Shown here piece after piece: positions 1 through 64,000 of a stretch of DNA of 64,000 bases. The notes under the pieces were generated by a model. The model was not told the DNA's origin, did no database searches, and worked only from the letters and a program-made list of their open reading frames with translations. How positions within the stretch are numbered: position 1 is the first letter of the stretch; each line of letters starts with the position of its first letter. The stretch is taken from positions 62,001 through 126,000 of the forward strand of contig NW_026857508.1 of the NCBI RefSeq assembly GCF_026571515.1, given 5' to 3'. A program made the position numbers and the translations under genes. Source of the DNA: Ruditapes philippinarum. Its lineage: Eukaryota.

Positions 1-216
1 AGTGAACGAATGATCTGAAATTTTGGACACAATTTAATTTTTGTTCTACACCTACATCAAATGGAACAGAAATCTTGAAAAATTATTTCCTGTCCCGTCA
101 TGTCAAAAACCTCAGTGGAGTCCTTTTAAAAAGAATGTTGAATTCCATCAAAAAATTAATATGTATCATATTTTTCTGTAACTATAATTATATTCTATTT
201 TTTTCATGCATTTCAG

Positions 217-493
217 GTATCGCTTCTTGAGAAGTCAGGATCGTGAGTTGAACAAAGACAGGTACCCACTTCTGAACTACCCCGAAATATATTTACTCGA
301 CAGTGGATACAAGGCGTTCTTCTATAAATTTCAAGACTTGTGCGATCCAATCAGCTACAAACCAATGCTGCACGAGGACCATGCCTCCGATTTACGTCAT
401 TTCCGGGTCAAGTCTAAATCTTGGACGGCTGGAGAGAAACAGAAGACTAGCAGACGATCAAGAAGTAGACTTTCCTATGCAATAGACATTTAA
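217..493 (+). CDS. cdc25: Terminal coding exon of Cdc25 (M-phase inducer phosphatase), C-terminal part of the rhodanese-fold catalytic domain
   Basis: Acceptor tttcag at 211-216. Translation YRFLRSQDRELNKDRYPLLNYPEIYLLDSGYKAFF..CDPISYKPMLH..FRVKSKSW matches the Cdc25 signature DR..N.YP.L.YPE.Y.L.GGY..FF..CEP..Y.PM. Stop TAA at 491-493. Confidence 0.93.
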
Positions 494-500
494 CTATCCA

Positions 501-618
501 AATAAATATGACAAACCTAAGTGCTTTCATTTGTAATGTGCTACTGTTATTGTTTTACTTGTTAAGAATTTTGAAATAAATTAAAAGAAAATGTTTTGTT
601 ATATATGTTTTGTAATAA
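501..618 (+). terminator. Candidate polyadenylation signals of cdc25
   Basis: AATAAA at 501-506, 575-580 and 613-618 downstream of the stop, with T/GT-rich sequence nearby. Confidence 0.5.
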
Positions 619-710
619 AAGCGTCAAATCCTTGGTAATTGAACGCTTGCCCCTTTATAAACCGACTTCAATCAAAATTTGGCTCTTTTGGAACAGAATT
701 AATTCATTGT

Positions 711-870
711 TGACATTGGAACTTGCATAATTCTTGATTCCATCTTGCTTGATGACATTGGAACTTGCATTATGCTTGATTCCATCTTGCTATAAATGAC
801 ATTTGAACTTGCATTATGCTTGATTCCATCTTGATTATGATATTTAAACTTTGCATTAAGCTGCATTCCA
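711..870. repeat. Minisatellite, ~42-45 bp unit, ~3.5 copies
   Basis: Repeated tgacattggaacttgcattatgcttgattccatcttg. Confidence 0.85.
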
Positions 871-906
871 TTTTCATAATTTCATTCAAACTTTCGTAGT
901 GACTAA

Positions 907-1372
907 GGCCCGTATTCAGAATCGATACTTACACTCACACCCATTAAGTAAATCCCATATAATTGCATAACGGTCAAGGCAGTCCTAAACCTTTCAGTAA
1001 AGTGGTATTCAGATTATAAAGAAAGTGTCGAGTGAACTCATAGGAAGTTGAGAATCTGTGAGATGTGGAGGGGGCTACCTTGAGGTAGTACTTAATACCA
1101 CTTAGTTTTGAGTATTGATTTTGAATTAATTTCGTCCCATATACGTGCAACATATGCGCGAACTGACAGTATTTGAGGAAATAAATGTTGACAAACAGAT
1201 ACTTAGGGATAGAGATGATCCCATTAAATTTATGTCAGAAGTTGAATTTTATCAGAAATTTCGAATTTTGAAGGAGTTTGCACAATTTATATACGGAATG
1301 ATACAAGTAGTATGTACCATTAAGAGTGTATTCAGCTCACGGGATATCAGAGCTTATGCCAAAAAGAAGTGA
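907..1372 (+). mobile_element. PIF/Harbinger transposon relic (5' end and N-terminal nuclease fragment)
   Basis: TAA (904-906) followed by GGCCCGTATTCAG, a Harbinger-style TSD and terminus. ORF 1145-1372 contains RDRDDPIKFMSEVEFYQKFRI, resembling the HARBI1-type N-terminus (RDR..Pl...sd.eF..rFR). No 3' end seen. Confidence 0.55.
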
Positions 1373-1504
1373 AATTATATGATTTCAAGTTGGAAATTTC
1401 TTGAATTTCCTTTTATCCATGAAAATAACTGTTCCTATGATTGTCAAATTCTGAACTTGTCGTATGCGTCTTAATATAGGCATATATAAATTTATGTTAC
1501 AAAT

Positions 1505-2207
1505 TCGTCATATTTCACATGGTGATCGGTATAATAACTAGTAGATGACCCCTATTAATTTTGGGGTCAAAGGTAAAGGTCACAGGGGCCTTAAATGTCA
1601 GAATGGTTTCTGCTCTTCTTGGTTACAATTCATCACAAAGTCTTCATATTTCACATATTGATTAGTCATAACTAGTAGATGACCCCTATTGATTTTTGGG
1701 TCACTAGGTCAAAGGTCAAGGTTACAGGGGCCTTAAATGGTAAAATGATTTCCGCTTATTATCTTGGTTACTATTTATCACAGTCTTCATGTTTCACATA
1801 TTGATTGGTCATAACCTGTAGATGACCCCTATTGATTATGGGGTCACTAGGTTAAAGGTCAATGTCACAGGGGCCTGAAATGTTCAAATGGTTTACGCTG
1901 ATTATCCTGAAAAGTATTCATCACAGAGTCTTCATATTTCACATATTGATTGGGATTTGGGATCACCAGGTCAAAAGTCAAGGTTACGAGTCTTTGAATG
2001 GTAGTATGATTGCCTTTGGGGTTACTAATTCAAAGGTCAAGGTCACAATGGCCTTAAATGTTAGAATGGTTTCCGCTTATTATCTTGAAAACTATCACAA
2101 AGTCTTCATATATCACATACTGATTGGTCATAACTAGTATGTGACCCTTATTGATTTTAGGGTCAAAGGTCAAAGTCACAGGGTTCTTGAATGTTAGTAT
2201 GGTTTTG
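1505..2207. repeat. Short satellite array, ~135-145 bp unit, ~4.5 copies (GGTCAAAGGTCAAGGTCAC-type bivalve repeat)
   Basis: agatgacccctatt recurs at 1543, 1677, 1820 and ~2138. Units share tcttcatatttcacatattgattggtcataac and ggtcaaaggtcaaggtcac. Confidence 0.85.
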
Positions 2208-2354
2208 CTTTATACATTATCACAATAGTAAACTTGAGTGTGTGTGTGTGTGTTTGAGTTTGTTTACCCTCGCCACCGGAAAGAGACCATTGGCGAGGGT
2301 AAACAAACTCAAACACACACACACTCAAGTTTATTATTGTGATAATGTATAAAG
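2208..2354. repeat. Near-perfect long inverted repeat (64-68 bp arms, 15 bp spacer)
   Basis: 2208-2275 is the reverse complement of 2291-2354, apart from one mismatch and the (GT)n length. Confidence 0.95.
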
Positions 2355-3299
2355 GGACTTCCAAAATAGTTATAAATCAGAGCGGGCGCTGTGGTGCAGT
2401 GGTAACACTGTCTGACTTCAAATCTTAGTAAACTTGAAAGTGAGTAATGCAATTTAATTTTCACACCTAAATAGTTAAGATAGCTGTTAGCTTTAAAGTG
2501 TTTTACAATGGCTGACATTCGTATCCTTGCTCGAGGGGTTATGATAAAGGACTTTACAAAAAACGAGTAGTAAAAAGAAAATAAGTAAGACTGTTGACAG
2601 GCAATAAAAAACATGCAAGAAAAAAACATGTTTCGTTTAATAGAGTCGCAGTTCTAATATTGACAGTTATTAAGCGAAATTAATACTTGTTGTTATTGAG
2701 AGACAAGTCTTTTTTATCTAATTTTCACATGTTAAAGATAACACTGTTAGTGGAAATTAGGTGAAAAAAGTATGTTAAAGCAGCAAAACTCCAGCCTCAT
2801 ACTAATTTTTATGAACATTTTATAACTTTAATGTGAATTAAAGGTAAAATATTTTGGAGTGAACAAAGAAAGTAATTTACATATTGCAAAGAACACTTTC
2901 AATCCACGTAAAATACCAAATAAATTTCAAAATATGCTAAAAAAAAAACAAACAAAAAAACAAAAGAAACAAACCAAATATATGGCACGTTAAAAATGTA
3001 AACGTCATCGTTACTTCCACAGGAGCACAGCGCAGTATATATTTTAAAAACACTTTTTGTCTCGGTTTGTGTTGTGTTAATGGCATTGAAATGAAATTTT
3101 TTTGACATTTCAAAATAATTTTTAAATGTTCATTTTAAACTTAAATACCATAATACGTGCAAAATATATGAAAACAAAATGAACAACTTAAAAAAATAAT
3201 AGCTACAAATAATGTTGAAAATTACGGAACACCTGAAGTGACATTTTCCACATTTTCTCCCTGAATTGAATACGTTTTCACGAGATAATAATTCCCAAT

Positions 3300-3502
3300 T
3301 AGAAATATTATTTCGTTTTAACGAAATATAAAAATCTTAATTACGAAATATTGATTCGTTATTACGAAATATCATTTCGTAATTACGAAATATTATTTCG
3401 TTACTACGAAATATTATTTCGTAATTACGAAATATTAATTCGTTACTACGAAGTATTATTTCGTAATTACGAAATATTAATTTGTTATTACGAAATATTT
3501 AT
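3300..3502. repeat. 21-bp tandem repeat built on the palindrome TTTCGTAATTACGAAA, ~9 copies
   Basis: Repeated ttatttcgt(a/t)a(t/c)tacgaaata. Confidence 0.92.
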
Positions 3503-4213
3503 TCTTTGGATATATTTATAAACTAAGTTTATTGTTTGATATAAGTCAAGTAAACAAAACAAGTGATTTTTTTCGATCTTAGTATTATACCTTAACGCGC
3601 GAGTAAAACAGTAATGTATATACTGTTAATTGAGCCATAAGGCTTATAATCGCTATATTTGGTAGCCAATCTCATTAAAATTTGATCATATTGAATAGTC
3701 ATTTGATTTTGACAAGAAAACTTAATTGCATAATATTGTACCATAGTTTTAGGCCTATTTTAGTATTTTTAAGCGGCCATTTTGAATTGACCTTTTGCAG
3801 GTCAAGGTCAATTTTATTTTCTTGGTATCCTCTTTCATCGTCTTCATCATACCCATATTAGGTTAAAACACTCAAGATATTCCTTGTGCTATAAATGCCT
3901 CTAGCATTCATATTTTCTTAAAATCAGTCCTGTCTAGATGGATGGTTGGACTTTTTCTCCTACTAAAATTGTTGTTTTTATTATTAAAATAAGCGATCAT
4001 TCATATTTTTTAATAAAATGAATAATATCATCGCCATTTAACGTTGATTGTCGAACTTATTTTTCAGCCCAAGACTTCTGGTATTTTATTAGAAATTCGA
4101 CTAATACATGTACATAAAAGAGGCTACCAGTGGGGAAAACAGATTTTAATATTAAAGTCAATATCAAGGACATTTCGTTTTAACTTATTTTTGAGCATAA
4201 AATAAAAAAGAAA

Positions 4214-4353
4214 ATTTGTTTGTTTGTTGTGTCAGATGTAATTTTATTTCATCTCATGAACTTTAAAAACAGTATTCTCACTCGTTGCCACGCCACTGTT
4301 TTTAAAGCCCAATCGATGAAATAAAATTCCATCTTACACACAAACAAACAAAT
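4214..4353. mobile_element. Small foldback/MITE-like element
   Basis: atttgtttgtttgttgtgtcagatg..ttttatttcatc is mirrored by gatgaaataaaatt..catcttacacacaaacaaacaaat, and tttaaaaacagt by actgtttttaaa. Confidence 0.6.
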
Positions 4354-5859
4354 GTCCTCCACATACTCCATATTAACTCAACGAAATCGAAGTGTAATCT
4401 TATATTTCAATGAGTGCTGTAATGTATTCATAATTGACAGGTCAATAAAATAAGACTATACAAAATAAGCAATAAGGCTGTGTATACAAACAAATGAACT
4501 ATTGTTGTTCCAACATGCAAAAGCGGGATAAAGTATGCGCAAAATCATCACAAAATCTTTTTTCAAGGCGACATGTGACACATTATACAATTTATCTATA
4601 AAATATAAGATACCACCTTTGTTAAGCCTTTTCTCCAGAAACTAACTAAAGACATAATAATTACATAATTGCACGTGTTTAAAAAAAACGAATTAAGGCA
4701 CTACAAAATTTTAAGAATATAAGCTTGTAATATATTTATCCTACTTAAAACATTATCAAAACTCCTTGTATAACCCAAATATCTACGACATCTTGGCTCT
4801 ATCTCAATCTATGAAAGTTGTTTTCTGTCAATTTTCTGTACCTCAGGTTTATATATAAAATGTGTTAATTGAGTGTTGAGCAAACTAGTTTAAAAATATC
4901 CAACTAAGAAATTTACAAATCCTAATTTTTTGAATGGTTACAACAACATTTCTGTCCCATTCTTTTATAAATTTGTCACTTGCTGAAATGTTAATTAATA
5001 AAGAGACGTTTTTCAGCACATTGTGAACATTACACATGCATGTATGCTGCATGTAGTTTTTTGTGTGTTGTTTTGTTTGTATTTGTTGTTTTCTGCCGAA
5101 AATAATAGCTGCATAATTCATTTTTTAGATTCAATTATAACTGCATTAAGGTATACGATGGATAATCGATAATATTAAAAAGTCATCTTAAACTTAGAAG
5201 TGTATACTTTATCACATTCTTAACAAAATTACAGAAAACAACAAATGTTTACCATCTTGTTTAAAAAAAGTGACTATTTAATTTGAAATTTAAAGTTAAA
5301 GTTAAAAACAACAACAACAATAACAACACCATATTTTCATCGAGTCATAAAATGTCTGAAACAGGGAGAATAATGCGTGTGCTTGCTAACCAATGGCAGG
5401 TCTCGAAAATTTTGGAATTCAGTCACGGTTTGAGAAAATTCTACAAGAAGATTATCACATCATTTGATATACATTAGAATTCCAAGTACCCTCCAATAAA
5501 TTTCCAGGATATCTTAAAGTTACAGCAAAGTTATCTATAAAAATATTACTTGTAAGAAATAGAGTAATATTTTCTTTGACCATATATAATAGTCACGTGG
5601 GTTGGCTACATAGTAGAGGTGTTAAAATATAATTGTATTATACGCTTTGTTAGACATTGAAATAGTATTTAATGTATAAAGGATTTTCAAAAATGGTTAT
5701 TATTCAGAGCGGGCGCTATGGTGCAGTGGTAACACTGTCTGCCTACAAATCAAGGGGTCCGTCGTTTTGAGTTCTTTTTTTTTTTTTTCGATCCCCCCGC
5801 TTACTCCACTGAACGAATAAATGACTAGAAGACTGACAAAACCAGGACATAGACACAGA

Positions 5860-6635
5860 ATGACGGCAACGATAGAAACAAGAGAAGACCTTAACGGACC
5901 AGGAAACAAGTACCGAAAGTACAAGACCGAAGACGACGACCGATAACAGAAAGAAGAAAGGAGACAAGAGCTGACAACAAACGGGCAGAGACGAGGACTG
6001 CTAACAGAAGAACAGATACAGAGACCGATAACAGAAGAACTGACAACAAGCGAACATAGACGTCCACCGATAACAGAAGAACAGAGACAGGGCCCGATAA
6101 CAGAAAAAACTGACAACAAGCGAACAGAGAAAGGACCGATAACAGAAGAACTGACAACAAGCTAACAGAGACGTTAACAAATAACAGAAAACGAGGACTG
6201 ATGAATGGAGACGGGGATCGATAACAGAGACGGAAACCGATGACAACAAGAAAACGGCCAGGACTGATTACAGAGGAAAAGAACCGATGACAGAAGAACG
6301 AAGAAGAACGAAGACAAGAACCGACGACAGAAGAACTGTCAACAAGACAACGGAGACGAGGTGTGATAACAGAAAAATAGAGAAAGGACTGATGACAAAA
6401 GAATGAAGACGGGAACCGATGACACAAATTGACAACAAGAAAACGGACTGATTACAGAACCACTGATTACAGAACCGATGACAGAACATCTAACAACAAA
6501 AGAACTGAGATCAGAGCCAATTACAGAAGAATAGAGACGAGAACGAATGACAGAAGAACGGAGAAGAACGAAGACGAGAACCGATAACAGAAGAACGTAG
6601 GCGACGACCGATAACAGAAAAACGAACACCAAAAC
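5860..6635 (+). repeat. Purine-rich modular minisatellite (core ACCGAT(A/G)ACAGAAGAAC, >20 units)
   Basis: Core recurs with variable linkers (TGACAACAAG, GAGACGAGG). This repeat produces the S/V/L/F/C-rich minus-strand ORFs in the track. Confidence 0.9.
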
Positions 6636-7194
6636 CCAAGTTTACTCAGAGAAAGTCCTTTTAATTAATGTATATTTTGCATGCATACGTTTTAACCCCC
6701 TCACACATACGCATATCTGAGTAGAGAGCTCTATCTAGCAGATAGGATAGAAAAGAGTTTTGTGTTCGCTGCGTAAATGCCTTAAAATTTTCAGTACTAT
6801 CTTTAATATTACTTCTCTATTACTATCATATTGGCCTATAGAATAATGTCTTCCATCTTGAATTTTTCGGCCATATTGGATTGTTTTGTTTACATGTTTA
6901 TTTTAATTCTGTTTTGGTGTCTAATTTGTTTTCAGGCTTTTTCTTTCCTTAGAAGTTTTATTTGATATATCATCAATTTATGATAAAGAAATTTGGCGCC
7001 ATTTGAGTGGTCATTTTAAATGGGTCATTTCAATGGTCGAAGATCAAGTTTTTCAATTTGGTATTCACCTTTACATCGGATTCAGCATAACCTTAAACTA
7101 CGGTAAAATACACCAAAGATACCACTTGTACTACAAAATGCCCTCTAGCATTCTTATAGGGAGCCAAATTCTCAAAAATTAGTCTTGTGTTTTA

Positions 7195-8195
7195 GATGAA
7201 TTCTACCAAATGGTATTACCCCGCTTTCTACGTTTTGAACCAAGGTACACAGTTGGTTATTCGCGTGAATCCTCAGCTACCTACCAGGTAGTAATTGGTA
7301 ATTTGGATATTGCATGGATATTAACGGTTAACAAATGTGACGGTTATATAACAAGATATGTGTTTCCATAATATGGTCACACCCCTTTACCATACATCGA
7401 CCAAGGCACACAGTTGGTTATTCGCTTGAATCCACAACTACCTATCAGAAGGTAGTTGGCAACTCGAACTTTGCATGCTTACCCATAATAACAGAAAGTG
7501 TTTTTTCCAGAATAAATATGACGGGTTGAAAGCAAGATAGATGTATTCTTCAACATTGAAAACCCCCGTCTCCCTCTGCATCCAGGGGACACAGTTGGTT
7601 TTTCGTTTGTTTACAAAACTACATACTTGAAGGTAGTTGGTAATTCGGATATTGCATATATTCCTCCGAAAACAAAGTATTTTTTTCTGAAACAAATGTT
7701 ACCGTTCTATAACTAAATATGTGTTTTCTATATGTATAGTATGGTAACACACCCTTCACTATAAATCGACTTGGGAACTCAGTTGGTTATTAGCTTGAAT
7801 CCCAAACTGCCAACCAGAAGGTAGTTGGTTATTCGAACTTCTGGTAGGTAGTCACTAAAAATAGAAAAGAAAATCACAAAAAACCAGATATATGACAAGA
7901 TAGATGAATTCTACCAAATGGTATCACCCACGCCTCCCTACGTCGACCAGGGGACTCTGGTGGTTATTTGTGTGAGTCCCCAACTACCTACCACAAAGGA
8001 GTTGGTAATTCGAACTTTTGCTGTTAGATAGTTTGGTATTCGCGCGATAATCAACTAGGTTCCCTCCTTTATTCTGTGTTTAAAAATGTATGATGTGTTC
8101 TAACATTTCATGCTGGTGATAGTGGATTGAATTGCCAACTACCAGCTGTTGAATAGTTGGAAATTACGAATAACCAACTATCAGCTACCTACCAA
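7195..8195. repeat. Imperfect tandem repeat, ~160-190 bp unit, 5 copies in alternating A/B pattern with inverted terminal pieces
   Basis: ccaagg.acacagttggttattcgc..caactacctacca..ggtagttggtaattcg units at ~7240, 7401, 7582, 7770 and 7946. Confidence 0.8.
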
Positions 8196-10352
8196 ATTGA
8201 CGCTCATTCATTTTTGTATCTTTAAAAGGACTCCACTGAGGTTTTTTGACATGATGGTACTGAATATGTGTTTTGGAAAGTGTCCGCATAAATACCTAAG
8301 TTTTATTTTTAATGACATGCAGAAATAAACGCAAGATTCATGTAAAGTTCTTGCCTCCCTTTTTGAAATGTATGCTTTGAAAAACATGTACGTAACGATT
8401 TTATGTTTTAGCGTACGTAACGTTTAACTTTTTATTTCTAATGGGTCTTTTAAGTGTTCTCCTTTGAAAATGGCTTTAGGTAGAAACTATTAGTAACCGG
8501 ATAGCATATATGGACATTCTAAAACTAATAACAATTGCAATGCATATCAAAAGAAAAAAGAAGAAGAAAACAAACTTAATAAATAATAAAATATAAATAT
8601 AACAAGGGTAAACATTTTATCTAGAATCTGTTAGCAAAGTTTATATTGTCAAATGTTGTCACAATAGGGACTACGCTGGGATACCAGGCCGACCACAATT
8701 GCTATCTAAAACAACCAACAACTCAGAACAGAAAAATATATACAAATTTATTTACAATAAATGAATATTTATAAATGAAAAATGATTATATATGAAAAGT
8801 ACTATGATAAGTCACTGCACAAACAAACACTATCAACGTATCTCAGTCTATTTCTCCCGTAAAGTTTCTGTCATGATGTATCAATAAAGTGGTGGCGTTG
8901 TTAAACAAAATTCGTCACAATGGCGGGCGTCTTGTATAAAATCTTATCAAGCGTAACTGTACTTCCTACAGTGTTGGCACAGTTGATAGGATCCTGAACA
9001 AGGGCATGCGTCACCCTTTAGCCATGGACATTACGTGTGGAGGGCCCGTGTCATCTTCGGGTGTGTCCTCAAATAAGAAGCTACAAAGTATAAAACATGA
9101 TAAGTTCCATGATAATCAAACATAAGGGTAAATATAAAGTCCCTTGGAAAAGACTCGACCTTTGTCGGTTTCCAATAAAATAACGTGCTTCTTTGGATAA
9201 ACAAAATGTCCACTATAGTACACCATACATTCCGTGGAACAAAACTTCAATCACATCCGCATAATACTGCGTTTCAAATATATTCAAATATACGCCACAT
9301 AATAACCACCAATAAATAAACGTCTTCCAAAATCATGCCACTGAAGATCCTTCTCTAGAGATACGTTAGTTTTGATACGTTGTATTTACTTATAACAAAA
9401 ACTGATGATAAATGAAATGAAGTAAGATGATAACGTAAATTAAATTGATTGAAACAAATCATTACGATACTGCAGCATTTTACATAAAGTTACACAAATA
9501 CGGTAGAACCATAATAAATTATTAATGAATAGATATATATATATCTATAAAATATTCATGGCTCCTATACAATTACAATATAATTCAATTAACATACATC
9601 AATTAACATGTCTCGGTATAAATTTGCAATAGCGAAACACTAGAATAAAAAGAGCTTTTAAAATTTAATCTGCAAAAATTTAGAAAATTTAGAAAACAAT
9701 AAATTACTGCCAAATAACTAAACCTGAATCAAATAAACTATAATTCTAATAGAAAATAGTATTTTACGAAATAGCAAAAATTTATGAAACAAAATCACTA
9801 GAAAATTAAATTTACCTTGTACAAGCTGTAATTTTACGACAAATATAATTTGTCTGTCACCGTCATAGTGACCTGTATAACGTCCAGTGCATTGCAATAT
9901 AACACTTAGAATTTAGTCAATATATAGCAAACTACTGAGTACTGAGCGGGAAAACAGATCGTGCAAAACATGAACAATCGATTTGCACGAAATAAAGCTG
10001 GGACGGCGGGAAAAATAGTTATGTGAAATAAAGGCCCGTCCTTCAAATACAGACATAATACATATATCTGGTTCATAAAACAAAAATGTAACTTTCTTAT
10101 TACTGAAAGGATTTTTGTGAAATAAACGGCAAAATGTTTAAATTGATACATGGAAATTTATGCAAACCATAAAAATACTCTAAATAATAATTTCACCCGA
10201 AAACTCTAAATTGAACAAAAGATGATGCAATCTCACATCAATGAATATAGAGTAAAAATGAGGTTCGGCGTGAAAATATAATGCAATATTTTACAAACGT
10301 ACTTTCACTTTGTGACAAATGTTTAGCCGGTCACTAAAATGTAAAGATATTT

Positions 10353-10527
10353 GAGCCGTGTCATGACAAAACCAACATAGTGCGTTTGCGACCAGCATGG
10401 ATCCAGACCAGCCTGCGCATCCGCATCCGCGCAGTCTGATCAGGATCCATGCTGTCCGCTTACAAACCCTATTACAAGTAGAGAAACTGATAGCGAACAG
10501 CATGGATTTGATCAGACTGCGTGAATG
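10353..10527. mobile_element. Truncated palindromic MITE (GACAAAACCAAC..CAGCATGGATCCAGACCAG family)
   Basis: Internal inverted repeat ggatccatgctg / cagcatggat. A fuller copy lies at 12719-12949. Confidence 0.75.
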
Positions 10528-10640
10528 CGGTGGTGCTACTAAGGTTCCTGTTCGTGCATGAAATAATACACGGAAGGGCAACTGAGGTAAAGTTGGAAGT
10601 CGCCATATGACATATACTTTGTCGGTGTGACGTAATACAA
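10528..10640 (+). mobile_element. 3' half of tRNA-derived SINE
   Basis: Matches the 3' part of the SINE at 35671-35938 (gaaataatacacggaagggca..gtcgccatatgacatatactttgtcggtgtgacgtaa). Confidence 0.8.
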
Positions 10641-11690
10641 GCACTTTTCTTTATCAAATCTTATATAAATTTGTGTTTTTTACCCACACATACTGACATA
10701 GCGGAACAGTTGTCATTCAAACGGAAGCCAGCAACCTAGATATACGAGGAGCATCTCCGACCCAATGATTTATAGTTTGAAAGCTGCCATGATTTAAGCA
10801 TCAACACGTACTACACGGAAAATATCAGTACACACATCAGCATTTTATACTTCGCATTTTTTGAGGATTTTTTTCCTGTAGCAACACATATATAGTAGAT
10901 AACAAATATGCAAATATCTTTTCTGAAGGAATTTGTTTGAGGTTGGGTCTTATTTTTGGCTAAAATGCCTAGCCTATTGAGGATTGTAACAGACAATATA
11001 TAAGTGTTGACAGATGTGTAAAAATTGACAATATATATATAAGTGTTGACAGATAAACATTAGAAAAAAACTACTAGGAAATTGGAAACTTGGATTTGTT
11101 GAAAGGCTGCCTTACGAACGCTGGGTTGTTTACTTATTATTCATTGCTTTTCAAAGTTTTCATAAAGCACGGCAGTTATAGCTCGTAGGATACTTAAATA
11201 TGCCCAAATGTCATCAAGAACAGTTTTGCATGTGGAAGGAATGTATTTTTCAGATTGTAAAAATGAAACAAAAAATTAGGAGACGATATTTTGTGATTAA
11301 TAATTTGGATGAATAGAAGTAAGTTTTCTTCTTTTTATTACTTTTGACATTTAAGTTATTTATCAATTTCATCTTTGCTTTTTGTAAAATTTGTCAGCAA
11401 AAATTAAATTGAGGTAGGGGAATAGGGAAAATCTTAAAAAAGTAGTTTCGTTATTGAAAAGTGTGAAATTACATTTTGATAATTTTCACTGTTCGCACAG
11501 CTGATGGCAATTTGTAACGTTTTAGGAGACCATGCTAGAACACGAACAGAATTATCTGGAGAGTAAATAAAAAAACTACGGTATCATTAACATGAAAAAC
11601 ACATTTTTTGAGACATTTTATTTTTTGTGATAAAACAACAACAAAAAATATAATTATATAAAAAAGCGAATAGTAATAACAAAGTATTAA

Positions 11691-12044
11691 AGCTTATGCC
11701 TCCAGATGAGTCAAAATATTTCAATAAAATCAAACTTGAAAAAATATGTACTACGATTTAGGAAACGTAAAATGATTCAAGATTAAAATAATAATTTACA
11801 TGTTATGGTTAATGACTGATTTTTTAGTATTTGCAACTATATTTCTACTGCGTTACTAACGCAAATAAGGGCTTTTATGCAATATTTTGACCCACTTTTT
11901 GGTACATTACATCGGCTTGCAAAGTGCCATTGGTAAATGTGTAAATGGCTTCCTTTGGTAATTCCACAAATTTATTACAATTCAAATTACTTTTTTCAAA
12001 AAATTTTTTTCACGGAAATTTGCATGATCTGGAGGCATGCAGCT
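11691..12044. mobile_element. Non-autonomous TIR element with TTAA TSD (Kolobok-like)
   Basis: TTAA|AGCTTATGCCTCCAGAT ... ATCTGGAGGCATGCAGCT|TTAA. The same terminus aagctgcatgcctcc recurs at ~40815. Confidence 0.65.
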
Positions 12045-12718
12045 TTAAGAAAAAGAATATTATAAAAGAAATCAATAAATAATTAAATATAAAAAAAGAA
12101 AGAAATTAAAACAAGCCCCTTCCTAGCCATTAGGGAAAGAGCCTCTTTGTCAAGTTTGGAAATTTTGAATTGTAAAGTTGCTTAAATGGGAAAAATATTT
12201 GGTACCTTGAAACGTACTTCATGCCCTTTTTAGAATATTATTTTGAAATTATCAAAATTGTTTATTCCAATGCAAATATTATTCAAAGGCATAAAAAAAA
12301 CATGAAAAATTTGAAATGAAAATCTGTTGAAACAAATGTCTGATACCAAACTGGAATGAAATTTGTCAGTTTTTATATCGGAAAAGGCTTGTAATAATAA
12401 TAATAGTATAATAATAATAATAATTATTAATAATAAATAATAAAATTTAAGGTAATTCAAATTTAAAAGAAGTGTCACTTACATAGTTTTTTTCCTGAAT
12501 ATATAAAAATAGCATAACTTATATTCAAAATGGCAAGCATAAAACCTTTGTTTTAGATAAAATTTAATATACCCGGTTTTCAAATGTTTTGGCGTTTCCG
12601 ATGATAAAGTATAACAAAAACCTATAACTTATTTACATTCCTACATCATTACAATCTCCCGATAGGGCACAAAAAAAAAACGCCCCCCACTTCGTTTAAA
12701 ATAAAAAAAGATACATAA

Positions 12719-12949
12719 AGCCGCATCACGACAAAACCAAATAATAGGTTTACGACCAGCATGGATCCAGACCAGCATGCGCATCCGCCCGCGCAGTGCG
12801 ATAAGGATCCATGCTGTTCGCCCTATAAATTTGTACCTTGTAATAACTTTGTAAGCGAACAGCATGGATCTGATCGACTGCCGCGGGAGGCGCAGGTGGT
12901 CTGGTCCTGTGGTGAAAACCCTTTTTGGGGTTTTTGTCGTGACGCGGTC
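12719..12949. mobile_element. Palindromic MITE, same family as 10353
   Basis: ccgcatcacgacaaaacc...ggtttttgtcgtgacgcgg termini, with internal gatccatgctgttcgc / gcgaacagcatggatc. Confidence 0.75.
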
Positions 12950-13561
12950 ATATCAAAAATTAAAAAAAAGATTCAACTATTTTAACAAATCCGGAAAAAT
13001 AAAAAAACGTACATGTTTTTCACATTTTTTATTACCTGCACCATAAAACCATCACAGCTTTTTTATGTTCTCTTAAAATAATACTGTTACACAACATTGG
13101 AGTAAAAAAAACAAAAAAACAATAAAAACAAAAAAATTATCAAAATACGACATGTACTTTTTATATAATTAAGTAATTGGGACAGGGGGACATTGTTTTT
13201 TTTATTTTTCTCGTTCCCCGAGATACTATTCGTGGCCACGGTTTTAGTGGGGGCCCGGATAAAAAACCTCGTCCAAAAATAATTTAAATTTTAAAATTTT
13301 AAACTTATTTTTACATGCAATTTAATTTTTTAAAATACAAAATATCAATTTGAATTTGCTTTTTTTTTATTTCTTTTCACTTGGTTTCCCATTATAATGC
13401 TTATTTGATTTTTTTAAATTTTTAAAATTTTAAATGAATTTTTTAAGTGTTTGGATAAAACGGACTACAAAAAAATATATTCTAAAATAAAAAAAAGCCC
13501 AAAAAGTAAACACTGAAATTAAAAATATTCTAAAAAATTTAAAAACTTTTAAAAACAAAAA

Positions 13562-13564
<3 letters not shown>

Positions 13565-13617
<53 letters not shown>
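13565..13617. repeat. (AAT)n microsatellite
   Basis: About 17 perfect AAT units. A degenerate (AAT)n lies at 12393-12441. Confidence 0.95.
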
Positions 13618-13620
<3 letters not shown>

Positions 13621-14652
13621 CAACATAATTTACTGAAACGTATTGTTTAGTCGTCATATTCATTTCAAAAGAGAAACTCAGAAAATTCATCATCATGCTC
13701 GTACCTAACCACATAGTGATGCACCATATCAAGAGACATTAAAAATTACGCGTAAATGTTATTTGAACTTTATCTGTGACATGGCAAGCGTTTACATCAA
13801 AGACTGATTATCTTAAATACTATAAAAAAAGAAAAGAAAACACGAAAATTATGTCGATAGTGATATTCTATTGATAAATAGAAAACAAATAGTCAGAAAC
13901 GTTCTCTTATTTAAATATTGTGCAAAATGGTACTGCAAAACTAACAGCGCCGCACATTAATTCCACAAAAATGGTACTGCAACACAAAACTCGCCGGAAT
14001 TTAATTTCCAGATAAAAAAAATGGTACTGCACAAGAACACATTTACCATCACATTTCAATAAAGTACTTAAATGAGACTTGATCTTAATAATTCACGTGG
14101 ATATTGATTCAAACTAATTTATTTATTTATTTATGGTTGATATAGATGTCCAACTCGTGTTGTAAAAAAAGCTACCGGAGTTGACAAGGGCTAAGCAAAG
14201 CGGTGTCAGTGTCAGGCACCAGAGTCTCTGTGATATATTGTTACCTTTTTGTTTCACATAATCACCTAAATGTAAAGTATGTTTTGCTGAATGAAAGTAT
14301 ATTTATCTGTAAAAATGTATAAAAAAGACTAAACAACAATAATATATTCACTACAACTAATCAAAAGTTAACAAATGTTTTTAAAATAATAAGCACGCCC
14401 GAACCACCTCTTTAAGAGGTAGAGATCCAGTAGTCGCTGGAGGTGTCAAAATTCTGCTTTACAAATGATTGCGTACATTGTGTCTAATGTTCCTTTGTCT
14501 CACTGTCTAATGATTATTTGTACCTCAAAGCTGACTCAGAAATCATGTGGTATAAGTAGTCGTTCAACTGCGTTGAAATTGGTATTTTCTGGTTAGTTAT
14601 CCAGGAGATTCATTGAGGTGGATTGACTGCCAGGATATGGTTAAAATGTGAC

Positions 14653-15837
14653 TTATTTCATTTTCTTCTCTCCAACAGAAATGAGAAATTTCAATAAAAG
14701 CCCCAGGTCATTGATGCTTTTGATTCCATCGTCTGTTTTATATGATACGAAAGGATCGCCTTTGACCTTAACCGCTCCAGTAAGCTGACCAACATGATAA
14801 AAAAACAACAATAAAAACAAAAATAAAGTTCAAAAGCTAATATCACTTTCAACCTGGTTCTTAGGCATAATTTTTTTACTAATTCTTTCACCAAGTTTTA
14901 GATAATGTTTAAACATTTCACTAAGATTTTAGACACCACCACACTTCCTTATATTTTGTAGACTTGAATGGTTCTTATATTTTGTAGACACAAATGGTTC
15001 TGACGCAATGAACTTGCATTGAAGATACAATGTATATATTATAAATTGAGACCTGAGCGCAATAAGCTCTGTAAAACTACAATTATTATAACGGCGTCAT
15101 TCCCTATTTGTAATATAATGTGTCACACATTTCCAACGTGTCATGTAAAGTTCTTAAGTGACTGCTTCAATATCATTTAAATAAATTGTCTTATAACAAG
15201 TTTTCCATGTTTAAGATTTCTTTTTAAATATATACAACATTTAAACATTTAATGAAAAATTCCTATTTAGATAATTCTTCAAATTTTTTTTTTCCATACC
15301 TTTCCACCGCGACAACCAAGCATGACTGAATTGATATCTAGTGATTTTAAACCTAACGAGAATGACTGCAATGTATCAAGTGTTTGCGCCAATTTCCAGA
15401 CAATCGTTAGCCAATCTTTTCTCGAGGCGCGCACATCCGCATCAGGTAACTCGTACATATACACATATCCCGCCAACCTGGCACGGGAAGTCAGTCGTCG
15501 ACCTATGGCCATGCATTTAAAAGCCGCCTCTCCACTTTCTGGAAAAAAACAACAATAGCAAAAAATAGAATTGCTTTTTCGATTACCTTTGTAACCTTGT
15601 ATCAATTATCAAAACTCACTTTAGAAGTCATGATGATTTAAATAATGATAAATATGATAAATTTCATTTCATAGACTGCAGCGGAATTGCCAAAATTTCT
15701 TCAATAAGGAGGTTTAGCCTTTGAAAATGATTTGTATTTTTCTTCTCTTTAAAACTGCATCTACTTTTTGAAATTAAAAGTAACAAACCCTTTGTCAATT
15801 TCGTCAGTGACTGCTCGTCCGTACTTGGATTAAATTG
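14653..15837 (-). CDS. Last three exons: cytoplasmic tail with kinase-C-lobe-like remnant
   Basis: [16 protein letters not shown]|[48 protein letters not shown]|[43 protein letters not shown]. Splice sites and phases (0/1/0) fit. Confidence 0.65.
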
Positions 15838-18800
15838 CTGAATAATAAGATGTAATAAATAATTTTATACTTTAACATGTCAATGGTTTCTTTTACAGTT
15901 TTTGTATATTTATTTTATAACCCTACAAACTTTAGAATTCAGAAATTATTATAAAAAAGACAAGGACGAAAACGGCTTATTTACAAAATTAAGTATTTTA
16001 AAACATAAAATAACATTAAAACCAAAATGCTACCTCAACCAATCTGATCAATATAAATTGATAATATAATCATTTCAGTCCCATATGTGTGTCTACACTA
16101 ATGTAAAATGATGTCCGACATGAACTTGAAGAAAATTTATCAATGATTGCAGCAACTAAACAATCAATATCCAATCCTTGACCTTAACTCATATTATTAT
16201 GCATATGAAAAATTTAGATAAAACCGACTGGACAATGCGCTAGTGTCCGGTAGACTGAATTAAACCTACTGTAAAATCCTTATATATACTAACACGACAT
16301 CGTACGCTTAACACGTGCAAATACTATTTACAAAAATGACCATTACCATATTGTGTATACGCATCGTTCAGACAATATTTTCTCGCTATACTTGAACGAA
16401 ACGCGTAAAAATTGTATGAAGGTGTAAGCTCTAAAAGCATATTTAACAAAATAAACTTATTTGTAAAACTATTGTTTTTTAATAGATAATTTTAAAACGA
16501 AACTCAAAATCTTTTACTTTGCCTCCAATAATTGCAGTCAATGTGTATAAAATTGGATTGAGAGCAGAGTTGACCGGTAGAATAAAGACGGCTGCCCAAG
16601 CGTAAACATCTCCAGATATTACATGTCCAGTCAGTGCCAACATTCCTACAGTGTAAAGAGTACATTTATGCAATTATTATATCTTAAACTATGGGATAGA
16701 GCTTATGTAGCGTTATGTACTTTATCAATATTCCAAATTTTAAAAGCAACTTGTAGCTAACATCACATGGCATTTATTTTGACATATCATTGTTATAGTC
16801 GAAATAATTTTCATGATGTCTTAATTATTCCAAATAACACAATGCGTTGTTAACCTTAAAACTATTACTTCTTCATAGAATTTTTATCTAAGTACTTCCG
16901 GCAGACAAACAATGCTATTACCCAGTACTCCGATAGGAAACCAACACAAAAAGTCAGTTCCTACAACCAGTAGAAGATTTCTTGCAACCTTTAAGTCCCG
17001 TTTTCTTGCAGTTTCAGTCGATGTGGCAATGCCGGCAGATTTTCTTATCTCAACGAAAATAGACAACTGACCTACTGCAACCAATATAAACGTAATGAAA
17101 TTTAAACATACAAAGACAGAAAGCGAATAAGCCCAGCCAGCGGGACGGTCTCTAGTTAGTGGCAAAGCAATACAGACCCCGGACTTTGAGTAAAACTCGT
17201 TTTTGAAATACCCTACGTATACAACCGGTATAATTGCGACCATTGAGGAAAAAATCCATGTGAATAAAACACATACAACAGCTTTCTTTGTGGATATCCT
17301 TACACCGCCAAATGGAAATTTGATAACAAGTATCCTATCTAATGTAATAAGACAGAGAAATAGAACACTAGATTCCGAAGAAATAGTCGACAAAATGCCA
17401 GCAAGGTTGCACCATATACTATGTCTCCAGTAGTCGTCTACAAAAATATATCTGAAAGGATAAAAACGAAACGAACACGTTAGATACAATATTTCTCTTT
17501 CAGGGACACAAAATAACACTTTGTATTAAATAATTAAAGATGACCATTCACGGCACTATTGATAACAACTTTTATTACAAATAACGGAAATTGCTATTAC
17601 CAATTACAATATAAGTATATGTACTGGATGTACTATATTACATGAACATTTAAGCCACTTTGAGTAAATTAATTTGCAGTTTTTTAAGGTTACTAAATGC
17701 TGTAAATTGATTTTGAATCCAAATCAGAATTACCTTTTTCTGAAAGCAGAATCAGCGATTGCAATAATTAGAAGATAAAGTCCCATCATGAAATCTGCAA
17801 CGGCCAAATTTGTTACAAATATTCCAAAGCCCAACTTAAGCCGTTGCCTGTCATAATGTAATCTGTAGACAATGGTGAGTAAATTTCCTAAAAGCGCTGT
17901 TATCCCGATCAGCCATATCAAGAATTGCAATACAGAATTACGCATTAAATCATCACACGACGAAAACTCATCTTGTTTTGGGTAGCAATTTTTCTCACCG
18001 ACATAGTTAGGTCTTATACAACAGAACTTGAATGCAGGTGTGATCAATGTGTTTAAACCTATTAGTCCAGTAAATATTTCTTTATTGAACGTTCTGATAC
18101 TATTTCCTCGGAAACTGATTTCTGAAATAACCGCATCTCTGAAGGCAAAGTCTTCTATTTCCTGTATTCTATTATTAGAAAGGTCTAGCTTTTTCAGAGT
18201 TAATCCTGAAAAAGAGTCTGCTAAAATCTTTACAAGCTTGGCGTTTGCGAAATTTAAGTTTTGTATATTAGCTAACCCACTTAATGCATGTTTCGCAATG
18301 TAAGCAAGTTTAAAATTGCCATGAAGTTCAAGTTTTGCCAGATATTTAAGACTACTGAAGACATAATTAGACAAAGTGTTTATATTATTGAAACTTAAGT
18401 CTAAATGCATAAGATTCACAACTCTGTCAAAACCATGCCGAGATATGACTTCAATGTCACAACCCGATAGATTCAAAATGGACAAAGTCGGAAGAATAAG
18501 AACTGAGTCCTCCAGGATAGAACTTAGATTTACATTGAAACTGAAATCTAGGTAACGCGTATTCTTTGATATTGTTGAAATCATTGTTAGGTTGGAACTA
18601 GTGAAGCTGCAATTTGCAATTAATCCTGAACATCGGCATTGATCTGGACATTTGAAATCACACAAAGCTTCGTCATCTCCACGGGGGCATTGGATAAAGC
18701 CATCACAAACTTGCTCAATTGATATACATATTTTGCTTGATGCACATTTATAATCATGTGGACAATGAACTTTTGTAGTCACTGGAAAAAAATAAAACAT

Positions 18801-21800
18801 TAGTTTAAAAGTTTAAATCTACACATAATGTTATTATAAACATGTTCAGGAATCTTTTAACATATCGCTTGTAAAACTGACTGAAAAATGCAAGCATTTA
18901 ACTTTTGGAGATAAACATGCATCAGCATTCGAGCATTGAGATGCGCTCACTATAGTCGTGTTTATATGTTGACTACTGCTTAAGCCGGTGTTCTCGATGG
19001 ACTTTTGTTTATCAATGGTTTATGTACGTGCAGAATATGGAACAATTAAAAAATATCTTGATTTACTTACACCTTAAAATGTCTCAATCTGTATTACACT
19101 AAACAAACTTTTACAGTTTATAGTAATTTTGTTACACATAAAACGTCACAATAAACAGTTGAAATACTAGCCATTGCATAGCTCGTTGAAATATTCTGCA
19201 CCAACATCATTCAGAATTTGCCATCTCTTAACTCTAACATCTTTAACGAACTCTTTCTTTGTTTCGTCTCGGTTGTCAACAGTCACGTTAAAATTCTCTG
19301 ATAGTCTATACGTTTTGAATTCTGGTCCTAAGAGAGATACATTTCCAAAAATTTCAGATGTAAGCAATTTAGAAGTTTCGCTGTTTTCTATAAGGATAAT
19401 GCCTTTGTTACCGTCATTTGTAAATCGTACGGATTTTAAAAGTTTCCTGGCCTTGATATTATATTTACATTCAAATAATGACCCAATGCCCGTTGCATCA
19501 ACTTCTTTGTCCCGTATTTCAAGGAAATAGTCCGTGATACCAAACGGTTGCAATGGTTTTGATGCTTTATACCCTAGACTTCTCACAATGTTTGTACGAG
19601 TGCTGAACTGCCTCGCAAACTTATCTATATCAGGTCCATCGGAGCTTTCTTCATCGTAGATGATCAGGATTTCATTGTCTGACGATTCACATCCTTTAAA
19701 ATTTACCATACAACAAGTATTAGACAGAACTTTGGAGAGAGTAATGCATAGAGTTATAATTCTTGATAGGATAAACATGTATATATATTCCGTGTACTTT
19801 GTTCGTTATTTCAATAATTTTAATGTTCACAACCCTGACATTAACTTTAAAAGGTCAAAAGTCAACTGTGTAATTTGAGCGTATAACTATGTAACTGAGT
19901 TGATTGCAATATCATGCTGAATGCATATTTTGGGTAACTTTCCCGAATGCTCGTATTTATTAAAATTAACATATTGAGCAATAACTTTGATCTTGCACTT
20001 AAGATGTTCCGCTTTGCACTGTTATGTGTTTTTCATTTATACAGTTATGATGATGACGTCAATTACAGGTCCGAAGTGCCGTGGTGTTTGCTTGATGCAC
20101 ATTTTATCAAATATTTGTATTTTATATTTACACAATGTCACAGTAAGAAACAATCTACATTGTATTTTACTTTTTGGTGTTAAAAGATTTATCTTCCCAG
20201 CTAGGTATACTTATTCTTTGACTATCACTTTTACTATCAAACCCTCAACATATATAGTAATAACATAACGATAATCATAAAGCTACTTTACCACAATTTT
20301 CCTCATCTTCCCCCGAGGGACATTGTAATTCACCATCGCATAAAAAGCGCAAAGGGATACAGTAACTGCCTGGACATTTCACTGTGTTTTCTGGACATTC
20401 AAATGCATCTAAAATAAAATTTTTTAGACTTTATCAAATTGTCTTTATCGAGATGCAAAATGTGTCTCAAACTAATCTTCCCCTAACTTTAACTATTATG
20501 ATATATATCGATCACTTATCCAAAATCTTGAAAAACCAGGGCCTTTATGAATCCGTACTGTTGTTGACATAAAACCGACAGATAGGTATTCCTAGATATA
20601 CTTTCAGAGTCTGGTTGTTGTTAATAAATGTTTAAAGAAAGATTATTTGTATTAATAAAAAAAAAGAAAATTGCATTACAATACAATCTCAATATTACTT
20701 CCTATGAAATGTAACAGTCTGATATCAAACCGTCGGACACACTTTTGAAATTGTCAAAACAGTGAGTTCGTTGATGATTTCCCAACATTTCCCAAACATG
20801 TGACTAAGGCAAAGACAGAAACACAAAATTTATGACGAACTGATTAATAAATGTACAAACATATATGCTTCTTTAATGGCTATTCCTTATATGTTTTTAA
20901 TATCCTTTAATGATGTGATTTTATGATCTGAACAGAAGTCAGACTGAAAACCAATCATCTTTGTTAGAATACTTTGTACTTTGTTGTTACTAGTCCAGAA
21001 TAATCAGTAGATTTGCAATATAAATAAGATGAAACTATGAACTTACAACAGTTCTTGATATGACTTCCGTCTCTACAGCCAATGAGGAATCCAGTGTTGT
21101 CTACATCATAGATACATCGTAAATAAGCGGGAATATGTTTACCATTGATGTCACATACAAAATCATTGTCCTTAGGATAAAAACCTGAATATAGAGTGTA
21201 TGGGTGATCTTCAATGATGAACTATCAATTAAAACAACAATCTATACTTTTTGACCAATTAAGATACACTTGTCATGTAACTTCATAACCTTCAAATCTT
21301 TAGCAATTTCTAAACTGATATGTTCCAAACATAAAGTAAAATCACACTTGATTATTTACACTCTCAAACTGAAAATATGTTTCGTTTGTACCGAATTCAC
21401 AGAAATTCTTAAGAAAGTTTGAATTGAATATAATGCATACAATTTTGATCCAAAATAAGAAATGTAATAATAAAATGTAAAGATTGAATACGAAGAGATA
21501 TAAAATGAATTTAAATCGAGTAGCACAAATCTTATCTTGTTTCATATTGTTTACACCACTTGCCTCTCGCCGCTTTAGGTTCGAATACCGCCGGCAACCT
21601 GTATTCACTGATTATCGGTGGGTCTACTTAGGTGTCCGCTCGTGCCGGAAATAATACACAGAAGAGCACCTGGCGAGCATTTCAGTAACATTCCATATGT
21701 TTTGCGTATCATTTTCTTTAAACGTGGACTTATGCAAAACTTAAATTTACGTTATTTGCGTTTCTACCAAAGCATGAAAGTCGCTATATGTCCTCCGCCG

Positions 21801-24800
21801 TGTTGGTGCGACGTAAAGCACAACCAATATACGAGGCTGGATAAAAATACGTGGACTTTTTTTTAACTCTAAAAACTACTCGAGGGAAGTCGATAAAATT
21901 GTGTACACATAATAAACAATTAAATGTTAAACGATTCATACGATTTACATTGCTGTATTTTATTTTTGTTTAAAAAATCAAGTTTAAATAGCCCTGGGCA
22001 GGTACCCCCAGCGCAGCCCATTTATTGGCAACAATGCGAAGTGCTTATATCTCTGTAGCGCCCTAAATTTGTTCCAAATTATACCAAACGTCGTCTGCTT
22101 ATTTGCTGATGTCATATGTGACGTCGTTGTAAATTTAAACTTTAGAATAAACAGCTTGTAAGTTTAAGATATATATGGATGTTATAAGATATAAATGGCT
22201 GCACTGGCACAGGAAGAGAACTGTGCGATAATAAAGTTTTGTTTAGACCTTATAAAAACACCACCATAGTTGTTGAAAATGATGAAGGATGCTAATCAAT
22301 CTTCAAATATAAGCTTATCTCTTTTTTAAAAAAAGTGGCAGCATCCATTAAAGTTTGAGAAACCAGTTGAAGATGACAAAGGTACATGCGCGCTGGGTGT
22401 GAGAGCTTTGAAAAACACTGACTGGGAACGTAAGTAGTCAGCGTCGAAAGGTCATCATGACTTCGTTATCGTATGCCGGTACCATTGCAATAATCAATTT
22501 AAGATGGTTGCTGTGGGAGACCGACTTGACCTATAATATTCAAATGTACATATACATAAATGCCGATATAGAACCACTGTATATGATTTTATTGTTTATA
22601 CAAACAAAATTAATACAACAAAAGTCCATGCATTGTTTTATCCAACCTTGTATATGTTTATATAAAAATGGAAATTTAAACAACCTTGTTGACATATATA
22701 AGGTCCTGCGATTATTTGATTTTCTCTTTCAAAGTGGTTAATCGTTCGATAACCTACGGCTCCTAGAAAAATTACACCTCCAGATGTAAGAAGAGAACTC
22801 GGTTTTCGGTTTTCACAGGCATCAATGCTGTCATAGTAGTCTTCTCTAAAAATGAAAAAGATTTTGCTCAAAATACTCGACGAATTCATAAAACATGAAG
22901 TTTTTTTCTTGAATGCGGTTCATCGTTTGAAAGGTATAATACGGAAAAGAAATGGGAAAAAATTTAATTGTTATTAAAATATATAAATCTTTCTTTGAAG
23001 TTTCAACTTAATTTAATGTATGGTAGACCTTCTATATCTTGCAAATGGCAACATGGAAAGTGTATTTTTTAGTTCAGCAGTGAACGGGATTCATGTAGAT
23101 AAGTAATTACTTTATGGACCAGGATTATAATTGCCTGTAGGCATGGACATGCATCGATCTGTTCGGAAAATACATAGACACGCAGTGTCTGAATGGTATC
23201 TGAGACATTTTGTTCGTGACTTACCTTTCGCCTATCTTGTAGTTAAAAATACCACAAACACATTCACTGGAGGTGTCATTAAGCTCTGCTCTTGCTTCGA
23301 AGGCTGGAACACAGACCTCTTTCATCTATCAAAACATTCAAACATGTCATATTACTGAGCTTATTGTGCATGGTATAGCATACAACATACTAGCAAAAAT
23401 CATTTTCATTATTTGCAATTGAATAAACTGTATTTTACTTCTTTTAATGCACATAATGCATGATAAACGAATTAATTGTTTACCTTTTAAGAAAGGGTAA
23501 ACCATGGAGTTTTTAACGGTCATTTAATGGCTTTAGAACATGTTGATACCCATTACCTGATACACATGGCGCTAATTTTGAAATTATTCAAAACTAGAAA
23601 AATATAATCAAAGAAATATTTTGACGCCAATACAAAATAATAAATAACTGAAAGTGTACTAATTGCCGAAAAGCAACAGCAGCAAAAGACGGTTCACGTA
23701 ATTGACTAATGAGTTACGTTTTTCAAATTTTACAGGATACCAAAAATTTAAAAGCATTTCTATGGCATAATGAGCCTTAAGGAAGATTTAGGGAAGAAGC
23801 TTAAGGGTATTACAGTTCAAACGTTTATGTCAGTGTAAATTTATGGTTAACAACTTATAGTAGTTTTTGGGACTAACATTTTATAACTTAACTTTTCGTA
23901 CCAGCTCAAACTAAAAAAAGACATTACATTCTTCACTTTAAGTGATATTTACTAGACGCATGTCCATACTTGTAATTCTTTTTCCGACTTTTGAAATAAT
24001 GAAAAGTTATTTCACCATAAATGCTTCAAAAAGTCCTCTATTTACAATAAACCATATAGTACACATGCTTTCTACACCGCTGAAATTAATCTGCCTAGCA
24101 ATGATGGAAAAGCTATTTTGTATTCTCCCCGTTAAGCTTTTTTAGCAACATTGATTTTAATCAAATGACAAAAGATAATTTAATTTTTGTAAAAAAATAT
24201 TTAGTTTATAACAATGTTATAGCAAAAATATCTAAATATAAATTTACGACAAGTTTCTTAGAATAAGAAAAACGACATATTTTTTTTTTCATTTGATTTG
24301 TTTTCAGAAACAATGTTACTCTGATTACCTTTTGAATGCATGTAGTATTTTCGTCAGCAAAAAGCATCAGATTTATCGTGCTTTCTAATTTACTTGATAG
24401 GTCATTGTAAAGCATTGAGCTAACAAATGTACTCCCGAACAGATAATTCTCATGATAGTTCAGGTCCATATTCAGCACGGTTTCTATCTGATGATTGTCA
24501 TAAATGTCATCAAATTCACATTGCACTATAACACCGGCTAGAAAACAAAAACATTAAGTAAGGAATACATTCGTTATAGATACACATTTTTTACATTTTT
24601 TGATAACGAATGAAGAAGAAATTAGAAATACAATGATACTTTGTAAAAAGATAAGAAAGTTGTATCCATCGGTGACAATTGGTGAAATTACAATGTCGCT
24701 TATATCAAGGAAAAGGGCGTTTAAATCAAGGACAATATCACTTGTTTCAAACAACTTGCTGTTCATTGCTACTTGTACAACTCTTCATTTTATTATACTT

Positions 24801-27800
24801 TCATGTGAGGTGGGAAGCTATCCGGCAAAATAACAACGCTTCTAATCTTGAACATGATCATGCCAATAATCCCAATAATAGGACACATGAGGTCATCCTA
24901 AAGAGTCGCTATTGTAATAACTTAACATCCCTCCTCTATACAAACACAAATAAAAGTAACAAATGTTTATTTTATACTTATTACTGAAATAACATTTCAA
25001 TGTAATTATCTAATAGAAACCATCTAATCACTTCACTATCGTAAGAACAAACCCATTGTATAAAGTGAAGATTTCCTAAACCCAGCCTCCCAAATATCCT
25101 GACAGGAGGAGAACCCTTCTCTAGTACAATATTGTTCATCGGCTCCGTCTTCACAGTGGGCATGCTCATCACATCGGAGACGTTTTGGAATGCATCGCCC
25201 AATATCACAAAGGAATGCAAGCTCTTCATTGCATTTATCTGAAATGAAATTAATGTATAGACGATATCTTTATTTAAAAATTGTGACGAATACAAAGATA
25301 ATTTAAAGACCATGTGAAATTTTCTGAGCCAATAGTGAGTTCAAACATCTGTTTGCACTTAATTTTGTTTATGAAACAGGATGAGTTTGAACGGATTTGA
25401 CCGTTCTTTTTTGGAATGAATAAACTTAACGGATACGTGTATATTGTTAATGACTGATCAAATTTTGCCGAGGTTTCACTGTATCTGGATCAGATCAAAC
25501 ATACAGTATTTTTTTGATGAGACATTCGGCATGAAACAAATATTCAGTTATTTTGGAAATCACTAAGCTAACAAGGATTCTTAATGCAGAAACATCGAGG
25601 AATATAATGATGCAAAATCTGATTCATACAACACGCAATCTCATCCGAGCCATCTGCGCAGTGTTTTATAGAATCGCACCGTTTGTTCAATGAGATACAT
25701 GGTCCATTGTTACACTGGTACTCAGTCAAAATTGAGCACGGCTGGAAATCTGCAATAAGATAATCACCACAATACTTCTGATTTTTATTTCTTTTTTGTT
25801 GATTTTTATTCCAAATATTTAAAGATTCAAATATATTGTTTCGAGACTAAGTTGGTTGCGCAATCGCAGTCCTGAATTCACAACTGTAATAAATATATCA
25901 TTGATTATTTAATAAAGTACACACAGAAATTTCCTTTCGTATTTGAAACATTGATATATGTGTATGCATAATTCCCAGTCAGTTTTGAGTACAGGATGAC
26001 GGTTCATCAAAATATTTGTCTACATTTAAGAGTTTGACAAAACATGAAATCTGCTTGCTGTTTAAAGCATACAAGGCATTCATTTTGCTGTTGTTCTTTT
26101 CAATCAAGACAAAATATTTGTTGTTTTATTCTATTCAAACATGTAATAATTTAATCATAAAATTAATATATAAATGTAAGTCATGAATTCAGGGTTTTGC
26201 TTGATTCAATCGAGACATGATGCAACATATTTTTTTTTTAAATAATTGATATGAAATCTTAATGTCGTTTTATTCATACAAGACAAACAACCTTGTTGCT
26301 GGTTTGTTCATTTTATGAATACAAAGCATGCTGACGTAGCGTTGCAAGATAAACAATTGAAAAGTGAAGAAACATACCACAGTACTCATCCGAACCATCA
26401 TTACAGTCAACAACATAATTACAAACAAGACTGATATGGATACAGTCTCCGTCGTTACATCGGAACTGGTCGTTGGAGCACATACGGTTTCCTTTAGACA
26501 CTTAAATATTAAATAACATAAATAAGGCTTGAAAAAGGAAGGATATGACAAAACAAAATCAACAAGCCATAGCTGCATTCTGTGAACATATCAATAGTCA
26601 AATACAAAATAATCCCTTTGTGTTTTCAAAATTAGTTTAAAATAACGCAGTATAAATATGAAGGTTAAGACATTATTTCATTTAATTAATAAATTTCGAT
26701 TTTATTAAAATCAGTTACACATATACACTTTACAAGTTCATATAGCAGAGAAGTCAAATTTCCATATAAAACTTACCTACACTATCGTCCTGACAATTCA
26801 TCTCATCAGATGCATCAAGGCAGTCGATTACCCCATCACATCTTGCGATGACAGATATAAATTCTTGAGAGTTACATCTTAAGATAGAATCCCGAAAAGA
26901 ATATGGAAGAGGAACGTTTGTAAAATTACTGTTGACATTTCTTGCCTTTGCCATCGAATGGACTAAGTAATGAAAATTGTAAGCACAGTTTTAATGAAAT
27001 AACAAAAGGACCACACGTAGTGATAACGCTCGTTTGTTGAACATTTTGAAAGGTGTATTACTTCAAAATCATTTCTTTTTTGTGTAACAACTGCACCTTG
27101 TAAGACAATTAAGTATTAAACCTATACAAAAAACAAGTATTTCAAGTTTCATGTTCATAAAAATGGTTTAATAAATGGCTACATTTACATATTTGCCCGG
27201 CAAGGATGACAACGAAGCCTTTTGAAATAGACGAAATTTTAATTTGTTAAACGATATAAACTGTAGATATAAATTTATAAAAATGGTATTTGGTACAATA
27301 CTTTACTATATAATGAACGAATGGTGTCAAACACATGTCCTATAAAGAGCATTGTAGATTTACTTTATATGAAATTATTCATTTAGTTTACTTGCATGTG
27401 TACTGCAGATTTGTACATAAATTGAATAGCTAATTACCTGTATACGGACACCCAACTTCGTCACGTTTGTTAATGCAATCAAACTTCCCATCACATCTAG
27501 CAAATTTCGTAATTTGTACCTCTCCATCGCATGTAAACATACTGTGTGCAACGGTTTCATGACGCACTTCATAGTTCCTCGGTTCTTGTGGATCTGCATA
27601 CACATTTGAATATGATAATTTACATGTAAATTATAGTTTTACATTTCAATAGCTTGAAATTGCCAGGTTAGCATGAAGAAAGGTGAAAACTATATATTAA
27701 GTATTTGTTTTATGTTTCTTTTGTGCTACATATAAAATTTTACCATCTTCTCTTAGGTTAAGAGCCTGATATCTATACTTTTTATTAAAAAGACATGTTC

Positions 27801-30800
27801 GCGTGAAATCGAGTTTTTAACATCTTTACGTACACTTTGCCTTTTCAAGTACCTGAGTCAGTAAATAATATACTCGATAAAATAGAGAATTAATTCGCTG
27901 TTTCGGTTATTAACTTTCTTGAGTGAGTTTATTTCCAGAAGAATTGAGGTTTCAAGAGCTTCACAACAATTATCTTGCAATTTTAATTTCACAAACATTC
28001 TATCATTTATTTTTGCTTTTTCATAGACTGTTATAATATGTGCATCAAACTTACGTCGGTGAAAGAACTACATACGACATTTTTTTTTATTTTTACCGAT
28101 AAAACATGATGGTTTATTACATGGAGATGAAAGTGGGCGGACTACTTCCTCATGTTTCTCAATAAAAAAGCCTAATCTTTGTTAAAGAAAATTTCCATAC
28201 TGCATCTATAATTGTGTAAAATGTTTTTAACTACATTAATGTCTAAAGCATCGACATAAACAAGTTAGTTACCTTCAGTCTGACATGGCTCCCAGTCCTG
28301 GCCGTACTGGTTTATGAAACACCAGTTATATCCAAAACTAAATGGGTCTCGACAATAATTATTTGCAACTCGTGCATCCCTTTCCCGAAAATCAGCTTGC
28401 AATGGTAAAACCTTATCATCCCATCTCACACAAGACTTCCCTGTAACTGTTTTATTTTCATTCCCAGAATATTTTTGGACAGTGATGCAGCTACGTTTGG
28501 ATTTTATTTCTTAAAAAAAAAGCAACAAAAACATATTATAAAACGATATGTAATTGCAAATAAAGAACTATGAAGGAAACTGAAAATTTAAATCATTAAA
28601 TCTTTGGAACACAATTGTTTTACCATTTATCATTTTATTTCTTAAAAAGCAAAACAGACTAATAATTGTTCATCAAACCGTTAACTATGCACGGTTCCCA
28701 TCGTTTATCAGGATCTGTTGTGAAACACCAGATGAACCCAGTCTCTCCAGGATCTCTACAGAAGTTAGATGCTTCATTTATGCTTTCCCCCTGAAAAAGA
28801 ACACCCAACGGTTCACTCATTAACAATTTTCTAAAACTTCATGATAAATAAAACGTTAGTTTGAGCATCTGTATATGGTTTCATTTTGACAATCAACAGT
28901 TACTAGTTTGTCTCCATTTTTTAAATAAAAATATTATATTTACTAATGAAATGAAAGAAAAACAAATACCTTAAAGATATTTCCATGCAAGCTGTGTGAT
29001 TGCGGAATAATATCAGCCCATCTTTGACAGGTTTTGCCGCTATAAGTAGTACTAAGAGGCTTTAAGAACTTATGGAAGACAGTGCTTGAGTTTTGGACTT
29101 CCGGTACTATAATAGTGATACATAATTAATGATTCATTTTTGCTTAATTTTGTTATATTTCAAGACAATCAATACATTTAATTTTTTTTCTGAATGACTT
29201 ATTTACTACATATTTTATTAAATCTATTAAGATGATATTCATCTTGATAAACAAAGCAATATACTTTATCTATTTTCAAGTCACAGCTAATCTTATTCAT
29301 ACTTAAAAAATGAATATAACATTTTGATGTGCCCCGAGAGAAATAAAAAAAAAAATCTTTGGCATCGTTGTGTCGGTCTGTTTTAGAGACCCCAATTGAC
29401 CCTGCTGAAGAAGTACATTATTATTTGGAACTTACACTTGATACTGCATTCTTCGAATATTCCCGCGGCAGTTTCACAATACAAATATCCGTTATCCATA
29501 TTAACCCAGCACGGTTCTTGGCACGTTTTACCAGTCTTAGTTACTCTAATATCTCCATCATACTCATGGCCTGCTATCTGCTCCTTAACCTCATCAGTCC
29601 CCTGATCCAACCACATAGAAACAGACCGTTCTGAAATAGAAGTTGTTATTTTAATCAAATTGTGAAAAACAATTTGTTTATGAAATGTAATCAAATGATG
29701 ATTTATAGTGATATTGCTTTTATCTTACTAAGATATCGTCTTTCACATACGATTTGATTTTGATAATTTATTAAACTGAAACATAAGATAACAACTACTT
29801 TAAACTCAGCGATTTTACCCTATCTAGTTAAAGTTATACGAGTATTTATAGAATTTAGGATTATAGAAATTAATCTTAACTGTTTTTTTCAAATACATCT
29901 GTTTGCTCCGTTTTTTGATTTTTTCTATTTGAGGCGTATTTAAATAAACAATAAACAAATATAAACACACTACTGAAGTTATTTTCTTCTTGACTTACTT
30001 GTATTTTTTGTTTCCAACTGATTCATGTCACACATTATATATTCCGCTAGTTCGTGAACACAGTCTTCACGTTCCCACGTTTGGTCATCATCAAACATTT
30101 GAAAGTTCATCCGAGTGCAGTTTCCTGAGGAGTTACGATTCTGGTTCCTGTGAAAGTCACCATGAAACATGTACAACAAGAAATGAAATAAATTTTACTC
30201 AAGTAATAATCACAAACGGACATTCATTGCTTGGATTCTATGATTTTTTTCCATTAATTATGAAAGGCTGTTTTTAACCAGAAGTTTGAGTATTCAAATG
30301 TGTTGTCATGAAAACATACTGTCATGTGATTAACGATTGATCTCACATGTTTAGTACAAAGAACCAGATTTTGAATATGTTTGTCATAAATATAACTTTA
30401 TCTAAAATTGCTCATGTTTAAGTTGCAAAATTAATTTAACTAGTTATTATCAAACACCAAATCTCCCTATAACTCATGTTGTTCAAGAATATTCCGCCGT
30501 TGCAGGAACAATGTGATGACTTTCTTTGCTAGTTTATCAAAAAAAAAAAAAAATAAGTTAACGCTTATAAATGACAAGGTAAAAAATTAGTCGAGAATTT
30601 TGGTGTTTTAACAGATTAAAAAATCTGTAGGTGACCCTTCATTAATTATGCTAACATCCGACCAAAAACAATATTCAATGTCATTTACGGAAAGTCTTAG
30701 CTCACCAAGCAATATCATTGCAGTATAGGTAACTTTACAAGTTTATTGCTTATTAACTCAGTGGTTATCATTCAATATCTTCCAATACGAATGTTACCTA

Positions 30801-33800
30801 CCATGCAGTAAAATATGTTGCATAATATCCATTTTCCCAAATATATTTGTCGTAATCTTGTGTCTGTAATAATCCTGAAAAGTCGGAATACCTTTTGTTA
30901 TTTCATAGAAAACATTAATAAATAAATTAATATTTGATTGAAGACAAACGTTGCTTGGAGTTATTGAATTTGGAACCCTACTACAACTGCTTCTGCAACT
31001 GATTTTGGCAATTTCTATATTTATCGTATCTTATGTGGAAATTGTTTCGATTTACTAGAAATAAGTACATGTATACATTTTGATTTTAAGATAAAAAAAT
31101 GAAATTTAGTTTTGTAGAAAGCAGAATTGCAGTATTCTTCCAGGCGCGTTTATATTATATTCATTTACAGAACGAAAGAAACCCCTGCTTACTAGTCTTA
31201 GGAACAACACAGAGGCAAGAAAAATAATTTAGCATACCTATGTGCACGTAAAAATTAACATCATAGTAGGTTTGAGGGACGTCGAGAAACCTCTTGTCGC
31301 GTAGAACCTCTTTAATAAATCGCATTTCAGTCAAAGACAATATTGACACAAGGGTCATACTTCTTCTCAAGCATTCAAGTCGTGCCTGGTTCCAGTTCGT
31401 ACGACGATAGATAATATCATAACACTTTTTGAACAACTCCGAACATACTTATTTATGAAAATAAAACATTTTTTACGTGATCAATTAAGATTTCAAGCTA
31501 GTATATACATTGTATTTTCAAGATCTGGAAAATGTGACATGTGTTTATTCACGCTTGAGTATATAGGAAATGGGACCATAATCACATAAAATTAAATAAA
31601 TACAATTTTGCAAAAATCTATAGCACTAGAACTTAACTGAGCTGCAATATAACTGCACCCTCGTATTCAATTTCTATTTAATTACTTATAGTTTTAGATA
31701 AAGCTGGATAAACGAAATAATACTTTTCGAAAATAAACAGGAATATTTTATAACCGTTTTAGACTAAATGCACTCAGTTCTACAAACTAATAACTTTGAC
31801 TTTCTTGCAGTTGATATGTGATATGACTAATCTTTCTCAACTTTGACATAATCAAGTAATATATATAAAAATATTAACAAAATCATTTAGTGATCATAAC
31901 CTATTGGTCTTATCTATAATGAACAAGGCGCGAGCTGTGTAGAATCAGTATTAAATTCAACGATGTATAACGACTTTTTCATTTCACACCAACAATTCTA
32001 ATCAGTTTGTCACTGATTTGATACATCAAGTGCAATATACTATTAGATTTTATATGTAATTGAAAACTCGGAGAGTGAAAACGAGACCAGACAGTATAAT
32101 ATGGGTTAGATACTGATTGTTTTGACATCACGTGGTGCAAACGCTGAAAATTTACAATCATAACGTCCTCGGCGATTATTCATAATAATATCCTGATCCG
32201 AAGACTGACGGAAAGGGCCGAAAAGTGGCTTTTGTTTATATTTTATAAAGTGTGAACAAATGTTACTGTAAATTCAGTTAGATATATTATTGTCCATATA
32301 AACTCATTCAGTAAATTTTACCAATATGCACAAACACTTGCCTAGACAACTTCCATTTCCAAGACATTTCTGACTTTCGTGGACATCCTCTTTACAGTGT
32401 AGTGAACTATCTGAACCTTGTTTTACACTGCAAGTTCTTTTTCTCCACATAAGACCATATCCACAATCAGATGAACAATGGCCCCATGGGCTCCAATTAC
32501 TTAATCCATCGACAGCTGTTAAAATAATTGTTTTTGGTAGAAATATGTACTTAAACTTACAAAAGTGTAATGAAGAAAAAAAACTACAAAAAAAAAATTG
32601 AAGTCATCTTTGAAATTCTATTTCCGTTAATTGCATGTCAAGCAGTGAATAAATGAAATAAATATCCTCAATTCTACTTTTTAAACGTAAATTATGTTTT
32701 ATTTATCTAACTTGAAGTCAATTGTACGAGTAAGGAATTCACAGGGATCTGCTGAATTAAAATGCTAAAATTACGTTTGTGTGTCATGCAATATAATGTT
32801 TTATAATGCTACAAGCAAATTCATGTTAAAGGAATTCCACTGAAGTCCAAAACGTTAAAACATTAACTTTGTAAAACTTACAAAACTTACATATTTGAAA
32901 AGACAGTAGGACATCGTACACAGATAAAATAGAAATTAAGTGCTATTCTGGGTCTGTTTTGAGTTTGAGGCATTTGAGGGCTTTTCATTTTAAGGTCATA
33001 TTGATAATTCTGGAAAAAAGTAGTGAGCGAATGATCTTAAATTTTACACTTAAGGTTTTGTAGAAGACCTTCATCACATTGTATAAACATCTTGATAATG
33101 ATATTTCCATTCTGGTCATGTCATTCAACCTCAATGGAGTTCCTTTTAGAATGAAAACAGACACACACTATTCTCAAATTGTTAAAGGAAATCAAAAAGT
33201 GACAAACCTGATAAGGCATTGTAACAAATGTTTTCCAAAGTTTGTTCTTGAGGTTCAACATATGCTGTGAAAAAAATTAAAGTAGAACCTTTAATGTTAA
33301 TTCTGAATACATAAGAAAGTTAACAGTAAAAGGCAAACTATGTAGCTGTTCTTGTATAAAACATATCATTTATATTCTTTGAGAAATAAAGTAATTGGCA
33401 TCGCCTTTTTATCACACTGTCAATCGTAAGGCTATGGTTTAATGTTTATCTTTCGACGCCGTAGAGCCTACGCTCCCTACGTTACAGTATGGAAACATTT
33501 GACCGATGTGTAGAATTATAGGACAATTAAATGATAAGGTCTTACATTGACAGTTGGTCAGTACATGCGAGCATGGCCTGCTTGTCAGAGCTTTTCCAGG
33601 ACAATCATTTCCATCAAACATTGGCTTTGGGTTGTTGCAGTGTCTTCGACGCCATTGTTTACCTCCACAGTAGCAGATATCTGTCCATGGTGACCACTCA
33701 CTCCATTCCCCATGAACTTCGAAATATAATATGAGAACATTAAGATTTTTCATTACAATACATGTGTAATCCGTAAATTCATTAACACCGCTTGAAAAAT

Positions 33801-36800
33801 ACATTTCGCAAAGTAGAATAAAATTATGCCTAGTTTTTCGATTTTCTATACATTTTTAATTCACATCTTGAAAGATACATTGAGGATGATATGCAAAGTA
33901 GATAAGGAAAATGTTAAGTTCAGAAATAAATAATGTCCCATTTAGATCTGACAGGTGAAGTGGCCCTTGCAAATATACTGCATGTTTATGCTTGCATTAT
34001 GTTAGTGTATAAATTGTATACAAGGAAGCATGAAGACTGTCCAACAAGTTCTCAAAATCAAGTTCCATAGTGGTAAAATAATGGTGTGTTGATGTATTGT
34101 CTTACGATAAACAATTTTACTGAAGAAGGAATCTAGCGACTGATTGACATGGTTTAATGTCTATTACTATTCACTCAACGAATGTGTTGGATTACAACTA
34201 TCTAAATCAATAGTCATTTACTTGTTACAGGGGCATGGAATGAGGTGATTAAAATGGCCGCTTCAGTCAACAGAATTCAACCACTCCGATTTAAATTTAA
34301 ACAACATACAGTCTGGCAACTTGCAAAATCTTGGCACAAACTACATTTGGAAATTGGTTTGTGTTTAACTTTGTTAAAGATTTTTTTAGTTAAAATTACA
34401 CTTTTTCACACCAAAGATGGATGTAATAGGAGGTATAACACTGCTCACCGATGTATATAATTTTCAAATTATTTTGATTTGGAATTTTTAAATGCAAATA
34501 AAGTTATGTTAATGTTTGTGTTGACTAAACAAAATGAATCGTTTATTACGTTTAGCGGTCGTTATACCTTACTGAAATTTCAATTCCTAAAATCTTTGTA
34601 TATCGTCCGTTAAGGAATTATAAAACAGGTGTTAACTGGATTTGTTACCGTTCTACAAAATATTTACTTCTTAACATTGTAATTATTGTAGCGAATTATT
34701 ATAGATAGTTGAATATTATTCTATTACCATTTAAAACATATTTGATAAAGAAATTGTATATGTACAAGCGATTTTACCTTTATTCAAAAAAAGAAGTTCG
34801 TCCCTGTATGTTTCATCAAGACTATAACCTGAAGAAATTAGCACAGTGTAACAAAGAAGAAACCGCCTTAGTGATGTCTCATGTCTTACGAAAATAATGT
34901 AAACTTTAAAAACAATATTTCATAACATTAAGCTCATATTCTAATTTTGAAATGCATAATTTAAAATAAAAGATTAAAGAAAATATCATCGTCATTGACA
35001 TTATTGGAAGAAAGATTTCGAGAAACCTTATTAGTACGAGGGGTGTTCAAATATGAATGCTACTAGGCCAATATCTCGTTTTTAACCATGCATTGTACGA
35101 ACTCCGTACATGTATCGCATAGATGGCTGTGTAAGCTCTCATTTGGTACAACACATCTGTAAATCAGTTCAGTCAAGCTTAGACAATGGCTCGATTAACT
35201 TGTATACTAAAGCTAAAATGGTTTGAAAGAAGGTCTCCTTTCACTGACCAAATACGGTCCTATATCAAGAACCGCTGTATTCTTGGTATATGGGCGAAAT
35301 ACATATTTAATGAAATATGTCGTGTTTATGGGAACAATGCACTTTCTTTTTTATGTATCACACGGTGGTGTAAGAAATTAAAAAGTAGTGTGGATTCAGT
35401 AAAAGATGCACCTCATGCACGCCGTCCTCGCCACAAATGGTTGAAAAAGTAAAGCATTTGATTGCTACAGATGCAAGATTTACAATTAGGTATATAGCTA
35501 AATGCGCTGGTATCTCTGTAGAAGCCGCTCATACAATTCTCAGACGTGGCTTTAAAATGAGGAGGATAAGAGCCAGATGGAAACCCCATCTCTTTACAAA
35601 AGAGCAAAGACTTTCTCTGGTAGAATCTATAAACAATTGTTAAAACAGTCCCCTAAATACAACAATCGATTGATTGATTTGATTTTACGTCACACCGACA
35701 CAGTATATGTCATATGGCGACGTTCTAGCTTTACTGGTTGAGAAAGATCTTAGGTGCCCTTTCGTGCATTATTTCAGGCACGAACGGGCAACTGAGAAGA
35801 ACAACCGACTTTCCGTAGGCAAGTTGGATAGCTTCCTCACATGAAAGATTCAAAAGTCCCTGTCGGGATTCGAACCCACAGCGGTGAGGGGCAAATAGTT
35901 TGAAGTCGACGACCTTAACCACTCGGCAACGGACGCCCTACAACAATCGATCTTTCGCAAATAGCATAACTGGCGATGAGACTTGAGTTCTCTTTTATGA
36001 GCCCAAGGAAAAGATACAAAACAAAATATAGGCAACCAATGGAAGTCAAAGACCTTGCATAGCAAAACTGACCATGAGCATCAGAAAGGTCATGTATGTA
36101 ATTTTCTTTACCAATCAAGTTTCTACTATTTAAATTACCGTACCAAAGGGTAAATGCCAAGTTTCATTAAGGCAATGTCCTTCATACATTAAAGAAATAT
36201 TTCAAAAACCGGCGACCAGCAACTGGTATCCATAGTGTCAGGTTGTTGTATGACATTACTTCGTCTCACAAAAAACGTTGTACGATAATATCTGAAACAG
36301 AAAAAGGTTGTCGAGCTTCCTCACCATCCTTATTCGCCAAATCTTGCCCCTTGTGATCCGAGGCTCAAAACCACCTTGCTGGAAGAAAATATCAAACGCG
36401 AAAAACATCTCGGTTCGGCTTTTTTCCAGTGTCTGAATAGTATACCTTGAAAATATTATGAAAACGCATTTGAAAATTGGATTAAAAGACTAAAACTCTG
36501 TACATCACATGGTAGTGAATATTGTGAAGGATTGAGAAAATTATTTTGGCACTGTTTGGTCAAAATTTATCCAGTTGCATTCATATTTGAGCACACTTTG
36601 TATGTGCTATTTAATTATTTTCCTTAAATTATAAAGAAAACCGTATACCTTTGTCCCCAAAAACTTGCAGCTCACAAATTGTATTTGAACAATGCGTCTG
36701 AATTTGGACATATCTAGCTAAAACTCCATCAAGTTCTAATGTTTTTCTTGGACTTAATCTACCGCAGTAATAGCCTGACTGTTGCATGTCATATACATTG

Positions 36801-39800
36801 ACTCCAGTTAAGACCTCTATCGAACAGTTTTTAGCCGGCTGTTTTGGTGCTTGACTTTTGTAAAAAAAACAACTTTTCATCATTATTTTTTGAGTAAGCT
36901 GTATCAATGAACATTTTGTTATGAAATTTAACAATTGAAACTAAATTCAATTAAACACAGTTTAAAATAATCGACTTGAACTTGGTCTTATGTTTATTCT
37001 AGAACCCTCCAAATTTGAATTCTTATCTTTCAAATGTATCAAGAGCCAAAATAGAAACTTGTCAAGCGGTTTTTTTGACAAGATTTTCAATATTATTTTT
37101 AAGGCATGGCATAGAGTATGATTGCAAAATGTATTCAAATGTATTCGAACCAAAATGATTGAGCATCATACCAATGTAAACAAATGTGTCAAGTTCGTAG
37201 CAAGATAATCGCGTTATGAATAGAAACTGGTTTCTGCATTATAATAAATACGTGCCGTCTCTTACATGATAAAATTTGATTAGTTTGCTTCATTTTAGGA
37301 AAAAATAAAAAGCAAAAGTAAAACAAGTGGCGGAAATGGAAAAAAAATATTCTGGACTGGTAAAATTGCTCGAAAATTGTTAAAAAGAGATTAAACGTTT
37401 GTTTGTTTGTTGGTGTTCGTCTGTGCCTTTTTTTAAATACATGAAATATCAGAAGATCGATACAAATGAGAATATGTGGCTTCTGACAGAAAGAAAGCTC
37501 CAGAGACGAGAAGAGATTATAGATAAATGACGAAATATTTTCACATGAACACAGATTTCTCCGGCAGACATAAAATCTTTATCGACCCACCCTGTTATAA
37601 TTATTAGTGTCATTTGACTGAAAGTTCACCTATTCAAGAACTTAATATGTTACAATAGAATACAGTAAAAATAAGTGAACTATTTATGGTAAAATATTTG
37701 CTTGCTTCTGTTATTTTTAAGCGCGCCACTATTTTATGTTTCCCTGTCCAATGAATTATTTATCAATTCACAATGTTGAAAATTGATCAATAATAATTTA
37801 CCCGTTGTAAGAAACTGTACGAAGATGTATGTTAAATATGTTTACATTACAGGCCTGGAAATACTTGGTATACGATTTGAAGCAGGTCTGGACCATCATA
37901 ATTCGTGTGTGAATACGCAGATTATTAGCCCGCTCCATTTTACAGAATAGTCATTGTCATTGAACATCATGACCAACAAATGAAAATTTAAATTTAATCA
38001 TTTCTTTATGATTTTTTTTGTTATTGTTGTTTTGCATATTTTCAGTTTTAAGTGTGCCCCAGTTGTTATACATTGTATGTAGTTATAATATTTATTTCGA
38101 CCTTTGGATCTCAGTGTTTAGAATTGCAACAGTAATTACTTAAACCATTCACCTTGTTAAATAAATGTAAGTCTGTGTTCAGTAGGAGTGAATACTTTAT
38201 GATCGGTACATATTTTCAATTTACTGAAAATGTTCATGTTTCTTTGAGATCAAACGATGACGTACGTATTCCATTAAGATCTATTTGAATATGGCCTCTT
38301 TTGATTTTACGATCTTCCCGTCAATTATATCACAACCGAACAAGCATATTTTCAGATCCGTATAAGAGCTTTAGTCCGCAACGATGACCATCATACGTTT
38401 TGCGACGTCATTTGTTTGATTATTAACGAGCTCTTGGTCACGTAACCCTTTGTTATTTGTAATTTTCAAAGGATTGCTTTTTATTAACGTACTGCATTTG
38501 TTATGGTACATTATGTAAAAGGAGGTGTTCCAATAATTATCGCTAGTATAATCGTATTCGTAAATTAAACGATGTTAAAAGTAGAGCCAAAGACCTATTG
38601 TTACTTTGTTAGTATGACTCTGGTAAAATGAATACTAAGATATACCTAATATGACCTTGAATTTCAATATAATGTATCATGTAACTTTCAACCAAGTCAA
38701 CGAGGAACCAACCGCCGTCCATGAACCTGTCACAAGCACTCATCCATATTTCAGGATCATGTATTAATCCATCTGTCATCAGGAAACCTTCCTTAGATAT
38801 AAATGTGTCGACAATAAATACTTTTTTGTCCAAAGCAATGTTTCGAACTAAAAAGAAATGATATAAAGAAAGGCGTTACTACCAATTTCTTATTTCTTCT
38901 AGCTTCATGACTTCTTGCGACACTGTCTACCATCTTTCATTGTCTTGTCGAACAAATAGCTTTATTTGGAGATTTTTCAAATAAAGTCAAATTAACTCTT
39001 GAAATATTAGTACATACGTAGCATCAATAATGATTAATTTATTTTGAATCAACTTAAATGATTTACAATACATGATATTCCATATCGGTATAAGGTAATG
39101 TTTATCTGCCAAAATTGTGAACTCTACACAGGTACTTGTTGAACGCTTCTGCATCTAAGGGTTAATGTTTATGATATTGATTTATAGCTCCTCCTATTTT
39201 GAAAGAATAGTAACGTTTTCAAACCGATAGAAAATCAAACCTTGACGAAGATCAAAATCAGCTCTTAATCACACCCCTCTTTTAGACCTGAGCGTGACCA
39301 TATACTAAATTATTTCAGGTGACTATTCACACAGCCAAACATCGGCGAGCTTTCATATTTTTTTTCTAATTTTAACCCTGGGAAAATCAATACCGAGTAG
39401 GTAATATTCACGATTTCGAGAACAAACATGGCGTTGTCCATGTAGCCGACAGGTAAACAGGCAAAACATTCTTGCCAATCAAAAATTGACTCTATCAAAA
39501 ACAATTTAGCATGCGAGAGGTATTTTTGCTGCTGTGAAAGATATTTGTTTAATTCGAAAATATTTGGGGATATTTTTGCATGAAAGACAAAATAGAATTT
39601 ATTATATATATTAAATATAGTATCATTATGAAAGTTTGTTTTACACTTCATTTTTGTATTTTCTGATCGCCAGATCAGTAAATACATAGCTAACATCCAC
39701 GGTCTAACACAAAATTTCCTTACAGTCCTAACAACGCAAAGTAGTTCTCACTCAAAACTGCTTAAAAACCAGCAATTTAAATGAAAGAATAATTTTTAAT

Positions 39801-42800
39801 GTAGGCATTTAACAAATTACAGTGCATTAAAAGTTTAGATTAGTCAATAGAAATATGAGGTTACAATCACAAATTTCGCGAATGAATATCTTTTTTACCC
39901 AATGAAAAATGTTCGGCTATTTCCGTAAAGCTTTGGATTATCATGAATATCATTTTAATCAATGAAAATGCTATTTTTAGCTATGTCGATTAATGAATAC
40001 TCCAGAGCGTAGTACACAAATAAATCTGACTGTCGAGTAGTGGAATATATACATGTCGGACTGTTTTGGCGAGAAGATTTTCGCTAAATTATTTTCATCA
40101 GTGTTAAACAACAGGTTTATCGTGAACAAAATACCTCGAAATTAATAAGGATTGCAAACACGAAATGGAAATTCTCAATTTAGAATTACATAATGTATTC
40201 GTTTTTATTCAAGGTACATATGTATTACTTCGCCGTGGTGCAGAGGTAAGCGGTCTCGTTGAGGGTGTGAGAGGTCTATGGTTCAAATCCTAGTCGAGGC
40301 AATTCTATTTTTTTTTTATGCAAAATTCCATATGTATCAATCTCAAACTGTTATAGAAAAAAATCAAAACGCTGTCGCTGCGTTATAGTATATAAAAATA
40401 AACTTATACAGGAAAGTACATACAGATAGTCAGTATGATTTAGATTGCAAAGATCAGAAAATACCATAGAGCTGCAGCCCTTTGATTTTAAAATGTTTTG
40501 AATGATGTTATGCCGGAGAAATGAATTTTTGCTTGACACAATACGGATACTTTTTCTAAAAGGGAACAATTTATGTCATGTTATCAAACTAAATTTTGAA
40601 TATATAATATATATATATATATTAAAAGCAGTATCACAATAAAAGTTTAGAACTAATAAAATTCAATAAGCAAATTTTCGGTTAATTTTTTAGTATATGG
40701 AAACATTTCCTCTACATTTTCCAAAACGGGCATAAAGTTTGTTATCAAACAATATTAAGTCCCAGATTTACATAAAAAATGTTTATATCATTTGGTTAGA
40801 ATAAACAGTATATAAAGCTGCATGCCTCCAACCTCACTATTTGAGGAAAATCTTGAGTAAAATTTGTGCCATTTGCGCCAAAAAATATCCGCTGCGTTAT
40901 TTAGTCATGCCGGTGCAAAAGTTTAAAGAGCAGCATAATTTCGGTACACGGTTCACTCGGTCATATGATAGTGCATGGTGATATTGTACCTGTAAAATTC
41001 ACTGTTAGTATTTATCGGAACATTAAATTCAGAAAACAAGACAGTAATCGATTTATACCATTTAAAAGATTAAAACGGAATGAAACATCCACATAGCACA
41101 AAGTAACGTAAATGATATTTTCCGTTTTTTCTTTGTACCGATTGTTTTACTTCGATGTTAATTTTTCGTTTAAGTTAAGTCGTATTTTGAAACGGAGCAT
41201 GCGCAAAACAATTTTTGTAGACTGTTCCTAATGATTTTACGCTATAAATGAGATTCGTTCACTACAATCAGATACGCAAAAATGGATGCCGCAATCAATC
41301 AGTCTGAACACTGTGGAGAGGTCTGATTTGTTTAACTTCCACGTGTAACGGTATTTTGATACTTCTTCTGATGCCTATGTAACAACCGGTTTGATTGCGT
41401 GGCTAAAAAAAGCTTTCTCGGGAAATCCGAATTATAAAGAAGGCGAAACATATACCGTCGTCATCAGATCTACATAAAGGAAATATGTAGATCCGAACAG
41501 ACTGGATGTTAAATACTCCTGCAAAACTAAACACAATAAATCTCAGCTCTTAATGGACATAATCCCATCACGATTTTCTTATAAGAGCAATGAGTTGTGG
41601 CTTTTAATCATGTTTAATTGCATTGATACTTCCATGAAGTTATTAGTTGAAGTAATGTCTTTAATTTTATAATAGGCAGGCATTCAGCAGCACGTTCAGC
41701 AGCACGTGGAATAAATACGTGGAACATTTTATAGGAACAAGGAACTACTTTTCTTACCTTTAGAAATATTATACTTGTAGTCTACAATACCAAAATCTGG
41801 AGCTTCTATTGCTGTGTACGTTATTCTAAATCCCTCGACAGTGTAAATATATTGTTTGTGCCATGGGTCAGGTCCTTTATAAAAAGAAATGGTTAGCCTA
41901 TCGAATGAAGAGGTGACTACATCCGGGGGTCTTTTAAGATTGCAGTATGACGTCTCCTTTCCCATATCTTTAATTTTGAATTCCGACTTGTACAATTCTA
42001 AAACAGAAAACAAAAATATGTTATGTTTATATTATGTAAAGAATGACAACCAAGATCATCAAGGAAAGGCGACGATCACAGGACGCAGCTCTCTAATCTT
42101 TCCATATACAATGTCACCATTGAATTTTTAATATAATTTAATATTGCTAATTTCTCTTTAATTTGTATTGATGTTAATTATATCAACAATAATCTTGAAA
42201 GGGGAAATCCCGAAACAGCGCTGATAAAATAAAAAAGGAAGTAATTGCAGTTTTGGTTTGTCCGTGTCTTTTCATGGGAGATAGCAAAAAGTGCAACCTC
42301 TCTTACGAAACCCAAGCACCGACTTGAGTGATATCTAATTTTCCTCACTGTAAGCTTTGAAGTATATGATTGTTTAGGACAATAAAATACAACAACAACG
42401 AGATACGGCTGCTACCACACAAGAGTAACACCCGTTGTTGTGAGAACAAAGATCCTTTGAGAGCACTGAAATCAGACTCGGTTAAAACGCGACAACTCGC
42501 TACGTATAAGACGAACGTCAGCTTTTTTTTAAAAACTATCTTAGTGTGTGCAATGAAATATGTACGGAATAAGTGTATCATGCAATTGTCAAGGTACATG
42601 TATGTATATCCCTATCATAAATATCAATGCTAAGCGCACAAAGATAAAATATTTAATTTTAAAATGTGTATGCATATTGATATATGCTTTTACAAATCTA
42701 CTTTTCTATATTACAGATAAAACGGTTGGGTGGGGGGTCAATTTTCTCTTATAAAGATCATTTAAATTTCAGAATGTACGAAAAAGTAAAGGCATCAAAG

Positions 42801-45800
42801 CTATTAGATAACAGTTTCAATACCTGACTTATATTAATATATGTGTACATGTATCCTGTAATATTTGTATATATGAATCCAGTCTTGTTCAGGTTTTATT
42901 TGCTTTTCAGTTATCTTGTGTGTAAAATATTTGACTTTTGATGTTGAAATAATCATAGTAAGAACGCATTTTTATTATATTATATTAGAATATTAAATAT
43001 GTTTTTCATTTAATGCACATCATTTAAAATAGATAAATGAATAATAATAAAACTAAATATCTGAATAATGATAATAGAAAATACCACTCTGGCAAGGTAA
43101 ATAGAAGTCAAAAATTTTAAGCTGTAGGCGTTTCATCGGAACATGAATTGTCCATTGCTCAACTGTTTCTACAAACGGAAATCCAAGATATCTCATTGGT
43201 GCAAAAGTCATTTCTGACCCTTTGCAAGTCTCTTTCAACCCTTCATGCCATGGCACATCTGTCAGAACGGAAAAACAGGCCGGTACTTCTGAAAAAATAG
43301 AGCATATAATTGTGACATCATATAGTTGTAAAGACACATAAATTGTTAAAGATGGCATTTTTATATATCAAATTTTAAACTTTAAATGGACTGTTCCAAA
43401 ATAAAAACAGTGCATACCCATTTAACAAAATCGGAACAACACGGGTTCAAACCCAAAACAACAAAACATTCATTCTCAAAGATTTACTTACTGCCATATG
43501 TGGCAAACGCTCTAAATCCAGAACCTCGAATTCTAGGTGAGTGGTTTGGACACGAAACAAAAGATAAAACAATTTGTGTCTCTTTTGTCTCTACAGTGAG
43601 CGAAAATTCCACGTCGTTAAACATACTATCTATAACTCTCGAAGAACTTTGGAGATCATTAGATATCGTCACCGAATCATTGCAAGCGTATTCTGAATTA
43701 TCAAGCGCTACCTGTAATCAAAATAATGTATTATGTTTTTTTTTAATTTAGAGCTTTTGATTTTACAGGATGTTTCATTATAACAACAAAGTGTTTTTCG
43801 GTCGTCTGCTGTTCGTTGGATACCAACGACTGAACCAGCAACATTTATCAGCCCCGGGAGTTTTGGCCGATAACCAGTCGATTAGAGGTGTGTCAAAGAC
43901 AGCTTTTGCATTGATTACCTTTTTACAATTTCATGAGACGATTAAAACCAATCAAAACGCTCGTTCTATACGACATTCGGTATAAAAGACAAAATTGCGA
44001 CAGCCAATTAAATTCAGCTGTCAAATGTTATTAAAAAATGAACGATTTTAAGCAAAAAATAAACAATTTACTTTCATTGTCGCCGTTGGAGGATATAAAT
44101 TAATAAACATGATTTCATTGGTCGATATTTCACGCAACTGTTGCTAAATATCGACTCAAATCGATTCATTTTACCCACGGCTTAATCAACCTCAACCGAA
44201 GGGGTATCCATCGATGGTTCTAGTAAATTATAGGGCCATTTGCGGTGCCTGCCGGACAGTTTGCTAGTAACGGTAAAACCAAGTTTACCGAGAACGAATA
44301 TCTTACATAACATGATATAATTATGCTACATTTGCATTGTAAAGATAATTGTTGTTTCCAATACATGCCTCCAAATTCGTTGTATGTTATAACAATATTT
44401 GAATGTAGGACCATGACTTTGTAACATACTCATATACAACAGAACAAGGTATTTCAAACTGTTTGTATAAATTATGTTTCTCCCGTGTGGCAATCTACAT
44501 TAAATTACAAACTCTCCTTTAAGTTATGCAATGTAAAACATATTCACAATTTTCTTTACATTTTCATAAAATTAACACAAATATCATTGTATGAAATTGT
44601 AAAACCATTTGGAGAATTCTGTATAATTGATCAAACATAGACGAATTCTATAAAAATCGACCAAACATGAGACATTATCAAATAGAGTGTAGAACTGCAT
44701 AACTGCATAATTCAATAGAAGTATTTGAAGCACCCAAAATTATCTAGTCGTGTTTCATATACATTCTATATAAACATAATAGTTAAGATATTAGTCTATA
44801 AAAAAGAAAATCATGATAGTTACGCTATTAGTGTTTAGATCAACATGTGTAAAGACCAGTTTGATAAAGTGCAATTCAGGGTATCTGATTATCCAAAGGC
44901 GCGCCTGGTTATTCTCATACTGGTTTGGGAATTCGACACTTTTAAGAATACTTGTAAACTCATAAATTTCGCTGGTTAATGCAATAGTCTCATAGTATCC
45001 GAATTGCTTCTTTCTCACTAACATATTGGACGATATTGGCTTTTCTGTAATAATAAAACATGAGTTTTCATTTCTAAAGATGTGTACAGGATCTGTTTAA
45101 TGAAGTTTCGAAAACCATTTGTATATGTTAATGCCTATGAGTTAAACTGAAATCATTGAAAGACCCGCGTTCTTAAAACACCCGAAGACAGAGCTAACAT
45201 GTTACTTACTATATGATATATAAAGTAATTAAAACAATGCATTGGCGCTGGCTTGAGTGTGTTAGTAATGCAATGCACATTGCTTATTTCATGATTTAAT
45301 TATGGTTTCAATGAAATGAAGCATTTATAAAATAATTATTTTTGTTCAATTATAGCGCATTAAATATTGACATGGCACTCGAATAAAAGAACATTATCTG
45401 GTTAATATCTTTTGAATCATATTCTAAGATATGACTTAACATTCGCTTACCCACATCCTTACAGCCATGTAGTTCAAACTTAAAACAAAAATGCTGATTT
45501 CTCTGTCCGCGCTCTATCTCAATAGTCACAGCTGATGCTATTACACTTTGCGAGAACCAAACTGTCTGTGGAACCGTATCTGGCTTGGAAGTGTCGACAA
45601 CAAACGTCTTGGATAAAGAATAAAAAATGGTGGATTATTTTGAGGACCCATGCGACTCTTAACGTCAATTTATCGTTTCAAAAAATAATATTTTTACACT
45701 TCACACTCTTTTATTGTTCATAATAATGAATATTTAAATCATTTTTAATAGAAGAACTGGTAGATGAATAAAACTTTGAAATTCGTTTTGGTAACTTTGG

Positions 45801-48800
45801 TCGGCTACTTCTATATCTAGATTACAGCAACCTTGTGCATGAACATCTGTAAAAGCAAGATGACGCATTTAAAGCCAAAGGTCACAGTGCGAGGGATTAA
45901 ATAAATTCGAGGGCTTTCGCAGATGTTAATACGCGAAAAATAATGTGCATGAACCATATTCTTACATAACACTCTACATATAAATGGGTTACCCCATGTT
46001 TCGTTATCAGCTTTTCGTATAAAGAGGCCATTGCTTGTGCCAAGCTTTACATGTGCTAGTGTAATGTCTATATTTTGGTAATAAAACTAACGGGTCGTCA
46101 TTACATTAAGCTTCTTCTTCATTCTGCCCTAAGTCATGCATATAAGAAAACGCGTGATCACGTTAATACATGTTTTCCTCTCCGTCTGTTTAATGCAAGA
46201 ATATTTGTTAAAAGCAAGAATTCATTATCATCAACTCATAATTGGCGGATGTATTGATATTTATTCAGACATGACAATTATATGTAGAAATTTGAGTGCT
46301 ATACAGTTAAATGTTTTACATAAAGTGTTTAATGCATGTATTTATCAATTTCACATGTCTTCATGTACTTGAAAATATATGGTTGCAATGATGACAAGTA
46401 AATGGTCTTGATAGATCAACATGTAAATTTTGTATTCTGTATTTATAATCAGAAGCCTTCTAAGATCCAAATTAAAGATAAAAGAATTTCGATTATAAGT
46501 TGATTACACGAAATTTTGCAGTTTGTGAATTACAACTTATGAGTTTCAAATTTGTTGATAATCTGTGCTAAGAACAAGAGTTCCTGTTCCAGTTCTCCGT
46601 CCACGAAATTTTTTTAATGTTTGCCTGAGTACCGCTTTAGAACCATTTCTTGAACTAGTTTAATACTTAATTTAATATTATATGGCAAATTATGCGAAAT
46701 CCTATATATTTACACTTTGGTTACTATTTAGCTATAACATAAAACGGCCAATGATAATTTGACCACATCATGTGTTTTGTTGGTCTTTTCACCACCGTAG
46801 CAATAAAAGCTATATTCCTTGTCAATTTTATGCATAAAGCAAAGAAACAAGTTGCAAACTAAATAGTACATTTTGAAAACAAACACTACATACATACATT
46901 GTTGTATAGATTAAAGAATTTAAATTAACCAGTCAAATCGGAATAAAATCGGTTGCTAAATAACGTTACGCTTATAATCATAACATTATATGAAAGTTAG
47001 TGATATTTTTCATATGAAGGAACTTATATACTTACATATATTTACTGTTAATGGTCTAGACTAAGGAAATAACATGTTAACATTGTAGATTTATATGGTA
47101 CCATTGCAGATTTACATGTTTACATTGAAGATGCATATGCTGACATTGTTAATGTATATGTTAACATCGTAAATGTATATGTTAACATTGTAGATGTATA
47201 TGCTAACATTGTAGATGCATATGTTAACATTGTAGATGCACAAGATAAAAACTAGCTATTAACCTTGTTATACATATATAACGATGTGTTTGAGTAACCA
47301 TTTGATAATGCAATCATCACTTCAACTGGACCAAATGGCACCCATTGTTTACTTCTAAAAGACAAAGACACTTCAGCATCCCGTGAATTGTAAAATGTAA
47401 CACCCTCAATAAACATCTGTTTTTGAAGTTCAACCTTTAAAAAAGAAAAAAAAATCATTTAAAGTCATAATTAAAGGTGTTAAACAAATAACTACATGTA
47501 CTTTTGTTTGAGCATATGATATTAATCATTTCCTTATTTGAAACCGAAAATGATTGGCCTTTGTCATCTGAGACATGCCACCTACAATTCCATGCAGATT
47601 GACCAAGTTCTTCAGATTGGTAGTTCAATTTTATTATTTTAATTCTGAAATCCACTTACCTTTGAATGGATTGATCCTGATTCATAGCAGGGAAAAATCT
47701 GTTACATAAATTTTAAAAACAAAACACTATTAGAGCATTTGCAGCCAAATCATAGCATTTGTCAGACCCAAAATAAAGTGTTGAAATTTTCTTTCTATCT
47801 GCAGCGTTATTTTTGAGGTTATAATTAATTTGAAAATATGACATATGAGGAGAGACTTAATTAGGCACGATTTAATCTTAAAACAATTTGAAGTATCATT
47901 AAAAGGTATATATACCCGAATATAAGGCATGTTATCATAAGGATCCGGACACCAACCAGAATAATACGGTCTGGCATTGACTGGTGGACAGTAATGGTAA
48001 AACGATGATGCCGATATCTGAGCATCTTTAATGTTCTGCTCACTCATTCCAAGGTCCGTATTACAGCTACTCAAATGATCTATTATTTAGAGAAAAGTGC
48101 GCTAACTTCGCAAAACATATTTTTACAACCATTCATAAACATTTAAATAAACTTTTTAGCAAAATACGATAAGTAATTTCAAGTCACTGATATGTAATGA
48201 AAAATTCTAGCAGGAAATTTATATTGTTACTCAGCAAGACAAAGCCCGACACTTTAGTTTCTTACACTCAGTAAAGAACTTAAGTACTTATTATATGTAA
48301 AAGATACATAATGCTCAAATTTGATATTCGAAAAAAAAACAACAACAACAAAAAACAACTGATTGTTACTATACATTCTCTTTTGAAAACAACAACAACA
48401 AAAAATCTTTTGAATACACACAGAGAAAATATGTTACGTTTTAAACTTTACACACTACAGGTAATCACAGTATACTTACATAGTGCCAATAAAAATGGCA
48501 GTTTTTATACTGTATCAATTTGACAAGTGATAAGGACTACAGCTTCCCAAACATAGTTTATACAGTCACTTATTCAATTTAAACATACTCAGGAAGAATT
48601 TACTAGATTTTAATAGATATCTGCAATAAAAGTAATTTACTAAAAATGAGCATATATAGTATATCTTCAAGTTATGGTCAACTGATCCAGAAAAACAATG
48701 TTTTTTAATGATAAAGTGATAATCACCGTTTCCAATATGTTCAGTGTATACTTCCATTTTTAGTAGATCAAAGTCAAGTTGTTCTTCAGCATCATTCCAC

Positions 48801-51800
48801 ACGACTACAAAACGACCTTCAACAATCCTTTTTCATAACACGAAGGACAATATAATGCATGTCAAATGAAATTATTACGATAAAAGCTATTCAGTTTTTA
48901 AAATTTATAATATTGCGTATTTAATCTCTTACAGCTTTTTAAATCATGAGATAATTTAAAATATTTTCAAAAAGAAGAACACAGTGTTGAACATCAACAT
49001 AGAGAACAACATAGTATGTTATAATCTATTTATCCTGGATAATCCTTTCCATGCTAAATATCTTAGATAGACTTGTTCAGATTTCAATCTGGACAAAACC
49101 ATTAGAAAGATTTCAAGACTAGCACTGACTGAATAGCGAAAAATGTAGACAGTGGTCAGATAATTATATCTTGGTCTGATCTGGTCGCTACGCAAAGGTA
49201 GAATCAATGACCGCCGGCAGACCTTTTAGAATTTTTAGCTATATTTGAATTTAAAATGATGTATGGTTTTGACATGATTGAAAATAGGGCAAGTATGCTT
49301 AAAATATTTAGGTAAAGATAAAATTACAAAATGACAAAATGCGTCTGTACATTCTTTATTAATCTACCAGATAATCTTCGGATACCCCGGCCGAACCATT
49401 ACCATTTATTAACCTTTGGATGTTCGGTATTAAAGACCAAATTGAGGCAACCAATTGATTAAATTCAGCAGTGAAAAGTTCATTATTAACAATGTGAACG
49501 ATTTCCAGCAAAAAAAGCATAGACAATTTACTGTCTTATTCTTTTAACCTTGACAGTTGAAGAATATTAATTTTGTTTAACAGATATTTTACGCTCCAGT
49601 TGCTGTTTATCCACGCAAATCGATTCATTTCACTAACGGATGGGTAACATGTTTAATCAACCGTGGGTATACGATGATAGTAACAAATGATAACATAATT
49701 ATCATGATAGAATAGGTCTTCGTTCTTTAGTTAAACGTGTTTCACAGTACCTTGTAAAAAGTAGACTTAAAGACCAATCGTTTATGCGACAAACTTGAAC
49801 ATGGGGGCATATCATAGCTTCACCAAATATAAAATTCCATTTCTCACGACTTATATAACATCCAAACTTGTAATCTTCGCAAAAATTCCCTGATAAAAGA
49901 AGATGTAAATTTATGAATGTATGCGATCATAAATATTAACAGTTATCATCTTATGAATACTGACTTTGAATTTGATTATAAAGAAATAAATCATGTCATT
50001 CTTAAATAGACTTTTAAATCATAGAATAAATTTTACCCTTCAAATGAATAATACTTGTTTTAAATTCATTCAATTCATTTTCATCATTTGCTACGTAATT
50101 CCATTTTTGTGAATGTTCATGTGTATAACAAAAGTATTTGACTGTAAAACAGTTGTTATCCTTTACCTTGGACCATCTGGAACCGAAACTGACCAGTCTA
50201 AGCAGCACGGATATACCCGGACATACCGTATTAGTTACCTGCACTCCAGAGAATGCCAACTGAATGGCTCATTTTTGCTGGGGTATACTAATCGTGACGG
50301 GTGAGAAAGGGAAAGCGATAGAAATATCATATTTAGATGTTCGTTCATTGGTTACTTTTTTTTTGGGGGGGGGGGGGTTCATACGTGCTTTTATGTTTGA
50401 CTATGATGCAAAAGAGAAAGAACATCAGAACACTCGGCAATCTGATCAGATAGCCTCGTGTTTCGATGCTCCTTTTATAACTTATCCCGGCATAAAAAGG
50501 CATATTGTGAGCTTTTCTACAACAGCTGTTTGGTCTCCACATTAAAGGTAATAAAGTATATGTATATAATATTCAATTCTTAAACTGTAAGAGACATAAT
50601 AAGAAAAACATCTAAAACGCCTGAGGATTATATAAAGGATAAAGACACAGTATGCAAAAAGGGGAAATATTGAATGAAAAAAAAATGACATAGCATAAAG
50701 ATATTACAAACTAAGGAAAAGAAAAACTGAAATTTAATATGAAAAAAAAGAAAGAAAAAAAAAGAAAGAAAAAGAATAAATTTTGGAAAATTTATGAAAT
50801 AATACATGAATAAAGCCTTAAACGAGAATATTATTTATTCATAATAACAAATGCTACCTACCAGAGCTATCTAAATTGCCCGTGATTCTCGAGAAAGCGT
50901 AGTATGTAATTCTTTTTTCTGTAAAATAATTGAAAAAATAAATAAATATGCATAATAACATATAAATAGCAATTAAAATTTGGCTTTAGTTTTTAATAAA
51001 TATATATTTGATTAAAATAACTCTAATCCATGTGTACTTTTACAAATTTTATCTTCTTGGTAACTAGCTGAAAAGATGAGCGCAGATTTACAACCATTTC
51101 GTCAAACTTCAAAGACGATAGTACGAGTACGGTATTCCGGTTACATCCACTGGATTCGAACCGTTTTAACATACTTGATTCTGACCATTTGCCGGAAGCC
51201 AGCATAACGAGAGTTGAACTTTGTAGCCCTGACAAATTGACCAGGTGATAAAATCTTAGAGTAAACAGCTAGGAAAGTATACAGGACGAGGCTGAAGGTT
51301 TTTTTTATTTTCGTCAGTGCATGAGTCTTTTAGATTGTTATTGTACTATTTCTTGTCTTATGACCTTTTTATTCAAACAGCATCAATCTAACAAAATGTT
51401 TTAAGTCACTGGCTAGTTTCTTTTTTCAAGGTGTTACCTTAAAAATTCATCGTATAATATTTTTTTTAAATACAATTATACATGAGATTATCAGCGTTCT
51501 AGTGTTCCAACATTTATATTTTTTATAAACTATCGTTATATTAGATGTTCAATATTCGGATACATACCCACACGTAATGAAATGTCAACAGCAGACACAG
51601 CAATTGTATGGCCAAGATCACCAATCATCCATTGATTGTAGTCTTTAAACATGTTGTCTTACAAAATACATGGATGAAATTTAATATATTTGCAACAATA
51701 TTTAGAGCACGCATATATGAAAGCATATATATACATGTATACATGTATAAGAAACAAACAGTCATTGTGTACTGAACTGTGCTCGTTATTAGGGACAAAA

Positions 51801-54800
51801 TGTATAGCAATGCACTTTCTCAAAAAAGATCGTGAGGTTAAATACAGTAAGACATCCATTTGAAAAAGATGTTTTGACCCTAAAAATCAAAACACACAGC
51901 TACAAGAGGTTCGATATGAATTTGATACGGACCTTTTGGACTCTTGAAATGAAACGAGGTTTAATTGATAACATTGGATTCAAAACGATTTCTATACGAA
52001 CGTCACGTGGTGCAAGCTCTGAAAGTTCATGTGCTTTTTCACCTGAGCCGTAAAATGAAAATTGATTATAACGGAGTTGTTTTACCAGCAAGCTAGTGAC
52101 CGCTCGAATCGGGATCTTTTTGAATATAAACAACAGATTATTGCGTATACATTTACTGGTATGTTTTTGTAATCTTAAAGTCCCCAAAAATAACTGTTAA
52201 AGGCGATAATCGACTTTCAGTTTGACTATATGACGAAGATCTTATGTGTATTATTTCAGACACGAATTGGCATTCCAACAGAATCATCTATTTCCAGCAA
52301 GCTAGCTGGTAATCCTCCTTACATAAAAGAATTCAAAGTCTGTGTTGGGATTCGGACTCAAAACTATTAAGGACAAGGTATTTAAGGTCAGCGACATTGC
52401 CACTTAGCTACGGACAACCGACGCTTTTATACTTTGATCATTAAAATTTACAAATCATCAACTTGTATGTTAACACCATACCTTCTGGAAAAATTCTCGG
52501 AACACGCGTGTCTCCCGGGGTTCCGCTGGTAATATGTACACTATATGCTGAAAATACATTTATTTCATTTCTTAATAAAAACATAATTGGTCAAAACATA
52601 TATTTAAAATTTGTATGCTCTAAAATCATTGGAAATAAAAAGCTACATATTTGATTAATAAGAAATCCGATTTTTTTTTATAAAACGAATATAAGATCGC
52701 AACATGAAACACTCGGACCCAAATATCCAAATAAGTACTTATAACTATATACGGTAAACAATTTAATTTGTTAGTTTCCTTGAAACAGTGAGCTTATTAA
52801 CGGACCATTTTCTATTAACTGAACAACAGCAACAATAGAATAAACATGTATATTCTAGCTGCATTAAAGGTGAAAAATATACGGTACCTTGTTTTAATCT
52901 GTTTGTCATCAACCACGTTTCTTTGTCTGAAAAATAATTCACCAAGTATTAATTTGTTGATTATTCTAAAATTATTATACTGATACAAATGAACGCAAAA
53001 TGCATTGTTGCTTTGGACAGTGTCTAATTTTGATACGAGCTGTAAAGTTTTTATAACCAATCATACAATCAGAATTATTTTACTTTCGTACAATCATCTT
53101 TTCATTAAATTCCTAGCATAAAATTGTTGTTATGTTAACGTTTATACTATGTGATACTATTTTTGCCACGATTTAATAACATTATTTTATTACAGCCATC
53201 GTCAGTACGTTTCGATGCTTTGGATTTATTTTATTTTATACTGGTATAAATACGATTTAACTTTTGTAGGAACTAACAATATCCCTGTCAACGAACTTTC
53301 TCAAATATTTTTGTATCACAAATTTGATATTTTACAATTCAAATCACTTTGATTTCGTCACTTTATTACTTTATAAATGATATGATTTGAAAAACAGCCA
53401 GAAGATAATATTTATTGAAAGTATTCCAATGTCAAAGATTAATGAGATAATTTATAAACAATGTAAACTGCAAGTAACGGTTACCATCAACATTTGTCTC
53501 CAATTCATAATAACAATAGTTTTCAAGAAGAAATAAATTGTCTTCGTTGGTATTGCTTTGACCAAGGTATAACGATTCTTCAATAAAATGTGCGTTCCTT
53601 ATTTTTTGACAAGTTTTGTCATCATTCTGAAATGAAAAGGAAAACCGGTATACTCTTTTTATTTTCCTGATCAATATATTAAACTGTCTACAGTCATTGA
53701 AATGTCGTTTCAAATCGCTCCTGATTTCTTTTGTATAGCATATACAAGATGCAAACTAAAAGCACGAGGTGTTGCATTATGCAAAACAGTTCATATAAAA
53801 TATTTACATTGTTGAAAAAAAGGAAATATTTAATTCATATCATTTAAACATTTGTTTAATAAGCTAAATTTGACCTGTATCACATTGCGATTGTAATTAT
53901 AAGACTTGTAAAAAGGTATCTTAAAAAATAAACTCCTTATCAGTTAAGAAGATCAGATGACCAATGTCTTTGCCCAGTTGCCCACCGATAAGATTGGCCT
54001 ATGCCCAAAAAGTATGTTCTTTTTTGTATTCTGAGCTTGTTTTACTTGCCTTGATCAAGACGAAATACGACCAATACGGCGAACTTTCCCGCTGTCTATG
54101 AATAAATTGCACGGGAACATCAGTGTCCTCATCGCTCAAGTTAAAATCATTCTTCCATGAACACATCTTCATTTGAAGAATATCTGTATTCAATAGTGAA
54201 CATCTAATTAAGAATCATTTTCAATAAAGATTTCAAATTGTTCATTTTCTCAATAAAGATATTATCTTAGTTCAATTGTTTGGAAACTTTTAGGATATTG
54301 AAACACTCTCGAGTCCGTGCCTGGAACCAGCCAGTACTTAGCAATGAGAGTAAAGTTTCTTGCTCAAATTGAACCGTCAACCAAATGCATAACACAAAAT
54401 CATCGAAAAGAATTAACCCAGATTCTTGTCATTATTTTTCCATTTTTCATTTTTGGAAACAAAATTGTGATTGAATTAATGAGTTTAAAAGGGGCTTTCT
54501 ACAAATGTTTAAACTGCATCGTATAAATACGTTTTTCTCAGCATTTTGAAAAAAAAAGTTAAGTATCTTTTCTTAAAATGATTATTGCAACCTACGTTAC
54601 TTTGTTAGAAAATGATGCCCTTGATATTTATATCTAATGTGCTTTCAAACATTTTGCCAACCACAGAAATATATTTTCTACTCTCTAGTATCATAAGACT
54701 GAATTATCAAGCTCACCGTGTATACCATCATTAAGTATTTTGAAATCCGGGAGAAAACCGTCAGCGTCCCACCGTGTTATATTTGGTAGAGTAATGTTTT

Positions 54801-57056
54801 TATAGTGCAGAATAAATCCTGAAAGATATGCTCACATTTAAATGCAAATATTTTCGAGAGAGACATGAAGAAGTTTATACCAGATCATGGCTATCTGCAA
54901 AAGATTGAATACATTAAATGGCTTTTTTTTTTATCAAATTCACATTTCATTTATTTATACCAAACAACCTTGTCATGAATATTCCTTTATGTATCATTCA
55001 ATTTAAAGCTTGATACTACATTTCAAGTTTTTTTTTATGAAAGTTACAAGAAAAAAAAGTTCAATAACGATTGGTAATATTTGGCATCATGGTGTTGGTG
55101 TGCTGTTTCTTTTTATATAATATGACGTGTATCGCTAGACATTTAGTATCTTTATATATAATGTCATCATACAAATATAAAGCGCTATGTTGACGACCAA
55201 ATGTCATTTCCCTAAGAGTCTCTAGTTAGTAATAAATACGATAATTGACTGTTTCTTCATTTTAGAACGCTTGACAATAAGACGTCACTTGAAGCAATAT
55301 CTTCATTTTCACTCATTTGGAAACGGAAAAGTATTTAATTATATAATATAACTAGATATATTTGATGATTCATTTTTAGAAACTAAGCAAATTGCTCAAG
55401 ATCGACCTATTAAAGAAATAATTACAAAAGATATTAAGAACTCAAACAAAATTTTCTAAGCGGAACAAAGGCGTAAACCGGCGAATATGTAAGGTTTATC
55501 CGCAAAAGACACTTTTCAGATATTTTAATAGATTAGTATTATTATCATAAAGAAAAGCTAACTGAAATGTTGCTTTGAGAACGTAATCGAAACTGTATTG
55601 GCTCTGAATAATTGATATTGAAATCATCTGTCTTATCCTAACATCTTGAACATTCAAGTCATTATCAGCCGTATCTTAAGCTTTCAAAATGTCATTTAAC
55701 CGTCCCATGAGTATGTTTTAGTATTACAGTACAAATTGTTAATAATGCACAATTGTTTCTTAAAGAATATATAAAAGAAATGTTTCAGATTGAATACAAT
55801 TCTCTTGAGGACACTGCTGATAATGAACGCTGATAATCGAAATTACTTTCATGAATAACAATCATTATCTATCTAAAGTTTTTCCTTTATAATTTGTTGG
55901 TATAATTGCTTTTGTGCTTCTGCTGTAGCACATATACGCAACATTATTGCATATTTTAACTGGCGAAGTTTGCTCAGTGTTCTTACACGTATTTTTTGAT
56001 ACCGTACCAGTTGCCGTCAATGCATCATCAAGCTAACAAAACAAAGATGCAATTACTTATAGGCGCAGGTCAAAGGGTCTGTCATATATCATTTTGTCAA
56101 AGAGATTAACCCAGAACCTGTGGAATTCATTAAATGGACTTGTCAGCTAACATGGTTTTCGAGCTACCAAACATCAATTTTTATTGATATAAAGACAGAA
56201 ACTTAAGGTATAAAGCCTGGTCAGACTGCAAGGCTGGATAAGTACAAACAATTCCACGAAACATTACAACGATTCACGATGAAATACAATGCTTTAACAC
56301 AAAATAGTTTCAACTAAATGAATGTATTCTAATTTACTTGCAATCAATATTAACAACGGCGTAAGTTCATCCGTTAGACATGTATCAAAATCAAAATATA
56401 TTATACGCATACACTGTTTGTTTTAATGTATAACGATAATAGCATAATTCAATCTATAGCTAAGAAAAAATAAATATGGTAATAGGTAAATCACGTTTGT
56501 AAATCATCAAGTTGATAATTATTTTCTTTTAAAATATGCAGTTCTAGAAACAAGGCATGAAGTTACCTTCAGGACAACCTTCATGTGTTGCGTAAACGGT
56601 GAAGTTAGAATTTGGCCAAGAACCAGTATCCTCTCCAATAATGTTTTTACGAGATTTATAGCAGAAACTCAATTTCAAGTCATTGTGCGACGTTTTTAGA
56701 TGCATGTGCTCTTTTGGAGTTTTGAAAACCTGTTCAGGTTCTACAGGCAGTACATATGTTTCCACATCTGCATTTTTAACGTCGACATACAAAATTTGTG
56801 GCTGTTCCCATGAAATAGATAGATAACCTTCTCGCCATCCGTATATTTCAGATTCTGGACAACCATACTTTGTCATTGGAATTGCATACGGTCCATCTGG
56901 CCAAAGGCTGACAATTTCCGTGTCCTCTGTCAAGAAAATGTGTTTGACAATATCGTTATCATGTAAAAGTTCTATACTTTCAGATGAGTCAAAATATTTT
57001 AAGAAAATCAACGTTGAGACTGTTTTAAGAAACGAAATGAAAATAAAAACATTCAT
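14653..57056 (-). CDS. Giant mosaic GRL101-like / LGR type C GPCR, 42 coding exons, ~2,763 aa (hand-assembled)
   Basis: Exons in transcript order (minus): 56567-57056, 54717-54818, 54050-54183, 53485-53626, 52888-52926, 52482-52547, 50862-50918, 47916-48079, 47321-47434, 45451-45607, 44824-45044, 43492-43711, 43085-43288, 41758-41997, 38646-38847, 36649-36854, 33546-33716, 32342-32515, 31238-31447, 30802-30874, 29999-30147, 29436-29630, 28970-29106, 28679-28790, 28273-28509, 27438-27593, 26777-26962, 26378-26500, 25630-25749, 25053-25238, 24329-24537, 23225-23325, 22754-22845, 21047-21184, 20292-20408, 19172-19693, 17734-18781, 16922-17451, 16518-16645, 15789-15837, 15300-15538, 14653-14784. 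All have AG acceptors and GT or GC donors, phases are compatible, and the total 8,292 nt is divisible by 3. The small linker exons are the least certain. Confidence 0.75.
16518..17451 (-). CDS. Two exons encoding TM3-TM7 of a rhodopsin-class 7TM (relaxin-receptor/GRL101 type)
   Basis: [65 protein letters not shown]. Confidence 0.96.
17734..18781 (-). CDS. Exon encoding LDLa, LRRNT, LRR array, hinge and TM1-TM2
   Basis: [23 protein letters not shown], repeated LxxLDLSxNxI, hinge [30 protein letters not shown]. Confidence 0.96.
19172..19693 (-). CDS. Exon encoding a degenerate vWA-like domain
   Basis: Symmetric phase 1-1 exon of ~174 aa bracketed by Cys ([18 protein letters not shown] ... ELCN), with later KGIILIEN. 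No intact DxSxS MIDAS. GC donor. Confidence 0.55.
20292..21184 (-). CDS. Two exons: atypical LDLa and LDLa
   Basis: [38 protein letters not shown] and [35 protein letters not shown]. Neither appears in the ORF track. Confidence 0.88.
21555..21829 (+). mobile_element. Degenerate tRNA-derived SINE with internal insertion
   Basis: B-box ggttcgaatac, core gtgccggaaataatacacagaagagcacc, 3' gaaagtcgctatatg..gttggtgcgacgtaaa. Confidence 0.7.
21832..22400 (+). mobile_element. 5'-end relic of a mariner element
   Basis: TA|CGAGGCTGGATAAAAA terminus. Decayed ORF from 22195, [23 protein letters not shown], resembles the mariner N-terminus EQRAVIKFC..LGKT, followed by ..VEDD. Confidence 0.6.
22754..25238 (-). 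CDS. Four exons: LDLa, fibrinogen-like N-terminal motif, degenerate WSC-like Cys module
   Basis: [28 protein letters not shown], then [28 protein letters not shown], then TTCIQKMKEVC..SECVCG..DAC..SGG. Confidence 0.65.
25630..27593 (-). CDS. Four LDLa exons
   Basis: [17 protein letters not shown]; [17 protein letters not shown]; [23 protein letters not shown]; [19 protein letters not shown]. All are phase 1-1. Confidence 0.92.
28273..29630 (-). CDS. Four exons encoding three kringle or kringle-like modules
   Basis: [15 protein letters not shown]; [37 protein letters not shown]; [25 protein letters not shown]. Confidence 0.88.
29999..31447 (-). CDS. Three exons encoding a C-type lectin domain
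   Basis: [22 protein letters not shown]; HIGL..YIWENG..FTAW; NCTRM..WEREDC..YIMCD. Confidence 0.88.
32342..33716 (-). CDS. Two thrombospondin type-1 exons
   Basis: [33 protein letters not shown] and [24 protein letters not shown]. The second exon ends at AG|GCAAGT. Confidence 0.92.
35037..36600 (+). mobile_element. Full-length decayed mariner transposon
   Basis: TA TSDs. Imperfect TIRs CGAGGGGTGTTCAAATATGAATGC / GCATTCATATTTGAGCACACTTTG. Frameshifted transposase with HTH (IRSYIK..RWCKK..SVKD..RP), ARWKPHL (WVPHEL) and [11 protein letters not shown] (YSPDLAP). Confidence 0.93.
35671..35938 (-). mobile_element. Full-length tRNA-derived SINE nested in the mariner
   Basis: A-box TTGCCGAGTGG, B-box GGTTCGAATCC, (AATC)n tail, and 13-bp TSD TACAACAATCGAT at 35658-35670 and 35939-35951. 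Confidence 0.92.
36649..38847 (-). CDS. Two exons encoding an F-type-lectin/discoidin-like domain
   Basis: NIALDK..TDG..WFLVDL..IHYIEI and [14 protein letters not shown]. Confidence 0.8.
40227..40317 (+). other. tRNA-like pseudogene or SINE head with Pol III boxes and T-run
   Basis: A-box TGGTGCAGAGG, B-box GGTTCAAATCC, then oligo-T. Stems are imperfect. Confidence 0.5.
41758..45044 (-). CDS. Four exons encoding two CUB domains
   Basis: [43 protein letters not shown]; and [34 protein letters not shown]. Confidence 0.85.
45451..48079 (-). CDS. Three exons encoding a discoidin (F5/8 type C) domain
   Basis: [34 protein letters not shown] ... CFKFELHGC. Confidence 0.88.
47072..47240. repeat. 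21-bp minisatellite, ~8 copies
   Basis: Repeated atgttaacattgtagatg(t/c)at. Confidence 0.9.
50225..50472 (+). mobile_element. Partial copy of the foldback element at 61354-62132
   Basis: Shares gcactccagag.atgcc, gagaaagaacatca.aa.actcggcaatctgat and atcagatagcctcgtgttt.gatgctc with 61850-62120. Confidence 0.75.
52275..52420 (-). mobile_element. 5' part of tRNA-derived SINE
   Basis: Similar to 35800-35938 (gtccgtagctaagtgg..gtcgctgac..gtccgaatccc). Confidence 0.65.
53485..57056 (-). CDS. First four coding exons: signal peptide and apextrin C-terminal (ApeC)-like domain
   Basis: Hydrophobic N-terminus. [31 protein letters not shown]...GCPEGF, GFLPD, FVLIK...CQKI..EE, NYCYY follows the ApeC pattern WP.G.Y.lp....GCP / FC / WP.G.Y..CP.GF / yCyY. 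Confidence 0.8.
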
Positions 57057-58600
57057 TATCTAAAAAATAATGTGCCCACTATAGCCAGTTTATGACTGTG
57101 CGGTATTTATCACCATATTCCATTTTTGCACAGTGTGACATATTTTGGTACTTTTCGTCTATTTTAAGTGCCGTTTGCAGTGTGTAAATGACTTAATCAA
57201 TTTAGAATATTTTGCATTAATAACACATTTTAAAAAAGCTATGAAAGCACACTGCTTAAGATATAATCATTAATAAAATCAGGTTACATACAAGTTACTT
57301 TTTTTCACCATATTCATATATCGCTATGTTGGTTTAGTTATTAATATAAAATAATGCTTCGAGAGAGTGCATCTGTGAAAAAGGAATGGCAATGTTCTGG
57401 TTCATAGATGCTCTTTGCCATGCTTTCAGTCTTTTTAGTAAGACATTTGAAAAATAACCCTGCATATACTTTTAATAAACTGTGAGCAAATCTCCCTGTG
57501 GCGGTAAAGCTTTTATGACATTAAATCGTTTAGTTTATGATTTTTTGTATGTGTTTGTATGTTAACTATTACCATAATGGAAACAATTTTCAGCACTTCG
57601 TAATGTTCTAACATGGCTAAACCTTTCAATTTCCGTTAGTTTCAAACTTTTCTATACATTCATTTTACAACTTTTTTCTGAAGCAACACAAAACTAGTGA
57701 CAACAATGACAAGTGTCTGTAACTCTAATCCTATAGGCCGCAACTGATTTATGTAACCACTGCACACCAAGATCACCAGGCACATCAGTGCCGTCAGACA
57801 ATGGTCTAGACTGTGCGCCGTTCAGCCGCTACATATCTTAGTGTTCCGTAAAGTGTTCAAGTAGAGAAGAGATCAGGTTATGCCAAACGCAAAATTAGCG
57901 ACTTCTTTTTGACAGTGTTTATTTAGAAATCAATATCGCTTTGCTTTCTCAAAATGCATCTTATATTCGAAAAATATTCAATTTATTTTCAAATAATTGC
58001 AAGTAAAGTTTCTCATTAAAATTCAGGCTTTGTGTTCTTGACGATTTAAGGATAAACATCAGGACTCAACTCAAAAAATTCTTTATCGTTTATGCTTCAA
58101 TGTTTAACTTGTTACAGGTGGTTTTGAAATAGCATATCTATGAAATCTTTAAACCAATCTTATATAACATTAATATTGCATTTTACAGTTGATCAAAATA
58201 TTGATCCCTATTTCGACCCGCTTATTCATGAGTTTTCGGTACTAGTAGAATTATAAATTGTGTACTGTCAAAAACAAAGTCTTAACGATTGTACATTAAT
58301 TTGAAATAGAATTGGTTTTATGCAGCTTTAAATAAGTTATGGTACAAATATTAAGCTTAACAAGTAATTGGTCATTTTAAATGTTGTTACATTTTTCTAT
58401 TGTCACAGGACGCCAAAACTCAACACCATCCCAATTATAAAGCAAAGTACTCAGAAGTTCTGGCTTAAATTTGGATAAAAACATTGATATACTTAGTTCG
58501 CAATCAATACAGCCATTTGTAAGATGAAACTGGTTCGAATTAGGTTATGTTATTAAGATTTCTTTATTAAAAAATCGGACACAATCCCTGAAGATAAAAT

Positions 58601-58752
58601 TAGACAAAGGGTGTGTACGCGTATTATTTCTTGATCAACAAAGGATGTATACGCGTATTATTTACTTGATAGACAAAGGATGTGTACGCGTATTATTTTC
58701 TTGATAGACAAAGGATGTGTACGCGTATTATTTTCTTGATAGACAAAGGATG
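58601..58752. repeat. 35-bp minisatellite, ~4.3 copies
   Basis: Repeated tagacaaaggatgtgtacgcgtattattttcttga. Confidence 0.92.
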
Positions 58753-60761
58753 TCAACGAGTACACACTTAATATAATAGTATTTTTCTATAACTGTACAC
58801 AATATATATGAAACGGCAGTCAAGAATTTGATTATTTTGGACATTTTTTTTAAAGTTTTATTTTGTTCTTGTTTTTTTTTGTTTTTTTCTTCTTTTGGTT
58901 CTACTTAAATAGCATCTCACTCAATTGTTACGCGAATGCATGAATAATGACTGTTTGGCCTATGCAATAGGAAACGACTGCATAAGGAGTCAACAAAGGT
59001 TTTCCTGTATCTTCTATCATGTTTGGATTATAATGTGACAAATGGAAATTGTTAAGCGACAAAACCTATTTATTCTCTCATTCTTTAGATTAGCAGTGCT
59101 TCATTACCTTGTGTGAAGTTCTCACAAACGATTTCTGAATCCATCTTTTGCACGCACTTTTTCAGTGTATGATACGGGGCCTCCACAGCAGCTTTCAACA
59201 CCAAAGGATAACCTACAACGCATATTGTCCTAAATTATATACTTATAAATGAAATATTGAAACATATTTATAATTTCAAAAAAAAAATTGTATTTTCACT
59301 GTAAAAAATATTTTTCCTTACAGTGAAAAAGACTGATGTCTTGCCGGACTAAAAAGAAAAATATATAAAAATTATACTCAGAAAATTAGCCACGAAAAAG
59401 GGTTGGGGTATGTTAGGTCTTACCACCCACTTTAAACTGTGCAACAGATTCAATCCAAGATCAGATTTGTTTACTACCAGTTACAGTTTGTTACTACCAG
59501 TTACAGCTTAATAGTAAATTTTACAATAAGTCATATGATAAAGAGAAATAAAACTCTTAAATTTGTTTGGTTGCCGGTCCATCTTAAAGCTTTGAGAAAT
59601 TTTACCACAGGTTTTTAAAATATCTCGGGCAACTTTTAAATCCGCAATACTTTCAATCTCCTACGCAGTGATTTCCAGGATTAGATATTTTTTTTCAATT
59701 TTGATATTTATTTTAAAACGAAACACTGTTTTGCTAATGTTTCCGTTATGTGTCAGATGGGAACTAAAGTAAAAAAAATATTATCGGAAACATTATAAAA
59801 ATAGATTTTAAAATTGCACCGTTTATTTCCAAACAATGACCGCTTTCGAAAGAGAAATCTTTCTATAATGTCGCCGATTTTACAAACTCTCGAGTTTTTC
59901 TGTCACACTTTTGTCGTAAAAAGTGTAGTTTAACGAAGGAAACTGCGACATTTTCAGTCCACAAGTTTCAAGTTTTATTTTTCTATTAGCCATAGTAATC
60001 TAAGCCACGCAAACATATGCTTATTGTAGGTAGCCGATTGCAGTCATTATAATCTGTTACATTTTGTTTTGATGCATACTTTGTAAAAAGTAAAGTAAGA
60101 TTTAATTAACCCTCGACATTTTATGCGTGGAGATGTATCTCTTTTAAAAGTCCGAATTAAACCAATCCGTCTGCGCAAAATGTCGCGGTTGGAAATTGCT
60201 ATTACTAATCGTAAGAAACAAAAAGTCGCGGCCTATAATTTTTCACCTCGAGTTTTTGTAGAATTTCTACAACACTTGCAAAAATGTCGTGGATTTCTTT
60301 CTGTTCCTCAACTTTTTATAAACAAATGAGAAATAAAATGAAAAGTCAAACCATGGACGCTACCGTCCACTGGAGTCAAAATATCCTGTTTCCAACAACT
60401 GTTATAAATATCGAGGTTTATACGTTCCCTGCGACATTTTGAACGATTCTCGCGGGTTTGTGAGTTGTCCGCGACATTTAATGATAAAACAATAAAGTTT
60501 TTGGCGCGTTTGAAATGGTCGCAATCAGACACCATATTAATAAGCAGTAATAAAACCTAAATTAAAACATTATTAGGTGTTGAGAAATAAAATCTTAATA
60601 AGGAGGAGCTTCAAAAGACAAATAATAGTAAATATAGAATAAAACCTAATATAAACTTTGAATTTATTTCGTTAAGGTACAAATAAGAATATTGTTTCCC
60701 CTTATAAGTTTTTCAAACTTCTAAAATGCAAGCAGGCAGTTCTTGCAATTTTTTAGACATT

Positions 60762-60942
60762 TCAACGTCACACCAATACAGCAAGGTCATATAGCGATTT
60801 TCCAGAACACTTTTGGCCCTTCCGTGCACGAACGGGATCTTAAGTAGAACCATCGACGATCCGTAAGCTAGCTCGATAGCTTCATTACATTAAAAAATTC
60901 CTAAGTCCCTGGCGGGACTCAACAGTTGTGAGGGGCAAGTAG
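60762..60942 (-). mobile_element. Degenerate tRNA-derived SINE
   Basis: Similar to 35690-35895 (acgtcacacc..gtcatat.gcga, gcacgaacggg, ccgtaagctagc..gatagcttc, gtgaggggcaa). Confidence 0.7.
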
Positions 60943-61353
60943 GTAAACACTGATCTAGTTATAAATTTGCAGAAGTACGCAAAGCAATATATGTATTGGT
61001 CTATCATGGAAAGTATGCAATACCATAAATATTTATGTTGGTTACAAACAATGAAAGAATTAAAGCGGATGTTGATAATGAAATGTTCTTGAACAATATG
61101 TTAGTAATTCATCATATAAATGTCATGTAGAACTAGATTACTATTTTTTTGTATTATACATATTTTGTAAGAATATCCAAATGATACGTTTTTTTGTTGT
61201 TATCAATATTTGAAATACATGTATTTCTTGAACATCTGCCCATTGTAGACCAATCCACTTAAGGGTATACGTATGGTCATCCTAATGAATTACCTCCGCT
61301 TTTAAGGCTAAAACTACTGTTAACTAAGTGGCCATAACACGATTTCCGTAGGG

Positions 61354-62132
61354 TAAGTAATAGAAAGAGCATCGAAACACGAGGTTATATGATTTGCACG
61401 AGGGGGCATAGCCCCCGAGTATAAAATAGATAGCCGAGTGTTTTGATGTTCTTTCTCTTTTGTATCATACGCAAAATTAAACACATGTATGCTATTGTCA
61501 CATTATGAAGCTGAAGACCAAACGTAACCAATGCACGATCATCTAAATGTGACATTTCTATCATTTCTGTGTTATTCCTTGCCCTGTTGTCACAAAAAGT
61601 AAACCCCATACAGAATGGGCCAATCAACGACCATAGTCTGGAGTGCGGGAAACTAATCACTGCACTGCAGTTACCGCACTTTGCATATATGTGTATATGA
61701 TTTAACTCTGACACATTTTCAACAGAAAAGTCCCCAAACTATGATACAAAGTTTGTTTGTATCATAGTTTGGGGACCTTTCTGTTGAAAGTGTGTCACTC
61801 AGAGTTAAAAAGTAAACATATACATGCACACTGCGTTAAGTGAAGTGCAGCTATTAGTTACCCGCACTCCAGAGCATGCCCATTTATAAATTTTGTCTAG
61901 GTTTTAATTATTGTGACGACAGGGAAAATGATAGCGATAAAAACGTCACAATCAGGTGCTGTTTCATTGGTTTCATATCGTGACAACAAGGAACGTGGTT
62001 TATTTGCCTACGATACAAAGGAGAAAGAACATCAAAATACTCGGCAATCTGATTTATACTCGAATGGTTATACCCCCCTCCCCCCTGTACAAATCAGATA
62101 GCCTCGTGTTTTGATGCTCTTTCGTTTACTTA
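61354..62132. mobile_element. ~780-bp foldback element (whole-length imperfect palindrome)
   Basis: Left arm aagagcatcgaaacacgagg mirrors cctcgtgttttgatgctctt. Central ~40-bp arms ttcaacagaaaagtccccaaactatgatacaaa / tttgtatcatagtttggggaccttt.ctgttgaa. Confidence 0.85.
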
Positions 62133-64000
62133 AATATTTCATACAGGTTTCGTTTAAAGTATATATTACCTATGCCAATCATTTATAAAAGTTAAATCTT
62201 TTGTAAACTGTCTTGTATTTCTAGTAAACGCTCACCTTATTGGTAAAGAGTCATCTGCATACAAGTCTATATTATGATTATCACGGAGTATAGATATCAT
62301 TGGTATGTATCAAAAATAGTAATGGGAACTCTTGTTTTAGCCACTTAAATGGCAAATTGTAAATTATCTACTTGGGATATCTGTTTTATGTTTGATAAAT
62401 AGGATCTAAAAAATTTGAGAACTTTGCCAGAAAAAGTTACAATCTCAGTAAAATGTTCGTTTTTGGAACAATGCATTATTAATTGAGAATAAGTAAGAAG
62501 AAATTTGTAAATTATTCCTACTCAGCTACATGTAATATCTCACTACGGGTAGTTTACTTCTAATTCTAAATTCTAATTTAATTTCAAATTGAATAAGATT
62601 CCGAATGGAAACCATATAAATTTAATACGTAATCATGACATGATAATCTTCAACTGTCAAATAATTTACTTTACCACCGATCGAACGACCTTTTTCTGTT
62701 TTCAAAACCGTTAATATTTAATTAATTTACAAAGATAAAAGTTTAAAATCTTAGAATTTTATCCTTGTGCTACAAAAATTGTATTTAGGTTCGTTCAAAA
62801 ACATGCAAAACAGAATAAACATTAACATAAAGGAAAGATAGATCAAGATAAATTAGATATGATATATATATACGAACCTCCAAACACAATGAACCAAATT
62901 ATATATGCCATTCTGTAAGAAACAGAAACGCGCATTCTGACTTAGCGAGTAGTATACAATCGCTTATTTATAATAAATGGAATCCGTTGTCAATCACTTC
63001 ACTACAGAGATTGCGCACATAATACAATTAGTTTTGTTTCATTATCGGAAAGTCTAAATATTAAAAAGATTTACGTGATAAGAAATAACAATAACAGATA
63101 AATGATGAGTTGCATAATTATACAAACTTTCTAAATTTATGCAATATTACAAAGATCTAATGATCTGACAACTTGGTCCCAAGATAAATGAGAAACTTTA
63201 ATGATATCACATCAAGATTTAAATCATTTCAGTTTTAATTGATAATCTTTAATTCAGGAAATATCTGACATTATTTCAGCATTTTATGGTCGATGTTTAT
63301 GGGATCTTATTATGCTTTTATTTTTTACAGAGAGACAGAACAGTTATGAGAAGAGTCTTTATCTGATACACGTTTCGCTTTAGACCGCTTGCATGCCTAT
63401 CGGTCTTCAAGAAAGGACGATGCTAACTTGATGTCTAATGGTACTTTACGAAACGGTATAAACCGGTAATTTGCGAAGTTACTATTATGTTAAGGACCGA
63501 TACCGGGAACCGATGTCCAACCCTATACCCAGGATGCATCAAATGTCGGAAAATACCGCAACATATGATAACTTGTATGAAAAAATCTTAGATTTTTTGT
63601 TATCTTGTTACCGTTTCCAAAGAAAAGAACTCTTGCTTTGTTGGCAATTGGTATAATCATGATGACACAGTTTTTAATATGAAAGTCAAAATACTACTTC
63701 GTTTAAATTTTGCTGCCTTTACGGCACACAATTTCACATTCAGCGCTTCTTTCTTCTGCTGTTAAACATCTAACATATTCTAAATCCGCTATAAAACATT
63801 TTTAAACATATGTTTGACGTTTCTAACAAAATGGATTTCTGAGACTTAATTCGCCTTTCAAAGGAACATAATTTTAATAAAACAGCCTCTCGTTGGTGTT
63901 GACGTTGATTAAACCATTATTTAAGGTACATTATCTCAGTTACTATACTATAAAATTATGTTACTATGAAATTGTTTACTCGAACTTGATATACATATTT

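Follow-up and report, generated by a model that had tools for sequence, protein, structure and literature searches.

The cytoplasmic tail of an LGR from the clam Ruditapes philippinarum very probably represents a catalytically dead domain derived from the core of a protein-kinase C-lobe, which would serve the receptor as a non-catalytic interaction or regulatory module. The receptor gene lies on the minus strand of the window (the whole 64,000-nt stretch of DNA analysed) and encodes an LDLa and LRR ectodomain, a rhodopsin-type 7TM region and a tail of 139 aa. Residues ~20-139 of this tail are predicted to fold into a compact unit derived from a Ser/Thr protein-kinase domain, of which only the C-lobe core would be left, the N-lobe, the activation segment and αG-I having been deleted.

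Public RNA data mapped over positions 13800-19000 comprised assembled contigs from three runs, X1, X2 and X4, each from a different study. RNA is the recorded type of X1 and only the guessed type of X2 and X4, yet the contigs of these two are spliced, and one 2335-nt contig from X2 covers every exon in Table 1. The RNA contigs skip five introns (17452-17733, 16646-16921, 15838-16517, 15539-15788 and 14785-15299), all of them GT-AG, which shows that splicing joins the tail exons to the 7TM region. Fusion of these exons to the receptor, which an earlier note on this DNA had proposed, is thus borne out by GT-AG junctions in contigs of three studies, and the tail peptides that the note had quoted after TM7 are present in the minus-strand frame where it placed them. 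Its exon structure was right for exons A and B but overlooked a 49-nt micro-exon (15837-15789) between TM7 and exon A. The joints of this micro-exon (16518/15837 and 15789/15538) were found in contigs of X1, X2 and X4, and it restores the frame between the TM7 exon (phase 0) and exon A (phase 1). Acceptors (AG) and donors (GT) at both tail exons are canonical, and exons A and B are in phase. The amino-acid coding part of exon B spans 14784-14656 and is followed by the stop codon (14655-14653). The exon-by-exon product is identical to the NCBI model P0018 (‘GRL101-like’, Ruditapes philippinarum), which also contains the micro-exon.

Pfam searches of the upstream open reading frames matched LRR_8 (E = 1.3e-20) and 7tm_1, the latter starting in the LRR exon and matching most clearly in the TM3-TM6 exon (7.3e-22). 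The Ldl_recept_a match in the LRR exon (E = 2.8e-4, 21.5 bits) is just below the gathering cut-off of 24.1. The combination of an LDLa and LRR ectodomain with a rhodopsin-type 7TM region places the receptor among the type C, GRL101-like LGRs.

Table 1. Exons of the receptor gene and structural elements of its cytoplasmic tail (tail residues are counted from the Gln at 15837)
Feature	Positions	Strand	Tail residues	Basis or reading
Exon with one LDLa module, LRR ectodomain, hinge and TM1-TM2	17734-18782	-		Pfam; X2 RNA contig covering 17734-18782
Exon with TM3-TM6	16922-17451	-		Pfam 7tm_1 (7.3e-22); RNA joints 17451/17734 and 16644/16921, cut moved by +1 to GT-AG
Exon with TM7 (NPILY motif), phase 0 end after ...IIGGK	16518-16645	-		Sequence and RNA contigs
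49-nt micro-exon, start of tail, ends with first base of a Glu codon	15789-15837	-	1-16	RNA contigs; conserved FNPS..EQ motif
Tail exon A (N-terminal helix, αE, catalytic-loop remnant, β7)	15300-15538	-		79 codons and a split codon
Tail exon B, coding part (β8, DFG remnant, 7-residue stub, αF)	14653-14784	-		43 codons and TAA
3' UTR	14448-14652	-		RNA contigs extend to 14448-14380; polymorphic between individuals (substitutions, indels)
Long helix			6-31	No sure kinase counterpart
αE equivalent	15363-15422	-	56-75	AF2 helix 56-75
Catalytic-loop remnant	15327-15362	-	76-87	Alignment columns and register from profile alignments
β7			88-93	Reads VMLGCR
β8 and DFG remnant	14746-14778	-		Register from P0041 alignment to ULK2 β8-DFG and from A7 columns
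β8			99-104	Reads GAVKVK
DFG remnant			107-109	Reads PFV; only Phe survives
Activation-segment replacement				Stub of about 7 residues between the DFG+5 position and αF
αF equivalent	14659-14736	-	113-138	AF2 helix 113-138, then stop

At its 5' end, the open reading frame of the LRR exon runs on to 18800 and the 5' end of the exon is not defined. P0018 begins at an internal Met within this exon and looks 5'-truncated. More 5' exons of this gene probably lie on the minus strand at 19167-19778, 20275-20382, 25568-25729, 26313-26501 and 26754-26954; one of them holds an open reading frame of ~200 aa that resembles the N-terminal region of the Mercenaria protein P0016 (NEI.II.DEESS...VRVKRW...GAEYF), and the other four are LDLa-like. 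In the 3' UTR, a stretch of ~31 nt at 14575-14606 is common to many other transcripts, with reads and contigs that continue into unrelated flanks, and is probably a short dispersed repeat. Elsewhere in the window, two copies of a GC-richer element (10397-10561 and 12761-12985, both on the plus strand) stand out from AT-rich intergenic DNA; the open reading frames of both start with MDPDQ.AHP..., and the pair probably stems from a dispersed repeat or from part of a transposon.

We examined the relationship of the tail to kinases with single sequences and with profiles of increasing depth. A Pfam scan at E ≤ 10 returned no kinase model for the clam gene's own exons or for P0018, and phmmer searches of single exons against the PDB matched no kinase. 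One match, zinc-finger-like and covering the first 29 residues (E = 0.76), was put down to chance. A profile of 11 exon-A paralogs gave only two PDB matches, the PAN3 pseudokinase (E = 0.034) and PERK (E = 0.63), both aligned at αE and the catalytic loop. With a 19-sequence profile, kinases accounted for 24 of 26 matches (the GCN2 pseudokinase, VRK3, PAN3, PAK1-3 and EGFR). Alignment A7, which comprises 21 full tails including P0041 and has an unbroken stretch of P0018 as its first row, gave 598 PDB matches at E ≤ 10, and nearly all of the best 60 are kinases, led by the GCN2 pseudokinase (E = 1.5e-4 and 8.2e-4) and STK33 (1.1e-3) and followed by BRSK2, PAK, BRAF, KSR and FGFR2. Kinase matches thus strengthen as the tail profile improves from 11 to 19 to 21 sequences. 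Weak second alignments of A7 place the ..DIYQLG.. stretch of the tails on kinase subdomain IX, in the correct order. A profile of exon B alone matched no kinase and produced one chance match, PsbO.

At the level of sequence, the clearest link of the tails to kinases is the Mercenaria paralog P0041, the tail of which reads ...YKEIKPENVLI... and so keeps a K-P-E-N string. This tail matches Pfam Pkinase at positions 95-134 with E = 5.7e-4 and 19.8 bits, below the gathering score of 31.7. When searched alone against the PDB, it matched 192 sequences at E ≤ 1, the 60 listed being nearly all Ser/Thr kinases (among them a CDPK-like kinase at 7e-4), and its GVRIKQISIAFSR stretch was aligned to the β8-DFG stretch of ULK2. 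The whole length of P0041 also fits the A7 tail profile (E = 7.5e-31), which includes P0041 as a row.

Among 1.84 billion representative proteins, the exon-A profile had 13 matches at E ≤ 1e-3, namely exon-sized fragments, the Mercenaria receptor P0008 and P0013. The last of these, a JGI metagenome protein of 1175 aa with four tandem kinase domains, is the sole full kinase among the matches, and its catalytic loops are partly degenerate (HGDL, HRNL and HGHL). Its E value of 4.5e-4 is inflated because four related, non-independent repeats of 10-15 bits each are summed. None of 2000 shuffles scored above 11.7 bits, against 36.5 observed for P0013, and hhalign of the tail with the four P0013 kinase domains gave P = 0.0012 over 42 columns. 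The tails therefore show significant sequence similarity to the protein kinase superfamily (PF00069/PF07714), at scores that stay below the Pfam gathering threshold.

We also predicted the fold of the tail with AF2. An earlier run on a Mercenaria tail, with a shallow alignment of fragments only, reached a pLDDT of 57, and Foldseek and VIA-align found no kinase match for that model; it was superseded by the model of the clam tail built with the 21 full tails of A7 (mean pLDDT 90.9, pTM 0.80). The latter has helices at residues 6-31, 56-75 and 113-138 and strands at 41-43, 78-80, 88-93, 96-104 and 107-109. In Foldseek searches of the PDB with this model, all 50 best matches are protein kinases, including CLK2/3, MK2, MNK1, CHK2, PLK4, STK33, STK40, RNase L and MET, with E values of only 0.04-0.14, probabilities up to 0.99 and TM scores by query of 0.4-0.52 over ~100 columns. 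VIA-align, which is independent of Foldseek but was given the same A7-based model, also placed kinases or pseudokinases in all 50 best positions among 48,161 representative chains (Rad53, Z 10.9, rmsd 3.6, 104 aligned residues; RNase L, 9.6; PAN3, 9.3); 29 chains reached Z ≥ 8, many of them near this caution line. For two Mercenaria tails modelled in the ESM Atlas, 8 of the 10 and 8 of the 9 structural neighbour rows were kinase clusters, at TM 0.55-0.64 over 103-123 residues.

The checks by AlphaFold and Foldseek suggested in the earlier note thus came out in favour of a kinase fold, and the in-order resemblance to kinase subdomains VIa-IX that it had seen by eye is beyond chance, given the in-register A7 profile matches and the AF2, Foldseek and VIA-align results. 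Alternatively, the tail might be a lineage-specific small α/β domain of independent origin that converged on a kinase-like arrangement, in which an amphipathic helix with LHS at its end is followed by short hydrophobic strands and then by a long helix. The lack of any Pfam match for the clam tail, the marginal E values obtained before the 21-tail profile, the failure of exon B alone to match a kinase and Foldseek E values above 0.01 would all be expected if this were so. Convergence accounts poorly, however, for the K-P-E-N string and the ULK2-alignable β8-DFG stretch retained in P0041, for the conservation of the subdomain-IX Asp and Gly among the tails, for the kinase order of the elements and for the top rank of kinases with A7, Foldseek, VIA-align and ESM Atlas alike (the two fold searches sharing one A7-based AF2 model). 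Therefore, we consider it improbable that the likeness arose by convergence, and favour descent of the tail from a kinase domain.

Within the tail, αE aligns with αE of PAN3, PERK, GCN2, PAK and EGFR, and weak in-order HMM alignments place αF on the D-I-W-S-x-G region of GCN2 and STK33. The AF2 model retains the C-lobe core fold of the superfamily, that is, αE, the catalytic-loop strands, β7, β8 and αF. The N-lobe (with the Gly-rich loop, the VAIK Lys and αC), the activation segment with APE and αG-αI are lost, as are the HRD Asp, the catalytic Asn and the DFG Asp; the protein ends right after αF. In the catalytic-loop remnant, HRD is replaced by LKS, the Lys position by Asp and the catalytic Asn by Ser. 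The earlier note had listed HRD, the catalytic Asn, DFG, the activation loop and the N-lobe as missing, which is correct except that the Phe of DFG survives (PFV). Its match to αF holds for the helix and for the subdomain-IX Gly (G124) but not for the Asp, which is Ser in this gene, though kept in its relatives in 13 of 21 tails; the αF Gly is present in 20 of 21. Its view of the tail as a pseudokinase remnant agrees with the homology of the tail to the kinase C-lobe core, in profile and in predicted fold, and with the loss of all catalytic motifs.

Because the catalytic residues are replaced (LKS, Ser and PFV) and much of the kinase domain is deleted, the tail would neither bind ATP nor transfer phosphate in the manner of a kinase. 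That it is nevertheless an enzyme or nucleotide binder, an atypical minimal kinase, seems to us very improbable. The catalytic-loop Asn is retained in five of the 21 tails (P0027, P0028, P0029, P0037 and P0041), to which P0041 adds K-P-E-N, in favour of this reading. Yet the catalytic-Asp column holds Asp in a single tail (P0039), the DFG Asp is retained in none, and the ~35 domain residues that precede αE leave no room for an N-lobe, a Gly-rich loop or a VAIK Lys; the RNA joints allow no further exons there, and tblastn with kinase domains found no kinase-like exon in the window or in the paralog LGR loci. A dead C-lobe core thus remains the preferred reading. We also considered whether some paralog might carry a fuller kinase domain, a check that the earlier note had proposed for paralog and ortholog tails, and rejected this: kinase tblastn was empty, and PF00069/PF07714 was found in 0 of the 120 best LGR relatives.

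The tail domain is under purifying selection. Across the two tail exons, for which the earlier note had asked for dN/dS, paralog ratios range from 0.07 to 0.5, with values of 0.3-0.5 in exon A (one very young pair, which has few changes, excepted) and 0.07-0.28 in exon B. All four differences within the tail coding sequence among RNA contigs (14722, 14731, 14749 and 15351) are synonymous third-position changes, compared with 17 substitutions and several indels in the neighbouring 3' UTR. Compared with the closest Mercenaria homolog, the 7TM region is 84% identical, the LRR part 66% and the tail 48%; within the tail, the figures are 75% for the micro-exon (Mercenaria P0016), 39% for exon A and 53% for exon B. 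Within the tail, conservation is highest in the micro-exon motif, F-N-P-S-x-x-E-Q-S/T, which may represent a linear motif or a group of phospho-acceptor sites immediately following helix 8. In exon B, the conserved polar residues are the T, K, S and K of LTG..K..PF.S.K, and these, together with the micro-exon motif, are candidate contact or phosphorylation sites.

The exon-A peptide has 14 paralogous exons in the genome, and the exon-A profile finds at least 44 copies; in every paralog locus for which flanking sequence was examined, LDLa/LRR is followed by 7TM, exon A and exon B, in this order. Full tails occur in dozens of annotated GRL101-like proteins from Mercenaria and Ruditapes and also in Haliotis rubra, H. 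asinina and Patella vulgata. A word search with the tail region alone returned two Mercenaria proteins only. The tail domain is absent from the LGRs of Mya, Pecten, Ylistrum, Biomphalaria, Bulinus, Littorina, Lottia and H. rufescens, all of which stop shortly after TM7 (roughly 5-60 residues in Mya, Pecten, Biomphalaria, Littorina, Lottia and H. rufescens). Since it is present in some LGRs and absent from others, the tail marks one LGR subfamily, which is greatly expanded in venerid clams (dozens of genes). The tail appears to predate the split between bivalves and gastropods.

Near-identical copies of exon A on contigs C67, C8843, C3616, C4853, C7566 and C15487 (loci L030-L036) form a recently expanded subfamily in which the exon reads ...ERGSAILQYTDFSRSV...ISYQLANYL.LLHNSSITVENLSETN..., and four matches on contig C67 suggest tandem clusters of LGR genes. 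One Mercenaria protein, P0022 (641 aa), has a tail of only 89 residues that consists of the start of exon A and the whole of exon B, without αE-β7; either this paralog has been reduced further, or the gene model skips an exon.

The position of the domain bears on how it might act. It would sit directly under the receptor core, ~16-20 residues past the end of TM7, where a non-catalytic module may dock a signalling partner or gate the access of G protein or arrestin; it might bind an outside partner, as in docking, or act on the receptor itself by gating or dimerisation. Pseudokinase domains often act via dimerisation. It is possible, although we hold it to be less likely, that, instead of recruiting an outside partner, the module acts inside a receptor or from one receptor to another: it might provide the surface for dimerisation, or plug the receptor core in competition with G protein or arrestin. 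The short distance from TM7, bridged by a predicted long helix, and the frequency of dimerisation as a mode of pseudokinase domains are consistent with such a role, but the conserved polar residues on the exon-B surface (LTG..K..PF.S.K) fit a partner-binding site equally well. By analogy with KIND domains and pseudokinases, a role of the kinase-derived tail as a docking scaffold is plausible. The tail offers a testable handle on the signalling of orphan mollusc LGRs.

Among known receptors, the closest to the clam protein are GRL101 and the type C LGRs (relaxin-receptor-like, RXFP1/2), which have the same LDLa, LRR and rhodopsin 7TM arrangement and give the clam gene its NCBI product name, GRL101-like; other mollusc LGRs (Mya, Pecten, Biomphalaria, Littorina, Lottia and Haliotis rufescens) differ from it in having no kinase-fold tail. 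Tail-bearing proteins in public databases are annotated merely as GRL101-like. The tail domain family is not yet modelled by Pfam, so the tails are unannotated in public proteomes. Our literature searches found no earlier report of a kinase-fold GPCR tail in bilaterian animals and no paper tying GRL101-like receptors to a kinase-like domain.

Fusions of GPCRs with kinases are reported by a recent survey from protists and, among animals, only from sponges (PMC12716839), in agreement with the earlier note's remark that they are very unusual in animals. The GPCR-TKL/K and GPCR-TK proteins (choanoflagellates, sponges, oomycetes and amoebozoans) and GPCR-PIPK likewise have a 7TM region followed by a C-terminal kinase-fold domain. 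These known fusions carry complete, Pfam-detectable kinase domains on unrelated 7TM regions, whereas the clam receptor joins a bilaterian LGR 7TM region to a dead kinase fragment below the Pfam threshold. It thus does not belong to that class in the sense of having a complete kinase domain detectable by Pfam or InterPro, its tail being a fragment of ~120 residues. Pseudokinases (the GCN2 pseudokinase, PAN3, VRK3, RNase L, IRAK3 and NFR5) provide the best sequence and structure matches and show similar degeneration of the catalytic loop, but they keep the full bilobal fold, of which the clam domain keeps less than half.

We can only tentatively suggest how the tail arose and what it does now: it may be the relic of a fusion, older than the bivalve-gastropod split, between an LGR and a Ser/Thr kinase of the K-P-E-N type, since reduced to a new, self-folding mini C-lobe that provides this receptor subfamily with a G-protein-independent output or a docking site of its own. 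If this were true, bilaterians would have their first example of a GPCR with a kinase-fold tail, and a KIND-like module would have arisen twice, independently. On the main reading, a bilaterian GPCR family of hormone-receptor type carries a kinase-fold domain in venerid clams, abalone and limpet. As a natural minimal kinase C-lobe core (αE, β-sheet and αF), the domain is also relevant to the biology of pseudokinases and KIND domains.

KIND domains are non-catalytic C-lobes that bind peptide motifs, as the KIND domain of Spir binds the FSI peptide of formins (PMC11231147). Like them, the clam tail is a kinase C-lobe without N-lobe or catalysis, and KIND has been retained for protein interaction. 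The resemblance is one of type and not of family membership. Assignment of the tail to the KIND family itself (PF16474) was rejected, as neither P0018 nor nine relatives gave a Pfam KIND match at E ≤ 10, and the clam tail appears to have been derived independently. In contrast to KIND, which belongs to a cytosolic scaffold protein, the clam domain is placed at the C-terminus of a GPCR, and it is much shorter, ending after αF at ~120 residues without an activation segment or αG-I.
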